DNA of 64,000 nt from Octopus vulgaris (Eukaryota). Both the position numbers and the translations under genes were made by a program. Below, piece after piece: positions 1 to 64,000 of this stretch (position 1 is its first letter; every line of letters starts with the position of its first letter). The DNA lies in assembly GCA_951406725.2 (NCBI GenBank), contig OX597814.1:91202001-91266000 (forward strand), in the 5' to 3' direction. The notes beneath the pieces are model-generated. The model ran no database searches. It had not been told where the DNA came from and saw nothing but the letters and a program-made list of their open reading frames with translations.

Positions 1-81
1 CTGTTGATTAGCACATTTTTATTGTTATACAGTTTGGGAAGGAAAATACAGCAGGTCCCTATAAATTTAAAATAGAGAGGT

Positions 82-117
<36 letters not shown>

Positions 118-579
118 CGATTTAAAAAAAATCTTTTTCTCTTAATCATTATTATGATATACTTTATAGCCCTATGTATCAGTGAAATTGAAGTTACATT
201 TCTGATGACAAAACAAATGGTAAACACATAGAGTATAAAATTTTATGGCACTAACAGTGAAGGTTATCGCCAGCGAAGTGCGTATGATCCTTAATTATAC
301 ATATGCTTTAATATATTATTCTTTCACCTACATTATATGTCATATTACTGTTTTGTCCACATTCTTAATTCCGACTGAACCAAATATACGTGTTAAGCAT
401 CTCGGGTAATTTGATGATATAATCTAATAATATCATAATGTGAAACTCAAGTATATGTATTTAACGTTTGTCATATAATTCAAACTGCGCTCATCTGTCT
501 TATATTCCGATACTTGGCTCTAAAACAACACGAAGGCAAAACAGTTGAGAAATGTGACAGTACATGTCTGTGACTTTCG

Positions 580-735
580 GCAAATAGATATAGAGAGAGA
601 TGAAATGAGAGATATAGGTAGGGAGATAGGGATGGATAGAGAGATATAGACAGAGAGATACAGAGAGATAGTAAGATACGGACAGAGAGATATAGATGGA
701 GAGATACAGATGGATAGAGAGATATAAATGGAGAG
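580..735. repeat. GA/GATA-rich low-complexity tract
   Basis: Degenerate gagata/gatag units. Confidence 0.8.
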
Positions 736-1071
736 ATATTGACGTCACTGACGCTAGAAAATCGGAAGTAAATATTTTTAAAAACATTCAAAGATGTGAA
801 TGTAATATAAAAACCAATGTCTTTTATTTTTAATTTAAAAAAAAATCAAAGTTAGAGCCTAACATGTCTCCGAGTTCAAATTATTCACGCATCCCAGTTG
901 TGGAAGTAATTGGTGAAGCTGTTTTCGTACGAAAAGTGAATACACACACATCTCTATTTTATATATTCGATGAGATTGTGATAATACAGTTCTATATTTA
1001 AGAGATGATGAATTATGTACATTATTTACATTGTTATTTGACAGATATTTGTCCTCATTTAGTTTGTTGTT

Positions 1072-1117
1072 AACACAACGTTTCGGCTGATATACCCTCC
1101 AGCCTTCATCAGGTGTT
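1072..1117 (-). ncRNA. Minimal type I hammerhead motif of the Penelope-LTR type
   Basis: Minus strand reads AACAC-CTGATGA-A-GGCTG-GAGGGTATAT-CAGCC-GAAAC-GTT-GTGTT. This gives a 5-bp stem I, an intact core, a 5-bp stem II and a loopless palindromic stem III (AACGTT) that would need a dimeric fold. Confidence 0.75.
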
Positions 1118-1170
1118 TTGGGGAAATTTTGAACCTGGGTTCTCGTTCCTAAGGTATTTTTATGTAGTTG

Positions 1171-1219
<49 letters not shown>

Positions 1220-1224
<5 letters not shown>

Positions 1225-1298
1225 TCACTGCCTGGGATCGAACTCAGAATCTTAGGGTTACCAGCCCGCGCACTTAACCACTACGCCATATGCCCGTG
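1220..1298 (-). mobile_element. tRNA-derived SINE head / tRNA pseudogene
   Basis: Minus strand GGGCATATGGCGTAGTGGTTAAG...GAGTTCGATCCCAGG has Pol III A and B boxes and is followed by (TAA)n. Confidence 0.7.
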
Positions 1299-2569
1299 AG
1301 AAATTATGGAGTGAATTTTAGGGGGCTTATAAATCTAATGAGAACCCAAGTTCAAAATGTCCCCAAGGCAGGTGATAAAGGCTGGAGGATATAGAAGCCG
1401 AAACGTTGTGTTAACAAACAAGATGAGGACAAATATCCGTAACATATAAATATTGAGACTGTGATAATGTTTTGACGAATTGATGTAAGGAGGAAATCAA
1501 TTTCTGAAATTTACTTCGCAAAGTGTTACTTCCCTTCTCCACGTAACCTACGAACAGTGGTTTTCTTCCCCCAGGGGGCTCGTTACTCATTGTGTGAAAA
1601 GTTTTAATCGTCTTAAACCATCCCTAGGACGTAGGTAATGTGTTTTCACAGTTTGGAGAAAATCAGTTGAAAAATACGGCTGTTATAATCTTTTACACAC
1701 ATACACACACAGAAAGAACGGGATTTACATTATAGATTATGTATGTATAAGTATCTATGTTTCTCTGTATGTTTGTATGAATACATACGTATGTATAATG
1801 TGGGGTATGCCTTCGTAAAGGCATATGCCAAGGCTTTTTAAATTTAATTTGTTTTATTATATGTTTCATCTATAGTGTAATTTTCAGTATCATTATATCG
1901 AAGCATAACAGCTCTTTCGAAAATCAGCCTTAATTCCCTCTAAGTGTCATGCAGTGCAATCAGTTCAATCCAGACCGTTCTAGTGATTATTGTATTGTCG
2001 GTGCTCATCGAATAACTCTATAGTTTTCCAGAGGCATTCGATATTATAAACATTTGTATGCAACGATAAAAGATGTCAGATGATGCTACGGAAAACATTA
2101 TTCAGATAGCTATGAGAATTTCTTTGTTGATGATTCTTGCATTCATAATTCATTTATTCTTTTCTTATCCACTCCATTCCATAAAACTTGACTGTTATCG
2201 GTAGGAACTCATTGACATCTAATTTCAACGATATTCAGCATAGTGATAATTGTTCAAACAAACAATGCCCACTATTGTTACAAAATATTCAATAGAAAAT
2301 TAATATTCGAAGATGTGGAAATTAATCCAATGCAACCACTTTGTATCTATAGATAGAATTTTAACTTATTTTCATATTCATATTCATTTTTATAAATTCC
2401 ATCTTAATGTACAAATACTTCATATGAACTCTGGTAGAATATAGTTTTCTAACGACGTCATTGGCTATAGTTCATGAGATCTTTTTCTAAAACATAACAT
2501 TATAACATTACAAAGAACTTTCAAATACAAGGAGTATATATATAGAGAGACTTAGTAATTTTAATATTT

Positions 2570-3225
2570 ATATTATATATATATATATATATATATATTT
2601 ATTGTATGTATGTTTATGTGTATGTTTCTATAGAAATATATATATATGTATGTATATGTATATATGTATGTATGTATGTATGTATATATATATGTGTGTG
2701 TGTATGCATATATATGCATATATATATGTATATGCACTTATACATACACACATATACACGCATACACACGCGCATATATACACATACACACATACAAATG
2801 CACACGCACACACACGACTCTGTGCACACACATCCACACACCTACATACACACGCACACGCACATATACACACACGCAAACATACACGCACACACACAGA
2901 TGCATGCACACTACACACACACACATCATATGCATACACGCACAGAGGTAAATACACATGTACACACATAGTTCAAACTGCTCGTGAAACACCTTTCTAC
3001 TGATCATTCCCCTATGAACATGTGAGAAACACACTACACAAAGGGCAGCCATTTCTACAACTAAATCCTTCATACAACAGCAAGCGACACAATGTTCACT
3101 CACATACATATATAAACAGCGAAAACCATACACACACGCAACACATACACACACATACGCACACACGTGGCATTACACACACACAAACCTGCGCGCACGC
3201 ATATACCTACACATGCACGCACATA
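2570..3225. repeat. Compound (TA)n/(TATG)n/(CA)-rich cryptic microsatellite
   Basis: Directly visible; the source of the H/T and C/V ORFs in the track. Confidence 0.9.
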
Positions 3226-3355
3226 CCTCCTTCTCTTCACTCTCCTGTCTTAGAAGTAACTTTTTCTTCACCCATTCTCTTCCGGTTATTTCAAAATATA
3301 ACCACATGTGAGCCATTTTCTTCTTCCACTCTTCCCTTCTTTTGGACTATCCTCT

Positions 3356-3391
3356 GTTTCCGAAAAAGACCGTCTGCTCGAAACGTTAAAC
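3356..3391 (+). ncRNA. Degenerate minimal hammerhead-like motif
   Basis: GTTT-CCGAAAA-A-GACC-GTCT-GCTC-GAAAC-GTT-AAAC. Same layout as the 10248 motif with a different but paired stem I. The core is mutated. The downstream ttcctgagcgt...ctaataca is shared with the 10.3-kb element. Confidence 0.45.
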
Positions 3392-3479
3392 CATCTTTAC
3401 TTTCCTGAGCGTCTGCTAATACATTACATGTACCACGTCCTCGCGTTGTTGTTTTCTGTTGGGTCTTTTTTGGATTTGG

Positions 3480-3565
<86 letters not shown>

Positions 3566-3635
3566 GGTGTGTGTATGTATGTGTGTGTCTATGTATATAT
3601 ATATATATGCTGATGCCAAAAATTAAAGGTCTGAC

Positions 3636-3826
3636 TCTCTGACTTCACACATTAGCAAAGTCATGGAACGAATAGTCAGAGGGAAACTAATCGCATTCCT
3701 TGAAGAAAACGTCTTGCTGACTCATACCCAGCATGATTCTTGACCAGGTAGGAGCTGCCTGACCCAGCTCCTACAGGACAATGACTGGGTGTTGAGCCAG
3801 TTCCTCAACAACTCAAATGTTGACGA
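3636..3826 (+). mobile_element. CR1-like LINE reverse transcriptase fragment (pseudogenised)
   Basis: Translates as SLTSHISKVMERIVRGKLIAFLEENVLLTHTQHDS*PGRSCLTQLL, matching the QHGF-x-x-GRSCLTQLL motif of CR1/L2/jockey-group RTs. Confidence 0.85.
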
Positions 3827-4227
3827 ATGTTTAGGTGAGTATTTAACAAATAATTTATGTCTCTGACACCACGAAGTACAAGTATATCTCAATAAAGTAA
3901 ACAATTTCCTTTTCAGAATTTTCAATGGTTCACAGTATAATTCCGGAATCTTCAACGCACATAATCATTTTTTGAAAAAAAAATGAATTAAGAAAGCACT
4001 ACATGCCACAACCTGAAGTCTTCTAAATAACAAAACCTGAACAATAACTCATTTATAATCTTACTTGTCACATTTTATATTGAGATATTTAACGAGAAAA
4101 TACATTTATAGCCTCATCTTGACAATAATTATAATAGTAATTTTCCTGCAGCAGCAGGAACAGCAGTAGAAGCAATACTATTATTAGTATTACTAGTAGT
4201 TAGGGGCTTTCGAAATCAACGAGAATG

Positions 4228-4398
4228 TTGGTTTCAAATTTTGGCACAGGCCAACAATTTCGGGGAAGGGACTACCTCGATTAGATTGAACCCAGTGTTC
4301 AGCTGCTAATTAATTTATCGACCCCGAACGTAAAAGTGGATGAAATACTGCTGAGCTTTTTTCCCAGCGAGACAATGGTTCTGCCTGCTCAACGTCTA
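4228..4398 (-). mobile_element. SINE (Nin/Deu-domain type), degenerate
   Basis: Reverse complement of the 48688-48900 family: tttatcgaccccgaa core and ggtttcaaattttggcaca tail. Confidence 0.7.
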
Positions 4399-4699
4399 AA
4401 ATAAATCAAACTATTAATAGGTTGTTTTAATGCAAAGTCGATGAGATACAGGGTGCTAGAAATAAAATGCGGAAATAATCATTAGGAAATGTGAAAAATC
4501 GTAGCATTTATTCCTGAGACAGAATTTCACCGTCCCCATTACCTTTCGCCATTTTATGAGTTTATGGCAAGCTGACATCCGAAATACAGGCCCAATAATG
4601 AAATTATGAAAAGCTAATGCGAAAATATATCACCTATTATATACACATAAACATAAACAGTATACAAAAGTAGGAAAGAGACCTCGATTCTCTAATTTC

Positions 4700-5240
4700 C
4701 CCAGAAAGAGAATTTGGCAAGGATATTGCTTTGCAATTCAGCGTAAATAATTGTACATTGTGAATTATGAAGTGAGACTGCAATATCCGATTGTATAAAT
4801 TATACCAAGGTTATATAATCAGATTGCTCGTAAATAAGGAAATACAATATCTAGGGATTATTCAAGACAAAAGGATAATGATGAGAAATGAAGCCGACTT
4901 TTCAAAAAATACAAGATAAAAAATTGCTCAAAATAAAATTAAACGAAGGGAGTATTTTCAAAACAGTAAATATATGGTCCAATCCAGAAAAAGGTACTCT
5001 CTCTCTTTTTCTAAAATGGTCTAAAACAGAGGTACCGGAATTGCATATAAGAACTAGGAGGCTAGTCACAACGCTCACCAAGCTATACTCTAATTATAGC
5101 ATCGACTTGCTCTACCTACAAAGAAAAGAATGCAAAGTATGTTAAACGTAGAAGACACCATTAGATACCATTGGATTTGGGAGATCTCAGCACGCAGTCT
5201 TGTCTGGAGAGCACAGTATAAAATCCACGGAAACGTGCTC
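4700..5240 (+). mobile_element. R4/Dong-clade non-LTR retrotransposon fragment (C-terminal RT region), highly decayed
   Basis: GKDIALQFSVNNC (cf. DIGMEFGxxKC), QYLGIIQ, and KLLKIKLNEGSIFKTVNIW...LKWSKTEVPELHIRTRR...IDLLYLQRKE. Confidence 0.7.
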
Positions 5241-5336
5241 AGATTTCCAAAGATGTGACAAGTACTGACTGGATCTTCCGAGTGCACTAATATGGGCATT
5301 TGAGTACTTATATTTCAAAGAATAATAATAACAAAG

Positions 5337-5423
<87 letters not shown>

Positions 5424-5424
5424 C

Positions 5425-5490
<66 letters not shown>
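5337..5490. repeat. (TCTA)n microsatellite
   Basis: Near-perfect tetranucleotide array. Confidence 0.97.
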
Positions 5491-5491
<1 letters not shown>

Positions 5492-5841
5492 CATACAAAC
5501 ATATATATAAAGTGAAATGAAGTCAATTCGTCTCGAATATATTTCTCTACTTAAACATCTATAGAATATATAGTTTTTATATAATAAGATACTGAATAAT
5601 CTGTCTAATTTATTTCCCTATACAGCAATATTTTTAAGGCTGCTAAACAATATTATATTATCGAAATATTTGAGTGTCGCTTGTTTGTTATCTCATTCAT
5701 GTAAACTTACAATAAGTTAAGAATTTCATTTACTATATTTAAAAACAAATAGTTCCATTCTGATTCTTTACCAGTTTTCACTGTCTTTACAACCATATTG
5801 ACAAGAGGCTACATCAATATACTTTTTCGAAATGTAAGCAA

Positions 5842-5909
<68 letters not shown>

Positions 5910-6334
5910 TTTTATTTCCTTTCTTTTAAAGAATACCCCTAGAATCAAGAGAGCTAGCTCCAAGCATTTGTACAAAAATATTATTTGATAATTATGTCCT
6001 TCTGTACATAAATTATTTAGTTTTGTTTTCGTGCAATAAGCAAATCAATGCAAAATTTGAATCATTTAGTGTTGAAAAATGTGTTTCCGGTGTTTATGGA
6101 AATGGTGGCATGATGAATACTATATCGTACATAGTTATAAACATTTTATTTAAATATGTTTTCCTGTAGGAAAGTTTAGAATTTAACATAGTCATATAAG
6201 CAACATATACGCCTTCCAACTATCTAAACTTGATTACCTTACTGCATATGTATGTGTAAAGAGTAGCAACATCTATAGAAAAAAAGTAACTGATGGCCCA
6301 ACATGAATGTCTCCCTTCTCGAAGGTACGGATAT

Positions 6335-6620
6335 TTTGTTCTAAGGGACAAAGTGCCGGATTAAGTCGCTAGTGTTTGGCATCAGTGTCACTGCAAGCGT
6401 TGCTTTCAGGATACAGTGAACAAGACCACATATCTCAGATCGAAAAGTATCTTATACGACTTTCTACCATTTTCGCTAGTTTATTGGCGAGGATTAGTTC
6501 TATTTTATAAACTCCGAGAGGTGGAGAGCAAATTTGACTTGAGCAGGATGTGAGTGCAGAGCGACAATACAAGTACGTGAAGTCATTCCACCAAAGGCCC
6601 AAACAAGAAATCAGCGCCTT
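6335..6620 (-). mobile_element. Old degenerate SINE copy
   Basis: Weak similarity to the Nin-type SINE (ttctattttataaactccgagaggtggagagcaaatttgacttgagcagg). Confidence 0.4.
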
Positions 6621-9180
6621 TAGATATATTAAGGAATATCTTACCTGAAGATGAAAGCTGTCTCATATACACAATTATTTATACTTAATTCTTACGGATA
6701 TACGATGTAACATTCAAGCATTGCATATTTAACTTGCCTTGTATATGTCTTTCTGTTACTTTAATTTGAATTTGTCCTTTAATTTAAATATATTTTCTCT
6801 TTCATATTCAACATTTGACATTATCATTCTTCAAATTTGAAACAAATGATTTGCACTAAATACTGTTAATATGTCTTCTGAATAAGACTATAATGTTTTC
6901 CGCGCCTCTTCGTCGATAATATGCTTCCTCGTGAAAGATAATTCTAAAACTTTTTCCGTTCTGAAAGGTTTTACAGATTCTTAGAGTCTGCATAGTAGAA
7001 TCCGGTTGTTCTTAGATGGAATATATCATAACAGGATTCGTAGTGAATAGATTTCAATTTCGACGCAAATCTCTCAACTTGCTTGATTAAGCTATTACAT
7101 GATTCCTGAACATAAAAATCCATTACGTTTTCTTTCAGTTTGTTTACCTATCCTGACCTTAGTACGATTTTGCTAACTTTGGTGTGTAGATATCCTGAAA
7201 GAATAACGTATTGGACATTAAGGTTGCACATGCATGCTTCTAATTTCCGTTGTGAATACAGTAGGAGATGTTAATTTCTATTTATGTGAAAGGGAATTGT
7301 ATGTATTCCTTCCAAATTCTTTGCATAAATCCCGCAAGAATTTACACTACACAAAAACCTATAATTCTGACTCTTTGGAGCAAAACCAAAAGTTATTTAC
7401 TTCGGCCATAATTTCATTAGATTGAACTTTGCATTGAACAGTCATGGCTTTGAACAATCATGCGTTTCTATTTATTTTATTCTATTTTATTTTTCTGAGT
7501 CACAAACTCATGCTTTAATCGGAAATCATATTTCTGTTAATGAGGGTTTATTTATACATAGAGTTTCAATGAGAATTTGAAACATCAAATATAACTTATT
7601 GAATTTTACATATCAAATCTAATAGAAAATTGGAAATATATCATTCTGCAAATGATAGAAAAGTGTGTCTAGAAATTAAAGAAAGTGAAATAGAATTATT
7701 TAATTTTCTGTCTATATAGAGTATTCCCCAAAGCATAATATACATCTACACATGCTTGTGCACACACACACACGCATGTATATTTATATATATATATGTG
7801 TGTGTGCGCGCGTGTATGTGGATATAGATAGGTAGATATGTTTGATGTTTATGTATGTTTAGTCATATCGTGTTCTGTACAGTGGTTCAAAACATTCACT
7901 TTAAGTTCATAGGTATTCATGTTCATGATCAATGCATATGCTTCTAATATAAAAATCCACTTTACATTAGATAGTTAAGGAACTATAAATACACGTGAGG
8001 CGGTTCACTTGAAACTTGATTTGAGCGATGTGCCGGATTATGATAAGATATCAGTAATTACTTTTTGAAGAAAAATATAAAACGATTATTTTCAAATTTA
8101 ATTTCAGTTCCTGTTACAATTCCGCACATAGCTGTTTTTCCATACATAGACACATACATACATACATACATACATACATACATACATACATACATACATA
8201 CATACACACACATACAAGAGTGTGTGCGTGCGCGCGTGTATAATTATGCATTTTAAAGAGGGTGTATGTATATATATTCTGATACGCACCTATCCCATAT
8301 TAGAAATTACCGCTTCAAATATAGATGGTTTCTTTATATCATACACAGAATTCCACTTTGAGTTTCATTTCGAAATAAACTTGTTTAATAATGTTTAGCA
8401 AGGAAATAAATATTAATTCGGATATTAAGAGATATATAAGTGTCAATATTCTGAAATAAAAAAGCTAACTATATTTTGGAATGTCATATTCGCAGGAAAT
8501 TAATTTTCATTTCATGTGACAAATATAATTTTTCCTATAGCTGAAACATTTTGACATTTTACCAATTAGCTTAAGGATCATTAATTAATAACTAATTTTC
8601 ACTAAAAATTATAAAATAATTATTTATATGTCTCAAAGAATATGTGATTTTCGTAATATGTAATTGAACAACTTCAGGCAGGTTTCAATCATACTGAGCA
8701 ACGATTATCCAAAATTGTGCTTGCTTATTCAATCGACCAAAGAATTCGCTTAAACAAAATTAATTGCGAAGTGTTTAGGTCAGTATTAATTTGAAAAATT
8801 CAGAAAACACTCTATGCAACATACCATGCACAAAATTATTAGACCGTCTGAAGCATTGCATAGCGTTATTTGTTACGGAGAACTTACTTCAAAGAGTACA
8901 TATCTTGTCGAGAGTAACTTTTCTTTTCATACGTCTGACGTTGATAAAATAAAATAGTGTACAAGCGAATTACTCACGTTTTTCTAGTCACAAATATTTA
9001 TTGAACAGAAATAGTGATAGTATAAACTGACTCGCTGCTGCTATACCTTTATATATTAAATACAAGTTATTTAGTTCCCAAAATAAGATGCTTTATTTCA
9101 AAAGTCAAGTAGTGTAAATTGAAGCAAGCAGATGATTGTTTAATCCATTAAATTTAATTAGTTGAATCTTAGACATGCAG

Positions 9181-9303
<123 letters not shown>

Positions 9304-9304
9304 A

Positions 9305-9703
<399 letters not shown>

Positions 9704-10185
9704 GTATATATATATATATGTATGTATATATGTATGTATATATATATATGTATATATATATACATACGTACAAATATATATAGCGTGAGGGGAAAGAGTG
9801 AATGTGTATGCAATTTATAGGAGGTCCTACTATTAATTATAGGCTATCTAAATACATTACCAGCAATATATCTATCTATACGCGTGTGTGTGTGCATGCT
9901 GTACCTGTGTGTGGGTGGTGCGTGTGAGCGCTTATGCGCCTGCATGTATGTATATACAAGGTCTTGATGAAATGTTCCTGACTTTGGGTAAAAGGAAATC
10001 AAGGAGGAGCAGTAAATTGTGATTTTATTCAATATACTCCCCTTTCCCCTTTTAGCTTCACACACTTATTGTAGCGATCATTCAGTTTTTCTAAGCCTTG
10101 TTTTTTCTAAAGCCTTTCGAGATACCGTTAAAGCCAGGATCTCTTCAACACACCTTCGTGTATCTATACATATATATATATATAT

Positions 10186-10452
10186 CACCATGATAGATCG
10201 TTAGCCGCTACACATATGTTTTTTCTCTCCTTGTTTTTTCTGTGACCCTTTCTGTAGAAGAGCGTAGGCTCGAAACGTAAAAGACTTTTTCTATTCCTGA
10301 GCGTTATACTAATACATCTGTTTGCTTTGTACACCACCCGATGATGGGTGGTGTACAAAGCAAACAGATGTATTAGTATAACGCTCAGGAATAGAAAAAG
10401 TCTTTTACGTTTCGAGCCTACGCTCTTCTACAGAAAGGGTCACAGAAAAAAC

Positions 10453-10453
<1 letters not shown>
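10186..10453. mobile_element. Penelope-pLTR-like element with a perfect 108-bp inverted repeat
   Basis: 10232-10339 is the exact reverse complement of 10346-10453, with a 6-nt spacer (gatgat). Both arms carry the hammerhead-like motif. (TA)n flanks both sides. Confidence 0.75.
10248..10283 (+). ncRNA. Minimal hammerhead-like motif with variant core CUGUAGA
   Basis: CTTT-CTGTAGA-A-GAGC-GTAG-GCTC-GAAAC-GTA-AAAG. Stems I and II pair perfectly, but core position A6 is U. An identical copy is on the minus strand at 10402-10437. Confidence 0.6.
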
Positions 10454-10494
<41 letters not shown>

Positions 10495-10525
10495 TCATGT
10501 AGCGAAAGAAAGAGAGAGAGAGAGC

Positions 10526-10562
<37 letters not shown>

Positions 10563-10781
10563 TTAGTTATAGGATCGAACACGATCTAGGAACTTCGACA
10601 CATAGGTCGTCAGAAATGTCTTCATACAATAACATAAGGTTCACAGTGATGTAAACCATGAATATATATATATCAGGTGTTCGTTGGATACTCTAGGTAT
10701 GGAAGTGCCAAATCCAGTTCATACACTAGGTCCAAATCGGCTGATTCTTGATGTGGCGTGCGTGCACACACACACACACAT

Positions 10782-10823
<42 letters not shown>

Positions 10824-10954
10824 ACACTGCATGCATATACACTCACACACATACACACTTTATATATACATAAACATGATATAAAGAAATATATATAGGA
10901 AATAAATGTACGAAAGTACATCTCATGACTACAACACCTCTATGCTATTTGTAG

Positions 10955-10990
10955 GTTCGTACACCTTGTATTAACTATGAAAAAATTAAG
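10955..10990 (+). other. Candidate 36-nt symmetric microexon (VRTPCINYEKIK)
   Basis: Acceptor ctctatgctatttgtag|G, consensus donor AAG|GTAAGT, length divisible by 3, and open in phase 0. No protein match recognised. Confidence 0.3.
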
Positions 10991-12121
10991 GTAAGTGTTT
11001 TGAAATAATATAGTCGTTCGATCTCTTTGCTTTTCACACGGCTTTTAAAACCACTTCTAATTTCTCTATAAATTCGAATGTTAATTTCAAGGTAACACTT
11101 ATCCACCAATCTTAACTGGATCCGTTATGATAAAGGTGTTATCCCATCTTTTCGATATCTGTTTAAAGTTTTACCTGTATATGGTGGATTATATAATATG
11201 ATATAATATATGTACACATTGTAATAAAACAGTTGTAAATTTTAAACTCCATTTGTTTTCTATTAATATATATGTGTGCATTCTAGAATGGGTAACACTC
11301 TTGCCACTGTACATGGAGGTTGTGTATGCATGAATAGCTTTGTCTAAAGTCAATGTTCTTGTTGAATGCGCCCTTACTGTTCCTTGAAATTGAGAGTAGA
11401 GACCTAACCTTTAGGGGAGGGCGTGTTAGAATTAAGGAGAATGTACATGCACTGAAGAAAACTCTTGAAGTATATCACAGATTATAAAGTATGAGAGAGA
11501 GCTTCCTTACTACACGTTGCAATCGTGATGTTTGAAAGGAACATCATGGTATAAGAAAAGTGAGATGAATATATATATATATCTTGCATGTGTAATTATA
11601 TTGATTTCAACGTATTAGTGACGACAAGAACAAAGAAATTATTTTGTTTAATGCTTCTTTCCATTGCTTGATATAGGAAATTGGAAAATCCTGACCACAA
11701 CAGAGAAATTCTAACTTAACAAAATGTATAGAAAGAAAAAGAAATGGTTCTGTTTTCCAAAACCAAAACATATGTTTTTAGTTGCGGTGTAATTTCATAA
11801 TTAAAACAAATTTAAAATTTAAATTTGAGAAAATAGAACTTACCACGTTATCTGGTGTATAACCGCAGTTCCAATGGGTACACACACTAAAACAAATATG
11901 TGTGTGTGTGTAAGTGTGTGGTTAGGTATTTAACAGCCAGGGATCAATTTAAGTTCAATTGCAGAAAACTATTCAAAACAGCAATACGCACAATCATATA
12001 CATACAAACATACCCATACATACGCACATATATAAATACATACCTATCAGCCACTCCCAAAAGCCAGTTTGATCTAAAATTCGAACCACCATTCTTTATA
12101 TATTTACACACCAACTCACAG

Positions 12122-12163
<42 letters not shown>

Positions 12164-13534
12164 ATTCAGCTTTTCGCTTTTGTTCATTATTTCTCTTAAT
12201 CATCAGATTTTGTTTTTGTTTTGTGGCTTTCACTTTAGTGACACCAGTTACACATGGTACCACGAATGTGCTTAGTGTCATCAAAGTGGAAAAAATGCTT
12301 TTTAAGTTTTTGAAAATTTGAAACGAAAAGACGTGTTTTTTTTAAACTGACTATCGCTGAGACGTAAAAATTTGGATACTACTCGTTAATTTGAAATTAA
12401 ACTTACCAAACAAGAGGCTCTTCTAGCGCCTCCTAGCGCCTCAAGTCTCTTAACGGTTCCTAGTGCTCCTTCCCTGCAAAATGCCCCACTCGTGCACCGA
12501 ATGCCCCCCCCCCCAGGGGGGGGTATATGGTTCCCGTTGTGAACCTTTGTTCTAAATCATTTGGAAACAATATAAATGGTACAACATTTTAAGTTATTAA
12601 ATCATCTCTTGCTGATAAGCGTACGCGCAACTGAACGTATGAATAAAATGTTAATTGCATAGCTAGGTTAAAGTAGTCAATTATTACACATTTATGGTAT
12701 CACTATTTGTGAATATGCGCTAGAAATACAAAAAGTATACACTGTCTTTTTGTTCTTAGGAAAAGGTTTAACTTTGCGTAGATATATAACCACAATCCCT
12801 TGACCAATCCCTCTTGTTCTCTCTTGTGCCTTTATAATTACTATTGCGTTCTGTTATGCGCCCCAGTTTGATAACGTATACTGTGATTGAAATTAATCTG
12901 ACAGTTGAGAAAATATAATGAGCGACCACGTAAAACCCCTTTGTTGATTCATATTTACCGAGGTGCATTTATGTCGATATTTTCTAAAATGTGATTAATT
13001 CAATCAATATCCATTTCAGAATTATACCTGAAGCTTTAATTTGTGATACGTATACTGCATGTATTCGGTAAAGATATTTTGCATTTATTTATGAACACTA
13101 TGAAATTTCTTCTTTGATAAAGAAAGTACGTATATTCTTTGCATGACAACGCAAATTACCTCATACATACACCTGCAGGGATGAAGAAATCCTACAGCAG
13201 TATTTGCCACCTAGTAATTTCTGTGCACTAGCAAGATGCAAGATTAATGAATATTCTTCCTTGTGAATGCTATCATAAATTCTGTTATCTGTTTGAATCC
13301 ATTATGCTATCGTTCTTTTTCCGGCTTTTCTTACATCACCGGGTTTTTTTTGCGACGTGACAGGACATGCTTAAATACGATTTGGAGTCGTTTTGAAGTT
13401 GTACGTTATGACTTTTATTTAACACAATGACGGGATTTATTATTCATAATCCAAAGCTGCATTTGTAGGTAGGCGTACAAAACTATTCATCGCTAACAAT
13501 CGATAGAAATATAAAGGAACACCGCTTTCAATTT

Positions 13535-14080
13535 TACAAGGAATTAAACAAACAACTATCTAAAATAAAATATTGGAATATAACTGAATTGAGACTTGTG
13601 TTTCTGAAGAAAGAATTTTGATAATGTAGTAATTCTAATAGATAACGCAGTATAATGTAGGTTTTGTTTAAAGAAAGAACGAAAGAGCATGCAATAAATA
13701 AAAGACATGTGCTTTTCTGACTCAATATAAGAAAAGATTGATAGATGTAGACGACGAAATTGTAATAAGTGTATAATGATGACAAAAGGGTATAGAACTT
13801 TGAAATCCAGAAATAAATACATTAGATTGCCAAAAAAATCGGAGAATATAAGAATGAAACATTTGAATGTTTTAAACCTGACAGTGAGAAGAAATTGGAG
13901 TCGATGTACAGTAAACAACACATACTACATGTGTTAGAAACATAAATGGATTGAAAGGAATGAGTATGAAGTGATAGTGAAATATAATCACTGAGAACTC
14001 TGAACAAAGTACAGCACCTATATAAGAGGTGTGATATTTTCATATTTCTTCTATGCAGGTGGAATGTGGAAGTAAACAAT
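13535..14080 (+). mobile_element. Possible highly decayed LINE AP-endonuclease relic (RTE-like)
   Basis: Purine-rich strand. KQLSKIKYWNITELRL resembles ELxKIKWDIIGLSEVR. Many stops and frameshifts. Confidence 0.3.
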
Positions 14081-14962
14081 AAAATATTATAAATGAATGA
14101 AAACACTAAAGACATGAGATGGTTTGCTAAATAATAAGGCAAACTGAAGAAAGAAGTAAAATGAAAAAAAAAGCAAAATAAAAAATAATCAATAGAAAAG
14201 AGAGTGGGAGAAAAGTTAAAATGATAGTAGGCTTTGAAAATATATTCAATATCCATCATGTTAGAATTTCAGCCATTGTTAAAAGCTGATATCAACTTCT
14301 TTCTTTTATATAAAAACAATAAAACATTGTAAGTTTTTTTGTGGGGAGTGCCTTTCTAGAAAAGTTGTTTTCGTGCGTATATTTCAAGAGAGTATGTATT
14401 AAATGAGATTTTTGTTGGCACTTACAAGCGTAAGTCCTCGAAAATATATTCTATGAAATATATTTTACTAAATATGTCAAATTATAAAATGTTCCCAAGT
14501 GTAAAATCTAATATCATAATATATCCAGCTAATTTGCATTGGACGCCCAATGTAACTCTGAATGAGGAAGTTGTAAAAAACAGCAACAAGGTTTGAATGT
14601 GTATTAGGAATTTTAAAGAAAATCAATGCTTACACAGCTATTATATTCAGGCGAAGCACTTAGTGTCATAAGTATATTGTGACATTGAAATAATAATTTC
14701 AATAAACGCAATTCATGGTAAGATATTTTATCGCCGTACGTTTAGTTCTGACACTAACATAAATACAGTTGTTTTGTTTGCTTTTTTGAAATTGTTATGA
14801 ATAATATTTGCAGATGTCACATGATATAATTTTTAAATTTTAGAACGAAAGGAAATCACATTATGAAGTTGTCTTAAATTAGGAAGAATAGCTAACATGA
14901 TACTATTTATTACCTTCTATGTAAAAATAGACTGCGTGCATTAAAATGTGTATAGCTATCTT

Positions 14963-15021
<59 letters not shown>

Positions 15022-15022
<1 letters not shown>

Positions 15023-15343
15023 AGACTCCGCCGGTTACGACGACGAGGGTCCCAGCTGATACGATCAACGGAACAGCTTGCTCGTGAAATTAACGTGCAA
15101 ATGGCTGAGCATTCCACAGACACGTGTACCCTTAACGTAGTTCTCGGAGATAATCAGCGTGACACAGAGAGTGACAAGGCTGACCCTTTGAAATACAAGT
15201 ACAACTCATTTTTGCCAGCTCAGTGGACTGGAGCAACGTGAAATAAAGCGTCTTGCACAAGGACACAACGCGTCTTCGGGAATCGAACTCACAACGTTAC
15301 GATCATGAGCCGAATGCCCTAACCACTAAGCCACGCGCCCTCA
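15022..15343 (-). mobile_element. tRNA-derived SINE, near full length
   Basis: Minus strand GAGGGCGCGTGGCTTAGTGGTTAGGG...GAGTTCGATTCCC (A and B boxes), then a gtgtccttgtgcaagacgctttatttcac central domain. Embedded in (TA)n. Confidence 0.85.
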
Positions 15344-15479
15344 CTATATATATATATATATCACGAAGATAGCTATACACATTTTAATGCACGCAGTCTA
15401 TTTTTACATATATATATATATATATATATATACATTTTCATAAACTGACAGGGGAGATAACCGCTCCACAGTGAGCGAC

Positions 15480-15531
15480 ATCACTATACTTGTCTAGTCT
15501 CGCTTGAAAATTACAAGTTCATCAGCAGGAT
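15480..15531 (-). ncRNA. Decayed full-size type I hammerhead candidate
   Basis: Minus strand reads ATCCTG-CTGATGA-ACTTG-TAATTTT-CAAGC-GAGAC-TAGACAA-GTA-TAGTGAT. CTGATGA and the GUA triplet are intact and all three stems are recoverable, but GAAA reads GAGA and the first stem II pair is A-C. Confidence 0.45.
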
Positions 15532-16724
15532 AGTTTGGCTAAATCCTGATTGTTAATGTATATATTTACCAAATGAATCTATGTCTGATTCAGGAAAATG
15601 CTAAAGTGAGAATTATAAAATATCGAAGGCAATTGAACTAATTGTGACTGAGGATTCTGGGTAGCACCTATATTGTTAGAAATAGGACATTAAGTTTTCC
15701 ACCTCAACAGTTAATAAATTACGAAACCAAAAGCAAAGTTACTCAATATGAAAATCGAGGCAAACGAAAAATACACCACCGATAGTTATTGTTGACAAAC
15801 AATGGCAGTAATTTTATTCAGCTGAATATACGTCATTGATTGGTTGAAATTACCGAAATGGGTCTACTTTAACGTGAAATTACTTTGTAAATATAAGTTT
15901 TTCTCAAAAAGATTAAGATTAAAACATGTTTTATATGACACATTCTACCAGTGTCCGAAATTTGAAAGTGCTTAGTTGCGAAAAAATATTTTTAAAATCT
16001 GTACGTCAAAAGGTAAAGATCCTAGCGAAACCAACTATTACACACTTTGGGCATTACGCGCCGCTGTTGCAATAGCTACAATATTAATTGTGATAATTTT
16101 TATCTTTCCATTGGACGTAAATGCAATGGGTTCTGCTTTCCACGGATCTTCACTAAATGGATATGTTTTGGAACCATATAACAATATTCTGAGTATGCAT
16201 GTTTTATTAATTTCTCTTTTTTTAGTTTTTCCACACTTTCTTGAAACTTGCAGTATCATTGTCTATCCTTATATTTATATTCTCATTTAAATATGTCACT
16301 GTACAATATGAAAATATATCATCTATAACAAGCGTGTATCTATCTACCGTGGTCACAGCGGGCGTGCATATTGGGGATGGGATAAGAGTTTTTGTTGTGC
16401 AAGTCTCTGGTGAAGATGCGTTTTCTTCTCGGGAAAACTTGTCTATCTGTGATAGTGCCGCGTCGGCAAACAGCGGAAATCGATCGGTGGATATAGATGC
16501 CTTTGTAGATTAAGATGTTATCTTAAACGAAGGACAACAGGATGCAGGAACATTGATTTTCTGTGAGCTTTCTCGAGATTCACAAAGAAGATCCAGGCTG
16601 TAAGAAATCTGTAAGAGCAACCCGTTCACGTGTTTGATTAATACTTGTGCTAAAGTTCTGATAAAAGTAAAAATACGTAGAGAATAACAATCAACAGAGG
16701 TGAAAATATTATGAAAAGTTTAAG

Positions 16725-16925
16725 AAGGAGAACTGGCAAAGTCGTTAGCAAGCAGGACAAAATGTGGCTTTTCTTCTGACTTTAGATTCTGAGTTCAAAT
16801 TCTGCTGTGGCTGACTTCGCCTTTCATACTTTGGCTGATAAAGTAAGCTAGTCAAGTTCAGCGGCCGATGAACTGGAGTACCATCCTACCCCCAAATTCC
16901 GGGTCACTTTCCTATATTTTACAGA
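16725..16925 (+). mobile_element. SINE (Nin-type), degenerate
   Basis: ctggcaaagtcgttagca...ttctgagttcaaattctgctgtggctgacttcgcctttcat matches the 48688 copy. Confidence 0.7.
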
Positions 16926-17193
16926 AAATAATTACAAAGTGACAAATCATATGTTGTAGTAAGCTTATGTTAAAGCCGCTCTCATATAGGAAGATTCAAC
17001 TATTAAGAATTCTATACAATATCGAGTGCAATATAAATACATTGTATTAAAACCCTATAGATATAAATGTTTCAAGATATAAATTTATAGATATAAATTT
17101 TTCAAGTGATGTACATTTTAATTAAATTACCAAGTGCAGAAAATAATTAGAAATTGACAAATCATATATTGTAGTAAGCTTATGTTAAGGCCA
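16922..17193 (+). repeat. ~56-bp diverged direct repeat (16922-16978 and 17137-17193)
   Basis: cagaaaataatta...tgacaaatcatat.ttgtagtaagcttatgttaa.gcc occurs twice. Confidence 0.75.
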
Positions 17194-19917
17194 CTTTGAT
17201 AATATATATTGTGCAAATTTAAAAAAGAAACCTGTATATAACGTGAAGCAATTATATTAATTTAGCATTCGCTTCAATGATTGTTTCCAATGTAGCTTTG
17301 AATTATTCATGTACATGAAGTGTTCAGGGTTAATGTCTGATAAACAGTTTTCCGTTTCTGCTTGAATTATAGATGATTCTATTGGCATCTGTCAAATAGA
17401 TTATGGATGAAAGCATGGAAGTTTTTATGCTTCTGCTTCAATTTTTCATACATAAAATATTAGTCACATGAAATAATATATAAAATTAACGTGCTTATCA
17501 TTTTCCGAGTATTCGTCGATAATATATTGATTTGAAATATGAGATGACAATTATATTTAAGTGACTTGTGTCTTTTCGGTTCATGATTATTTTTCAATAA
17601 TATTTAAAAATCAAATTTTCAGAAGTTGAACATATTCCTAATATTTTAACTTTTCAAAATTTGAATGTGAAATTATAGATTTTCGTTTTGTGAACAATAA
17701 TTTTAGAAGTGTCAACTTATGCGAGAATTGGAACGCCTTCATAAGAGTTCAAATGCTTTGTGAAATTTACAAACTTCACTAGCTTAGCTATCAGTGCAGT
17801 AGAAAGATACATTGGAAATTAGTTCTAACATCCAATTTTCAACTGTTTTAATAATGGTTTTTGAGAGGTGGGTGACTTTGGCAGAAATCCATCTATGTAG
17901 TTCTGGTGTTCATAAAGATTAGTTAACACAATCACAATGCATATGAAGGAACAGCCAATCCTTTTTATTTGAATTTTATAACTTTTCCTAAGCCATTTTT
18001 ACTGTCCCTTTTAATATTACTGCATAAAATAAGCACAAGACGAAATGTTTTAAGAGGTGGGTACGCTTGATTGGATCGGGTAAATATTGTTTATCATCAG
18101 AAGAGAAACTTTTACATGACCAGTTCTTCTTCTCGTATTAACTATTATGCTTCAAGCCTAACACTGCTTTCTTAGAAAAACAAAACACAAATGTAACCCC
18201 GGAAATCCCATATCAATAACAAAAAAATTGTTAAATGTTCACATTATGTTAACCGATCTGTCGCTAAATAAAATCTACTAATTGCAAAGACTAATTACAA
18301 AGACGTTTGGTTTCCTTTGGGATTTGAACTCAAGTGGTAAAATAATTAACATACAAGTGGGCTACACTACTGGAACATAGATTCTGATTCACTTCCTCAT
18401 AGCCGACCTTTATCCGGTGGTCCACTAATTTTGATAGCAACATATTCAAAATTAAATTTCGGCACTTAACTTCAATATCAAGCGTAGTTTTTTTAAATTA
18501 TTCCATACAGTTACTAGGTTTTTAAAAATATATAATACACTCCAGAGATTCTGTTGCATTGTGATGCAAATCTGACCACTTTATTAGATCTACATGTTAT
18601 GAAATAACTGAAGTGAAAGATTTATAACTCATTAAATAATTATTGAAATCTGGCTCCCTATTTTGGAGCTCGGATATTTATTTTGAAGCATGTTGATACA
18701 AATAACGTCAGTGAAACGTAGAAAATGGTTAGAAATATTTCCAATACCTGTTATTTGTTACCATTTTATTTGAAATATATGCTCTATATCCAGTTAAACA
18801 AAATAATATCTACCAATATTCGAAATAAAGGCATCATTCTATAAATAATTTATATCGAATCTTGTGCATAATGTTCATCTTTATATAATATACATTCTTC
18901 AGGTTGCAAATCCTATTAACATAATATGTAAATATAGGTCGGTCAAAACCATTATTTTTCTTCTAGATTCCTGTAATTTGAGCAACATATATATTAACAG
19001 AATATTTAGAAATTCACATTAGAAATATGATATATTGCTAATATTGTTCGATATCAGCAAACTTCACATAATATTCACAAGTATTTTCAATACAAGCAAG
19101 AGCAATTCTCTTTGTATACAAGTAATCGATTCGTGTAATCAAGATATGTAGTTCTGTATGTCACATAAATGCATCCCTGTATATCAATATACGATAGCAA
19201 TTTATTGCAATTCCCTATACTTGCATAGATTAAAACACATTATAGAAATGCTATGAGTACCTGATTTATGGGTAAAAAATGTATTTACATTTTTATCAAA
19301 GAATACTACCGGTTTCAAGCACAATAAAGTTGATTTAATCATGCTAAATAAAAGAGGAAAAGTAAATTGAAATATGTTCATCATTCATGATATTAGTTAT
19401 GGTTGTTTGCCTTTATTCTAACAAATTATACATGATGATATTTTGTTTTCTTTTGATTGCTACTGGGCCCTTTTGCATAACCGCTGCAGGAATGGCTGTC
19501 AATAGAATCAGCAGTAGGAGTGGCGGTGAGTGTCAGTTGTGTTAGTAATAATATAGGCTGTTGTAATCATTGTTTTATCAGCCTAACTAGTAGCACTAGT
19601 ATTTATGGCAACTTCAGCAAAGGTTGCCTTAGGGTTAACATTAGCGGATCCCTATGTCTACTACAGATATTTAGTGATTACTGGTTTTCGGTCGTGAATA
19701 TTTGGATAGCTTTTAGCATGGTTTGCCAAGTACATGGGTAGAATACCCATTGCAAATTTCTCTATATCTCCCACAAAGAAAAGGGGACATTAACAGACGG
19801 GCGAATAATTTTGGACGCGCCTGTAGTAATATAACTTTATAACCTGTGAGCATCGTTGAGAGTCATTTTAGTTCATACAATTACATCTATACTCCTGTTA
19901 GATTATTAAATTCAAAG

Positions 19918-20004
19918 TTCACTTCCGAAGATATCAGAGAGTAGCATAAGACCATAAGACCATTTTTCTGTCTTATGTTACTCCTTGATATCTTCGGAAG
20001 TGAA
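19918..20004. repeat. 35-bp hairpin (inverted repeat) with 17-nt loop
   Basis: ttcacttccgaagatatcagagagtagcataagac ... gtcttatgttactccttgatatcttcggaagtgaa. The outer 19 bp pair perfectly. Confidence 0.85.
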
Positions 20005-21419
20005 AAATGAACGGTGAATTACAAAATCCATAATCTGATTGCGCACGTTTCAGACAAGTTAGTTTCACATAGGGCAATGATACATATTTATCGAACTATA
20101 TTTAATCATCTTAGGTTTGATTTAGGATACCCTCGATAGCAACTATTTAAAAAGCATTAAAAACAATACACAAATAAAAACAAAAGAAAGTAAAATAATG
20201 ATAGTAAAAGTAACAATTTTATTGTAATAATATCTCAATAATTATATTAAAGAGAACTAGAACCATCAATTCGGGTATATTTAAAATACACGTTAGGGAT
20301 ACAGGAAATGAAAGGACGGCACGCCCTCATATTATCATATATATGACTTTTCTATCATATTCATTCTTTTGATTCTGTTTGTTTCTTAATTAGAGTCCTT
20401 GCTTATAACTTATATACATATTGAATTTATCTTATTCTTAACTAACATTTGAAATATTTTTTCCTGAAAATATTGTAGTTCCTTATAGATAGAATAGAAT
20501 AGAATAGAATAGCGTTGCTCATAGTCTTTCCTCATTCTAAATTCTAACTAATCTGTCTTCCAAGCAGATGTCTATTTCTGTGAACATCAGTAGTCATTAA
20601 GCTGAGTGACGAAAATAATATATATGTATTACATATTCACCTTATCTTTTTAGTAATATTTCAACTGCAATAACATAGTTCAATACCAACTCAACTTTAT
20701 TTACTTTTTCATCTATTATATTTCACTATCCATTGCTGTATTTGGGAAGCAATTGTAAGTTTACTAATATATACTGATAGTTCCCTATATATATTGAGTA
20801 AAATAAATGTGTTGACTGGTAATATCGGGAAAGCGAGTGTTATCCCCAGTTCCGGTTTACCATTCCGTTTCCTGTTCAGTTCCCTTCTCATATCGTCGTT
20901 TATGGTAACAACCTCTTGCTAAAAATACGTATTAGGAACTATTAATTCGATTAGTAGGTGAATAAAGAATGTCTCCATATACGTTTAACAAACTTATATG
21001 CATGAGTAAAATAAATTTAATAAACAGAAAGATTGAGAAATAATCCGCGTATTGCAGAGAGCGTTGTCGGGTGTCATAGTTTATGGTAGCTGATTTCTAA
21101 ACATGTGCTACAGTACCACCACTTCCACCACCTAGGGGGTCCATTATAGATTGTTATTGAAATCCAATTCGGCTATAACTCAACTAGATGTTAGGAACAA
21201 ATAAATGACAAAATCGGATTTAACGTGGAAATTATTTCAGTATACCAAATTTGAAATTTTTGACGTAATTTTAAAATCTCCCAGTATGTTAAAGCAGAGA
21301 GGAAGACCCTATAAAACACAAATTTATAAACGTAAACACAGATAATCATGGCTTTAAAATGCTATATAGTAGATATATATTTGTATGTATGTATGTATGT
21401 ATGTATGTATGTATGTATG

Positions 21420-21450
<31 letters not shown>

Positions 21451-22094
21451 GTATTTATGTGTGTATGTATGTATGTACTTACGTATATATACCTATGTAT
21501 TTGTGTGTCTTTGTGTGAATGTTCCTTTGCGATGAAATGCAGAAAAACCACCTAACCCTCTCCTCTTGAAGCTACGTATTCCTCACACTCAACTTTCTGT
21601 ATGTGTGTGTATGTGTTGCATCTATGTATTTACAAACGTAGGTATGCAGCGTCGCGTGTATGTGACAGCTGTTCTCGCTTTCACTGATATGTCACCCTCT
21701 CTCTGTTACTAACTTACACTTTGTTACTACGTCAGATTTATACTTTTTCCAACTTTCATCCTACAATTCGTGCAACGCCTCTGGTGTGGGGGCGCTCATT
21801 ATCGATTTTTATTGAAATCCATTTAGCCTATTATTGAACTGGATGTTAGTTTAACATGTATGCAACGTTTCGTGAATATTAGTTCGGTGGTTTAGACACT
21901 AAGATGGTAAGAAACAGCCCGGGAAACATACATGTATATACGTACGTATGTACTAATGTATGTATGAATATATGTATATATATGTGTGTATTTATATATA
22001 TATGTGTGTGTGTATATATATGTGTATGTATATAGCTATGTATATATTTGTATATCTATGTATATGTGTGTGTGCGTGTGCGTGTGTGTGATCT

Positions 22095-22207
22095 ACTTGC
22101 TCAACGAAACAGTCTCCTCACGAAACAGTCAGGCACACGGAGAGAGCACGCGCCGGGAATCGAACTCACGACTTTGTGTCGGATACTCTAATCACAAAGC
22201 TGCGCAT
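22095..22207 (-). mobile_element. SINE head fragment
   Basis: ccgggaatcgaactcacgac is the reverse B box and resembles 15277-15296. Confidence 0.55.
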
Positions 22208-23086
22208 TTTCACGTATATGTAAGCGTATACAGACACACGCACACACACACGCACAGAAACACACAGAGACACACATACACACATATAAATATATGCACG
22301 TATATAGAAAGGAAATGGTAGTTAAAATAACAGAGAAATATATTTCATATAATTATTTTTCACCTTGTATTCAAAGATGTCCTGACATATTCGGCATCTA
22401 ATCTAAATCAACACACAGTTTTTGAAAATGTGCATTGCACATACAATTTCAAAAGATCAATGAATTGTCACCAAGGAGACGTATGAGTCAGAATTATAAG
22501 ACGATAATGCTTCGATAATAATAGAGGATAAAAATGAAATTGTCTGACATCACCTAGACACATATGCCACCATATATGCGTATAGATATGAAAGTATCTT
22601 CTTTATTTATGTATTAATTTATATATCTGTCGATTGATCCAACAATTTATGTGTATATAAAGATATATGTATTGTTTCATATACACTGCCCATAGAAGCA
22701 ATTATACGTAAAACCTCTCTCTCTCTCTCTCACACGCACACACACACACACATACACACACGCGTGTGTGTGTGTTTAAAGCTATATTTGCTCAGTTCCG
22801 TATCTATGTAACTGAAAAGGTCTGTGAGAGATTGAACACATTCAAGGTACGGGATAAAAATGAAACATCTTGTGAATTAAATCTTCTGGGATTACTTTTT
22901 GACACTTCAAATTCTAATACTCAACTAGCATTAACCGTTTGTACAATATTGCTAGGGTTGATAAAGTAAAAACAAGCAATGAACCACAGTCGAATTCGTG
23001 ACGTACGCTTTCCATAAAAATTGACTACATGGAAGTTTTCAAATTACAGGTGCAAGTATTGCTGATTAAGCTCATCAATCTATGAT

Positions 23087-24249
23087 GAAATCAATGATTC
23101 CGAGGATCGTTGGACAATATATAACAGAAGGGAAAACAGATGGAGACGATACATTTGTGAGCCAGTGGCTGAAGGCTCATTTCTTAGTGACTTCAAGCAA
23201 AATCATCGAGAGTTTTTCTTTTTTTCGGAATTGTTATAGAATGAATATGTGCGTTGGAACAGTAGCTTGACAGAAGGGAGGGCAGTGATGTAAAGTTGGT
23301 CTAATCTGAGCATTGCGAGGTGTTAACATTTCTTGGGAGCTGAGGTGTTACCATTTGTTGGGAGCTTGTCTTGAAGGGAAATAACACTCTCTGAAATGAA
23401 ATATTCATCAGAGATTTTGACTACTTACATTCAAAGGATTACTCGGTACCTAGCAGTGTGATTTCATTTTTTTATTTTAAGTTATTTTCTCGGCAATATC
23501 ATATTTCATAGGATTTGCAATTTTCTAATCTTCACGTGTTTTATTATCGAATGGGACAAGTTTGGTGTAAACCTATCTAATGCAATTCTGTTTGCTTCTC
23601 TGCGTGTATTTAGCATAGAGTCATCGTTCTCTGTTCTGATTACGTATGTATGAAGCATGTATGTGATAGAACGATGCTAAGTTAGCGAAATAGAATTTTT
23701 GGAGCCGTGAGTTTTTGAAGTATGAGCTATGAATTTACGTACCTAAGAAAATAGATTCAATCATCAATCTAACGCTTCAAGTTAAGCATGCTCTCTGACT
23801 AAATATGTGGCATACATCGGTGGAGCTGACTTAAAGATCTATATTTTCGAGTCTGTAATATGTGGGTGGAATATATGGAATAGTTTTGCGAAAGCGATGA
23901 CTTGTGTCTGCAGTGTAAGTGTGCCGAATTTGATTCTCTCTCGTAATCTGCTTAATTAGTTGCAATGTGACAGCTAGAAATATACATGTTTTGATATATA
24001 TTCTAGAAAGCTGTGAAACGAATAAATAGTTTTGGAAGTCACCTTATGGCGTGGAGTTTTTATATAATGTGGCTGATGCATCGATTACGTAAAGAAATCA
24101 ATGATTCCGAAGATCGTTGGACAATATATAACAGAAGGGAAAACAGATGGAGATGATACATTTGTGAGCCAGTGGCTGAAGGCTCATTTCTTAGTGACTT
24201 CAAGCAAAATCATCGAGAGTTTTTCTTTTTTTCGGAATTGTTATAGAAT
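23087..24249 (+). repeat. 156-bp direct repeat pair (23087-23242 and 24094-24249)
   Basis: Near-identical copies (2 visible substitutions), 1007 bp apart. Confidence 0.9.
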
Positions 24250-25309
24250 TCTCCGCTCTCGTAATCAGTATGAGATAAGTATGGAAACCAAACAATTACA
24301 TGTAACTGCTCAGGTTACGAAGGTAGGCGATTTCAGAAAGAGGTTATATTGAGATATATATCATCGAAACAGGAAAACATATGGTCGAATTGTTATTGGT
24401 GATTCCATTAATTCCGAAAGTGTTTATAGTAACTGATGTATTTAGACGAGTAAAAAAGAAAGACGTAAGACATTGTAATTGAAAACTTTCATTTGCTTAT
24501 AAGTAAGAGAGAGAAATTATAACGATGATAATCTGTAGGAATATGCGCAAACACATTTCTGAGTGAAGTTTGTTCAATGAAAATAGCCTCGGAAACAAAT
24601 TTGTGAGATCTGTTGGGCTCGGAGAGTTGTAGGATTTATGATCTAACTACGAAACTAAAAGATGTTTGTTGAACCATGACCTCACGATAAACCATTGCCA
24701 GGATCCTAAACCGAACTACGCTAAATGACCCTACTTGCTAGGTGGCAGTGGTAAGGTAGACTGTACCCGTGATAAGGAATATTTTATTTTTATACAGGCA
24801 TGGTATCACCAGAGGTTATAGCATCAACTTTGTTTTAGAGGTCATAAATGAATTAATATTTGTGTTCTTTATATTCTATACCACGTAATAACGTACGAAA
24901 TAAGTAATTCCCATGTTTTCGCCTCCAGAGAATTTAATCTTTACAACGTCGAGGCAATGAGAATACATGTACGTGAGGTTCGCTCTGCTAAAGATAGCAG
25001 TCAGACTCCTTAATATCATGAACTGCTGCGTTTCTTTTATAAAAAGAATAGATTATGCAATGCAGTGCTAAATTGCATGTCAGAATTAAGAACTTGTATC
25101 TTAATTTCTAAAAAGTTTTTGATGATATTTATCTCAACATTTGAGCTGACTTGGTACAAGCTACAATACAAAATATGTACATTGACTAACACGCGCGCAC
25201 GCACACGCATACGTCTATACGCTCACACACTTGTATACATACATGATGCATACATATGTATGTACATATTTAAGAGTGGATGAAAACATACCTTACAATG
25301 GCGCCTGTA

Positions 25310-25930
25310 ACAAAACACGTGTCACTGAAAAATATTACAGCTGAATAAAGAAAATACGGACCTCGGAATTCTTTACATTCCATAACACAGTGGCTCACAA
25401 TTTTTAGCAGTGTTAGTACTCATACCAACATGCGGGCAGCTAGATTGGACGCTTGATGAGATGTGAGTCATTGATGTGAAAACTGGAAAGATACTAACAT
25501 GCACACATTTCCTCATCAACAGTGACGTAGACCGCCTGTACTTAAAATGAAAACAAATGGGGAGGTCCAATCTGTCATTGAATGTCATATCACTTCTACA
25601 ACATCATTGAACCGCCAAGTGTTGAAGTGCATTCTTTGACCAAGTTTGCATACATGAGGATGATAACATCAGAAGTCTTGGGAAGCAGCTCCTTGATCAG
25701 TATTTCATGTCTGATAACCTTGAATACATGTCGAAAGAGGTCACACGATTACCCCAACGTATCTTCAGAAGAATGCATGAGCATATGTGAGCAGAAGACC
25801 ATGCATGGGTACGTTAGTAGAAATCTACGAGATGATACAAACATTGATCATCAAAGCAGTCTATCCTGGGCCAACAACCGGATTACTAACTCCCACTGTG
25901 AAGAGTATGTCTTTGAAATTCCAATGAAGG
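25310..25930 (+). mobile_element. R4/Dong-clade non-LTR fragment
   Basis: HNFLAVLVLIPTCGQLDWTLDEM*VIDVKTGKILT...INSDVDRLYLK and QKTMHGYV..., the post-RT region of R4/Dong elements. Confidence 0.8.
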
Positions 25931-26019
25931 TGACTCGGATCTAGATTAGTAACCGGCTCTTTCTCTATTGACAAGAAATCTTGAAATAAAACTGAATAAT
26001 GACATACATACATATATGT

Positions 26020-26061
<42 letters not shown>

Positions 26062-28302
26062 CGTGCGTGTGTGTGTGTATGTGTGTGCGTGTGTGTGTAA
26101 ACAGTCGGGAGGAATCAGCATTCAAGTTCAAACTTCATAGAAACTGGTTCAATAACGATTTCTTTCGTTGCTTTTCCTGTATGTTCAACTTGTATTATAT
26201 GAAACTAAATTTGTGATGTAAACCAGTCAGCGATACATTTGATTAAGTAGAAATCACTTCACAAGCTACGTTATTTCTTACCTACTTTTAATTGAGGTAC
26301 ATATACTGTGTGCTACATTTGTTTTTCTTTGGCCTTCATCTAGGTAAGCTTTAGTCATGTGAAAATGAAAATCATTGCATTGTATGAAGTATTTGTTTTA
26401 CACTTTCCTGATCACTACATTCACGAACTCTAATATATTGCAACGTAATTATGATATTACTTCAACTTTTACAGTTACATGGCAAGTCATGAAAATAAAA
26501 CCCTTAACACTCACGACACGGGATGATGTGGCACCTTCTTTCGTTTCACACTCTACTAATGATATCCTTCTTTAATTTCATTAAAACACGATTTTAAATT
26601 ACATTTCTTTTCTTTTACACTACACCGTAGTTTCCGATATATTTCCAACCATACATATTCTCGTAAACGGTGATCAATAACTGTTTATTATATATCATGT
26701 TTTCCTATCATTCTTCAGTAATGATATAACTTTCACGCATTCCTATACTATCCTCTTCACAATTTCTCCACATTCTGTGTTCCATGACTATTGTTTCGCA
26801 TAAACAGAGCCAAAGCAATCTGCTTTACGTGTTTCTCAATAACAATAAATCTACCAAAGAACATTAACTAGCCCTATAATTTCCTCTCTCAATCTCTCGG
26901 TAACAAGGAAGTCACTGTTTTCGAAAATATTTACAATTTACAGTCTTGATCACTTCATGCTGAAGAAGTTTCAACTATATTTCATTCACTCAACCGCTAA
27001 TTGAATGTGTTCGGGTCTCTTTTCTTACATACAACACAAGGGATATGTTTTTCTATTGACGGAATAGATCTCGGCACGCACACAAAAAAAAGAACAGTTC
27101 TACCTCTACTGCACTATTTGTCAAGAAATATGCTCGAGATTTCGGGTCTGTTTGATTTTAAAATCATCTCAAACCACAAAATGTAACTTTTCAGGAACTA
27201 TGATTTTCAGCACATTCGGAGCCGAAGTGACTGCATAAAGAAACCAATCTTCAAGAGCGATGCTGCTGTTGCATATACCACATGCAGCCCGACTAGTACG
27301 GAATTCTCCTTCGGTTAAACATTTCCAATTTATGACGTACGCTATCGAAGTATCGCAAATTCCACAGCCAAAAATAAAAGAAACAGGTATCCTGTACAGT
27401 TGAAGCACATTTCTCTTCATATGCATTTCTACCACCCCATCACCACTGCCATCGTCACATCACATCTCGTGTATCTTCATTAGATTTATTAGTAATCATT
27501 ACAAAAAACTATCATCGTTACTCCTCTCTGAATTTCACCTCACATCTAGCTCTCAGTAAGCTCAGGTTCAATGCCTTTATCTACACTTATTTATTTATTG
27601 AATAGCCAGGCCCTTAAATTTCTCAGCACATTATATTTCCTCCATAGCTGTTCAAACGTTTATTCATCTCGGATGTAAATTCGTTATATTGTCCTCCCTA
27701 TAACGATGGACTATTTTCCCTACCAATTACCACCACCACCGTCCTACACTAAAACGACTCTCGTATATTTAAATCTTTTCCCCACTTCGATAGACTCCAC
27801 CAAAACCTTACAGAGTTATCATTAGCATGCATTCAGGCCCAGATACTTTCTAAGTTTACTGAGATTACCTCTAAATAATACAATTGTTATATTAACGATT
27901 GGATGGGTGCTATGTCGCTAATATCGGATGAATTGCTTGTCGTATATTGTTCCTTTAACAGTTCCTACATAAATTTATCCATCCTTCCTACACTACATTC
28001 ATTTAACGATATCACCGTCACTAGTGGTTACCTTCATATTTTCAGTTTTGTTTCTTATAAAACTGATGACGTATACACATGCATAGAATTTTCCTCAATT
28101 CACAATACTCTCATTACAAGTACCATCTCCGTCGCATACGACGATGCAGTACTTCCTTTCTCTTCTTATCACTATAATTGAAATTTCTTTACCCTCGTGC
28201 ATTAGCTGATATGTCCTTTCTCTCTGAAGCGATCCACCCGAAATATTAAGCTGCTGCCTTCTATACGTTATGAAATGCATTCTCTTTCGAGTATTTATAT
28301 TA

Positions 28303-29228
28303 CAAGGGTGCGCTGAAATGATCATAGACTGACTACGAAGGACTGACGCTAGAGCTGTGAAGTCTTGCACGCTTTAATTTCCATGCTTCTTATTAATTAT
28401 TGTATTGTTTCGTTCCTGGTCAACTGCCATCTGACTACTCAGAGAAGATTTTAGAAGTAACTAGTAGCAACCTCTATTGAAAATGGACAAAACTTGGCTG
28501 ATCACATAACGGGAAAATCTGACAATCTTTGAGGCAGGTCCATTTACGTTCCTCGAACGTTTTCTAAGCCAGGATAAGTGTTTGTTTCATCACGTTCAGC
28601 TTGAGATTAAGAGACAATCCATGCAACGGAGAAACCCCTACTAACCTTCTCCAAGGAAGGCCATGGTCTTTTCATCTTCAGTTGTTTGGAATGCAAAAAT
28701 AATTGTATTTATTTACTATCTTCATAAGGGCACACTATAAATGGAGAAAAAATTGCCAACTTGCTCAAGCAGTAACGAAAGGCTATCAAGAGGAAAGCTG
28801 TTACGAAAGGCTATCAAGACGAGATTGCCAGGAAAACTGATGAAAACTGTTTCATCAAGGCAATGCTTTAGCCCACAAGTCTTTGGTTTCAATAGCTGTT
28901 GTCCGTGACTGTGTCTTTACTGGTTGATCACCTTTTCTATTCTCCTGATTGTGCACTTTCTGACTATCATATGTTCCCCAACAAGGTGAAAAAAAACCCA
29001 CAACAATGGTGTTTGAACCAGTATCGCAGTATTGATGATGTCATACCTGCTGTTGACATTTGTCACTAGCTGGATAAAAGCATATTCACCACAGGGGTAC
29101 AAGCACTGCAACACTGATTGAAGACGTGTGTAGACTGGAAAGGGGACTATGTTGAAAAATAAGACACATTTGGTTACATTCAATATGAGTATCTTGGTCA
29201 GCTTATGAAATTTTTCAGCCGATCCCTA
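28303..29228 (+). mobile_element. Mariner DNA transposon, internally deleted and decayed
   Basis: Imperfect TIRs (caagggtgcgctgaaatgatcatagactgac / gtcagcttatgaaatttttcagccgatcccta) flanked by TA. Relic transposase in shifting frames: FLERFLSQD...EIKRQSMQ...VWNAK...LHKG-TINGE...LRKAIK...FHQGNA.AHKS. Confidence 0.85.
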
Positions 29229-29820
29229 TATGTTTCGTCTTTATTTTTTTCTCGGAATCTACAGTATTATTATAATGGTATGGGGAATGTGTTTGGATTT
29301 GGATTCTGATGTCACAAGAAATTACCCTAAGGAACTAGGAGCTTCTCCATAGATTGTAGAATTTGTGTTTCCAAATGAATATACGCAAATAATAAACCCA
29401 AAATGGAAAAGCGATTTTATTTAAATAGAACAAAAATAATATATGGCATGAAACATTTCAACATTTCAGTATATTCCATTAACAACTTAAACTGTTTAAA
29501 CGTGTATAGCTTCACTAAAGAGAAAATAAACTGACAGTGAATGCGACAGAAATTAAACGAAGCTAACATATGGTCATAAAACACTTCTAACACATTTATA
29601 GTCACTTCGTTGTTTATTGTCACTCCTATACGTCTACAAAACGAATTTTAATAAAATTTTTAGAAGCGAGTCATCCTTTTTATTTACGACAGATGTGGTT
29701 TTCACACCGAATTCTATTTCTACTAAACCCAAAATAAATATTGAGTGTGTGTGTGCGTGTGAGAGAGTGTGTGTATGTATGTGTCTATCTAATATCTGTG
29801 TCTCTCTCTGTCTGTCTGTT

Positions 29821-29887
<67 letters not shown>

Positions 29888-30621
29888 TACATTTAGAAAC
29901 ACAAAATTTATACATACATGATTATATATGCCTGTGTATGGCAAATTATTACTTAGGCTAAAATTATAGTTTCCCTTCATATTTCGTTATTTCTTCTCAG
30001 TTAAAATATATTATCTAATTATTGTTTTCTATATATTTCTAGAATTCTGAAGGCAACTTACAAAAGAAATCTTAAAACTGAACATTACTGTGTGATGTGA
30101 TATAGATTCGTATTTCTAGTTTTGTTATGAAGGAAATATAAAGAATTGTATATCTAGTTCTTCTGTTTATGGTATGCTACTCATCTATTCAATTAATTTC
30201 TTTGTCTGTTGCAAATTAGCGAATTATTTGTCACTCGTAAGGCTATACGTTTCCGCCACTGATAACGGGCATCTGAAGTACTCGCTATATGTTTGAATCT
30301 ATATAGACTTGGTAAATGAATATTTAAGTCATTTATAATAGTGAAAAGGAATTAGTAGTGTAAACACACAAACTACTTTTAACTCATTCAGGTGACCATC
30401 TCCTTACCGGAGCGATGATCGTAGCTTATATGCTGTATGAGCTTAAACAATTTAAAATTGTCTGAAATAGATGCAATTAAACGCAAAAAGAAAGTGACTT
30501 GGTACCAGCAGAATAATAAAAACAAGTAACTATATTAGAGTTCAAGGTTTATTAAAAGAGATATAATTCGTAGCTTTTCAGATATTCATAGCTTTTCGGA
30601 GCCATGAAGTACAACCGAACG

Positions 30622-30938
30622 CATGAACTCTGGTAACTCGAGTCAAGAGATTTGCCGGCATACTGTATACTGACCTCCTAAAATTCAAATAGCAGTCTAA
30701 TCACACCACTCCGTCTTAACAAGGAATGATAAATAACACAATATATTCTAAATATCTTTAAAGAAAAAATGGTTTGAACATGAACTCTGGTAACTTGAGT
30801 CAAGAGATTTGCCGGCATACTGTATACTGACCTCCTAAAATTCAAATAGCAGTCTAATCACACCACTCCATCTTAACAAGGAATGATAAATAACACAATA
30901 TATTCTAAATATCTTTAAAGAAAAAAACGTTTGAACAT
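30622..30938 (+). repeat. Tandem duplication, unit ~157 bp x2
   Basis: catgaactctggtaact...gtttgaa starts at 30622 and again at 30779, with few substitutions. Confidence 0.9.
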
Positions 30939-32534
30939 ATTTTATTTATTTATTTTTTTCATTTATTCAGTCTTGACACAGTGATTGGTTTGTGTCCAGT
31001 CCTACTACACAATACAGTCTGCAAGTATGTTTTCTGCTGTAAGCTTCGAGTTTGCCAAAGGATTGTGAGTGGTAGACAGAAAAAGGTTCGTAAATTTAAA
31101 AGGGGCTTTGACTCATTCTGTTGTTAATCGTAATCCTTCATTTGGTTTCCACTATTCTCTTTGTCTTTGGATTATTTAGCGGCGTATGTTGCGTCCTAAA
31201 CTATCATGCCACATGCTCAATGTGAAGATAATGTTATACGCTCTTTCCTATGATATGCAGGTACTCCAATAAACATTACAAAATACAAGTAAAGTTATTA
31301 GAACTGTACGTGTAATTATCAAACCATAACACATCTAACTAAAAAGGATTTCATATCCCTTAGAGAAAGTGAAGTACTTCCATAGATATGCATGATATTA
31401 AGAACATAAGTAATCAAGTTCTACTTCGCATGAAAATGAGACATTAATAAACATTTGGATCATCTCCGCAAAAAGCTAAAAACGATTTCCAGCGTGTATG
31501 TTAATCCTAGAAAAGACCTCATAAATATAATGTGTCATTTGGTTTAAAAACATATGTATTAACGTTCTGTAGAAATAAAAAAGATATTTAAAGTAATTAC
31601 TGATTCTAAAAGTAGCAAGGTTTATGTTAAGTAATTTTTTTACTAGCCACCATGTCAAAAATATATAGGGTGAGGAAATGGGTCAGTGTTCGTCAAAATA
31701 CAGTCAGGAGAAATGATTTTATTTTAAAATTGCGATCATATCGCAGTTTTTATTTCCTGCATATTAGATTTTATTGAACAGCATACGTTATCTCCCTCAG
31801 GTAATTTTACTATTGATACTATATGATCGATTGAGATAATGTTCCACAATAACTTGATAGAGCAAATTGTGCGAATAATAAAACAAAAATTATAACTCAC
31901 CTCCTAAAAATATACACCTTATCAATTTCCTGGCCGTTTCACTACTGTAGTATTGCAGTTGAAAGGCTGTCTTTAACACGAGCGTAGATAATACAGTTGA
32001 ATGGATATAAATTGAGCAAAAAGCAAATCGTATGGTCGTTTAATTGGTGTGCCTCAGTTCTTCATTGTTAAACAGATCGTTTGAAAACAATATTTTTTTC
32101 TTTTGTCTTACATTTTCTGCAACACATTTTCCTGCTTGTTTGCTTTCACTAACTTTTTGAAATTTCGATAATCAATTGCAGACCTGATTCATATAATCGT
32201 TCATGCGCTCAAACAGCTTTTAAAAGAAAACGTATAAATACTAATTTTAATGGACTCGAAGCAAAGACATTACATAAAATATAGAATTGGAACAATTAAT
32301 GTTAGCTTAACAAAATAACGGAAAAGGAGTTTTTTCAGTCTCTAAACAGAGATTGTGAAAAAAATGATCGTTTTGGGGAAAAACTATTATCACAGGTTTC
32401 AAGCCATTTGAAGATTAAAATTTAATTATGTTTTTTTTAAAGCTTCTCTGAAATCTAACACACATAATTGCAAGTTTATTCTTACGAATTATTTCCGATT
32501 AAATTTTCATATACTAAATATGTATATATTTCTT

Positions 32535-32757
32535 TGTTGGCCACAAGGGCTAAACATAGAGCGTACAAACAAAGAAGGACAAAGGGTTTAAGTCGATTAC
32601 ATCGACCCCAGAGCGTAACAGGTACTTATTTAATCGTTCCGAAAGAATGAATGGCGAAGTCGACCTCGGCGAAGTTTGAACTCAGAACGTGGCGGCAGAC
32701 GAAATATCGGTAAGCATTTCGCCTGGTGTGCTAGTGATTCTGCCAGCTCGCCGCCTT
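32535..32757 (-). mobile_element. SINE (Nin/Deu-domain type), near full length
   Basis: Reverse complement of ggcggcgagctggcagaatc...gttctgagttcaaacttcgccgaggtcgac...; same family as 48688-48900. Confidence 0.85.
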
Positions 32758-32789
32758 TCAGGATATATAATATACAACACACACACACA

Positions 32790-32840
<51 letters not shown>

Positions 32841-34319
32841 GAGCATTAATGACGTTTATAACATCACTGTGCATCTATTAGGATTGAGCTTAATTTCTTA
32901 TTTGAAAAATAACTTCACATGGGAATGATGTTGTCAGAAGCTTCTAGAATCACCAATATCAATGAATCTTCCATTGAAAGATAAAACAGCCAAGACAAAT
33001 ACAATATCAAAATTATTACGAGCCACAAGGGAAATACTTTGTTTAAATCTTTTCTCTTTTTCTATCAACAATCTTCTGTGATTGATTGCGTTTCCCTGTG
33101 TTCTGTTTAACCATAATACTAGTAATAAAAGCTACAATATTTGATGTCGTTGTTTTTATTTAAACTTGTTATTATCGTAGAAAAATCGCGTTATCAGAAT
33201 ATGCAAAGCTTCGGGGAAAGGTCTTATGTTATTGGCATTACAGTATATTGAGAGTATATATAATAACAAGATCGACAGTGACGGTCACAAAAAGCGATCA
33301 TCCTTCTGGAATCAATAAGATAAATACCGGCATCGAGTATTGGATTCTCTTTAATCGACTGTTGTTTCCCACACCAAATCATTTCTATTGTTTATCATTT
33401 ATTGAAAAATATTATTCTACGAGAATTTGACAATGTTAGTGTTAATCCATAGAGTACAATGTTTCCTTGTTTATATTCTAAATGAAGATACAGTTTAGCA
33501 TGGCGATCTCATAATCAGAATAATACCTAAGAAACAATTATAATGAAATAGTAAACAGTAAATCAAACATTCATTTGCAAACATAACGCGTCCTTTTGTC
33601 CTTAGTGAGAAATATTAATTTTGATTCATTTGAACTGGATGAGGCAAATACTAACTGCAGTTTATGCTATTTATCAATGTTAACTTTTGCTATAATATTA
33701 TATCGGAGATTAGTGTGTTGGCTAAATGCCGGAGTGCTATCCACGCGACTATTTACTTCGATATTCTGTACATCTTAGTTTAATTTAGAATATCTGTTTA
33801 TGATATTTTCCTCTGAGATTTGAGCACCAAATTAGAATGGTATTTGCTGATCCTGTTCCTCAAATCAGCACAGTGTTCGGTCTAATGTAGATAGTTATTA
33901 TTTTACTCTTTTACTTAGTATATATTTTAATGATGAATAAGAGTAGCTAAGGAAGATAGCGTTTGTCGGATGATTTTGAATTATTGCTTTTATGTGTAAA
34001 TGTGTTTGATTGTTGAGAATAACTGTTACATGGCATTTATAATTAAGGTTCGTAGTATCAGCACAATGCAAGTGTAAATTATTTCTGAATATTTGTATAT
34101 TATTGTCAATTCAATGTAGGTGTCCAGTGTGCTAGAAGTCACTTATAACATAAAAGCGGCTTCTAGTCAATTTTCAGTTTTTGTTGTTAACTAAAACTTT
34201 GGTTTACCGACCGTGAAAGGATGAAAGCAAAATGAACCTCGACGACATTGGGAACTTAGATAGCAAATAGAAAATGCTGCAAAGCATTTTTTTCCGACAT
34301 TCTAATAATTCTCTCTGAA

Positions 34320-34350
<31 letters not shown>

Positions 34351-37189
34351 GTAATATATTGATTGTTCTCTAATGTTTCTTTGGCATTGACTTAAGTGAT
34401 GCATGTTAATGCTCTTTGCATGTCTTTATGTAGTGTATTTTTTGTTTTCTGTACTGTATAAAACTGGAAGTAATATTTAGTCTTTATATCTCTCATGTGT
34501 ATTATCTTGAGATGTGCTAAATAGTTGGTGTCAATGTTAGTCTGTATATTTGCAGCATGATTTTTACAAATTTGATAACTGTTTGGATTTGCCGTGTGCC
34601 TTTCTCATAAACTGTTCGATGGGTAGCTTTTGTGTCAGGGAGTTGGATTATATTTCATGTGATGTAAGAAATCTGAGTAACTTTTAAGAAAAATTTAAGT
34701 ATGAGAGAGTATTTATAATCTCGGAAAACGTGTAGATTCCTGGTTACTATGAAGCAGAAATTTCCCGATAGCTGGACTGTCAAAGTTTTACTGCGTTGAA
34801 TTGGAAGCAATGGTCAAAATATATTAAAGTATTCTATGTAAAACCCGCTGCGATGGAATTTGCTTCTCCAATTTTCCTCTGTCGAACAAATATTTGTTAT
34901 CGACTTTAGAATTACGGGGTCCGATTTAATCCATGATGCCGATGCCTATTTGGTTTCTTAAGGCAACATAACTACTTTTATGTGCTTTAATGGAAGATGG
35001 GAAATGGTAGCCCCATAAACCTTTGTATTTTCATGAGTAGCAGTGTCCAAAATTATATTACCGCTGAAATACCATATCATTAACGGATCGTGTGCCTCAC
35101 CCTTCATTGTCCATTTTATATTTTCCCGTCGGAATGGATTTAATTGTTTATGTTTCTTTTTAAGGAAATAATATCTATTTTATTCAGGAGCATATATTGG
35201 GAGAGTAAGTGAAAGTATTTGCTCAATCCAATGGTCGCTGCGAGGTAAGTGTAGTGGGTTATATTTTCAGTTGATGTGAACTTACTTTGCTTGTGTAATG
35301 CTTTTCGTTATATGATGACTCAGTGCAACGCCTTGAATATCTGTTACGAAAAACAAGTTCAAGTTCATTTCAGAATGAAGATAATCTCTAAGTTCATCAG
35401 GGTTGAAATAAGGTAGCATCATTTCTAAAAGATTTTGCTTTTGATGTAATTCACATATATTTCAAAATTCATATGCTTTCACTTACCTACTTTTGGAGTG
35501 GGTTTATTTGAAGAGGGTAGCTTTGGAGTGAGGGGTAGCTTGTATTTGTGAGAGCAATAGAGACGGTATTAGTAAAACCAATGAGAGAAAGCAATAATAG
35601 TTCAAATAGATTCTTTATGCAATTTATATCCTGTATAAAATATTCAGTGATTTATAGGAACTCATACTTTGCTATAATTATTTTCCTTTTTTATCAGCGT
35701 ATTTTTTAAATCTACAATTGCGTTCATTAAATCAATTTTAGAATTTGTGTCTTGTATACTGTCAGTAATCTTGCAATTCGATATACTGTAAATGTAAAGA
35801 CCATATGTTTTTCGAGTTCGTTTATTGCAAAGATACTAAAATTTATTCCCACGTCAAGCAAACATTTAGTATGAATATTTATAAATGATGGAAATATTAT
35901 CTTATTTCTCCAAAGAATATTTATATTATTTTCTACACAAATATATGCTACAACTAACGAGATATACCTGCCACTTTTCTTTACTTGCTTCCTTTCCAAT
36001 ATAGTAATAGCGAAAAAAAATCTTGTAATCCACCTCTGAATACATGTGTACTTAGTATGCAATAAAATATACTTACATAGTAATTGACGGAATTATTGGT
36101 GAAGAATCAGATTCTCTAGATTCGGAATGCTTGAAGCTGTTTGAACCTCTATATTATACTTTATACGCCGTTTCCATTTTAACAAATACCTTTTAAAACA
36201 CGAATCAGATTAATTCCTGTTATAATTTAATTTGAATTATACTACGAAAAGCGTTGTGTAAGCATTATCAACATTTCATCTTCATACTACAACTTCTGTA
36301 CACTTTCCAGTTAGGAGAGTGTGTCGAGTCGGTGCCTAGAGCTGTGAGTATTAAGTATCACTCTTTAAAGTGTCCATTAAATTTGCTCCTCATTCTCAAC
36401 AGCTGCTCAAGGAGACACTTATCTTTACAGTTGATAATTATTTCAACCCAAACCTACAAAACATCGTCGAAGTAGCTTAGATCATACAAATAATCAGTGC
36501 ATCAGGTCGTCGAATGAATTGCTTTTACCCTAACAGTAAATGCTTATTTATAAATTTCGATACTAAATGTCTCGTGTAAGACTTTTGTTATGAAGAGCAC
36601 CCCTTACACGAAAATGAAACAAAATACAAAGCGAAATGAAAAGAAAAAAGAAAAACAGAGCAAAGGAAATTAGATTTTCAATATTTTAATACTAAACAAA
36701 ACAAAATGAAATCTCACAATAGCATATAAAATATATATGCATTAATTAGCTGCACTGCAAAACAAACTCATTAACAAAATAATAAATGATGACGAATTTC
36801 GAACTGTGATTTACTGTGATTTACAGAAGAGGCTTGGAGTGAATAAAAATACGGATGCCTACAAAGCACGAACGAAGCAGTCCAATTTGTGTACGTGTGT
36901 GTATTTTGTCTGTGTGTCTATGGGTGTATATGTGTGTGTGTAATTAATCAGATAGCGTCATCAAAACTAAGATGAAATAAATCAGGTAAAAAGGAAAACA
37001 CAATGTGCAGTGCATAGTGATGCTCTCACGATAAAAACAAACATTACCTTTCCTCAGCTTATGAGAGACATGAATTTGCAGGGAAACTCTAGAGATAAAA
37101 GCGAAAATGAGCCTCTCGCTTGGCCGATGCTCACTACAAATGCAGACTGACCTTTAAGTGATTACCCTAAGGCAGCATTAGTAAATAAT

Positions 37190-38380
37190 AGAGACAAGTG
37201 AATTAAACAGGGTAATCACGCAGTGCTATTTGAAAAGATAATATCAAGAGGGGATTTCTCTAGAGTGACTCATTGTTCCTCTAAACATTTGTGTTATGTT
37301 TAAATCTCGGTTGGATTAATATTAAGAATGGTAAAGACAGAATATCAGTTTAGAGACCGTAAAGGAAAAAGAAAAGTTAACCATCTGCTCTACATTGATG
37401 ATGTGAACCTTATTTAAAAAGAGATAGATTCTTTAATACAGACATTAAAAGGCTTCAGAAGGATATAGGGATGGAATTTGGCATAAATGAATGCGAAATA
37501 TTAGTCATGAAAAACGGATAGGTGAAGGCATTAAAATCATTAAAATTAAACATCAAAATCATTAAAATCAAACATTAAAATCATCGAAAGGAGAAGGTTA
37601 TAAGTATCTAAGAAATAAAGAGAAAGTTGCAATGAAGTACATCAGAAGGGTGGGGTAGTTCATGAAGTCAAAGCTAAATTTTCGGAATCTAGTGACGGTT
37701 GTAAATACTTCAGCAATATCGTTACTTAGATATCCAGCTGATTTTGTAGATATGACAAAATCTGAATTGAGACGTCTAATGTAGTTAATAATGAGAAAAT
37801 TTTATTATGAGTTGCTATAGTAACAGTACGAAATTGAGAAACAAAAAAAAAAAAAACAAGTGGAGTTAAAAACCAAAAGAAAGAAGCAGAAGTATCTAAC
37901 TGAAATGTGTAGGCTTTGCATGGTAAATTTCTAAAGATAGTTGCAGAAAGTAGTAATAGTGAAAGATGGCCGTGATTGCAGAAAGGAGGACTGAAAAGAG
38001 AGACAGAGAGTTTGTTAGTAGCAGGACAATATCAGGCATGGCGACTAAGTGGATAAATGCTAAGACAGACAAAAATTGGGTAGATTCTGAGTGTAGGTTA
38101 TTAAATCAAAGGAAGAATGTGCTACTTCTATAGTTATTGAGGGTAGTAAGCTGGCACAGTAGGAATAGAAGAAAAAATATATCAAACTAGGGAGAATAAT
38201 CTAATGGGATTTATGTAGAAACCTAGTATGTTACCATATTGATAAGTTGTATGGACATGAACCTAGTAAATTGCTAGACAGTAAGAAGTATAAGATGTGA
38301 GATATTAACATACAAACTGATAAAGTAATAGAATCTACAAGGCGTAGTTTATTAGTAGTACTGTAGGAGAATATGAAATG
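37190..38380 (+). mobile_element. R4/Dong-clade LINE, RT to zinc-knuckle region, decayed
   Basis: IKRG..DSL, KVNHLLYIDDV, DIGMEFGINEC, YKYL, KSKLNFRNLVTVVNTSAISLLRYPA, LHGKFL, LQKGGLKRETESLLVAGQ, DSECRL. Confidence 0.85.
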
Positions 38381-38492
38381 TTTAGTACGGCTCAAGAAAA
38401 CAGTATTATTTGGCATGCCTAGGAGACACAGGAAAATTCTCTGCATCTAATTTTACTAGCTGTAGCCCAATATTAGAAATTGTTTCCAGGTC

Positions 38493-38552
<60 letters not shown>

Positions 38553-38571
38553 TGATGATGATGATGATGAT
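38493..38571. repeat. (TAA)n(GAT)n microsatellite
   Basis: Directly visible; lies between two R4/Dong fragments. Confidence 0.97.
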
Positions 38572-38589
38572 TTCATGAAATTGCAAAAT

Positions 38590-39360
38590 GGACAAGGAAC
38601 ACAGGAAAAATTACAATAATTTAGAAAGGCAGATTTGGCAAGACATAACCATGAGTTAGCACTAAAGAAAGCCAGCAAATGGAAATCTTTTGGCATTGAC
38701 AAAGTTCCAAATTCTTGGTGGTTTTATTTAATACCTAACCATTATATACTGCTAAAATGTAATAAATATGTTATGCACAATCCTGAGAAAACTCCTGATT
38801 GTCTTGCTCAAATTATAAGCTATCCTTTTCCAAAATCAACTGAAACCAATTTTCAAAGAGATTATCATCCCATCACCTGATTCTCTCCACAATATAAAAA
38901 TATCACCTCAATTTTGACTGAGGAACTGCCGTAATAACCACAGATATTGAGTGATTGAATTAATTATTTAAACAAAAAGCATTTGACTGTGTTACCCACT
39001 CGGGACTGAAAAGTTAGAATGTCCTGAAAAATTCACCAGTTATATCAAAATTCCTAAAATATAACATCTCTAAAGAATACAAATATAACATTATCAAATA
39101 ATTTCACTAAATTATTTCGTTTTATTATAATTCCAGTATCATTAGTATTAACGGAGGTATTTTTCAGCATGATTCGTTTACCCCTCACATTTGGCATTGC
39201 ACTCACTCCAGAGGTTAACAAAACGAAATATAACTAGGAAATAGATAGTGAAACCGTACGTTATCTGTTGCATGTGGATGACGTGAAAGGACTATCGAGA
39301 ATACTTAATATTCAGTAGCGACGTAGGAATGGAGTTTAGACTGGGAAGCAACATTAAAGA
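38590..39360 (+). mobile_element. R4/Dong-clade LINE RT fragment starting just after (TAA)n
   Basis: KKASKWKSFGIDKVPNSW...PEKTPDCL...PKSTETNFQRDYHPIT, KKAFD, GIFQHDS, YLLHVDDVK, DVGMEFRL. Confidence 0.8.
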
Positions 39361-40131
39361 AATGTAGAATGCCAAGCACAGATACATGTGCTTCAGTTTC
39401 TCTACACGATAACTGTTCTCTGCAAAGAATGTCTTTTTTAAAGCACAAGAATGCCGGTGATAAGTCAATATTCCTCTTAAAACATTATGACAAGGCGAGT
39501 TGTCTTATGTGTATATATGTATATATATATATATATTATTTTTTGTTTATGCATGTGCGTATATTTATGTGCATATATATGTATACGTATGCTCAATAAA
39601 ATACGTACGAGTAACTATGTATTGTCCCTACGCCCAACATTATGACAAGGCGAGTTGTCTTCCTTCGCTTGATAGATAGATTTTCCAATTCTGAAGTAAA
39701 AAATTCAGAAAATGTTAACAAATCCCCACGGCTATATATGGGTACAGACATACATACAGACAGGGAGGCATATATGGAGATAATTGTTTTAATTACATTT
39801 CACACATAATTTACATAATGCATTGACAACAGTTTATGTTGTGTATGGAAATCTGTTTATAAGGGATTTGCTACTTTAAAATATAATCTTCTTAATAAAT
39901 AGATGCAAGATGCATTGAATAGATATAAAACTTTTTCTCCACATTTCTTTTACTAGTGTAGGCGGATTCTCAAAATATCGGAATGGAACTATGAAAAAAT
40001 ATATGTAGGAATATCGCTCCGGACACATGTGTCTTTTAAATTTAAACAAAATCTATGAAGTTTTAAGCATTCTTTATATGTTGTGACCGATAAACTACTT
40101 ATTCGAGTGTATGTGTGTCTATCTTGGTATC

Positions 40132-40195
<64 letters not shown>

Positions 40196-43100
40196 CAGTT
40201 GGATATATATGTGTTTATGTGTATATATGTATATATATATATATATTATTTTTTGTTGATGCATGTGCGTATATTTATGTGCATATATATGTATACGTAT
40301 GCTCAATAAAATACGTACGAGTAACTATGTATTGTCCCTACGCCCAAATGGATTATTCTAAAATACGCTCTTAGACATGAATTTGCATATCCTTATGAAT
40401 AACGGTTTTACTAGATACACATTATAACGGTTAATTTTCAAACTTTCATCTATCCTCGATTCCTCCATACCTTTCCACAACTGTATATATTACCAAACTA
40501 GTAAGAAAAATGTATAGGTCATTATTATTTATTTTATTATATTTTGTAATTTTATTTTTTATTTGTTTATATTTTATATTTTTGATTTGAATTTTTATGC
40601 ATATTTTATTTATTTGTTTTCTGATATATGGTATATTCATGAATATATGCAACCCATCACCTAGATACACTTACTATATATAGATTTTAACTTCTTAAAC
40701 TCACTAATACTCTGTATGCATACTTCAAAAGAAAAATAACCTAAGTTCCACAAGCTCATAATTAACCCCGAAGAAATATTACCCCATTTAGTTAGAATAT
40801 GGTATCTTTCTTAGAACTTAACCAAATGCTTAGAACATCTGATCAACTAGGTGATAGGACTGAAACATATATGTAGGTTCCATTATTCTATTTTCCGAGC
40901 TTTACAACTTGTAATCAATTTATTTGTAATATTTTCAACATTTCATAACATACTGTGGCCACTCTCACGTAAATTAATTGTGCAAAATACGTAATAAAGT
41001 GTTTCATTGATTGGTGATTTAAAGGTACATTAATTCAATTATATGAAATTTGAAACATAAATAGAATGGAGATTTTGCGCCACTAAAACTCTTTCTCCAA
41101 ACTGCTGCTCCTTTCTCTTAATGTAGAGTACTAATCTTTATAAGGAACATAATGATATATAAGAAGTAGGAACTTAAAGCTTGAAATAGTTTAATGTATA
41201 TGAAATACAATAAAATTACATGCATATCCCCACTCACCGAATTCAAATTTTTAGATCAGATTTCACAATATGTTCACATGGATTATATGCAGTATATGTC
41301 GTTTGGTTTTGCTGTTTAGTTACAAGACGTCTCTGAATGATCAGTGTTATGACAAAACACATCTTAGTTGTGAATATCTTGACTCCTTTCAAATATAGCC
41401 TATACTTGCCAATTTTGTGTGATGTTCTGTTGCTTCAGAAGGTAGAATATGATGAGAAAGACTAGGCTAATACTTTATGCGTTTTTGACCGACGGTATAC
41501 ACGGTTTTACAATGGCCTTTACACGTAAGGAAATATCGACCTGAGGGATTATTATGTTTATTCGTTACTTTTTTTCTGTTCGTACGTAAAAGTATTATGA
41601 AAGTGCGCAAATGAATGTTCGTTGTAGGATTGAAATCGCTCATCAGGTTTCAAATAGCAGAACATTAAGTCACACTGCAATTTCTAAACGTATAATATTG
41701 ATTTCTTTCGAAGACACGCAATGAAAATCATAATACGTGAGTGCTGTATTTTAATGAAACACTCTGAGTACGTAATTGCCATATTTGATCAACTACACAG
41801 ATCTGAAAGTCAAAGATCATCCGACAAGATAAGACAGTCTACTGAGACTAGTCAATACCAAATTAGGCAATTAATCGGAAATAGTTGAAAATTTAATGAA
41901 GAGCAGAGAAAATTGATTGCATTAAGATTACAAAGGGTTAACCAGGCTATGTATTTTGGATCAATATATTGTTCTGAATATTCGTTTACTTTTCAGATCT
42001 GTTGTTGGCGTCAAGTAAATTGTACCATATTGCACTGACGTGCTTTTCTTTTGCGATATACTTCCCTCTTTGTTTCTGATTATGTACACTGCCTTTGAAT
42101 ATTCTGTGTTTCAGAAGTCTGCATGACTATCTGCATCTCTATGTTTGTGTCTGTGTAGATATTTTAAAGATGCTATAAAAGATTTGTCCGTCCCTAAATC
42201 ATACATAACCAAAATGAGCAATCTGTATATATATTTGTGTATGGTTGTCTGTTTTCTTATGATTTTAACTATTTAAATTCTTCCTCTGAGGAAGAAATCA
42301 TTTTCTAACTAAGGTACAGTGCTCCACCATTGGAATGTAAATAACAAAAACAATATGGACCTTTACACTTCAGAATGATCTTCCACTTTTACCGATCCAT
42401 TTACAGGTTTTATTTGTAATGTGTGAGTTAAGTGTATTATTTCTTTTTCTGAAAACCCTGGCTTATCCAGATTGTCCCTTAAGCATTTACTCACAAAGCC
42501 AAATGCATCACCTTTATTGGTATATATGTGAATTTATAATCTAGATATAAAAGCTGAAGGTTTCGAAGCAGTTGGTCATAGTTACCTCTTTCCTCTTTGC
42601 TTTTCAAATAGTTATTTACATCAGCAGGACAGCTGACATCAATGACGACACATAATATATCGTGTTTGTTCCAAACAACAATGTCTGGCCTGTTGTGTTT
42701 AAGCTTGACAGTTGTTTAGATGGGAGTTTACCACCAGCATTCCTTGTGTTGATGTTTCTGTATATATTCAAAATTATATGTATTCACTATATTTATTCCA
42801 GGACACATATATGTGCGAGCGTTAGTTATATATGTACATGCACACACACACACACACATACATACACACGCGCGCGCGACTGTACGTAGTAACATTGTTT
42901 TTGTGTATGTAAGAGGACGTGGTAAAATCTGTCTTCTATTTTAAAGCGTATGTTCTAGTGCTGAAGCCCAATATTTCATTCCATTGCAGTGGGTTCTGTT
43001 ATACCCACGTTAGTATTTCTCTTTCAAAGAGAAATATCCAAATCTATATGATTTTGCCTCAAACGTTGAGCAGACAAAGACAATAAATGAATCATCTGTA

Positions 43101-44191
43101 TCATTCATTTCAAAGTCTGTGTGTTTCTAGGCGTTGTTGCAGAATCCCTTATAATCATGCACATACCCCGAGTATTAAACGCAGAATTGCAGTCGTGAAA
43201 CACAAAGTCTACCTGAACTATATGTGTATCAAGCAAAGGTGATAGATTTGTTTCATACAGACTTAATTGTACACTCGCACAAAAAAGCGCACGTATGTGA
43301 CACCGCCAAAGATAGAGACATTGGAATGGATACGAAAAGAAAACGGTAACTCAATATCTTTATCAAAAGTCCGCATCATAATATGGCACAAGCAAGATTT
43401 ACAACTCAAACTAGAACTCCTTCAGCTCAGATTTTCTGCATAGTTCAACGGAATAACCACTTCAATCCGTCGAGCTAAACTAAATGACAAATAGATTATA
43501 GCTTCGGTATGTTGTATTTTCCTTAAAAGATATCTGCATTCGAGAAGTCTTATGTAGAAGAACAACGTTAGTAAGTTAGATTATTCAGTCAAATAATGTG
43601 AAAATAATGTGAAAGCATACTTATATGTCTACATAGTGCATTTTATAATTTGCAGTCTATGTATAGTAGATCTCAGCATTGGTGACAACCTTTGCCTAAT
43701 TATAAGATAATGGTTACAGTCACCACAACACGAATGTAAGGATAAAACTCGATCTTTTCTCTAGAAAATTGCATGTCTAGTACTACACTCGATGGTGGAT
43801 TAAAAGAAAGCAGTACGAATGCTTGGTGACCTCTCCGCAATATGCTAGTCTCTGAAAGTAAACGATTAATCATTTTGATTAAAACAGACGGAGTCAGTTG
43901 TGCGTCCTATTTATCGACAAAAAAGAAAAAGATGAATGAAAAGCATTTTTTAATATTTGCTATTATATCAAAACGATTTCAAAACATACTTTCCTAATGT
44001 GTATTGTACTATTCCACAATGATAAAAGAGTAACTTATAATAGTTTGCGATACACGTATCGATGTATGATGTCTTTATGTCAGTATTATGCTATTACATA
44101 TGTTTATATATATAGGGATTAACGAGTGGAATACCTTGGATTATATATTCCCTAATGAGGATATAACTTCCTCTAATTACCTGTATATATG

Positions 44192-44312
<121 letters not shown>

Positions 44313-44464
44313 ATGTATGTATGTATGTATGTTTGTATGTATGTATGTATATATACCGGAGGGGAACTTTAAGAAACATACTATAATTCTATTACCCAGT
44401 TTATATTATTATATATATTTCTATGTGTATACACGTACACACACAGACACATACACACACACAC

Positions 44465-44527
<63 letters not shown>

Positions 44528-45505
44528 AGATATAACAATAAATTGAAATATTACGATGTATTAAATACATTATAATATAGGTGGCTATAGGAATTAAAAA
44601 CAAAAAAGGTGCAATACATAAATAAGGGTGTAAATAACACCTACAATTGCTAGAACAGAGACTAAAAATATAACTCAAGTACCCACTTAATATCACAAAC
44701 CTCATGAGATGTTCAAGTGTCTGCGAGTAGTAAGCTGCAACATCTACATCCAGCGAGATAAAACTCATAGAATGAAGTAATCTGATAAGACCATATCACA
44801 TGACTTAACCAATAAGGTTTCGTTTCTTTTCAGAGGAATGACGAAAGAAGAGATTCTTTCAGTTTCCGTTTACCAAAGTCACTCTCAACGCATTGGTCGG
44901 CCGCATATTTGAGTATTTCCAAATATTATGCTAATGTGTTTTCATGCAGAACTACATTTCATGAAAAAATTATCGCCAAAATTGAATGTTTGAAAGAAAA
45001 GGGGAGACAATATTCTAAGAAAAAAAGAAGGAAATAGGACAAACAGAGGGAAGAAAGAAAGCAAACAGATGACCTGGTTTTTTTTTATTTTTGAAGAGGT
45101 CCCCTTCATTTAACCCATTCCAATACAATGGTAAATGACTAAATAAATAAATGAATGGTGAATAGGAAGAAGGATCTTCCTTCATTTTCTCTCCCTCCCT
45201 CTACCTGTCTATCAATCTGTCTGACTATCTATCTATCTGTCTATACCTACTTACCTACCTACCTACCTATATTTCTATCCATCTGTCTATCTCCATTGTC
45301 ATGGAACTTCACCCCCAAAAGTAAAAACAATGTTCTCTTCTTCTAACCCCCACCCCCCAAAAACCATGTGTTTTATATAAATGAACAAACTATTTCTACA
45401 TTCACAAAATTTTAAGTGACAAACTCGAGAAACGAAGAAAGCGCTAATAATAATAATGAAGAAATATAATTATTTTTTTCAAAAATTCTGACGACATTTT
45501 TCTCA

Positions 45506-45549
<44 letters not shown>

Positions 45550-45551
<2 letters not shown>

Positions 45552-45725
45552 ATAGAAGGAGCTTCTACAGGACTAGAACTGTTTCATGAAATCATCAGGC
45601 TTCCTGATGATTTCATTTGAATGAAACAGTTCTAGTCCTGTAGAAGCTCCTTCTATAAGATACATTAATTTATTCTGCTATGTATTGAGTACCTTATTTA
45701 CTGTGGTTAACCCCGACTCAACCCG

Positions 45726-45730
<5 letters not shown>
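45550..45730. mobile_element. Penelope-pLTR-like element with a head-to-head inverted partial copy
   Basis: 45550-45599 is the reverse complement of 45603-45658 except for a 6-bp deletion in stem II. Bounded by (TA)n on both sides. Confidence 0.6.
45598..45648 (+). ncRNA. Type I hammerhead ribozyme with weak stem II, in an inverted-repeat element
   Basis: Stem I GCTTC / GAAGC. Core CTGATGA 45604-10. Stem II T-TTCA-TT-TGAA-T. GAAA 45623-26. Stem III ACAG-TTCTAGTC-CTGT. GUA triplet ending at 45642. Confidence 0.72.
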
Positions 45731-45763
<33 letters not shown>

Positions 45764-46664
45764 GTGTATGTGTGTGTGTGTATGTATGTATGTATGTATG
45801 TATGTATGTATGAATACACATATATATATATGGTGAATGTATAGATATATATTTGTGTACATTCCTGTATGTGTATGTATGTGTATAACACCGTAGATTG
45901 GTACGGGTGTTCAACACGTATCTCGCCAATACCAATGTCAACTAAATTGATTTCCATCATCAAAATCCCGAAATATATTTCAGATTTTAATATAAAATTA
46001 TACATTATATGTCATTTCCTCTCTGAACTTCGTCTTCACCTTATCAATATACGAGCCAACCTTCAACTCTACTAATCATAAACCAAACCCATTTCACTCA
46101 GTAACTGTTCACCTCCTGTCGTATCAGGATGAGGTCTTTGATTGTTCAGTAAATTTTCAGATAACTAACCAGCGAATTGTTATCATACGCAAAGCTTATT
46201 ACTGTATACAGCAATACTTTCCAGTCACCTCTGACCGACACATTTTCGTCTGTGCAATTTCTCGTACTATACGTGCTTCATTTCAAACCTTGCCCCCTTG
46301 CCAATCTACTTTACCAATTTTATTGAATTATTCAGCCAATTCCGCCTAAAGATTCTCTTTGTGTTTATCTGAACTTCGACCAAATTTGTATTAAATCATA
46401 CAGTAGCATTAGCGGTATAGTAACGTTCATTAGAATCGCCATCAGTGTATTTCGTCGTTTATTTGATACAATCAACAGTTAATTTTAAAGTTTACATATA
46501 TTCTAGACTTAGTTATACCGTAAATGAAAAACAAAATATCTATGACTGGTTTGAACGTGATCATATGTCAGATCATTAACTTATCACCCGGGGTTAAAAT
46601 CATCGACATATATATTCACCTCATTTTTAATATTCATTATTGCAATATTTAGTGCCATTCATAA

Positions 46665-47120
46665 GGCTGTGACCTGTGCAGAATCGATAGCACGCCGGGT
46701 AAAGTTTAGTCTCATTTCGTTCGTCTATACGTTCTGAGTTCCAGTTTCATCCAGTTCGACTTTGGTTTTTACCCTTTATGGGCCGATAAAATATGTACTA
46801 GTTAATTTTTTTTTTTTGACATTCTCCAGTCACGGCGACTCCTAAGGGCTGGTTTCCCGGGATTCAAGGCGTATAAATTCTCCACTTGGACAGGACAACA
46901 GTCCGTCGCAGGATTACTTTTTTTTTTGTTAGGTGAGTAGACTGGAACAACGTAAAATATTTTGCTTAAGATCACAACGCGTCGTCCGGTCCAGGAATGG
47001 AAGCTACAATCTTAGGATGATGAGTCCAATAACCACTAAGCCTTTTGAGTACTGGGGTCGTTTAAAACGACTTATTCCCTTTTCAACGAAATTGTTGGCC
47101 TTGTGCCAAAATTGGAAACC
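46665..47120. mobile_element. Nested SINEs: a Nin-type SINE (+) interrupted by a second SINE (-, about 46815-47040)
   Basis: Head gcagaatcgatagcacgccggg...gggccgataaaatatgtactag at 46678-46801 and tail tactggggtcg...ggccttgtgccaaaattggaaacc at 47051-47120. The intervening segment ends in aaccactaagcc (reverse A box). Confidence 0.7.
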
Positions 47121-47552
47121 AATATTTATTGCTACTTGTTAATATCTACTAATTTGATATCTTATTCTTCCAAAGATTTTACAATTGTTAAACTACTAAT
47201 TCATTGTGCTTTTTACAACTCTAGTGGAGGTAGAGCATCTATGATCCCTACTATTCCACTCCGATACATAAATGTTTCGACTTTTATTTATATCATAATT
47301 GCGCTGTATAGCATACACTTTATATTTAAACCACTTTGTTGAAGCATGAGTCTACGCGTATGTGAATCAGCAATAAATACAGTTACTCTTGGTCGAAGTC
47401 TCTTTTCCTCATTTCCCTAAACTGAGCTCCAGTCTCTTCACTTCTATGAAAAACCTGCAGCCAAGTACAGTAATTCGTTTTATCTCGAACTCCGGCGACG
47501 ATTCATATCTAATAGTAACCATACCTGAAGATATTACCTCAGGTGATACAGT

Positions 47553-47930
47553 AGTGCAGTCAAGGTGGTAAATCTCAGCGCGTGTCCATCTCAGAATGGG
47601 TGTAATATAGTGGACTCAGGCAACAGGCCATATATTTATGGCAGTCATAAGGCTACTTACATTTAATTTGGCCTTCTAGAGATGTTTGAGTCATTTCAAA
47701 TATGCAGCGGTGACCTTGCTTTTCATTTCTTTGTGCAATGTATTGTGCAGCTCCTAGATCACAAGATATATGTTCTCACCGTCAACCAGGTTTCCCATTC
47801 GCTCTTGTTTGGCAATCCTATGCCCTTGCAAGCAGCATTCTTTGCCGGTTACAAAGTGAGCAGTACTGACTCCGAGATCCCGAATTCCATTCTTATTCCC
47901 TGCCTACACAGGGCAGAGGTGCCATCAGTT
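47553..47930 (-). mobile_element. R4/Dong-clade non-LTR fragment
   Basis: Minus strand: IRMEFGIS...HKEMKSKVTAAYLK*LKHL*KAKLNVSSLMTAINIWPVA*VHYITPILRWTRAEIYHLD. Confidence 0.8.
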
Positions 47931-48471
47931 CCCTGAATTGTTCATGTGCGCAGCCAGATAAAGATTTACATTATCCGTTGTGCCCTTTCTTTTAGATGTT
48001 AGGAGCGATTAGAGAGAGAATTAACTGATTTTTCTATCATGCAGCGTGAGTTCTCATGCAATACATTGTTAACATGTAATCTCCTTCGCTCGATAATTCA
48101 GGATGCAAAAAAAAAAATAATTAATTGAAATCACTACCATTACTACAAATATTATCACTAGTATTGCCACTATTATTATGGTTACTTTTCTCCTGGTGGC
48201 TACCTTCTGTAGCCACGGTAACAGTGTTGTTCATCGTTGTTTTTGTTGTTACTTTATGAATTGTTGGTTCTGTTTTTGTCTCGGGATAGTCTGCGTTCTG
48301 TAGCGACAGACAGAAAAGGAGCGTTTGGCAGATTGTATTTATCATCGTTACTATTGTTACTTCTTGTATTGTTCATTTTGTTGTTGCGCTTGTTTTTGTC
48401 TGCCTGAAATATTTTCTGTAGCCATAGTAAGGGATTAGCAATTACTGAATTTGCTGCAGCTACCACAATGT

Positions 48472-48472
<1 letters not shown>

Positions 48473-48528
<56 letters not shown>
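48473..48528. repeat. (AGT)n microsatellite
   Basis: Directly visible. Confidence 0.97.
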
Positions 48529-48687
48529 TGGAAGGTGATTTTCTCTATAGAAACTAGCAATTTGAGCTGTTTTTGAATAGTTCAAAGGCAAAGTATATGG
48601 AAAATATATGTGACCTCATCAGTAACTGTCTGGCCTCTTACGGAAACTGATGATGACAATGTATGTTATTATTGTTATTACCATTCA

Positions 48688-48900
48688 GACGGCGAACTAG
48701 CAGAATCGTTAGCATGATGGACGAAATGCTTAGCGGTATTTCGCTCGTCGCTACGTTCTGAGTTCATATTCCACCGAGGTCGACTTTGCCTTTCATCTTT
48801 CGGGGTCGATAAAATGAGCATCAGTGAAACACTGGGCCGATATAATCGACTAACCCGCCTCCGCCAAAGCTTCAGGCCTTGTGACTATAATAGAAATGAT
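48688..48900 (+). mobile_element. SINE (Nin/Deu-domain type), full length
   Basis: gacggcgaactagcagaatcgttagc...gttctgagttcatattccaccgaggtcgactttgcctttcatctttcggggtcgataaaatgag..., followed by an (ATT)-rich tail. Confidence 0.85.
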
Positions 48901-49405
48901 TATTGTTATTATCATTATCACTACCATTATCATTATCACATTTAAAGAAATGTTCGTATTTACATACGTGGTATTAGGCACAAGTAATTTCAATCATTAT
49001 TTCCATGAGATAATCATGTGTTGGGTGAATGAATTTTGTGAGTACATTTAGAGATTCCGTTCCCTAGTACATATCAGTTTGGTTTTCGTTTTGCTTTCTG
49101 ATTAAGTTTTCCTATTTTGTGGAGCTACGGCATCTATCATCTATTGTTATTTTGCGAAGGTAAGAACAATGGATCATACTACTCTAAATATAGACCTGTG
49201 ACTTCGAGAACAGAAATGAGAGAGGGTATCTGCCCTTGATATTTCAGGAATATCTTAGACGTTTGTGTTCCTCGAATATCCCTAGACGTCCACCTGTGTC
49301 AGAAGGACAACAGGACCCTCATCCCAGTCTTTTTTCTTTCCTTTTACTGTTGTATATACTATGTATGCATCCTTTTGTTTTATAGTATACTGTAAATACA
49401 TTTAG

Positions 49406-49503
<98 letters not shown>

Positions 49504-49564
49504 ATATTTCGTATTTGTATTTGGTTTGCAAGATTCTAGATGTGAATTCGCGTTTTGAAAGAAA

Positions 49565-49822
49565 TACCATTGAACCTTGGGTGGGGCATTATGCCAGAAA
49601 TAATAAACACACGCACTGGTTCGGTTATTTATTGTCATTGTTAGTTAATGGGTTAGTTACTGCATTAACCAATTTATCGATTAACCGTTATTTTACTACT
49701 TTTTTTTCAAACTCATATGTTAAACACTTTGGTCAAACCATTAATCGCTCAAATGTTCAGTGATTGATAGTGTTCTTATATCATTTATTTTCTTGACAAA
49801 TTATTTTCATTGCATTGTTGCA
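49565..49822 (+). repeat. ~260-bp repeat, inverted copy of 53311-53571
   Basis: taccattgaaccttgggtggggcattatgccag...cgctcaaatgttcagt is the diverged reverse complement of 53311-53571. Confidence 0.85.
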
Positions 49823-50110
49823 ATCTCTTCTGTAACACATCTCTCTACTTGTATTTCTTTTCAGCCTATGTTCTCGGGTTGGGATACATCCAAGATCTGT
49901 CCGAGACGTGTATGTGAGTGTTTGTATATCTGAAAGTATGTGTGTTTATACATAAATGTGCACATCCGTATGTGAGTGTTTTAGATACTATGTTATTTTT
50001 TCATACACATGAGATAGCATTTATGGTTTTCTCTGTTTTCTTCGCCAACGCACATGTTCATCCATATAGCGTTTCTCTATAGTTAAACCGCCTTCTTCGT
50101 TTCATAAACC

Positions 50111-50490
50111 TCTCTCTATACAAAGCTGAAGTTGTCTGTGTATGGCAGGTTTGGTAACCTTCAACTAACACTATCTCCTCCGAGACCCTGCGGCGCAAGT
50201 TGACCAAAATTGAGAGTACGATAGAAGAAGGCTTGCTCTTCCTTCCCTAGAAGAAAAAATTCAAATCGAACCATGTTAAGAACAAAAATTATTTACATCA
50301 AAAAGGTCCTTTTTTTTCTATGAAAATCCTTATTTTTTACTGCTGTGTCGCCATTTTTCGGTGTATTTCAATCACGAAAATGTTCCCTTAAAGAGAATAA
50401 CAAGCTACATAATGCAAAATTTTTACTTTTCAAAAATTCCAATTCTAAACGTTCGAAACAAACCCGAGCAACGCCGGGCGATACTGCTAG
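50111..50490 (+). mobile_element. Non-autonomous Helitron
   Basis: 5' TC start (tctctctatacaaagctgaagttg). 3' GC-rich hairpin cccgagcaacgccggg, 8 nt upstream of the terminal CTAG (50487-90), which is followed by T. Confidence 0.8.
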
Positions 50491-50519
50491 TATTGAATAA
50501 ATTGATATCTATCTTTGCG

Positions 50520-50885
50520 GGAGCATGAGCATGCGTACGCGTGCGCGTGTTCACGTATGTATGGGAAGGCATGTGTGTACAAGCGTGCATATCCGTGTTT
50601 GTGTGTACATGTGTGTGTGCGTGTGTGTTTGTGTCTCAGTGTGTTTTTATGTATGTGCGTGTTTGTATGTATGTATTTGTATTCATATGCGTGCGAGCTC
50701 CTCTGTGTTTGTGTGTGCGTGTGTACTATTGTATGCGTGTTTCCGTGTTTGTGCGTATGTGAGCATGTGCGTGTCCGTGTGGTCGTGAGGGCATGTCTGT
50801 TTCCTTGTTTGTCTTTGCATGTGCATGTGTGTGTGCGTGTGTCCGTTCTTGTGTGTGCGTATGTGTGCATGTGTGTGTGCATCCA
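50520..50885. repeat. TG-rich cryptic microsatellite
   Basis: Degenerate gtgt/gcgt/atgt array. Confidence 0.9.
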
Positions 50886-50914
50886 TGAATCTTTGTAAGG
50901 TCTCTGCTTAATGA

Positions 50915-53200
50915 GAGTATTTACTATTCAAAGCCGGTCGTGTCTCGTCTATCCAGACTGACTCTTGCTATCTGTCGTAGCGATTCGTCGTCCGGGAGTC
51001 TAGACAGGAATTGTATGCTAATTTGGTTCAGCACACCAACATGTTTTTTTTTTGGCATTATTGTACAGTATTGAGGTTAGTCTTTGATTCCTATATTCCT
51101 TCCAACGTACATTTATACTCTCGGCCTAATTTGTCGCCATTTTTACCTATGTATGCAGTCTTCCGGATTTTACAATCATCATTCATGCAGGTTATTCGTT
51201 AAACCACATTTCTGGTTTTGCAGTTGACATCGGGGATATATTTGCACACTACACAGTCCTCCTCTACACACGTGAGTTTTCTGAAGGGTTATGTTTTACA
51301 TATTATTAACATGATGGATCACCCTGGTTTTTCCATGAGTTTTATGTTCAACTTGTTATCCTTCAGGATTTTTCTAAATCTGCGTGCTAGTTCCTCGTGT
51401 GATGTGGCTTCTACAAACACCACCCCTTGGAACTTGTTAGCATTGCACCACGTGTTCTTTTTTATTTGTTTTATCATAAGTTTTCCGTATTTTATTCCAC
51501 TGCTTACTACGGTAATTAGGTTGTGCTCCATCGACATCCTTATTCACAATCTCTTTCAACTTCTTGCAAGACCCCTGTATACTTGGATTCTATCTTTCTG
51601 ATTGTATCCCGAAAATTGCATGCGATGCATGAAGTCTTGTGTGTGTTTCTGTTTCTCCCAAGGTTTGCACAGGGGGGATATATTTTTCATTATTGTAAGT
51701 CGGCTATTGACATACTAACTTTCACATAGCGTGATAGAGCCGAACTCCTATGTATCACATATTTCGAGGACACAGGTTTCATATAGTGTGAATGGAGAAG
51801 TTTGACCTTGTTATTAATAGTCTCTAGCCAAAGCTCTATGTCAAGGACCGGGAGTTTCTTGTTTGGGTGCCTTGTTGGGTAACTTATTGTTACCCTGATG
51901 CTTTGGTGTACGGAATTAGCGATGCGCTGGGTGCTTTCCATCATGATCCACTCGTTAACTTCAGTTTGACTGTTTGATGGTATCCTGACTATGATACCGA
52001 TGTCAACCACATATCTCCTGTATGTCCGATTGCTACCGAGTGTTCCTTAAGAGCTTCTTTCAGTTTCGTGTCCTACCAGGTAATGAAGAGGGCCGCCACG
52101 TATCCAGTTACACTGACATCGATGGCTGCCCCCTGGACTTGCATATATATAGCTTCTCATTGAATTTAACTATGTGGATCTGTTGGGCGGTTTTTAGACT
52201 TGTGTCCGCTGCACTTGCAATCCTTTTCCGTTTCTGGACGTTATCAACGAGTCGTGGGTACGTGCATTCCATCCACATCAGCGCTTCTTGGTGTTTTTCG
52301 TAGCTGCTGATGTGATTATTGGTGGCCTAACTTGTTCCGACCTGGTGGGGCAGAATCTACTAAGGTAGTGGTAATCTAATTATTCACTGTCGTAAACGAG
52401 TTCAGGAAGAGGCCCAGTTCCCTCGTGTTCACCTCACGGAAAACTACTTCGTTTTCGGAGATAATTTCCACACATCTTTCTGCGCCAAATTCAATGTCGA
52501 TAGATGGGTAAAGTGATACCACATCCATGCTACCTACCATACAATTTCACAGGTCGTGGGAGCGGTTACATTCATTAAGCCTGCTAAGGTGGTGCTCTGT
52601 GCTTTCACAAACATCAGGAGACAACTCAGTGAGTGATCTTAACACTTGCGAGAGGATGCATGAACAATAAGGGTCTGCGATAGGTTTATGGTCTTTTGTA
52701 AACCCATAGAGTGTAGGAAAGTTATAGCTTGATGTTATGAAGTTCTGTGCTATGCGCTTCTTAGGTTGGAGTAAGTTACACCACATTCCCATGTGTGTGT
52801 TCAGAACTTTATTCTTTCATATTCCTGCGGTGTAACTTCTCTCATGTTTTCGATGTGCTGTTGCACCGAATGGACCAAGTTTTGCAGGCTGTCTACCGAC
52901 ACTCTGCCGGATTTGTCTGTGGGTAAGCATACTATTTCGTTGTTCCAAACTCTATATTTTAGTTTTTCTGTGCCCATCGCAGCCACTTTACAGAGTTGAT
53001 GGGTCTCAACCTCGTTCTGTTTTGGGATAGTCCTACCTTGTTTCTGTGTTATAGTTTTCATGAGTCTGCTTCTAGCCAAAGAGATCTTGGCTTCTGTCTT
53101 ATCTTCTGTGTAAGGTGAGATGCTCGGTCTTTTGTTGAACGGTAAATCTGTTGGATAGATTCATCTCATGTCATAGAATTTGTCGATCGGGTTATAAAAG
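50915..53200 (-). mobile_element. Penelope-like retroelement (RT + GIY-YIG endonuclease), pseudogenised
   Basis: TDLPFNKR; IVCLPTDKSGRV; FPTLYGFTKDHKP; VGSMDVVSLYPSID; RRYVVDI (YVDD mutated); KLPVLDIELW; HSHYMKPVSS; CVEEDCVVC..NCKTRNVV*RITC...AYIG (Cys cluster plus GIY-YIG); PALNSK end. Many stops and frameshifts. Confidence 0.9.
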
Positions 53201-53569
53201 AGATTTTCTAAGTTGTTGTTGTTGGCAGTGTTGTCGTTGTTGATGATGCTGTAGTTGTTGTTGGTGGTGTTGTTATTGTTTTTGATTTTTGTTGTTGTTG
53301 TTGCAGCTGCTGCAAAAATGCGATGCAATAATTATTTGACAAAAACAAAACAAAAAAGAAATGACAACAGTAACAATACTGAACATTTGAACGATTAACT
53401 GTTTTACCAAAGTGTTTAAAATATGAGTTTGAAAAACCAGTAAAATAACGGCTAATAGATAAATTGGTTAATGCAGTATCTAACCCATTAACTAACAATG
53501 ACAATAAAAGACCAAACCAGTCCGTGTGTTTATTTTTGCTGGCATAATGCCCCTCCCAAGGTTCAATAG

Positions 53570-53661
<92 letters not shown>

Positions 53662-53849
53662 TGTATGTATGTATGTATATATGTATGTATGTGTATATAA
53701 ATTAGAGTAGAACCATCTTTTATCAATTCAACAATGAAATAACAATGATATGATAAAATTATACCATATAGAAAAAAGTTATATATACGATAAAAACATA
53801 TACCAATAATTAAGTAAAGTACAAAATAATAAATAAAAAGTATATAATT

Positions 53850-54040
53850 TGATGCGTTGGGAACAGAAAGCAGAGATCTAGACAAATGACTTAAGGAGAT
53901 TGGAAGAGAATACCCTGTAGAGCTCCTACAGCCACTTTGTCTATTAGGGGCTGCAAGGATTATCATGTGGGTTCTAAGCACTCGAAAGACTACTCAAAAC
54001 GTGTCGATACCTAAGGTTACCGGTATTAACCTGCTACCCA
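53850..54040 (+). mobile_element. R4/Dong-clade C-terminal (restriction-like endonuclease end) fragment
   Basis: DALGTESRDLDK*LKEIGREYPVELLQPLCLLGAARIIMWVLST matches the GALG...LQK..LLGTARI terminus. Confidence 0.75.
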
Positions 54041-54417
54041 CATCAATCCTACCAGGAATAAGACCGAAACTGAATCAAACAAAATAATAAGAATTTGCCA
54101 CCAGGGCGAAGTATGAAGGGTAGCCAATACAAATGCAGAGAGCGGGGGTTTGCATATAATGAAATGGAAGTAACAGAAAATGTGTGTATGTGAATACACT
54201 CACACACACATACATGTCTTGGGCTTCTTCTGTTAGGCTCTCTACTTCGTTTCTTTTTAAATTGCACTTTTTATTTTAACCAAGCTTAGAATTTTGTTCC
54301 ACTTCCATTCTTAGTGGATTTCCAATATTTGTCAAGTAAAGGCTTCTTTTAATTTGTTTAAGATACCATCTTTGAATTTAATTTTTGTCCTTTTCTCTTG
54401 TTAAGCGCTTATTATTA

Positions 54418-54981
54418 TGGAGTGAGAGAGCAGCGCATGCCATCAAATTGATACTGGGCTACAATTATACGATGCCCAATATACCTATCATGACTACCCT
54501 TCTGATAAGGTTATACCAGGCATATGCATCACAATGACATGTGCGTGACATGGTGACATTATATCAAGATAAACAGCGCGTGACCTTGTAGGTGGGGCTC
54601 AATTAGAATTTTCTTCAGGTTGAGTAGCCCATGCCGCTCAAAAGGACCCTGAACAAGGTGATGTTTAATGATGTTGAATGAAACAACCATGTTTCCAGAG
54701 GTGTATTATTCAAACCCCAAGGAGTTCCTCTCAACCCATGGGTATGATGCTCTCCCGCTATTTCTGATCGTGATCAGAGATACACATATCGTCAGCTACC
54801 AAGGGACATGCTCAACTGGTTAAGGTCTAACAAGTGACAAGCAAATCTCTGGTATTGACTAGAATTTTTACTGTAGCCCATCTTTTATACCAAGACAAAG
54901 CAACGTACATGATAACACTTTCAGTCGATTAAAATTAAAAGCCATGCGAGCCGCCACTGCCTGGTATTATATCAGGGCATT
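54418..54981. mobile_element. ~560-bp putative non-autonomous element between (TTA)n tracts
   Basis: GC-richer, non-coding block sharply bounded by ttattattat on the left and (TTA)n on the right. Resembles an abundant octopus repeat from recall only; unverified. Confidence 0.5.
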
Positions 54982-55010
54982 TATTATTATCATTATCATT
55001 ATTATTGTTA

Positions 55011-55105
<95 letters not shown>

Positions 55106-55108
<3 letters not shown>

Positions 55109-56088
55109 TAGTTTTATTTTTATAGCGTGCTTTCACTTCACTACCGAGCGCAGCGCTGTTTGCCTTAGGTATATGTGCTGTGATTTGTTGTGATGGTCTG
55201 ATGGTTCTTGTGTTCTGCGTAGGATGTGTGCAGTGCCTAGTAGTGCAATTTTCTGTATGTCATATGTGTTTGTAATTCCTGGTGTTTTTGTTATGTATTT
55301 GTCTGAATATTTTTTATCATGCCTAATGCACCTACTATGATAGGAATCGTTTCTGTTTTTAGATTACACATTCTGGTTACCTCTATTTCCAGGTCTTTGT
55401 ATTTTGAAAGTTTCTCCATTTCTTTTAGAGACACGTTGTCATCTGCCGGTATTGATAATTGTCCATCTCCACATATTCTGCAGTTACTTGTTATATTTCT
55501 TTTCATTACATGTTTTTGGTAATTTCTGGTGGGGAGGCTTTGGTCTTGTGCTGCAATTAAAAATCCCTCTGTCTCTGCTTTGAGTCCTGAGCTTCTCAAC
55601 CATTGCTGGGATCTTTCTTTGTCTATTTCTTTTGCGTTTAGTTTAGTCCAGTATTTACCATGAAGGGGCTTTTCTTGCCATCGTTTTATCATGGTTCGTT
55701 GCTGTTCTATTTTTAGTTTGGATTTCATTTGTTTTATAGCTTTTGTTGTTTCTTCTTCTTCTTCTTCTTCTTCTTCTTCTTCTTCTTCTTCTTCTTCTTC
55801 TTCTTCTTCTTCTTCTTCTTCTTCTTCATCATCATATTTGTTAGGTGGTATGATTTCTTGTTTGTATTTGTCAGATTCCTTAAATACTGAGAAAAAGATT
55901 TTGTTTTGCTCTTGTTTTGCCGCTATTTGTATCAGTTTCCCTTGCTTCTGAAGTAGGTATTTTTGCAGTCCTATGGTGGTTATTTTATAATAGTTTTCCA
56001 GCTTTATAAGGCCTCTACCACCCTCTATACGTTGTATGTATAGCCTTTCTATGTCAAATTTTGGGTGATGCATCCTAGATCCTGTCAT
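55106..56088 (-). mobile_element. 5'-truncated, relatively young R4/Dong LINE inserted in (TAA)n
   Basis: Open frame HPKFDIERLYIQRIEGGRGL...PLHGKYW...GLKAETEGFLIAAQDQSLPTRNY...CRICG...SIP.D.N...KLSKYKDL...IPIIVGALG. A 3' UTR follows, and (TAA)n lies on both sides. Confidence 0.92.
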
Positions 56089-56111
56089 TATTATTATTAT
56101 TATTATTATTA

Positions 56112-56172
<61 letters not shown>

Positions 56173-56896
56173 CATCATCATCATCATATTATTGCATACG
56201 TAGGGATTCTTGTCTCATTTTATTTAACACACACACACAAACTCACACACTCACATATTTAGATAGATAGACAGGTATGTACGTATGCATACAGGCAGGC
56301 AGGCAGGCAGCCACGTATATAACGATTAGATAGATACTTGTTCGTTGTGCTATAAGTTTTACAAAAGTTCACTGGAAATAAATGCAATGCTTCACAGCAA
56401 CAGGAAACAAGAAAAACTATTTGGTTTTTTTTTTTTGCTTATTCTTTGAAGGCCAATAGTGTTGCAACGGAAAAAGTGACAATGCTGAAAAATATCTGGA
56501 TATAATGATGGCAATTTCTGCAATTTCTGGGAATGGAACATTGCTAATTTTGATATTTAATTGTTAAAAATAGAAAAATGTTTTCCAAAATACAAACATT
56601 TACAGCTATGATATTTTCACCTCACCTATTCTAAGTATTGATGAAAGCAATGTTGATTTGTTACTTTCAGCGATAGTTCAGCAGACCCATCAAACGTGTA
56701 ATTGCATGCGATTAGCAGATGCAGAAAACATGTCCTCAAGATACAATACATACCATCATTCGAAGAACTTTTATGTTTACTGATTTCCCCCTCCCATACG
56801 AAATTAGCGTTATAAGAAATGGAAACGTTAAGGTAGTTTATTTTCATTCCGTCAATGCTGACACCGCCAAAGTTAATGCTGTTTCTACGTCTCCTT

Positions 56897-57050
56897 TTGC
56901 TACTGCTGCTGCTCCCTCCTCCTCCTCCCTCTCCTCCTACAAATACTACTACTACTACTACTACTACCACTGCTGCTGCTGCTGCTACTACTAATACTAC
57001 TATTACTGCTGCTGCTACCGCTGCTGCTACTACTGCTACTACTACTACTT
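56897..57050. repeat. Mixed trinucleotide tract (CTG/CCT/CTA)n
   Basis: Directly visible. Confidence 0.9.
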
Positions 57051-57814
57051 TCGGTAAAATGTGGATTACCACAAACTATCTTTATATATATTATATATGC
57101 TTTTACACACTCACACACACACACATACACACACAAACACACATTCATACACACACAGACAAACACAGACACACACACACACACCCGTACAGACACATGT
57201 ACAGACAAGTCTATAAGTGTGTGCCAGCGCATTTCGATTCTGTCCACGTCTATCCCCATTATTATTAACTGCTAATTTACTAATTTTACTATTAACTGTA
57301 CTTTGATTTTCAGTTCCAAATTAAAGGAAAATCGGAGATTCGTCTTGGAGTTTGTGTCATGAATTTTTCTTATATTTTGTCTTATATTGTCACCCTCTCT
57401 CTCTCTCTCTGTCTCCCTGCCTATCTCTCTGTCTTCCTGCTTCTCTCTTTCTCTCTCACAGACATAATTATATGTATGTAGATACGTATATGTATGCATG
57501 TGTGCAATGTTTTGCCTATGTACCCTGCATACAAACCTAAAACCCTATGTACTTTTTAATATTTACTAATTGTAGTTTACATAACGATTACTAAAATTAT
57601 TTTTTAAGCATTTTCCGAAATTACAAACAATAAATCTATAGAATATTTTCTACCAAAGGAAAACAAATAAAAATTAAAATAAATCAAAATATACTATAGA
57701 AAGGTGTAGGAACGCAAACCGATACAAATATTTATGAAATAAAACGTATCTAGCATTTTGTAACAAAACTCAATAAAACAACAACAAAAAAAGCTGAAGA
57801 ACACGACCTTCATG

Positions 57815-57910
57815 GTTGTCTAGGTAAGAAGCTAGCATTGTAACCATGTGTTCAGGATCCTATTTAGCGACTTCTTAAGTATGTCACTTCTACTATAGCC
57901 CCGGGCAGAT
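57815..57910 (+). mobile_element. Degenerate head fragment of the 60490 SINE family
   Basis: ggtaagaagctagc...aaccatgtgttcagg...cttctactatagccccgggc resembles 60510-60600. Confidence 0.5.
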
Positions 57911-58992
57911 CAATACCTGATCTAACATGCTCTAATGATATTAGCAGTGAAACAATCCTGACTATTCTAACGACATTACCAGAATATGTAGCAACGCTAG
58001 CCGTCGTTGTAGCACGATGAAATCAGCGATAGCTTTGCCAGCTTATACTTTGACTCTGTTAATGGTGAAACACTTCTGATAACATCCACAACGAATCTAA
58101 ATGATACTATGAATATAAATGATGTGTATGTCACTATTAATAATCGTGCTAACTGTATGAAATACCATCATTATAATGGCAGTAACATTTCTAATAATAA
58201 CCATCCTGAACACTCTTAGGGAAGCCCGCCGAATACGAGTAATTCTATTGGGTCTAACTATAAAAGCATCAAGCTGCATTCTTCGAACAACACTGAAAGT
58301 ATTTATGTCCATAAATCTCTTAAATTATGTAACTGTAAACTACAAATTCCTATGTCCCCTCAATAATTTATGCCTTAATAAATATATTATCTTCAGGTAT
58401 AACAACTATTCTAACCACATTTACCTCCATCGGTTCAAGTTCTTCCGAATTTTAGCAATCGTTCTTTCAGTTTTAATAAACATAATAAGAGTAAGGTTAC
58501 ATCACACGCAGAAAAAATGTTAATTAAAAGACAAATAGACTAGATTTCTAATTACCTGAAGCCTAATAAAATATGTATTACCCTACTCATACAATATGTA
58601 TTACCAAATACATATGATATGTATGGTTGTATGGGAAATACTTAAATGTTCAAGTAATATCCTTTAAAAATCTAGGGAACGTGTACTGCGCTTGAAACCC
58701 ATTTTCATACTTTCTGGTTATCTTTAACTTCATAGCTCCTATGAAGCCATATTTTTAACGTGTTCACAACTACTTGTCTCATATAAATATTATTTAAAGC
58801 AGTATGTCACATTTTCTCATTATTTTATATAAGGGTATGTATGTGTGTGAGTGTATGTGCATCTCTGTATCTGTGTATATATATGTTTGTATTTATGAAT
58901 ATATATGAACTTATGTATATATGTGTGTATGTGTGTGTGTATGCTTATATATTTATCTACATCTATATTTATCCATCTATCTACTTATCCAT

Positions 58993-59035
<43 letters not shown>

Positions 59036-60066
59036 GTGTATATGTTCACAGGTATAGACATATATCTATGCATAGGTGGATCTGTAACAGTATTTGGAAT
59101 GCGTTTACTTGTGTGTGCAGATATGCATGTCCATCATGTACATATATTCGTATGTATATATGTGCGTGCGTGTGTATGTGTGTTTGTGTGTATGAGTTTG
59201 AGTGTGAATAAGTGTGTGTCTATTGTACTTGTGTTGGACAGAAAGAGACGAAAAATTGATGACACTTTTATGGCTTCTGCTGCTTTGAAGTTCGTCGCCA
59301 TTTATCTCTCGTAACTGATACAATATCTGCTTGGTTTGATGACCTTTAATGTAAACTCGAGGCTATAGCATGTCTGTGATTCTTGTATGTTCTCAGTGCA
59401 AATATCAGCTATAGAATAATTTAGATAAGTGTATCTCAATAATATAGTCGTTTGATGTCTCTGCTTCTCACATGCATGTTCAAAACGTACCTTCCGATTT
59501 TCTTATAAATTTGAAAGTTATTTTTAAAGAGCCACTAATCTAACGTCATATTTTTAACATCTTTCCTATTTAAAGTTTTACCTGAATACGGTGAATTATA
59601 TGTCATGATGTAATCTATGAATAAATCAATAAAATTCATCTGAAACAGCTGTCATAAATTTCAATCAGCATTTGTAGTGCTATTCATATCTACGCTATAC
59701 CTAGAACCAACGATAGAGTCGAATCTACGATTTAACTTGTATTTACTACTTACATATCTACACAATCTTACCAACGCTTGACACCTTCATTGTTGTTTAC
59801 CTCACGGTGAACTCTATTTTATCGGACCTATTTCTGGCACCCCAAATGTTTACGTACCTAGGTTCTACTGAATCCTTATAGGTAGTGAAAATATTTATGT
59901 GTGTATGTTTGTGTATGTCTTTGTGTGTATGGATATATGGTGAAACATTGAAACCTGCAGTTTAAATTAATTTTCTGTATATACATTAGCGAATCGCTAA
60001 ATCATCCATTAATTTGGATGTCGAAAACACATGTAATGCTAGAGAAGCCAGCTGAAGTAAGCCAAG

Positions 60067-60132
60067 ATCGAGCGGGCTTAACTGATGAGGCATCAATTGC
60101 CGAAACTGACGTCAGTATTAAGAATTCTTGAT
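60067..60132 (+). ncRNA. Type I hammerhead ribozyme, complete canonical core with extended stem I
   Basis: Stem I CTTAA 60077-81 pairs with TTAAG 60118-22. Core CTGATGA 60082-88. Stem II GGCA-TCAAT-TGCC 60089-101. GAAA 60102-105. Stem III is the palindrome ACTGACGTCAGT 60105-116. Cleavage triplet GUA, predicted cut after 60117. Distal stem I ATCGAG 60067-72 / CTTGAT 60127-32 (one G-U) lies beyond an internal loop. Confidence 0.92.
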
Positions 60133-60445
60133 GGGCATTTTTCGGAGGATTCAGCTCCTTGTTAGTGTATATGTTTTCATTCATTTGCATTAATTACAGC
60201 ATTGAACACATTAGCTTGTATTTCTAGAAATGTAGTTGTTTCTGAACACCCTAGTCATAGTTAGTGAGAGTTATATATCTCGTATTTGGTGAAACAGTGC
60301 AAACTGCTGTTTATGTTATATATATATATATATATATATATTTATTTATTTATAATAAGAGTAGATCGTATACGAGTGGGTATATATTTGTAAAAAAGAA
60401 GTTTGAAAACGCCACTATATTAGATAAATTTTAATTTTCTTATGA

Positions 60446-60491
<46 letters not shown>

Positions 60492-60662
60492 GCGCAGGAG
60501 TGACTTTGTGTAAGAAGCTTGCTTCCCAACCACATGGATCTTGGTTCAGTCCCACTCTGTGGCACCTTGGCCAAGTGTCTTTTGCTATAGCCTCTGGCCG
60601 ACCACAGTTTGTCAGTCTATTTGGTAGACGGAAACTGAAAGAAGCCCCTTCGTATATATGCA

Positions 60663-60703
<41 letters not shown>

Positions 60704-60910
60704 TTTTTATATCTGTGTTTGTGTCCCCACCACCATCGCATGACAACAGATGTTGGTGTGTTTACGTCCCCACAACTCAGTGGTTCGGAAAAACAGACCG
60801 ATAGAAGTAGTACTGGGATTACAAAGAATAAGTCCTGGGTGGATTTGTTCGAAATAAGGCGGTGCTGTATCATAGCCGAGGTTAAATGACTGAAATAAAA
60901 AGAAACAAGA
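60492..60910 (+). mobile_element. tRNA-derived SINE with internal (TA)n
   Basis: gcgcaggagtgactttgtgtaagaagcttgcttcccaaccacatgg...ggttcagtccc (A and B boxes), a ggcaccttggccaagtgtc central domain, and a 3' gactgaaataaaagaaacaagaata tail. Confidence 0.85.
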
Positions 60911-60923
60911 ATACATATGTGTG

Positions 60924-60996
<73 letters not shown>

Positions 60997-61622
60997 CAAT
61001 TTTCTTTTTTTTTTTCATTTCAACCGAGATATAGACAGACAAATCTCAGCTTAGCAAATGCAGAGACATATTTCACCACGGCTTTAAAATGAATCTTAAA
61101 TCCAAAGACGAAAGGAAATAAACGACTCGTTACATGCACTTTCATAGTTCTATTACTACAGAATCCTGCTAAATGGCAAAAAAAAAACAAAATAAACTTA
61201 TCTAGGTGAGAAACGGGTCACATTATATTGATAGCCTAACCATGCACACAGAGTGCTAATGGCCTCTCTCTTACCTCTTTATCTTTCTATCTGTCTCCTT
61301 TTTGTCCTCGTCTTCCTTGTATCAATCTAACCCTATTGTTAACTCGCAATCAACGATACCCCTGGATCTATGAAGGTTGTTACAGAACTCAATAGTCTCG
61401 CAATATACCTACTACCACCTTACTTACACATATTAAGGTATTGGACGCATTTATACACATGAAGTCTCATTGTCTATGATATAGATTATCACCACATTTC
61501 CCTATGTCATAGGTGCACCATCCTACCAGATTGCAATTGAATATATCATCATAGGTGCATTTAGCAGAATGCACAAACATTCGGACTAAGTTCCAGCAGA
61601 ATCTTCCCGTCAAATTTATACT

Positions 61623-62486
61623 TACGTTGCCTGATCAATATATATCCGGACTGTTGCTATAATAACGAAACTAAAGCTCGGAGAGAAAAGTCGCCTGTCA
61701 TAGACTCCCCCTGAACACTCTTGTGCATGTCCACTAAGTTGTTTACAGCAGTGCTTGGAGGAAACGTGTGAAGCGTGTTATCACCGCATTGACCATGACA
61801 GTAAGTTGAGCAGAGAATCTGCATAAAATTTTACCAAAAGCTTAGCGATACCTGCTCAGTGGGCTACGCAAAGTTTTAAAAACATCTCATCGTTCTCGAC
61901 ACAATCAAAGTGATCTTATGCAACTGAAACCTGAGTGTCTGTTTGGTCAGCCGAAAGCAGTTTCAGCACAAACTTAGCAGTCACACGTCTCATACCCATA
62001 TCTTCAGTGATAATGGACTGAACCGAACCATAACTAATCTGCCCATCTTCTGATAACACACGGATGGTGATTCGCAAAATTTCCCTCACACGTACATGCT
62101 CATTTGCGATATCTTCCTCAGAACTGCTGGATGCGGGTCTCTCAGAACGTTCGTCAATATCCACGTTTCTTCGGCCATCTTGGAAACGTCTGAACCACTC
62201 GTACATTTGTGTCCGGCTCATTCACTCCTCTCCATACACTTTCTGCGTAGACGTCTGACCTGGTAGCGCCATGACAGCTTTCTCTGTGATGGTCAATGGA
62301 CCGAATACACGCTACACACTTTCATTCCAAGCAGTGCTGTAAACAGCGGAAGTAAGTTAGAACATCAAAACGTAGTGCGCATGCACAGCTGTATTGGAGG
62401 TCGATCTGTGCCAAGCGGCTTTACTCTGCGTTATTTAGCTTCCTGAATATGGTAACAGTCCTGATACTTATTACTCAGACCTCGTA
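61623..62486. mobile_element. Mariner-derived non-autonomous element built from two inverted 5' ends
   Basis: TA-flanked TIRs tacgttgcctgatcaatatatatccggactg / cagtcctgatacttattactcagacctcgta. The minus ORF 61916-62221 is a mariner HTH (MSRTQMYEWFRRFQDGR...RSERP...RITIR...ISYGSV..I...MGMRRVTAKFV.KLLS). Confidence 0.88.
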
Positions 62487-63513
62487 ATTGGCAGTTTCGT
62501 TGCACTTCTTTAATATTCAAAAACTTCATTCCAAACTGAGACTCAGCTCTTTTTACTAACAAACGAATCCATATACTATTCCACGCCAATATAATAATCG
62601 TCTTAATATTTACATATTGTCTACCACTGCTTTCCATGCTGCGCTCTTTACTCCAACACTCATTCTGAAAAATGATATTTGCGCATACATACACTCTACT
62701 CTGTTACTCAAATTTTTAATCGCGATTTTTACAATATATCCAGTTTATATTCTCTCCCTTTCACTTTCCTAAGTGTTCCTTTTCTCGCTAACAGAAAACT
62801 TATCGGGTATTTTATTCTTTGCATTGAATATGCGTATCTTTGTCTTTACTTCTCTCCAAAAGCATCAATGAAACTTCATTACGCTATATTGTGATGTGCT
62901 TCTAATTCCCCAACGCAGACAAAACGGAATACCATATCTCCCTGGGTGAGGGCTATAATATAATCGGCAAGGTAACGGTAAACCGAACCGAAGTGTTTAC
63001 TGATTTGCAGTTGAGGCTCCTGTTGTCCAATTAGACATGAATATCACAAAATGTATTACTGTTTATAAAGATAAAAATCAGTACTAAATGAATACTGAGA
63101 TGTGTGCCGTTAGACATTAAAAATCGTGTTACGGTCATTGGCTCTGGTTTTAGAAATATTGTTTAGTGTGACGTCTATATCTGCCCGAGGAAACATGAAT
63201 CGACTCCAAAAAGCTCAGCAAAACATATTGAAAACTTGAAAGAAATTTCATGGAAAACTTTACAGTATGTACAAAGGCGTTAGCAGTAGCTTTAAAACAA
63301 GCTACAATGAAAGGATAAATAGCGAAGCTTGCATTTTCACTTAATACCATTCTGAAATGTTTGTCCTTCAGCTAAAGTACGTTCAGCCACTTAAACAAAT
63401 GCACCAACATTGTTTATTTCGTGTTTTTAGGTTTTTATTCTCGAGTGTCTATTATGCGTTTTTCTTATCCCCCATTTAGTCGCTTTAATCTTCCACGGGT
63501 TTTTTCTGTAATA

Positions 63514-63656
<143 letters not shown>

Positions 63657-64000
63657 GCTCTTTATTTCTCTTTCCTTCCAAGCCCCTCATTCTCTTCCTG
63701 GCTATCCCCTTATGTTTACGTTTTATTTTACTCATAAATAGCGTTCTACTTACATGACCCCGCGCACATTATTTACTTGCCCTCTGCATGAAGACACAAA
63801 TACACACTAACACACACAGAGACACACACGCATACACACACACACATACACACACACACGCACACATACATACACGCATACACACACTCACACACTTACA
63901 CACATGCGTAAACACACATGTATAACATACATCATATATGTATATATATATATATATACATGAGACCATGTTACATATATATTTGTGTTTCTTACTGCTA

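Follow-up and report, generated by a model that had tools for sequence, protein, structure and literature searches.

The type I hammerhead motif in the window, by which we mean the whole stretch of 64,000 nt of Octopus vulgaris DNA analysed here, most probably lies in a decayed copy of an old, dispersed non-LTR retrozyme, a protein-less repeat of about 350 nt that was likely pasted into microsatellites by a Penelope-type enzyme by way of a predicted RNA circle. The window copy itself is most likely without function, an ordinary transposon fossil.

The hammerhead motif and the insertion around it

A sequence-only reading of the window had described a hammerhead with all core nucleotides and a GUA cleavage triplet, three paired stems and a stem I that extends past an internal loop, and each of these parts was confirmed in the sequence (Table 1). 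C3, U4, G5, A6, G8, A9, G12, A13, A14, the A15.1-U16.1 pair and H17 are all present, and the three helices are pairable, with helix I open-ended. When both strands of the window were scanned with a canonical descriptor, the motif was the sole match, and 200 dinucleotide shuffles of the window gave 0 canonical matches. The type I hammerhead motif in the window is thus real, and its cleavage site is a predicted one. The Rfam check that the earlier reading had proposed came back empty, as no family reached its gathering score over the whole window and no hammerhead model matched at E<=10 in the 801 nt of 59700-60500. A loose descriptor for minimal hammerheads found no further motif in the window; separately, a core-only pattern picked out a PLE-type minimal hammerhead near 1112 (about 1070-1120, minus strand), which belongs to a common repeat and also occurs in L219, L220 and L224.

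Table 1. Positions in the window of the parts of the hammerhead and of the insertion that carries it
Feature	Positions	Strand	Basis or remark
Type I hammerhead (stem I 5 bp, core, stem II 4 bp, helix III 4 bp)	60077..60122	+	sequence and descriptor scan
Stem I, proximal part	60077-60081/60118-60122	+	sequence
Core CUGAUGA	60082-60088	+	sequence
Stem II	60089-60092/60098-60101	+	sequence
Core GAAA	60102-60105	+	sequence
Helix III	60105-60108/60113-60116	+	sequence
GUA triplet	predicted cut after A60117	+	sequence
Stem I, distal part	60067-60072/60127-60132	+	sequence
Extended stem I with internal loop 60073-60076/60123-60126	60061..60136	+	
Loop II, 5 nt	60093..60097	+	alignment of 30 family copies
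Perfect 12-nt palindrome (helix III and its loop)	60105..60116	+	predicted to pair between two hammerheads
Whole insertion, 1.12 units of ~350-nt non-coding hammerhead repeat	59938..60330	+	blastn, all-against-all of 30 loci
5' partial unit, repeat of last 35 nt of full unit	59938..59972	+	sequence
3' end of full unit, the family's 'long' fixed end	60287..60321	+	
TG/TA-rich simple repeat, 5' side	59893..59937	.	likely target site; sequence
(TA)n microsatellite, 3' end	60317..60354	.	likely target site

The motif had also been called intact, and this did not hold. In an alignment of 30 family copies, loop II has 5 nt in the window copy and 8 nt in the family, where it forms one extra pair and a 6-nt loop, so that the window copy has suffered a 3-nt deletion; the longer form is also present in contigs of all four other organisms examined, each of which holds the family. 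Furthermore, the family pair 60066/60133 in the distal part of stem I is lost and 60070/60129 has become a G-U wobble. Internal loop I is kept, whereas loop II, on which the idea of fast cleavage had been based, is damaged. In type III motifs, changes in the loops strongly lower the cleavage rate (PMC6155905).

The motif was further said to lie outside any recognisable transposon, with neither a tandem copy nor an RT relic beside it. However, it sits inside a dispersed repeat, and the window insertion is 86.9% identical to the family majority unit over 397 columns (blastn). As to the tandem copy, the element does carry a 35-nt terminal direct repeat with a period of 349 nt, and the claim stands in so far as there is a single hammerhead. 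The last bases of the insertion overlap the (TA)n tract, which together with the TG/TA tract on the other side is likely the target site. The inverted 5' arm found at other loci is absent here, and a Pfam search of three frames over the element gave no match. A decayed Penelope-like coding relic lies about 1.1 kb upstream.

This relic (58020-58830, plus strand, ends approximate) is the decayed 3' part of a Hydra-like Penelope element and is 70% identical to a piece fused to a copy of the family at locus L146; no PLE family scored over the Pfam cut-off in its frames. Its own family gave 23 first-look candidates, two of which lie within 1.2 kb of this retrozyme. About 900 bp of other sequence separates the relic from the window element, and a common insertion of the two is a candidate only. 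Elsewhere in the window, broken frames at 51690-53160 (minus strand), which lack Pfam support, presumably hold Penelope-type RT motifs; 30622-30938 consists of two tandem 157-bp units that are 97% identical; and about 60490-60915 is a very common repeat that was matched in 59 of 121 fetched loci.

A dispersed and decayed family

A genome search with a 201-nt query gave 664 first-look candidates, and the 40 that were scored, the window itself aside, were 78-86% identical to it; other parts of the unit used as queries gave 884 and 915 first-look candidates. An exact 29-mer was found at 16 places, an 18-mer at 41 and a 16-mer at 105, with 0 for the controls. A recapture calculation, in which 5 of 35 places overlapped among 99, put the number of hammerheads at about 700 (95% range 297-2134); the window was left out of this calculation, as were five of the 18-mer places, which fell outside the range that the listing covered. 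We examined 181 distinct loci, about a quarter of the estimated copies: 166 fetched loci were reduced to 121 by dropping repeats of the same place, with eleven 10-kb stretches omitted, and 60 further loci were fetched after the pattern described below had been seen, all 60 of which held the family. The majority unit, made from 30 copies picked for likeness to the window copy, is 353 nt long with 37% GC. Median identity to it is 85% across the 181 loci and 87% for the window copy. The earlier suggestion of a young retrozyme monomer was thus right in kind and wrong in age, and the many dispersed copies undo the special reading of the motif by the very copy-number check that had been proposed for it.

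The 29-, 18- and 16-mers were also used to seek a young subfamily, and gave scattered matches and no arrays. No long tandem array of the family was found among the 181 loci, one of which reaches 2 units. Two hammerheads on the same strand occurred at 11/181 loci and were both intact at none. No locus (0/181) holds two consecutive units with complete hammerheads, which is the 'active locus' of bioRxiv 10.64898/2026.07.22.740005; this count bears on present activity and not on origin. Young arrays of a 360-bp unit at L208 (1-2709), in which 4.4 and 3.1 units that are 99% identical stand head-to-head and end in (TA)n, were rejected as relatives, having no sequence in common with this unit. Within the family, six loci (L079, L085, L095, L096, L102 and L106) form a subfamily with a GUC triplet and an extra U after A9, two changes that co-occur in 6/6 cases (P = 1.5e-7). 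At L031, L033 and L137 the unit is broken by a different common repeat, which sits at nearly the same position in these copies.

We compared the decay of the ribozyme with that of the rest of the unit in loci collected with a non-ribozyme query, from which loci already met in other searches had been dropped. The majority letter was kept at 252/293 core positions (0.86), at 573/661 stem positions and at 1007/1191 positions (0.85) of the upstream non-ribozyme part. The catalytic core and the remainder of the unit have decayed at the same pace, and the decay looks neutral. In this set 1/24 hammerheads had an intact core and stems, compared with 27/201 instances over all loci, a share that is inflated because most instances came from pattern searches favouring an intact core.

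The sequence-only reading had also offered domestication, in which an intron, a UTR or a lncRNA would carry the window copy as self-cleaving RNA in the manner of the amniote intronic hammerheads, for which the names HH9 and HH10 are used. We consider this very improbable. The strongest point for it is that 0/37 core and stem positions of the window copy are changed, compared with 45/316 (14%) elsewhere (P = 0.0034 for one copy), which counts against a dead copy and makes selection possible. This has to be discounted, however, because two to three such copies are expected among 600-900 and an intact look was the reason for choosing this one; 26 other intact instances exist among the 201. The age of the copy also speaks for it to some extent: contigs that span its 5' junction with nearly the same sequence occur in three further organisms, X5, X7 and X8, with 3/333, 3/330 and 6/763 differing letters respectively, so the insertion is older than their split. 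Yet a difference of about 1% among these organisms is too little to show conservation, and among the pieces listed none bridges the hammerhead itself in other organisms; in X10 (organism E) the family is present and none of the pieces listed spans the insertion junction. Among the sequencing runs listed as containing the sequence none was an RNA run, which has no bearing on whether the locus is expressed. Furthermore, the family occupies 181 loci where a domesticated hammerhead is expected at a single-copy locus, loop II is short, the distal part of stem I is degraded and a blocked fold is favoured (see below). A search of 71 exon-sized frames in the window and the next 20 kb for host-gene domains, a weak test given that a long intron is possible, found none; its only matches, to RT and C2H2, lay in a LINE-like stretch of L110. 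The amniote hammerheads (RECK and others; PMC6155905) resemble the window motif in being single type I motifs with an internal loop in stem I, but they are conserved across amniotes, whereas the window motif lies in a decaying repeat and matches no Rfam hammerhead model. Domestication is thus unsupported, and the window copy reads as one member of a dispersed, decaying repeat.

Insertion architecture and the probable copying enzyme

The main 3' end of the copies was the 'long' fixed end at 85/181 loci, a 'short' fixed end about 50 nt before it at 52/181 and another end at 44/181. A microsatellite followed the 3' end at 111/181 loci, compared with a background of 15% (2500/16400 random positions), and because the family ends mostly in microsatellites, target-site duplications are unreadable. 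At 57/181 loci an inverted, 5'-truncated arm was joined to the copy head-to-head; 27 of these pairs combined a long with a short end, 3 had two short ends, none had two long ends, and in 27 one or both ends were unclassed. Copies longer than 1.02 unit were found at 82/181 loci, with 14 reaching 1.5 units and a maximum of 2.53. A copy that extends past the unit start continues into the 3' part of the unit itself. Separately, the 5' starts mapped in a set of 82 loci fell evenly all around the unit. The pattern was repeated in the later 60 loci, where 21 had an inverted arm and 11 were long-plus-short pairs. We found no common coding end in 98 upstream flanks, which held microsatellites, other repeats and one segmental duplicate. 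Together, the wrap-around copies and these flanks suggest that the template was a circle of unit length or a multimer, and not the end of an ORF-bearing element. As an alternative, a tandem read-through transcript could be the source of copies longer than one unit.

This architecture matches the Penelope type of insertion as described for Penelope-like elements (PLEs). PLEs typically show partial tandems, with a 5'-truncated copy in inverted orientation and a tail at only one end (PMC8557442), and the EN+ Hydra clade described there shares all three with the octopus family, together with (TA)n targets. Experiments in vitro showed that a Penelope protein cleaves AT-rich DNA on both strands and extends each of them, and that the RT, from the anole Poseidon element, starts at two internal sites on the RNA whose spacing equals the tail (PMC11167929), in likeness to the two start points suggested here. 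The segment of about 50 nt between the two fixed ends would accordingly correspond to a Penelope-type tail, although it is longer than the 30-40 nt of PLE tails and the octopus repeat, in contrast to these elements, has no RT/endonuclease ORF.

A rather different origin would have the hammerhead as a passenger in a SINE- or satellite-like repeat moved by a LINE enzyme. The family is dispersed, short and non-coding, with variable 5' ends and simple repeats as 3' neighbours, all of which would suit such a repeat, but LINEs prime at the 3' terminus of the RNA, the very contrast drawn in PMC11167929, while both the wrap-around and the asymmetric use that inverted arms make of the two fixed ends fit Penelope-type insertion. 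Moreover, the paired changes of the GUC subfamily leave the ribozyme cleavable in principle, and we give this origin only a slim chance.

The insertion hallmarks would look the same if the repeat were the pseudo-LTR (pLTR) of an autonomous PLE, its copies being 5'-truncated ends of a full element that escaped a sample of about a quarter of the estimated copies. Canonical hammerheads are carried by pLTRs of the Hydra clade (PMC8557442), and Xenopus retrozymes are homologous to pLTRs (bioRxiv 10.64898/2026.07.22.740005). We nevertheless regard this as unlikely, since the 82 loci that wrap past the unit start and the 98 flanks that lack a common coding end both argue against it. Neither the flanks nor a tblastn of the 181 loci revealed an ORF for RT and GIY-YIG between pLTRs, and tblastn/tblastx searches with Hydra-like, Neptune-like and window-relic queries, including those started from the two fused Hydra-like pieces described below, found no autonomous partner with this unit as its pLTR. 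PLE coding sequence in the same orientation lies directly upstream at no locus except L067, and there the own pLTR of a Neptune-like element and a (TA)n tract intervene. The elements at L013, L067 and L116 carry a CX4CxxC motif, and we take them to be Neptune-like from this and from other features of such elements. Finally, 30 loci of a very young Hydra-clade Penelope family (G000, L178-L207, L111) have no sequence in common with the unit, and this family was rejected as its source. The young family often stands in inverted pairs, carries the DKT, CxCX5C and CxxC motifs and is protein-identical over 158 aa in 150/150 scored of 22114 candidates; its pLTR contains a core that resembles a hammerhead core but has C as its fourth position.

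We favour a separate retrozyme copied by a Penelope-type helper, and two loci may indicate which one. Two copies, L019 and L146, are joined head-to-head to decayed Penelope coding pieces, which start within 2 nt of the 5' end of the element, in the place that the inverted arm occupies at 57 loci. Both match a young element in the genome with DKT, CxCX5C and CxxC motifs, which are given for the Hydra clade (PMC8557442), and the L146 piece itself carries CxCX5C. The simplest reading of these joins is one event with two templates, and the helper is possibly a Hydra-clade element. However, such a join could also have arisen if some of the element had been removed by an insertion at a later time, and the link stands at 2/181 loci, to which the 60 later loci added no case (0/60). 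When other copies of the two old Hydra-like families were inspected, the unit was present in only L210/L233 (the same place as L146) of 25 for one family and in 0/29 for the other.

Other neighbouring PLE pieces were set aside. Those at L067/L116, L096/L111 and L098 are separate insertions, either bounded by ends of their own or set off by a gap. At L006 and L013 a truncated PLE piece follows directly on the 3' side; these tail-to-head joins are ambiguous, because a PLE that inserted later into the neighbouring AT-rich site would leave the same picture, and were left uncounted. L013/L115 (8712-8800) holds three consecutive repeats of the final ~30 nt that precede the short end, as would result from restarts of the RT at one site, and directly after them comes a truncated Neptune-like coding piece.

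Predicted folding and relation to known retrozymes

We folded the majority unit and the window unit as circles. The majority unit reached -114.3 kcal/mol, compared with -68.1 +/- 5.2 kcal/mol for its shuffles, 0/100 of which were as low (z -8.8), whereas the window unit has lost this fold (z -1.35). The CUGA of the core is identical in sequence to the 5' strand of helix III and can compete with it for the 3' strand as partner, and the resulting blocked fold is predicted to lie below the hammerhead fold by 4.2 kcal/mol in the window copy and 5.5 kcal/mol in the majority unit. Calculated without tertiary contacts, the active fold of the window motif lies 4.2 kcal/mol above the ensemble in RNA of 79 or 101 nt. 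In the 393-nt window copy the blocked pairing has p 0.86 and helix III p 0.10, and in the unit circle the core is blocked with p 0.998; these values come from nearest-neighbour folding, which omits the tertiary contact and is uncalibrated on known active hammerheads. Given a single hammerhead, a short loop II and no circle fold, the window copy alone is predicted to be slow or non-cleaving.

Two copies behave differently in the predictions. The 12-nt palindrome, which the sequence-only reading had passed over, would form a self-duplex of -19.3 kcal/mol, compared with -1.8 kcal/mol for its own hairpin, and a pair of copies is predicted to cofold into a double hammerhead that leaves the cores free, which is lower than two monomers by 8.1 kcal/mol (window) and 5.1 kcal/mol (majority). 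In an RNA of two units the inter-unit helix III has p 0.67. That dimeric hammerheads cleave in multimers while the monomeric circle is protected is a known idea (PMC4209133). The newt satellite 2, axolotl dimer-acting and PLE minimal hammerheads (PMC4209133, PMC6155905) likewise have a palindromic helix III and loop 3 and a predicted double hammerhead; here, in contrast, helix III has 4 bp and could form alone, and the single motif is predicted to be off through pairing between core and helix III and not through a weak helix alone.

From these folds and the architecture of the insertions, a cycle may be proposed. A transcript of two units would form the double hammerhead through the palindromic helix III, from which a unit-length RNA is predicted to be cut out and might then be ligated to a circle by the host. 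The circle would be highly self-paired, with its core blocked by pairing of CUGA with the 3' strand of helix III. A Penelope endonuclease would cut both strands of (TA)n-like DNA, the RT would start at one of two sites about 50 nt apart and run round the circle, and two cDNAs would be joined head-to-head. The steps of transcript, cleavage and circle rest on folding and on analogy to the animal retrozymes of PMC7229834. Tentatively, we extend the proposal to a Hydra-clade helper and a built-in switch, in which the two cut strands at L019 and L146 would have been extended on different templates, one on the retrozyme circle and one on the helper's mRNA, and the ribozyme would be off in the monomer or circle and on in the double hammerhead of a multimer.

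The octopus family shares most features of the metazoan non-LTR retrozymes (PMC7229834). Its non-coding unit of about 350 nt falls within 150-450 nt and close to the 350-390 nt of the mussel units, has a GC content below 50%, a type I hammerhead and no ORF, and occurs in many genomic copies that are partly in tandem (82/181 loci hold more than one unit); a self-paired circle is predicted for the majority unit and not for the window copy. In contrast to these retrozymes, which are defined by arrays, the octopus family consists mostly of dispersed, decayed copies of 0.5-1.8 units, with no long array among 181 loci, and has a unit sequence specific to the family. A ribozyme-blocking circle is predicted here, whereas most animal retrozyme circles are predicted with a free ribozyme, with the exception of some mussel circles (PMC7229834). 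Dispersed hammerhead monomers and a tie to Penelope are also found in vertebrate retrozymes, described as non-autonomous PLE derivatives by Li, Clavereau and Pollet in 2026 (bioRxiv 10.64898/2026.07.22.740005); their link to PLEs came from co-occurrence and pLTR homology, and the available part of that study sampled no mollusc. Here no pLTR homologue was found, and the link consists of the insertion structure and the two Hydra-like head-to-head fusions. Literature searches turned up no paper that treats hammerheads or retrozymes of any cephalopod, octopus included, although the supplement of PMC7229834 may list cases.

As most likely a fossil, the window locus matters little in itself, and the family is a further animal retrozyme of a known kind. 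At the genomic level, its insertions support the proposed copying of animal retrozymes by Penelope-like enzymes. With the two chimeric insertions, naming the helper clade becomes open to testing, and if the tentative extension above is true, it is these head-to-head chimeras that name the clade of the enzyme. Moreover, the predicted fold, off in the circle and on in the multimer, may provide an answer to how retrozyme circles escape cutting themselves, a question left open in the available text of PMC7229834.
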